Positions 1 to 14,317 of a stretch of 14,317 bases of DNA are shown here, in pieces. The translations under genes and the position numbers were made by a program. Location of the stretch: positions 1 to 14,317 of the IMG/VR virus record IMGVR_UViG_3300011339_000564; one strand, written 5' to 3'. This DNA is from a virus. Taxonomy: Duplodnaviria; Heunggongvirae; Uroviricota; Caudoviricetes. The notes beneath the pieces are model-generated. The model saw only the letters and a program-made list of their open reading frames with translations. It did not search any database and had not been told where the DNA came from. Positions within the stretch are counted from its first letter, which is position 1; the number at the start of each line of letters is the position of its first letter.

Positions 1-2
1 TA

Positions 3-848
3 TCCGGTGCTGGCGAAGAAGTATCAGGCGGTGATTACGAGAATGAAGAAGGTCACGGTGATGAGCATGGTCCTGAAGAAACATGTGAATCATGCGGTGG
101 AATGATGGAAGCTGGTCATTCATGTGAATCAAAAGAAATGGTTGATGAAGTTGAATCAGAAGACCAACAATTATACAATGTAGCTGAAGATAATCCTCCT
201 GATAGTGGTGCTGATAATACTGATACTGATGTTGCAGGTCAAGTAGGTAGTGACAAAGCATTAGCAACAGCGGATGCGGCAGCAGACGAAGAAGAGGCTA
301 AAATATATTCAAGCCCCACTAATGAAGCCGAAGATGAAACAGGTGAAGAAGCCGGTGAGGAAGAAGAACAGAAAGAAAAAATGTCAGAATCAAGTTTCTT
401 TAATCTTTACAAAAAACTAGCAATGTTGTCTGAAGAATCTACTAGTGAGAAAGATGACAAAGCAGAAAGAGCCGCTAAAAAAGTTGCCAAAGATATCGAA
501 TATGATGAAGATCATAAAGGTAAAGATGATGACAAGGCAGAAGAAGCCGGCAAAAAAGTCAAAAAAGACATTGAGTATGATGATAAGAAAGACAAAAAAG
601 AAAAGATTGACGAGTGGGCTAACGAAGCCGGTAAAAACGGCACCGACGCATCATTTGAAGCTGACATTGACTTTATGATGAACATCATCAGTGGTGGTTT
701 GAACAAGCGTAAGCAAACTGGTCAAACAACTATCCCTGTTCTTGGTACTCAAATGAATCGTATGGTATCTCACAGTACAACAGACATTAACGAATCAAAA
801 ATGTTGAATGAATCAGTTAATGACTGGAAAAAACTAGCAGGTATTTAA
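3..848 (+). CDS. Acidic putative head/prohead-core-like protein, 5'-truncated by the window edge
   Basis: The frame of ORF 102..848 is open back to base 3 (SGAGEEVSGGDYENEEGHGDEHGPEETCESCGG-MMEAG...), so the real start lies upstream of the window. Very D/E-rich, with a CxxC-x7-HxC motif, a 25-aa tandem duplication and the C-terminus INESKMLNESVNDWKKLAGI. The head role is inference from composition and I/L-N-E motifs. Confidence 0.6.
   Translation, partial: SGAGEEVSGGDYENEEGHGDEHGPEETCESCGGMMEAGHSCESKEMVDEVESEDQQLYNVAEDNPPDSGADNTDTDVAGQVGSDKALATADAAADEEEAKIYSSPTNEAEDETGEEAGEEEEQKEKMSESSFFNLYKKLAMLSEESTSEKDDKAERAAKKVAKDIEYDEDHKGKDDDKAEEAGKKVKKDIEYDDKKDKKEKIDEWANEAGKNGTDASFEADIDFMMNIISGGLNKRKQTGQTTIPVLGTQMNRMVSHSTTDINESKMLNESVNDWKKLAGI
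453..584 (+). repeat. In-frame tandem duplication with a 75-nt period (DDKAERAAKKVAKDIEYDE / DDKAEEAGKKVKKDIEYDD)
   Basis: Copies start at 453 and 528; similarity is visible in both protein and DNA. Confidence 0.9.
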
Positions 849-864
849 TACTAGCTAATATAAG

Positions 865-892
865 ATACCCGGCAATAGTCGGGTATTTTTTT
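865..892 (+). terminator. Rho-independent terminator
   Basis: Stem ATACCCGGC (865-873), loop AATA, stem GTCGGGTAT (878-886, one G-U pair), then a T run to 892; 16 nt after the stop at 848. Confidence 0.9.
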
Positions 893-914
893 GGGCTAAC
901 GATTCTTAAAAAAC

Positions 915-922
915 GATAAATA
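915..922 (+). promoter_or_regulatory. Putative T4-type late promoter box GATAAATA
   Basis: Matches the T4 late consensus TATAAATA at 7/8. Lies just after the terminator and 22 nt before the ATG at 945. Confidence 0.65.
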
Positions 923-944
923 CTTTATAACTAGGTAGATAACT

Positions 945-3900
945 ATGGCTCAACAAAATATAGACTTTGGTAGCTTTCCCGATGATCCGTCGGCAGATGC
1001 TATACGAACGGCTTTTACAAAAGTACAAGATAACTTTAATCAACTATTTGGTACTAATGCAAATTCAACAGTAACTTCAATTAACAGAACACCCGGAGCA
1101 GGTGTTACTGTTAATTATCCTACAGGTAATGTTGTAATTTCAGCAAACATTGCATGTTTACAAGTATCAACTACATCATTAAAAGTAGGTCGAGGATCAG
1201 ATAATACACAAAGTAATGTAACAATTACAAGTTCTTCACAGCAATTAAACATCGATATTGATCCAGCAAATGTCTTTTCTGCTAATTTTGGCGCGCCAGG
1301 ATTAGGCTTAGCAAATTTCAATGGTACATTAACAGCTAATTCTTTTTATCAACCAAATATTAACGCATTAGGAATACTTTCTTCTTTGGATGTTTCTGGA
1401 AATGCTAATTTTACCGGTAATTCTTCATTTACTAGTAATGCTACTTTTAGTGGCACTAATGTTAATGTTTCAGGTGCATCCAATGTAAATCTTGGATCGA
1501 TTAGTAATATTCATATTAGTGGTGGAACAGTAGGATATTATTTACAAACAAATGGTCTTGGTAATCTAATATGGGGCCCAGGCGGTGGTGGTAATGGCGG
1601 CGGGTCACCAGGGGGAATTAACACACTTGTTCAATTTAATGATGCTGGATCATTTGGTGCTAATCTAGGTTTTTCATTTGATAAAGTAACTGGCATTTTA
1701 TCTACGCCGGGATTAACTGTTGCAAATCTAGCAACAGTTGGAAATATAACTGGAATCTTTGCAAACGGAAACAGTAATGTTAGTATTCCTGTTGTTGACG
1801 GAAATGTTAATATTAGTGCAGCCGGGAATGCAAATGTTTTTGTTATTACTGGTGCGGGAGCAAACCTAATAGGAAATCTTACTACTGGAAATGCTGACTT
1901 AGGAAATTTAGTAACAGTTAATTATATAACGGGAACACTAACTACCAATGCTCAACCTAACATCACTAGTGTTGGTACACTAGTTAATTTATCTGTTACT
2001 GGAAATATAACTGCAAGTAATGTATATGCAAACAGTGGAACCATCGGTGCAAGTTTATTAATTGGTACATTAACTACAAACGCACAACCAAATATAACTT
2101 CAGTTGGTACATTAACATCACTAGCAGTAACAGGTAATGCAAATGTTGGTAATTTAAATGTTGCAAACAACACAATCATTGCTGGTAACCTATCAGTATT
2201 AGGTAACGCAACTTATGTTAATATTGAATCACTAGTAATTGAAGATCCTATTATTTCGTTGGGTGGCGGTCCCAACGGAGATCCATTAACAACTAATGAT
2301 GGTAAAGATAGAGGTACAGCATTACAATATTATACTACTATACCTGTTACTGCATTTATGGGATGGGACAATAGTAACAGTGAATTTGGATTCGGCAGCA
2401 ACGTTACTATATCTAGTGAAGTTGTTACGTTTACTAACTATGGCAATGTACGTGCTAGCTATTTTATAGGTGCTAATACACAATTTGGTAATGCTAATTT
2501 GGGCAACACTGCAACTGCTAATTTCTTTGTTGGTACATTTTATGGTGTTGCTAATTCAGCAACAACAGCCGGTACAGTAACTACGGCGGCACAACCTAAC
2601 ATTACAAGTGTTGGTACATTAACAAGTTTAGCAGTTACAGGAAATACTACATCAGGTAATTTTGTAGGTACATTAGCAAACGGCAATAGTAATATTTCTA
2701 TTACAGCCGATAGTAATATTAATCTTACTTCTACTGGTAATACGACAGTAGTAGTTACAGGTACAGGCATCAATGCAAATGGCACAGGTAACTTTAGTGG
2801 TAATTTGTCGGCAGCTAATATATTAGGACCATTAGCTAATGGAAATAGTAATATAAATATCCCAACAGCTAATGGCAATATTAATTTCTCTGCTGTGGGC
2901 AATGCAAACATTGTTATCGTTAGTGGCACCGGTGCAAACATCACCGGTACATTGGGTACTACAGGCAATGCATCTGTTCTTGGTATCAAAACAGATAATT
3001 ATTATTATGCTAACGGCACACCAATTAGTTTCGCAGGTACGTATGGTAATAGTAACGTTGCTACATTCTTAGCAAGCTATGGTAGTAACACAATTACAAC
3101 TACAGGTAATGTGAGTGTTGGTAACATTATAGGCAATGGTCAAGCATTGACTGGTCTTGTCGGCGCCAATGTAACCGGTACTGTGGCTAATGCAACATTT
3201 GCAACTACAGCAGGTACAGTAACAACCGCGGCACAAGGTAACATTACAAGTGTTGGCACATTAACTGGTTTAGGAGTTAATGGCACCATTACTGGTGTAA
3301 ACATTACTGCTAATACGGGTGTGTTTACAGGTAACGCTAGTGGCTTATCAGTATTGAACGCAAGTAACGTATCTAGTGGTACGTTAGCCCAAGCACGATT
3401 AGCTAATGCCGCAGTAACACTAGGTAGTACTGCACTAACATTAGGTAGTACTGTTACTACTGTAGCCGGTCTAACTAGCGTAACATCAACAACATTTGTT
3501 GGTGCATTGACAGGTGCGGCATCAAGTGCTACTACTGCAGGTACTGTAACAACAAATGCACAACCTAACGTTACAAGTGTTGGTACATTAACATCAGTGA
3601 GTTCTAGTGGTAATATAACTGGTGCAAACGTTATTGCAAACTCATATAACATTCGTTCGGTAGCTACTAGTATTAGTGCTAATGGTATTAGTCAAGGTAC
3701 CGCTACTGTGCTTGCAAAAGAATTCAATATTGTTTCTACTGTATCGGCCGGTCAAGGTGTTGTATTACCAACAGCAGTCGCTGGCATGTGTATAATAATT
3801 ACAAACTCAAGTGCAACTAATCTTGCAGTTTATCCCGCATCCGGTGCCGCAATTAATTCATTGGCAGCTAATGCCGCATTGACACACGGAGCAGGGGCAA

Positions 3901-3962
3901 CACTACAGTATATTGCTCCCACAACAACTCAATGGTATACGGTAGGTGCAACATATGCTTAA
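945..3962 (+). CDS. Long tail fibre / baseplate-anchored fibre protein (1005 aa)
   Basis: The N-terminus MAQQNIDFGSFPDDPSADAIRTAFTKVQDNFNQLF resembles the T4 gp9/gp10-type N-terminal motif (I-x-x-G...DD...D-x-[LI]-R...K-[IV]-N/Q-x-N-F-x-x-L). The body is N/T/G/A/S/V-rich with AQPNITSVGTL repeats. The C-terminal segment looks like a beta-sandwich (VVLPTAVAGMCIIITN...VYPASGAAIN). Confidence 0.75.
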   Translation: MAQQNIDFGSFPDDPSADAIRTAFTKVQDNFNQLFGTNANSTVTSINRTPGAGVTVNYPTGNVVISANIACLQVSTTSLKVGRGSDNTQSNVTITSSSQQLNIDIDPANVFSANFGAPGLGLANFNGTLTANSFYQPNINALGILSSLDVSGNANFTGNSSFTSNATFSGTNVNVSGASNVNLGSISNIHISGGTVGYYLQTNGLGNLIWGPGGGGNGGGSPGGINTLVQFNDAGSFGANLGFSFDKVTGILSTPGLTVANLATVGNITGIFANGNSNVSIPVVDGNVNISAAGNANVFVITGAGANLIGNLTTGNADLGNLVTVNYITGTLTTNAQPNITSVGTLVNLSVTGNITASNVYANSGTIGASLLIGTLTTNAQPNITSVGTLTSLAVTGNANVGNLNVANNTIIAGNLSVLGNATYVNIESLVIEDPIISLGGGPNGDPLTTNDGKDRGTALQYYTTIPVTAFMGWDNSNSEFGFGSNVTISSEVVTFTNYGNVRASYFIGANTQFGNANLGNTATANFFVGTFYGVANSATTAGTVTTAAQPNITSVGTLTSLAVTGNTTSGNFVGTLANGNSNISITADSNINLTSTGNTTVVVTGTGINANGTGNFSGNLSAANILGPLANGNSNINIPTANGNINFSAVGNANIVIVSGTGANITGTLGTTGNASVLGIKTDNYYYANGTPISFAGTYGNSNVATFLASYGSNTITTTGNVSVGNIIGNGQALTGLVGANVTGTVANATFATTAGTVTTAAQGNITSVGTLTGLGVNGTITGVNITANTGVFTGNASGLSVLNASNVSSGTLAQARLANAAVTLGSTALTLGSTVTTVAGLTSVTSTTFVGALTGAASSATTAGTVTTNAQPNVTSVGTLTSVSSSGNITGANVIANSYNIRSVATSISANGISQGTATVLAKEFNIVSTVSAGQGVVLPTAVAGMCIIITNSSATNLAVYPASGAAINSLAANAALTHGAGATLQYIAPTTTQWYTVGATYA
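1932..3617 (+). repeat. Dispersed ~26-aa repeats GT[LV]TT[NA]AQ[PG]N[IV]TSVGTL in the fibre, plus three ANGNSN[IV]-type repeats
   Basis: Clear copies begin at 1932, 2064, 2571, 3213 and 3540, with a degenerate copy (GTLTANSFYQPNINALGIL) near 1325. ANGNSN[IV][SN]I blocks occur near 1760, 2675 and 2835. Confidence 0.9.
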
Positions 3963-4024
3963 GGAATATATAGTATCATTAATTGCAACTGGTGCAATTG
4001 AGATGAATAACACTACAATAACTA

Positions 4025-4032
4025 CATAAATA
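4025..4032 (+). promoter_or_regulatory. Putative late promoter box CATAAATA
   Basis: ATAAATA at 4026-4032 ends 9 nt before the ATG at 4042 and overlaps an AGGA SD-like element. Confidence 0.55.
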
Positions 4033-4041
4033 GGAATAATA

Positions 4042-4665
4042 ATGGTAACAATAGAATTATTAACATCAATGTGTCCAAAGACAAAACGCTCTATATTAGA
4101 GGGTTTTGTTGAACCATTAAACACAGTAGCAGAATATTATGAGATGTTTGAGAACCCACGTAGAGTCGCAGGTTTTTTAGCACAGATAGCACACGAAAGC
4201 GGTGGCTTCAATGCTGTTGTTGAAAACTTAAATTATAGTGCTAAAGGCTTGATGGGTACATTTAAGAAATACTTTCCAACAGAAGATTTAGCAAAGCGAT
4301 ATGAACGCAAGCCAGAGATGATTGCTAATCGTGTATATGCTAATCGTATGAAGAATGGTGATGAGAATAGTGGCGATGGCTTTAGATTTAGAGGTCGTGG
4401 ATTAATTCAATTGACCGGTCGTGATAACTATACACGATTTGCAGAAGCATTGGATATGAGTATTGAAGATACAGTAAGATATTTAGAAACACCAAACGGT
4501 GCTGTTGCAAGTGCTGGTTGGTTCTGGGATAACAATAAACTAAATCAGTTCTGTGATAAAGATGATTTCATTACATTAACAAAACGTATCAATGGTGGAA
4601 CAATTGGGTTAGAAGATAGAAAGCATCACTATCACTTAGCACTACAACATTTAGGCGCACATTAA
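4042..4665 (+). CDS. Glycoside hydrolase family 19 (chitinase-class) lysin / peptidoglycan hydrolase
   Basis: Typical phage GH19 motifs: FLAQIAHESGGF (catalytic Glu), ENLNYS, GDGFRFRGRGLIQLTGRDNY, SAGWFW, TKRINGGTIGLEDR. Confidence 0.93.
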   Translation: MVTIELLTSMCPKTKRSILEGFVEPLNTVAEYYEMFENPRRVAGFLAQIAHESGGFNAVVENLNYSAKGLMGTFKKYFPTEDLAKRYERKPEMIANRVYANRMKNGDENSGDGFRFRGRGLIQLTGRDNYTRFAEALDMSIEDTVRYLETPNGAVASAGWFWDNNKLNQFCDKDDFITLTKRINGGTIGLEDRKHHYHLALQHLGAH

Positions 4666-4666
4666 T

Positions 4667-7177
4667 ATGGCACAACCAGTATGGAATACCCCGGCAGGTT
4701 CTATTGGAACATTTCCTTATGGTGTAGTTTCAGTATTTCAATTATCTGCATCACCTGTATTACCTGCAACTAACATTGTTAGTTATGTTTTGTTAGCAGG
4801 TACCCTACCTATCGGAATGACATTAAACACTACAACCGGAATAATTAGTGGCATACCTGTACTTGTTATAATTGAAACTATTAGTTCTTTTACGATTAGA
4901 GCAACTGATAATGATGGTAATATACGTGATAGAACTTTTACAATGACTATTATAGGTACGGCTGTACCACAATTTACCACTCCATCAGGTGTATTACTCA
5001 GCACCCAAGATAGTATATGGACACAACTTAGTATACAATATACAAATCCTGATCCAACAAATGAAGTAATAGTAGAATTACAAGAAGGTTTATTACCACC
5101 AGGACTTGAACTATCTACTGCAGGTCTAATCCAAGGATATCCTGAGCCACCTACAGTTAACGTAACATTACCATTAATAACAACGGTTGGATTCTCAACT
5201 GATGCATCTACTAATTATATTTACGTTTTATCAACTAATGGATTTACAGTAGGAAGATCAGTTACTTTTTCTACACCCATTGGTGGCATAGCTGCCGGAA
5301 CAACATATTATGTTAAAGAAATTGATAATAATTTGTCCGCATTTACCATATCAACTACTCAAAATGGTGGAACTTTTCCAGTTTCAACTGCTACTGGTGG
5401 AATGTCAATTTCACTACCACCAGTATCATCGGGTCAACCTGCAATTAGAACATATAATTTTGTATTAAGATTAGTAAGCCCATTGGGAGGTAATATTAGT
5501 TCATATTCTATTACTGTTATTAATCAGCAAACTCCCACAAATCAGGGTGGTCCTGGTCGACCACCCAATAATCGTAGACCCACATTGTTGAATACAAGAC
5601 CTCTCACTATAGATATAAGTGACACTGATCCGTATTATGGTTATTATTTATTACCGCCAGTAGAACCAACTTCATTTGCTCAAATAGGTACAATATCTAG
5701 TGATGATTTTTTTGCATTCAAAATGTTAGGATATGATTTTGATGGTAACCCGTTGAAATATCAGTTTTCTCCTTTACCTTTGCCACTAGGATTAGTCGGC
5801 GATGAGGATACTGGATGGATTACGGGCACTCCTGAATTAGCTACATCGGGCATTAATAGTTTTACATTTAGTGTAAGAGCATATAAGGCAGATAGACCAA
5901 ACGATCCAAACGTATCTACTACACCGTTTAATTTTACATTTAATGTAAGTAAAGATGTTACTGGTAATATTGAATGGATTACCCCAGCAGATTTGGGATT
6001 AATATACAATGAAGTTATCAGTACATTAAAAGTCAATGCAGTATCAGATGTACCCCTAGAGTATAGAGTAACCTCTGGGTCATTGCCTCCTAACTTAGTG
6101 TTATTAAGTAATGGTGAGATAACCGGATTCGTTGCTACTCAACCAACTGACCAGTTTTTAGATATAGGTGAAAGTACAGAATTTACATTCACAATTCAAG
6201 CATTCTCGCCTGAATTTGCTACAGTTCAAACAAGTAGAACTTTTACTCTTACTGTATATCAAGAGTTTGGTCAACCTACAGACATTCTTTATATTAAGGC
6301 GGCACCAAGTATACAAGATAGAAATATCATAGAGACATTATTACTTGATGAAACATTAATACCAACTGAATCATTATATAGACCTAATGACATATATTTT
6401 GGTAAAGCAACAAATGTTACATATGAACATGCGTATGGTATATACGCCAGTGATATTCAACAATATATTGCCGCAGTAACACGAAATCATTATTGGAGAA
6501 ATATTACTTTAGGTGAATTAAAAACTGCTGTAGCAAAAAATGATGCAGGTGAAATAATTTATGAAGTAGTATATAGTGAAGTCATTGATAATCTGGTAAA
6601 TCCTTCTGGAGTAAGTGTTCCGATAAGAATTAATTGGCCAAGACCAATTAACTTAAACTTAGGTCCATGGTATACAAGTGTAACTGATATATTTACAAGT
6701 TATATATTTGGAGAAGATACTGTATCAGGTACTAAAGAGTTTTATACAAGTTTATCACCGGGATTTGCACGACTGTTGTATCCAAATAGTTTGTATAACA
6801 TGCGTACACGTGTAGCACAAGAATTAGGACAAGAATATAACAGTAAACTATTACCATTATGGATGACAAGTCAACAGGAAAATGGAAGTACCTTAGGTTA
6901 CACTCAAGCGTGGGTAATATGTTATACTAAACCAGGATTTGCCAACGCAATTAAAGATAATATTGATGCACAGTGGCCATATACGTTGAATCAAATTAAT
7001 TTTAGAATTGATAGATTTAGTGTAGATAAGAGTGCAACATATGATTATGACAACAACTTAACTCCACCAGCTTGGACTGGATTACCTAGTGCTCAACCTG
7101 TGCCCGATCCATTAGACAGTAAAGATTTTTATGTGTTATTCCCTAGACAAACAATTTTACCGGATGAAACACAGTAA
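4667..7177 (+). CDS. Virion structural protein with multiple putative Ig-like (He_PIG/cadherin-like) repeats; probable baseplate/tail component (836 aa)
   Basis: Four repeats of the type G-x-LP-x-G-[ML]-x-L...G-x-I-x-G-x-P: AGTLPIGMTLNTTTGIISGIP, EGLLPPGLELSTAGLIQGYP, LPLPLGLVGDEDTGWITGTP, SGSLPPNLVLLSNGEITGF. Three are preceded by W/F-x-T-P; FTIRA/FTIQA strands follow. Starts 1 nt after the GH19 stop. Confidence 0.75.
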   Translation: MAQPVWNTPAGSIGTFPYGVVSVFQLSASPVLPATNIVSYVLLAGTLPIGMTLNTTTGIISGIPVLVIIETISSFTIRATDNDGNIRDRTFTMTIIGTAVPQFTTPSGVLLSTQDSIWTQLSIQYTNPDPTNEVIVELQEGLLPPGLELSTAGLIQGYPEPPTVNVTLPLITTVGFSTDASTNYIYVLSTNGFTVGRSVTFSTPIGGIAAGTTYYVKEIDNNLSAFTISTTQNGGTFPVSTATGGMSISLPPVSSGQPAIRTYNFVLRLVSPLGGNISSYSITVINQQTPTNQGGPGRPPNNRRPTLLNTRPLTIDISDTDPYYGYYLLPPVEPTSFAQIGTISSDDFFAFKMLGYDFDGNPLKYQFSPLPLPLGLVGDEDTGWITGTPELATSGINSFTFSVRAYKADRPNDPNVSTTPFNFTFNVSKDVTGNIEWITPADLGLIYNEVISTLKVNAVSDVPLEYRVTSGSLPPNLVLLSNGEITGFVATQPTDQFLDIGESTEFTFTIQAFSPEFATVQTSRTFTLTVYQEFGQPTDILYIKAAPSIQDRNIIETLLLDETLIPTESLYRPNDIYFGKATNVTYEHAYGIYASDIQQYIAAVTRNHYWRNITLGELKTAVAKNDAGEIIYEVVYSEVIDNLVNPSGVSVPIRINWPRPINLNLGPWYTSVTDIFTSYIFGEDTVSGTKEFYTSLSPGFARLLYPNSLYNMRTRVAQELGQEYNSKLLPLWMTSQQENGSTLGYTQAWVICYTKPGFANAIKDNIDAQWPYTLNQINFRIDRFSVDKSATYDYDNNLTPPAWTGLPSAQPVPDPLDSKDFYVLFPRQTILPDETQ

Positions 7178-7183
7178 TAAATA
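7176..7183 (+). promoter_or_regulatory. Putative late promoter box AATAAATA overlapping the upstream stop codon
   Basis: TAA (7175-7177) runs into ATAAATA (7177-7183), 19 nt before the ATG at 7203. Confidence 0.55.
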
Positions 7184-7202
7184 CATATAACGGAATAAAA
7201 TA

Positions 7203-8273
7203 ATGAGCACAATTAACACCAACCCAATCAATGTAAACTACCCTGTACCAGGAGTTAATAATAACTCTCAGGGTTTTAGAGATAACTTTGCCTCTATCGT
7301 TACTAATTTGGACATTGCGGCGACTGAGTTAACTGACCTACAGAATAAAGTTGTAGTTAAACAGGCATTAACTGGAACAGTTGTAAACAATGATATGGCT
7401 AATACTCTTATCAGTAATGCAAGCACACGCGGTTTTAGAGCAACTACTTATAATTTAGGTAACGCATTAGCCGGTACTGTATTGGTTAATGCTTCACTAG
7501 CAGATGTACATTATGGAACAGTAGCCGCTAATACTACAATCAATTTTGGTAGCTGGCCTCCTACTGGTACACAAAGTAATATTCAAGTTAGACTAAGTGT
7601 ATCCAATGCTACCGCAGTTATTACTTTCTCGGGTAATGTAATAGCAAGTAACAATACTGGTGCAACAACACTAGAGAATTACGTATCTAATAGTGGACTA
7701 GTAACAGTTACAGCACCATATGGTGTTAGTGAAATGGACTATATTATTAGTACAACAGATTGCGGAAACACGTTGTATATTGAACCAATCAATAGACCTA
7801 GACAGTCAACTCAGATTCAACAACGCACACCAACACCAACTGGATATCAAGGTGATGTTGCCGGAGAGGTAGCAGTAGATGCAAATTATGCTTATGTATG
7901 TACAGGGTCATATAATTCTTCAGCTACTACAGTATCAATTGCACCAGCTGGTAATACGGTCGCAACTGGTAACGTAATTAATTTTAATGCTACTCATGGT
8001 TTAACCAGTCCAACTAATTTAAATGTTCCAATTATATTTTCTGGGAATGCATTTACTGCAAATGCATTTGGTGGATTAACTGCAGGTGCAATATATTACG
8101 TAAAAACTATACCATCAAGTACATCTATAACTGTTAGCGCAACTAGAACTTCAGGTACAGCAGGTTCTCCGGTAGCACTAACTTCAGCTACCCCTGCGGC
8201 AAATACTACACTATCCGGAACATATTATATCGGTTCGGACATCTGGAAAAGAATCGCACTTACTTCTTGGTAA
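7203..8273 (+). CDS. Tail fibre / baseplate-associated structural protein (356 aa)
   Basis: N-terminal INVNYPVPGVNNNSQGFRDNFASIVTNL is a coiled anchor-type motif. The C-terminal GYQGDVAGEVAVDANYAYVC...IWKRIALTSW is a fibre-tip-type motif. T/N/A/G-rich. Confidence 0.65.
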   Translation: MSTINTNPINVNYPVPGVNNNSQGFRDNFASIVTNLDIAATELTDLQNKVVVKQALTGTVVNNDMANTLISNASTRGFRATTYNLGNALAGTVLVNASLADVHYGTVAANTTINFGSWPPTGTQSNIQVRLSVSNATAVITFSGNVIASNNTGATTLENYVSNSGLVTVTAPYGVSEMDYIISTTDCGNTLYIEPINRPRQSTQIQQRTPTPTGYQGDVAGEVAVDANYAYVCTGSYNSSATTVSIAPAGNTVATGNVINFNATHGLTSPTNLNVPIIFSGNAFTANAFGGLTAGAIYYVKTIPSSTSITVSATRTSGTAGSPVALTSATPAANTTLSGTYYIGSDIWKRIALTSW

Positions 8274-8279
8274 TAAATA
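8272..8279 (+). promoter_or_regulatory. Putative late promoter box AATAAATA overlapping the upstream stop codon
   Basis: TAA (8271-8273) runs into ATAAATA (8273-8279), 6 nt before the ATG at 8286. Confidence 0.55.
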
Positions 8280-8285
8280 TCTAGG

Positions 8286-8543
8286 ATGAAACATCCTTTT
8301 ATTAACGATTTATCAGAAAAAACAATAGAAGAATTGCAAACGGCAATTGAAAGTTTAACGAACAAGTTAAATTACGCCTATCGTACGGGCAATAGTCCGT
8401 TAATACATCAACTACAAATGGTAATGGAAAGTTACCGTGAGCAAATCAGCAAGAAAATGGATGAAATCTTCAAAAAGCAAAATATCAAAACGAACGTTAA
8501 CATAGAAAAAGAGGGCGAAATTGTCAACAAGAATAGAACGTGA
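8286..8543 (+). CDS. Hypothetical helical-hairpin/coiled-coil protein (85 aa)
   Basis: Clean ORF in operon context with amphipathic helices (LSEKTIEELQTAIESLTNKL). Confidence 0.75.
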   Translation: MKHPFINDLSEKTIEELQTAIESLTNKLNYAYRTGNSPLIHQLQMVMESYREQISKKMDEIFKKQNIKTNVNIEKEGEIVNKNRT

Positions 8544-9117
8544 TTTTAGTTTTCAAGCCGGGGTTCATTTTGAAGGTAGCTTCATTATGAATATCTACAA
8601 TTTAACTCTAGCAATGGAAGTAGAAACTGAATCAATAACAGAACAAAACATTGCTATGGACAGAATTATATACTTTTTAGAAGATAGTTTAGCCAATAGT
8701 GTATTTGTTCAAACTAGTGATAAAAAGGCTATAGAGAAATATACTCAAGCAGATATTAAAGTATGCACAGTTCCAGAAGAACCATACGATCAAATTATTA
8801 CTATGCTATTGATATTGAAATTGAATAATATTACTGAAGGTAGATTAAACATAACTGATATCTTTTTAGAATCCGAATTAAGTGATAGTGTTAGATTCAC
8901 TTACGACATTGAAACAGCAAGGCATAATCCTTTTGGAAATAAAGGTTGGTGGTTAGAAACATCTACTTCAATGAATAATATTGAAAAGAATACAAAAAAA
9001 GAAAAGATTGTAAGATTGGTCAAACATAATGATTGGGCAAATGTTGGACTAGAATGGGAAAAGAAAACCAAAGCATCTGAAATACTCTTCACCAATGAGT
9101 CTGATAAGTTACCATAA
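8521..9117 (+). CDS. Hypothetical protein, possibly a degenerate QueD/PTPS-like T-fold (198 aa, TTG start)
   Basis: TTG start preceded by GAGGG (8511-8515); overlaps the previous gene by 23 nt. The patterns RIERDFSFQAGVHF and EPYDQIITMLLILKL...ITDIFLES loosely resemble QueD strands and helices. The ORF is well supported; the fold is tentative. Confidence 0.6.
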   Translation: MSTRIERDFSFQAGVHFEGSFIMNIYNLTLAMEVETESITEQNIAMDRIIYFLEDSLANSVFVQTSDKKAIEKYTQADIKVCTVPEEPYDQIITMLLILKLNNITEGRLNITDIFLESELSDSVRFTYDIETARHNPFGNKGWWLETSTSMNNIEKNTKKEKIVRLVKHNDWANVGLEWEKKTKASEILFTNESDKLP

Positions 9118-9120
9118 CTG

Positions 9121-9149
9121 TTGATTTTTACAATCAACTGTGTTAACAT
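9121..9149 (+). promoter_or_regulatory. Sigma70-like promoter TTGATT-N17-TAACAT with extended -10 TG
   Basis: TTGATT at 9121-9126, 17-nt spacer, TG at 9141-9142, TAACAT at 9144-9149. Predicted +1 is about 9155-9156, which coincides with the ATG. Confidence 0.55.
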
Positions 9150-9154
9150 ATGTC

Positions 9155-9661
9155 ATGCGTACTGATATATATGGTCAACTTATTCTAAGTGAAAATGATT
9201 TATGCGATTTATATATGCGTGACCCAACACGCACACTAAAGAAAGCATATACCGAATCTAACATCAGTTTAGATGATATTCTATATATTGAATCTAAACC
9301 TGAACTAATTGAGTACATAGATTCAAACTTGTCAATAGAAGATTTTGACAATAATAATCAATCAAACTGGTATATGCCTAAAGAATATAAAGAAATAGAC
9401 ATTGCCAAGTTTGTATTGGATCAATGTGCTAACGAAGCAGAGTTACAACGTGCCGGAGAAGAACTTATCTTATTCCAAGAACGTAATATGTTTGTGCTAC
9501 TACAGTATTTGAAGTATTTGGTTGATACAATGCGTAAACATAATATCGTATGGGGAGTAGGTCGTGGCTCTAGCGTAGCAAGTTTTGTATTGTTTTTGTT
9601 AGGGGTACACCGTATAAATAGTTTGTACTATGACTTGTCGATTGACGAGTTTATTAAATAA
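9155..9661 (+). CDS. Stand-alone DNA polymerase III alpha (DnaE/PolC family) N-terminal palm fragment, 168 aa, lacking the catalytic aspartates
   Basis: QRAGEELILFQERNMFVLLQYLKYLVDTMRKHNIVWGVGRGSSVASFVLFLLGVHRINSLYYDLSIDEFIK aligns by eye with bacterial DnaE (RL..EL.VI...GF..YFLIV..FI.W...NG..VGPGRGS.AGSLVAY.L.IT..DPL.F.LLFERFL). The ORF stops where DnaE continues NPER.SMPDxDxDF. ATG 9155 is preferred over GTG 9140. Confidence 0.85.
   Translation: MRTDIYGQLILSENDLCDLYMRDPTRTLKKAYTESNISLDDILYIESKPELIEYIDSNLSIEDFDNNNQSNWYMPKEYKEIDIAKFVLDQCANEAELQRAGEELILFQERNMFVLLQYLKYLVDTMRKHNIVWGVGRGSSVASFVLFLLGVHRINSLYYDLSIDEFIK
9613..9620 (+). promoter_or_regulatory. Perfect TATAAATA late box inside the 3' end of the DnaE fragment, possibly driving the 9672/GroES unit
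   Basis: Exact T4 late consensus 51 nt before the ATG at 9672; a second TTAAATA lies at 9654-9660. It sits in coding sequence, so chance is possible. Confidence 0.4.
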
Positions 9662-9671
9662 GGAGAAAATT

Positions 9672-10037
9672 ATGGCTACACATAGAACAGCAATGGGAAA
9701 ACAAGTTGACATGAATGCACTGCGTTCAAAAAACGAAAAAACGAGAGCAGTAGGAAACGTTAAGAATTTAAATGCACGTGGTGATACTATTGATGCCCAT
9801 GGACGTGTGATTAAATCAGTAACGTCAAAAGTTAATGATGGGTATTCTAAAACAGTGGGTAATCGTTCAGCAAATGTTACCAAACGATCTGCTCCTGTAC
9901 AAAAGATTCAACCTGACAAACCAAAAATTGATTTAACTCAATTAACAGCAGAAGAACGGGAATTTGAAGAATCATTGGAATATGATTTAGAAGTTGAAAA
10001 AATTAAAGAAGCAGAAATCAAAGCAAAGAAGAAGTAA
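9672..10037 (+). CDS. Hypothetical protein (121 aa) with basic N-terminus and acidic/charged C-terminus
   Basis: Strong SD AAGGAG at 9660-9665 places the start at ATG 9672 rather than 9630. Contains RTAMGKQVDM...NE...AVGNVKNLNARGD. Confidence 0.8.
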   Translation: MATHRTAMGKQVDMNALRSKNEKTRAVGNVKNLNARGDTIDAHGRVIKSVTSKVNDGYSKTVGNRSANVTKRSAPVQKIQPDKPKIDLTQLTAEEREFEESLEYDLEVEKIKEAEIKAKKK

Positions 10038-10038
10038 C

Positions 10039-10419
10039 ATGACTGAAAAGAAATTAGCATTTGAACCACATAAAATAGTTAGAGATAAGTTTACACCTAT
10101 TGGAGCACATATCATTGTATCTGATATGAAGTTTGAACATCGTATTACCCATGGTGGTATTTTGTTGCCCAATGATGATATGAAAAGTGCAGGTATCAGA
10201 CCTCGTTGGGCACAAATTTATGCAATCGGCTCGGAGTATAATGGTGGTGAGCTTGAGATTGGTAATTGGATATTAGTTAGTCACGGACGTTGGACACGAG
10301 GAATCGATATTGAAGATGAAACGGGTAAGAAGACGTTGCGTAGAGTGGATCCTAATGATATACTAATGGTAGCAGATCAATACATGGGTGATGAAACCAT
10401 GAGTGATATGGTATATTAA
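10039..10419 (+). CDS. groES: GroES/Cpn10-like co-chaperonin (functional analogue of T4 gp31)
   Basis: FTPIGAHIIV (GroES xxPLxDRVxV), mobile loop ITHGGILLP (cf. TxGGIxLP), AQIYAIG, LEIGNWILV (cf. VKVGDxVLF), and VDPNDILMVAD (cf. xxExDILAxx). The start is ATG 10039, 1 nt after the previous stop. Confidence 0.85.
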   Translation: MTEKKLAFEPHKIVRDKFTPIGAHIIVSDMKFEHRITHGGILLPNDDMKSAGIRPRWAQIYAIGSEYNGGELEIGNWILVSHGRWTRGIDIEDETGKKTLRRVDPNDILMVADQYMGDETMSDMVY

Positions 10420-10432
10420 TATAGGAAACACA

Positions 10433-10732
10433 ATGATAAACTGGTTACGAACAAAATTACACAACTTTATATTTCCACAAGACACCACCAATGAGTTAGT
10501 AGAAGCTAAAACTCATAGAGGGCGTGCCCTTATTAGTAGAGGCTCACAACTTGATAGTAGAGGTGGATTGACTTTTACAATTCATATGGCTAACGGTGGC
10601 TATGTTTTAGAATACTCAACGTATAATGAGAAAACTGATAGACATGACAATGCACTACATATCATTACTGCTGACACGGATTTAGGTCAAGGTATCGCAC
10701 ACATCATCACACTTGAAATGTTAAGAAAATGA
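10433..10732 (+). CDS. Hypothetical protein (99 aa)
   Basis: SD-like TAGGA at 10422-10426 supports ATG 10433. The stop overlaps the next start (ATGA). Confidence 0.75.
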   Translation: MINWLRTKLHNFIFPQDTTNELVEAKTHRGRALISRGSQLDSRGGLTFTIHMANGGYVLEYSTYNEKTDRHDNALHIITADTDLGQGIAHIITLEMLRK

Positions 10733-11655
10733 AGAATCAACTCTGGGTAGAAAAGTATCGTCCTAACACAGTAAACGATTATGTGTTTGTTGACGAGCGA
10801 TTAAAAAATCAAGTAAGTAGCTGGATCAAAGATAAAATGATCCCACACTTGTTATTGAGTGGTGATCCGGGCACTGGCAAGACTACACTTGCTAAAGTGT
10901 TGATACATGAACTGGGTGTTGATGACTATGATGTAATGGAAATCAATGCATCACGTGAACGTGGTATTGATATCGTCAAAGATAAAATCAATACATTTGC
11001 ACAAACTATGCCTTTTGGTAGCTTCAAAGTTATCTTACTTGATGAGGCTGATTATACAACGCCAGACTTTCAAGCGGCATTGCGTAACGATATGGAAGCA
11101 TACGCTGATACAGTTCGTTTCATTCTTACTTGTAATTATGAGACAAAGATTATCCCAGCATTGCGTGAGAGTCGTTGTCACAAAGTGCATATTACAAAAC
11201 CAGATCGTACAGAGTTTACTGCACGTGCGGCGACAGTATTGGTTACTGAGAATGTTGAGTTTGATTTAGATACCCTTGACAGTTATGTTCGTGTTAGCTA
11301 TCCAGACTTGCGTAAATGCTTGAATCAGTTGCAAGTCAATAGCAACACAGGTGTATTGTTGCCCCCTCAAGCACAGGGGAGTAGCGAACATGAGTTGTTG
11401 TTGGAAGCAACGACCCTATTCAAGTCTGGTAAGATTCTTGAGGGTAGGCAACAATTAATGCAGTACATTGCACTATATCCTACACGCATTGAAGATACAT
11501 ATAAATGGATGTATGACAACTTAGACTTGTGGGGCAAGGATCAAGAAAAGCGTGATGCAAGTATCATTACGATTCGTAATGGTCTAGCAAATCTGCCACT
11601 AGTAGGTATTCCTGATATTAGTTTGGCAGCGACATTGGTGGAGTTGACAGCATGA
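10729..11655 (+). CDS. Sliding-clamp loader AAA+ ATPase subunit (T4 gp44 / RFC small-subunit type)
   Basis: RFC box II LWVEKYRP, Walker A GDPGTGKT, EINASRERGID, Walker B ILLDEAD, sensor 1 FILTCN, arginine finger SRC, and DLRKCLN. Confidence 0.95.
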   Translation: MKNQLWVEKYRPNTVNDYVFVDERLKNQVSSWIKDKMIPHLLLSGDPGTGKTTLAKVLIHELGVDDYDVMEINASRERGIDIVKDKINTFAQTMPFGSFKVILLDEADYTTPDFQAALRNDMEAYADTVRFILTCNYETKIIPALRESRCHKVHITKPDRTEFTARAATVLVTENVEFDLDTLDSYVRVSYPDLRKCLNQLQVNSNTGVLLPPQAQGSSEHELLLEATTLFKSGKILEGRQQLMQYIALYPTRIEDTYKWMYDNLDLWGKDQEKRDASIITIRNGLANLPLVGIPDISLAATLVELTA

Positions 11656-11915
11656 GATATTTTTTAATTACATATGTTCGTAAATCAAACGGACAAATCG
11701 ATGAGATGGTTACTATTAGTAAACGTACTCGCACTAGTGACATTCAAACCTGTAATGTAATACTAGATTTTCAAGCAAAGAAGATTGACAAATGCGTTAT
11801 TGAGGGTAAAGTAGTTGATAGTGATTGGGATAAGATGTGTGAATATTATAAACGTGTTTATCCTACATTGATTGACCAATTAGAAAAAGCAAATAGCGAT
11901 AGTACAAAAGTATAA
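11652..11915 (+). CDS. Hypothetical protein (87 aa)
   Basis: ATGA overlap with the clamp-loader stop; ends at the terminator. Confidence 0.75.
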   Translation: MRYFLITYVRKSNGQIDEMVTISKRTRTSDIQTCNVILDFQAKKIDKCVIEGKVVDSDWDKMCEYYKRVYPTLIDQLEKANSDSTKV

Positions 11916-11938
11916 AAGGGGCATTTAGCCCCTTTTTT
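11914..11938. terminator. Bidirectional rho-independent terminator between convergent genes
   Basis: AAAAGGGGC-ATTTA-GCCCCTTTT(TT): a perfect stem with an A run on the left and a T run on the right, so both strands get a U tail. It overlaps both stop codons. Confidence 0.92.
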
Positions 11939-12716
11939 ATGCGTACATTTTTAGAACATGTTCAATGATCTTATGACGTTGAACGTCTTTAAGTTCAAAG
12001 TGGCATAACTGCAACCCTGGTATCACCCCCTTCCCCAATCGATTTTGTAAGTCTAGTAGCCCATTGTCGGCTGTTTTTCTATCGGTTTGTTCTATGTCGC
12101 CAGTAATTACAATCTTACTGCCTACACCGATTCTAGTCATAATCATTTTGAGTTGACCAGGAGTTGCATTTTGTGCCTCGTCTAATACTACATAGCTATG
12201 TTTGAAATTTCTACCTCGACAGAATGCTAGGGGCGCAATCTCCACTATCTGTTCTTCTAGCATGTGGGTAATTTCCTTTGCTGTATAATATTCACGCAGT
12301 ACGTCTAATAAAGGTCTGGTCCATGGTTCCATCTTTTGATTGATATCTCCGGGTAAGAATCCATGTTTTTCGTCATCGACACCTACGGCAGGCCTTGTTA
12401 ATATGATTCTATCACATTCACCATCACGCATTGCTTTAATGGCAGCCTGCATAGCTAGGTATGTTTTACCCGTGCCAGCTGGACCAGAGACAACAACAAT
12501 GTCTGTATTGTCATCAAGCAATGCTAGTATGTATTTTTCTTGGTTTAGGGACTTTGGAATCAATTGAACGGGTCTTGTATTAACCCTCATTGTTCTTTGT
12601 GCCTGTGAAAAATCTATTGTTTTTGACTCTTTCATATAAAATGTATGGTCTTTTTTGGTTTGTGCAAACCGTGTGTCTTGCTGAGTTCGTAATGCGCTAG
12701 TTTTTCTTTTGCTCAA
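11937..12716 (-). CDS. phoH: PhoH-family ATPase/RNA helicase-like protein (259 aa, TTG start)
   Basis: PKSLNQEKY, Walker A GPAGTGKTYLA, IILTRPAV, GFLPGD, EIAPLAFCRGR, LDEAQN, MTRIG, ITGDIEQTD, DVQRH. SD AAAGGAG 7 nt upstream places the start at TTG 12716, not 12758. Confidence 0.95.
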   Translation of the reverse strand: MSKRKTSALRTQQDTRFAQTKKDHTFYMKESKTIDFSQAQRTMRVNTRPVQLIPKSLNQEKYILALLDDNTDIVVVSGPAGTGKTYLAMQAAIKAMRDGECDRIILTRPAVGVDDEKHGFLPGDINQKMEPWTRPLLDVLREYYTAKEITHMLEEQIVEIAPLAFCRGRNFKHSYVVLDEAQNATPGQLKMIMTRIGVGSKIVITGDIEQTDRKTADNGLLDLQNRLGKGVIPGLQLCHFELKDVQRHKIIEHVLKMYA

Positions 12717-12757
12717 GTTAATTCTCCTTTGTAGAGCATGAGTGCTCATAACACTCA

Positions 12758-12787
12758 AGTTTATTTAAGGTCAATACTTAGTGTCAA
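12758..12787 (-). promoter_or_regulatory. Sigma70-like promoter for phoH, TTGACA-N18-TAAACT
   Basis: On the minus strand, a perfect TTGACA at 12787-12782 and TAAACT at 12763-12758. A TAAATA box (12767-12762) is nested in it. Confidence 0.55.
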
Positions 12788-12872
12788 AGTAGCATACTTT
12801 TAACACAATTATTTAGACTAAATATTAGGCTTAGGTCAAAAGTAAAGCAAATCTTCTGATTAATCAATAAAA

Positions 12873-12880
12873 GATAAATA
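12873..12880 (+). promoter_or_regulatory. Putative late promoter box GATAAATA
   Basis: ATAAATA at 12874-12880 ends 5 nt before the ATG at 12886; no SD in between. Confidence 0.6.
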
Positions 12881-12885
12881 TATTA

Positions 12886-13482
12886 ATGAATCATCACGAA
12901 ACCGCCGACAACTTTTTTAATGACATTGACTATGTAAGCATAGTTAGCACCGTTAAGGGTATCTTTACCAGTGACGGGTCAATGAACACCCTACTAGACT
13001 TTGAACGAGTATTAGACGAAGCTGACTTATATGCCTTTAGAAACTGGGAATTAGGAGAACTAGTTCAAGGTCCTGATGTACGTAGATATAGTGTTGCCTG
13101 TGTATTCATGTGGCCATACAAATTAATGCCCAATCCAAAGGGTGCAAGAAGATTAGTAGCGATTGGATGTAAAGTCAAATTTGCCAAATCTGAAGTTAAA
13201 GTTCCAGTAGAAGTCACCGAATACGATGACTATATTCCAGGAACACGCTATCCCAAATCAAAGCCAAAGAAAGTTTGGTTTGTGTATATTGAGATTCCAA
13301 AATCATTACTAGATGATATTAAAGAAGGTACGATTGACTTAGCCGGTCAAACCATTGATTTGGAAGAATTAGATGATTCTTATGATGATGATTTAGATAA
13401 GAATGAGACAGAAGAACAACAAGCTGAATCTCCTGATATGGCTATGGGAGCTCCGGCCCCGGCAGCAATGCCACCTGCATGA
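12886..13482 (+). CDS. Hypothetical protein with acidic C-terminal tail (198 aa)
   Basis: Globular-looking body (LLDFERVLDEADLYAFRNWELGELVQGP...FMWP...MPNPKGARRL...GCKV) with a D/E- and P/A-rich tail; ATGA overlap with the next gene. Confidence 0.85.
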   Translation: MNHHETADNFFNDIDYVSIVSTVKGIFTSDGSMNTLLDFERVLDEADLYAFRNWELGELVQGPDVRRYSVACVFMWPYKLMPNPKGARRLVAIGCKVKFAKSEVKVPVEVTEYDDYIPGTRYPKSKPKKVWFVYIEIPKSLLDDIKEGTIDLAGQTIDLEELDDSYDDDLDKNETEEQQAESPDMAMGAPAPAAMPPA

Positions 13483-14054
13483 AAGTAACTATGAATAAGC
13501 AAATTATCAATGAAGGTTTAGAGTACATGGATATGGTTTATCAAGTTGAACCAGAATTAAGCGTAGATGAGTATGCGGCAAAGATGGGTAAAGATAGTGA
13601 TATTGTAACATTAGCTTTTATCGTAAACAGTGAAGCAGCCGGCAATGATTTAGTTGATTGGTTTGAACGTGGATATGATTGGGTACTTGATGCTAGTGTT
13701 AGCGAAGGTGAATTAAGTCCAGGCAAATATTTAGTATTTGTTGAAATGGAACGCAGAAGCAAAACAGCATCACGTATTGTAGAATTACTAGAAGATTTAG
13801 AAACATTGACTGGATTATCATTAGATGATTGGTCAGTTGAAGTTGAAGGTGAAACGTATGGGGCTGACAAAGACAAATTAAAAGAAGTAATCACTATTAG
13901 TCCGCATGAATACCGTGAAGAATACGAGGACGAAGAGGAAGAAGATGGTTCAGAATTAAATGAAATGCGTCAACGTGCTGGAATTGAACCTATTAAGAAA
14001 TTTGGCAAACCGGATAGTGAATTAAAAGCCTTTAAGGCAATGGCGGGGTTATAA
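13479..14054 (+). CDS. Hypothetical acidic protein, possibly virion-head associated (191 aa)
   Basis: Contains IDE/VDEY..KMG.DSDIVTLAF, GYDWVLDASVSEGE, an acidic run, then LNEMRQRAGI...FKAMAGL at the C-terminus. Confidence 0.8.
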   Translation: MKVTMNKQIINEGLEYMDMVYQVEPELSVDEYAAKMGKDSDIVTLAFIVNSEAAGNDLVDWFERGYDWVLDASVSEGELSPGKYLVFVEMERRSKTASRIVELLEDLETLTGLSLDDWSVEVEGETYGADKDKLKEVITISPHEYREEYEDEEEEDGSELNEMRQRAGIEPIKKFGKPDSELKAFKAMAGL

Positions 14055-14056
14055 GT

Positions 14057-14317
14057 ATGGCAACTATATTACCAAAAAAAACAGGATTTGAAAATCCAAT
14101 GGCATTGGATGATGAGCACCATGATGCATTGGCAGCTGATCCTGCAATAACACAATTCCCGCAAGGAAGTACATATGGAGGAAATTCAATTGAGTTCAAC
14201 ATATCATCAAGCGGGTCTTCAGCATTTGGCTCACCTTCGTCAGGAGGATTCGGCTCATCCAGTCCGGGTTTTGGTGCAGTACCCCCAATATCAGGAGGCT
14301 TTGGTTCAAGTACAGGC
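14057..14317 (+). CDS. Hypothetical protein with low-complexity S/G/F (FG-repeat) segment, 3'-truncated by the window edge
   Basis: Not in the ORF track. ATG at 14057, 2 nt after the previous stop, open for 87 codons to the window end: MATILPKKTGFENPMALDDEHHDALAADPAITQFPQGSTYGGNSIEFNISSSGSSAFGSPSSGGFGSSSPGFGAVPPISGGFGSSTG. Confidence 0.8.
   Translation, partial: MATILPKKTGFENPMALDDEHHDALAADPAITQFPQGSTYGGNSIEFNISSSGSSAFGSPSSGGFGSSSPGFGAVPPISGGFGSSTG

Follow-up and report, generated by a model that had tools for sequence, protein, structure and literature searches.

A minimal DNA polymerase III alpha subunit split over two genes has been described in group 2.2 jumbo phages as a computational prediction (Iyer, Anantharaman, Krishnan, Burroughs & Aravind 2021, Viruses 13:63; PMC7824862, section 3.4.1). 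Its N-terminal chain (N-unit) belongs to the phage protein family PHROG 11127, and its C-terminal chain (C-unit) to PHROG 11778. In group 3.2 jumbo phages (phage G type), in contrast, the main replicase is a full-length DnaE-like polymerase (phrog_405) that resembles the host enzyme, consists of a single chain and includes a PHP domain (PMC7824862). No experiments on either the N-unit or the C-unit protein were found in the searchable literature.

In the window analysed here, a stretch of 14,317 nucleotides of Caudoviricetes DNA (IMG/VR record IMGVR_UViG_3300011339_000564), the open reading frame at 9155-9661 very probably encodes the nucleotide-binding N-terminal chain of a minimal DNA polymerase III alpha made from two genes, of the kind carried by Rak2/PA5oct/Atu_ph07-type (group 2.2) jumbo phages. 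It shares with the described split system its family, its length, its split point and its GRGS loop, and no structural difference was found in the N-unit. The surroundings are also shared, with a GroES-like gene, a gp44-type clamp loader and PhoH in the neighbourhood and a family B polymerase (PolB) encoded on the same contig (36809-38095, E 4.2e-33); PolB, the RFC-type clamp loader and synteny place the studied genome among the T4-like jumbo phages of group 2.2. The nearest isolates, PA5oct and MIJ3, present only 49.5% identity over N-unit residues 60-168. The studied N-unit lies within a large uncultivated clade, and the C-unit gene is absent from the studied contig fragment. The N-unit is real and conserved but already known, being accounted for in published work and in databases of phage families; an initial reading of this DNA from sequence alone had cautioned that reduced DnaE-like genes might already have been recorded in jumbo phages, a caveat that the 2021 description (Iyer et al. 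2021, PMC7824862) proves correct. The features of the locus are given below.

9155-9661, plus strand: probable N-unit gene of a split minimal Pol III alpha, from an ATG at 9155 to a TAA at 9659-9661, product 168 aa (translation, PHROG 11127, PF07733)
9155-9361, plus strand: N-unit residues 1-69, a small alpha/beta N-terminal extension of no recognised family, not PHP (AF2 model)
9362-9658, plus strand: N-unit residues 70-168, first half of a C-family polymerase palm, approximately E. coli DnaE 278-393 (VIA-align, HMM alignment)
9560-9571, plus strand: G136-R137-G138-S139, the hG[GS] triphosphate-binding loop of the Pol-beta-like nucleotidyltransferase fold (alignment to E. coli G361-R362-G363-S364)
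9659-9674, plus strand: gene boundary, with the TAA, an AAGGAG Shine-Dalgarno sequence at 9660-9665 overlapping the stop, and the next ATG at 9672 (direct reading of the sequence)
9672-10037, plus strand: conserved 121-aa protein (phrog_14844, E 5.5e-8)
9994-10419, plus strand: GroES-like co-chaperonin or head-morphogenesis protein (PF00166, E 3.1e-4; phrog_931, E 3.4e-12)
10729-11655, plus strand: T4 gp44-type clamp-loader large subunit (phrog_168, E 1.1e-69; PF00004)

The relationship of the N-unit to C-family polymerases is evident at the profile level. The Pfam family PF07733 (DNA_pol3_alpha) matched it with an E-value of 8.5e-9 and 35.8 bits, above the cut-off of 23.9, aligning residues 91-167 with profile positions 18-94 of 260. 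The match to PHROG 11127 (E 1.7e-38) pairs residues 56-168 with positions 59-171 of 171, reaching the last position of the profile. A profile built from 78 homologues aligned through its last 71 positions with E. coli DnaE 322-392 (E 2.2e-4), and this alignment places the end of the N-unit at the equivalent of FERFL, 8 residues short of the catalytic Asp401; extending from L392, the last residue of the chain is the equivalent of E. coli N393. Residues G134, G136, R137, G138 and S139 are invariant among the 78-87 homologues in two alignments, and the equivalent of E. coli R390 is a Glu in the N-unit. The sequence-only reading had recognised a DnaE/PolC signature in the C-terminal part of the protein and had placed its end just before the catalytic motif, and both observations are upheld by these alignments.

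Structural modelling with AF2 yielded a confident fold for the N-unit alone (pLDDT 92). In VIA-align comparisons, residues 70-168 of this model superimposed on residues 278-393 of the E. coli alpha subunit (Z 10.4-11.3, rmsd 2.3 Å, 93 aligned residues), and the model also matched residues 305-413 of M. tuberculosis DnaE1 (Z 12.0), with rmsd values of 2.3-2.4 Å over the two comparisons. The extension formed by residues 1-69 was predicted with a pLDDT mostly between 85 and 94, falling to 68 in the block 41-50, and comprises strands at 9-11, 31-33 and 51-53 and helices at 13-22 and 61-69. VIA-align returned no structural match, PHP-like or other, covering these residues; an Atlas feature search with residues 1-72 gave nothing at or above 0.9, and Pfam reported no match of the N-unit to the PHP families PF02811, PF17657 and PF14579. 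Of the initial description of the ~95 residues preceding the signature, the absence of an intact PHP domain therefore stands, but the segment is not wholly foreign, since residues from 70 onwards form the start of the DnaE palm.

Compared with bacterial DnaE (E. coli 2HNH, M. tuberculosis DnaE1 5LEW) and PolC, the N-unit shares the first half of the palm and the GRGS loop, but with 168 aa against ~1160 aa it is devoid of the PHP, thumb, fingers, beta-clamp-binding, OB and tau-binding domains. The catalytic residues reside on a separate polypeptide in the split system, and none of the catalytic aspartates (E. coli D401, D403 and D555) is found in the N-unit chain; with none of the three metal-binding aspartates, the N-unit alone cannot catalyse. 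The similarity to the group 3.2 enzymes takes the form of weak collinear profile matches, in which the N-unit corresponds to positions 366-429 of the 1190 in phrog_405 and the C-unit to positions 579-679 and 773-809. In contrast to those enzymes, the studied system is minimal, split and present alongside a family B polymerase.

The limited extent of the PF07733 match, about 77 of 260 profile positions, could in principle be explained by a full-length dnaE that has decayed, been frameshifted or been broken up in assembly, or by a piece of a split-intein dnaE. A comparative analysis of the gene leaves this explanation practically no probability. All 80 IMG/VR orthologues (80/80) encode proteins of 164-169 aa with a common ATG start and a common EF[LI][KR]-stop end, and the stop codon at this conserved end has turned over, with TAA in 57 relatives, TGA in 18 and TAG in 5. 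The chain ends at the same position in distant isolates with 28-36% identity to the N-unit. The ratio dN/dS is 0.15 overall, with values of 0.26 for residues 1-90 and 0.09 for residues 91-168, the DnaE-like half. Among 1.84 billion proteins, the N-unit matched 1032 representative clusters at E <= 1e-3, and the best 150 of these 1032 clusters are all small (95-222 aa) and share its end point; given this cluster search, the family match is far above chance. The search for longer proteins, which provides weak evidence, returned no fused N+C or full-length form. Two longer proteins containing the N-unit were inspected, the first being a join with an upstream open reading frame and the second an N-unit joined to a C-terminal part of ribonucleotide reductase, and neither is an N+C fusion. 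The open reading frame is a finished gene under purifying selection and no remnant. In addition, a nucleotide megablast of positions 8000-12000 against isolate phages gave no match, and a promoter and terminator scan of positions 8400-10200 yielded counts at or below the shuffled expectation.

A precedent for an intein-split polymerase is provided by cyanobacteria, in which dnaE is naturally split over two distant genes with a split intein; their protein is interrupted at a different site, and the trans-splicing intein rejoins the halves to full length. Both systems produce a C-family catalytic subunit from two distant genes, but the jumbo-phage break lacks an intein. No intein-like residues were found at the C-terminus of the N-unit, whose chain ends in EFIK-stop, followed by a Shine-Dalgarno sequence and an unrelated gene, and the C-unit carries only 0-17 residues ahead of DxDxD. 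The absence of intein residues at the break implies that the two halves must stay separate chains. The remnant, artefact and intein readings are thus already contradicted, in agreement with the sequence-only reading, which had argued against a frameshifted remnant, had seen no intein motif and had pointed to the strong Shine-Dalgarno sequence and unrelated gene that immediately follow.

The same reading had proposed that the palm is divided between two genes, with a partner opening at an xDxDxDF motif and supplying the third aspartate. This proposal finds support in related genomes, where the C-unit is a protein of 188-213 aa with the start M(0-17 residues)-D-[IV]-D-I-D. Its invariant motifs are K-x-D, containing the third Asp, IRPxK and KxH..Y (mostly FKKxH..Y); residues D6, D10, K69, D71, R139, P140, K142, H171 and Y175 are invariant, and D8 is present in more than 90% of the sequences. 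In MIJ3, the C-unit corresponds to the open reading frame at 51202-51804, which was found by phrog_405, starts M-A-K-V-V-T-D-V-D-I-D and contains K-I-D-L-L. It maps to PHROG 11778 (E 6.9e-56) and shows weak collinear matches to four full-length DnaE-like PHROGs. Only this longer phage profile, phrog_405, recovered the C-unit: a PF07733 search of the complete MIJ3 genome and of the 78-kb contig of the studied phage returned the N-unit and no second half, none of 31 C-unit members matched a Pfam family, and neither NCBIfam nor the PDB sequence profiles produced a match.

Folded alone, the C-unit reached a mean pLDDT of 59.5, with residues 1-73 below 50, and a Foldseek search of the PDB with this lone model gave nothing usable. 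An exhaustive VIA-align comparison of the C-unit model with 48,161 PDB representatives placed C-family polymerases in all of the top seven positions (Z 4.9-7.2), the next unrelated chain scoring 3.9, and in these matches ~143 residues of the model span ~430 residues of DnaE. The link of the C-unit to DnaE rests on the weak PHROG matches, the motifs, the moderate structural Z score and the co-fold described below. Two further candidate features were discarded. A self-similarity between N-unit and C-unit (E 0.005) was attributable to chance (BLASTP E 0.77), and a readthrough product or clamp-binding tail of the C-unit was rejected, up to three in-frame stops of mixed kinds preceding the conserved stretch; sequence past the C-unit stops is conserved because a convergent gene on the minus strand has its 3' end in the same stretch.

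The two genes travel together. The N-unit occurs in 97 phage records; 96 records, from the same genera, contain the C-unit, and six complete isolates (MIJ3, Atu_ph07, RsoM2USA, SCTP-2, RaK2 and XacN1) carry one of each. The distance between them in related jumbo phages ranges from 4 to 182 kb. The C-unit is also present in complete metagenomic genomes with the N-unit, and in six of the eight long IMG/VR contigs that encode the N-unit. In the first of the remaining contigs, the ends of the assembled sequence lie within the 10.6 kb in which its relative encodes the gene, indicating an assembly gap; the second is 66% complete, rearranged and uninformative. The 78-kb contig of the studied phage is 22% complete, and on it no C-unit was detected by a DxDxD motif scan or by tblastn with the MIJ3 C-unit. 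Its left end lies 9 kb upstream of the N-unit, and in the closest relatives the C-unit is located 41-43 kb upstream of the N-unit. The gene would hence be expected off the left end of the contig, accounting for its absence here.

The gene neighbourhoods are likewise conserved. By tblastn, the 121-aa protein was placed immediately after the N-unit in MIJ3, SCTP-2 and RaK2, the GroES-like gene is syntenic in MIJ3, Atu_ph07, SCTP-2 and RaK2, and the N-unit and the clamp loader constitute a conserved block with the same order in MIJ3, Atu_ph07 and SCTP-2. In MIJ3 and RaK2, the C-unit neighbours genes for a UvsW/RadD helicase, a primase and a gp41 helicase.

As a stand-in partner for the N-unit, the co-fold used the C-unit from the nearest long relative, whose own N-unit is 78% identical to the one studied. 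The pair obtained a score of 0.90, against 0.00 for the best of three controls. Of 80 solved complexes, 58 attained that mark, as did 2 of 110 mismatched pairs; these benchmark counts hold only roughly because custom alignments were used in the co-fold. The C-unit alignment was shallow (77-100% identity) and composed of sequences other than those of isolate phages. At least 95% of the contacts agreed between runs, with a C-unit pLDDT of at least 88. The predicted interface sets N-unit residues 133-135 against C-unit residues 9-11, and residues 1-11, 19, 28-31 and 49 of the N-unit extension, together with residues 61-74, also contact the C-unit. The pass may reflect memory of solved DnaE structures, in which both halves belong to one domain of a single chain.

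These data also bear on the possibility, raised in the sequence-only reading, that the N-unit acts by itself as a non-catalytic module, for instance as a decoy for host Pol III partners or nucleotides that disturbs the host replisome. The missing catalytic aspartates, the confident fold of the N-unit by itself (pLDDT 92) and the distance of its gene from that of the C-unit would all suit such a role. However, the catalytic half always accompanies the N-unit, and the triad of catalytic residues in that C-unit is invariant. Furthermore, the segment that the N-unit represents is buried palm core, lacking the tau-, beta- and epsilon-binding surfaces of DnaE, the hosts span gamma- and alphaproteobacteria to uncultured freshwater hosts, and the conserved face of the N-unit is its predicted contact with the C-unit. 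We therefore do not favour a decoy function, which appears very unlikely.

The preferred interpretation remains that of a two-chain polymerase. The N-unit would supply the first half of the palm, running from helices and one beta-strand through the GRGS triphosphate-binding loop to the helices beyond it, and the C-unit, encoded far away, would start at the DxDxD strand and bring the K-x-D third aspartate. The finger module of the C-unit is much reduced, with the motifs IRPxK and FKKxH..Y, and thumb, PHP, clamp-binding and OB domains are missing. The two units would form an obligate heterodimer through pairing of the N-unit GRGS strand with the DxD strand on the C-unit side, and an active site would exist at this interface only. 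For the reconstituted pair, the most likely activity is that of an accessory DNA polymerase that depends on a template. Such an enzyme might act in repair, or on one strand or at one stage of replication, beside the family B polymerase of the phage. The analysis demonstrates the homology, the conserved split point, the purifying selection, the co-occurrence in relatives and a predicted interface; binding of the two chains, activity of the pair, its substrate and its part in infection are inferred from these.

Template-dependent synthesis is not assured given the absence of the thumb, of the duplex-binding HhH/beta-binding domain and of most of the fingers. The heterodimer could instead be another nucleotidyltransferase of the Pol-beta fold, performing template-independent tailing, primer- or RNA-directed synthesis or the making of a nucleotide product, and not a replicative or repair DNA polymerase. 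The pair lacks the thumb, HhH/beta-binding, OB and PHP domains altogether, the phage already possesses a family B polymerase, and in a metagenomic clade the gene upstream of the C-unit encodes an exonuclease of PF16473, a family named by Pfam as an exoribonuclease. Nevertheless, the finger motifs that were kept, IRPxK and FKKxH..Y, are those of C-family DNA polymerases, both genes reside in replication-gene neighbourhoods, and the nearest folds to both units are replicative C-family polymerases throughout. On balance, we regard this alternative as unlikely.

In the metagenomic clade, the PF16473 DEDD exonuclease gene precedes the C-unit and overlaps its start, a coupling that receives no mention in the 2021 description (PMC7824862). 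It is conceivable, if rather doubtful, that the N-unit, the C-unit and the DEDD exonuclease make up a three-part unit in this uncultivated freshwater-type clade, a specialised nucleotidyltransferase that would be active only once the halves meet and would represent a minimal self-proofreading C-family core close to the ancestral bacterial replicase.

The analysis is mainly confirmatory, adding to the description of the split polymerase the precise conservation of the split point, the evidence of purifying selection, a controlled co-fold and the coupling, in one clade, of an exonuclease gene with the C-unit. An active pair, totalling ~360 residues in two chains without PHP, thumb or clamp-binding domain, would be smaller than any other known C-family polymerase. 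Such a minimal enzyme, present in a virus whose replication relies on a family B polymerase, would bear on the origin of the bacterial replicase and on the reason for which jumbo phages retain a second, unrelated polymerase.

Taken from the left end of an IMG/VR viral contig of 78,317 bp (G000, estimated 22% complete), the window carries, among the features below, the gene for the N-unit, the putative first half of a split minimal Pol III alpha.

Features of the window and its source contig
3-848, +: 5'-truncated ORF whose product is highly acidic, rich in Asp, Glu and Lys, and contains KDDDKAE..AGKKV.KDIEYD repeats
945-3962, +: 1005-aa protein rich in Gly, Asn and Thr, in which the motif T-T-[NA]-A-Q-[PG]-N-[IV]-T-S-V-G-T-L recurs
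4042-4665, +: 207-aa chitinase-like (GH19-type) endolysin (phrog_181, E 1e-74)
9155-9661, +: N-unit gene, ATG start, TAA at 9659-9661, 168 aa
9994-10419: GroES-like co-chaperonin
10729-11655: gp44-type clamp loader
11937-12758, -: PhoH (PF02562, E 1.3e-69)
12886-14054: two virion structural proteins (phrog_12928, phrog_13138)
36809-38095 of the contig, outside the window: family B DNA polymerase (PF00136, E 4.2e-33, in a 914-aa open frame)

A Pfam search matched PF07733 (DNA_pol3_alpha) to N-unit residues 91-167 (E 8.5e-9; 35.8 bits against a cut-off of 23.9), covering only profile positions 18-94 of 260, and PHROG 11127 ('DNA polymerase', 171 positions) matched with E 1.7e-38, reaching the last profile position. 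The last 71 positions of a profile built from 78 N-unit homologues align to E. coli DnaE 322-392; the N-unit therefore stops at the equivalent of FERFL, 8 residues short of catalytic D401. Its GRGS (residues 136-139), invariant among homologues, corresponds to G361-S364 in this alignment. The proposal of the sequence-only reading, that the chain carries the DnaE GRGS signature and ends just before the catalytic Asp, is thus borne out, as is the DNA_pol3_alpha match it anticipated.

In an AlphaFold2 model made with the 78 homologues (mean pLDDT 92), residues 70-168 superpose on the first half of the palm of C-family polymerases: 97 residues align with M. tuberculosis DnaE1 305-413 at Z 12.0 and rmsd 2.4 A, and 93 with E. 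coli alpha 279-393 at Z 10.4-11.3 and rmsd 2.3 A. Since the overlay starts at residue 70, where the DnaE palm begins after the PHP domain, the DnaE-like part begins earlier than had been thought. The view that the preceding ~95 aa are not an intact PHP holds in that neither Pfam nor structural comparison found a PHP domain, but it needs amending, because residues 70 onward are already palm; only residues 1-69, modelled as a small alpha/beta extension, gave no match in structural comparison or in an Atlas feature search.

The N-unit gene shows the marks of an intact gene. All 80 IMG/VR relatives (63-98% identical) start at the equivalent ATG, encode 164-169 aa and end in EF[LI][KR]-stop (TAA 57, TGA 18, TAG 5), and isolate phages with 28-36% identity end at the identical position. 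The pairwise dN/dS of the whole gene is 0.15; its two parts, residues 1-90 and 91-168, have 0.26 and 0.09. When 1.84 billion representative proteins were searched exhaustively, 1032 clusters came up at E <= 1e-3, and the best 150 were all 95-222 aa long. The stop codon is overlapped by AAGGAG and an unrelated 121-aa gene begins at 9672. These data agree with the earlier contention that this is no frameshifted remnant, and the suggested check of homologues shows a conserved stop and purifying selection; intein residues are likewise absent, as had been stated. Together with the co-occurrence described below, they leave a pseudogene, artefact or intein explanation with a negligible probability.

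No evident Shine-Dalgarno sequence precedes the ATG at 9155. The 37-nt gap between the upstream ORF stop and this ATG holds a perfect 7-bp inverted repeat (GTTGATT / AATCAAC, loop TTTAC, 9120-9138), which a consensus terminator scan did not call. Two longer proteins, one sequence each, could be genuine fusions, or could result from a lost stop or a chimeric assembly: in P0273 (ENA contig, 666 aa) the N-unit (residues 1-177) is in frame with a ribonucleotide reductase C-terminal part (PF02867), and in P0272 (JGI contig, 360 aa) a homologue of the upstream 198-aa ORF is joined to it.

Searches with PF07733 of the 78-kb contig and of the complete genome of Pseudomonas phage MIJ3 returned nothing besides the N-unit. 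The full-length phage DnaE profile phrog_405 finds a second MIJ3 ORF (51202-51804), covering positions 579-679 and 776-808, further along the profile than the 363-429 covered by the N-unit. This 200-aa protein, the C-unit, begins M-A-K-V-V-T-D-V-D-I-D and includes K-I-D-L-L, matching the predicted partner with an xDxDxD start and a K-x-D third Asp. It belongs to PHROG 11778 (E 6.9e-56) and gives weak, collinear matches to four DnaE-like PHROGs. Among 35 sequences, down to 35% identity, D6, D10, K69, D71, R139, P140, K142, H171 and Y175 never vary and D8 occurs in >90%; the DxDxD is preceded by 0-17 residues in every lineage. Folded alone, the C-unit is poorly predicted (pLDDT 59.5; residues 1-73 <50). 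In an exhaustive comparison of the model with 48,161 PDB representatives, the top seven matches were C-family polymerases (Z 4.9-7.2; model residues 51-193 matched to E. coli 379-807) and the next unrelated chain scored Z 3.9. Some Atlas neighbours carry PF17657 (DNA_pol3_finger). We take the IRPxK and FKKxH..Y motifs of the C-unit to be equivalent to the RPGP and FNKSH motifs of E. coli DnaE. Read from its motifs, the C-unit would be the second palm half, without thumb and with a strongly reduced finger module.

In many relatives in-frame stops occur at C-unit positions 188, 192 and 199. At L094, a C-unit locus of the uncultivated clade closest to the window phage, a convergent gene for 126-140 aa (2050-2472, -) runs into the C-unit gene, sharing its final ~60 nt, and likewise across L096-L175. 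Stop-codon readthrough was rejected, because the apparent plus-frame conservation past the stops comes from this overlapping gene.

The two units occur together. With tblastn, the N-unit is located in 97 records of isolate phages, every one of them a jumbo phage, including SCTP-2, Atu_ph07, Phosso, RsoM2USA, XacN1, PA5oct/MIJ3 (49.5% identity) and Rak2-like phages of Escherichia, Klebsiella, Salmonella and Erwinia; the C-unit is present in 96, in identical genera. Six complete isolate genomes carry exactly one of each, separated by 44 kb (MIJ3), 182 kb (Atu_ph07), 116 kb (SCTP-2), 33 kb (RaK2), 15 kb (XacN1) and 4 kb (RsoM2USA). Six of eight long metagenomic contigs bearing the N-unit also hold the C-unit; of the other two, one has both ends inside the 10.6 kb that holds it in its relative and the second is 66% complete. 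Direct searches did not find the C-unit in the 78-kb contig, and pairing in the window phage is therefore inferred. The six contigs with both units include those of the two closest relatives, whose N-units are 78% identical and have the C-unit 41.5 kb upstream; here just 9.1 kb of contig precede the N-unit, and the expected position falls off the contig. Co-occurrence, conserved ends and purifying selection speak against a stand-alone decoy, the suggested non-catalytic module interfering with the host replisome, which we consider very improbable.

The closest long relative supplied a stand-in C-unit for co-folding with the N-unit (P0001), with separate alignments; the score was 0.90 in three runs, the best of 3 controls scoring 0.00. 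In the calibration of the method this mark was attained by 58/80 solved complexes and 2/110 mismatched pairs, counts that are only a rough guide here because own alignments were used. Contacts agreed by at least 95% between runs, with partner pLDDT of at least 88, and join N-unit 133-135, just ahead of GRGS, to C-unit 9-11 in the DxDxD strand, and N-unit 65-74 to C-unit 43-47 and 65-68, beside the third aspartate. Such contacts would be expected of two chains that together rebuild one Pol-beta-like palm. The model lends support to the predicted binding, although resemblance to DnaE structures may account for the pass, because the domain of which these chains are halves has been solved many times in single-chain form. 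The split-palm heterodimer put forward from sequence is thus favoured by both the six complete isolates and the co-fold. In it, the N-unit would be catalytically inert alone, acting only within a heterodimeric minimal C-family nucleotidyltransferase, to which it would contribute the triphosphate loop and the C-unit all three carboxylates.

The finding is already known: minimal Pol III alpha was described in 'group 2.2' jumbo phages by Iyer, Anantharaman, Krishnan, Burroughs and Aravind (Viruses 2021, 13:63; PMC7824862; sections 3.4.1, 3.5, Fig. 3b), and some GenBank records label both halves DNA polymerase or DnaE-like. No further paper or experiment on it was found in the searchable later literature. 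Our analysis adds the dN/dS values, a co-fold with controls, the exact conservation of the split point between deeply diverged sequences, and an exonuclease association of which the 2021 paper makes no mention. At L094 the gene immediately before the C-unit encodes a DEDD 3'-5' exonuclease (953-1501, +; PF16473, Rv2179c-like, E 5.6e-33), as in 67/67 loci of L096-L175 with enough upstream sequence, and it overlaps the C-unit start by 4 or 11 nt in 56/67. The large uncultivated clade of these loci includes the window phage, whose 22% complete contig itself lacks the gene. MIJ3 and RaK2 have unrelated genes at this place, and XacN1 has one labelled 'Pol III epsilon' 2.3 kb downstream. The exonuclease may be a proofreading partner.

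Virion and replication genes are interleaved over 9994-14054. The order N-unit, small protein, GroES-like gene and gp44-type clamp loader is kept in MIJ3, Atu_ph07, SCTP-2 and RaK2, and in MIJ3 minus-strand PhoH and virion proteins come next, as in the window. Further upstream, the 945-3962 product, probably a repetitive fibre protein, has one weak PHROG match (tail-fibre phrog_6942, E 2.8e-4), and the endolysin gene lies between it and two large ORFs (4667-7177, 836 aa; 7203-8273, 356 aa) which, like ORF 3-848, gave no family match.

We hold with good confidence that the N-unit is half of a split minimal Pol III alpha acting as a heterodimer, and with less confidence what its exact activity is. 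Thumb, duplex-binding and clamp-binding modules are absent from both units, which makes another nucleotidyl-transfer activity a real, if unlikely, rival. The N-unit gene adjoins the clamp loader, and in MIJ3 and RaK2 the C-unit has UvsW/RadD-type helicase genes on one side and primase/gp41 helicase genes on the other; given these replication neighbours, the predicted heterodimer is probably an accessory DNA polymerase beside the family B polymerase, the presumed main replicase of the phage, a role proposed by Iyer et al. (PMC7824862).
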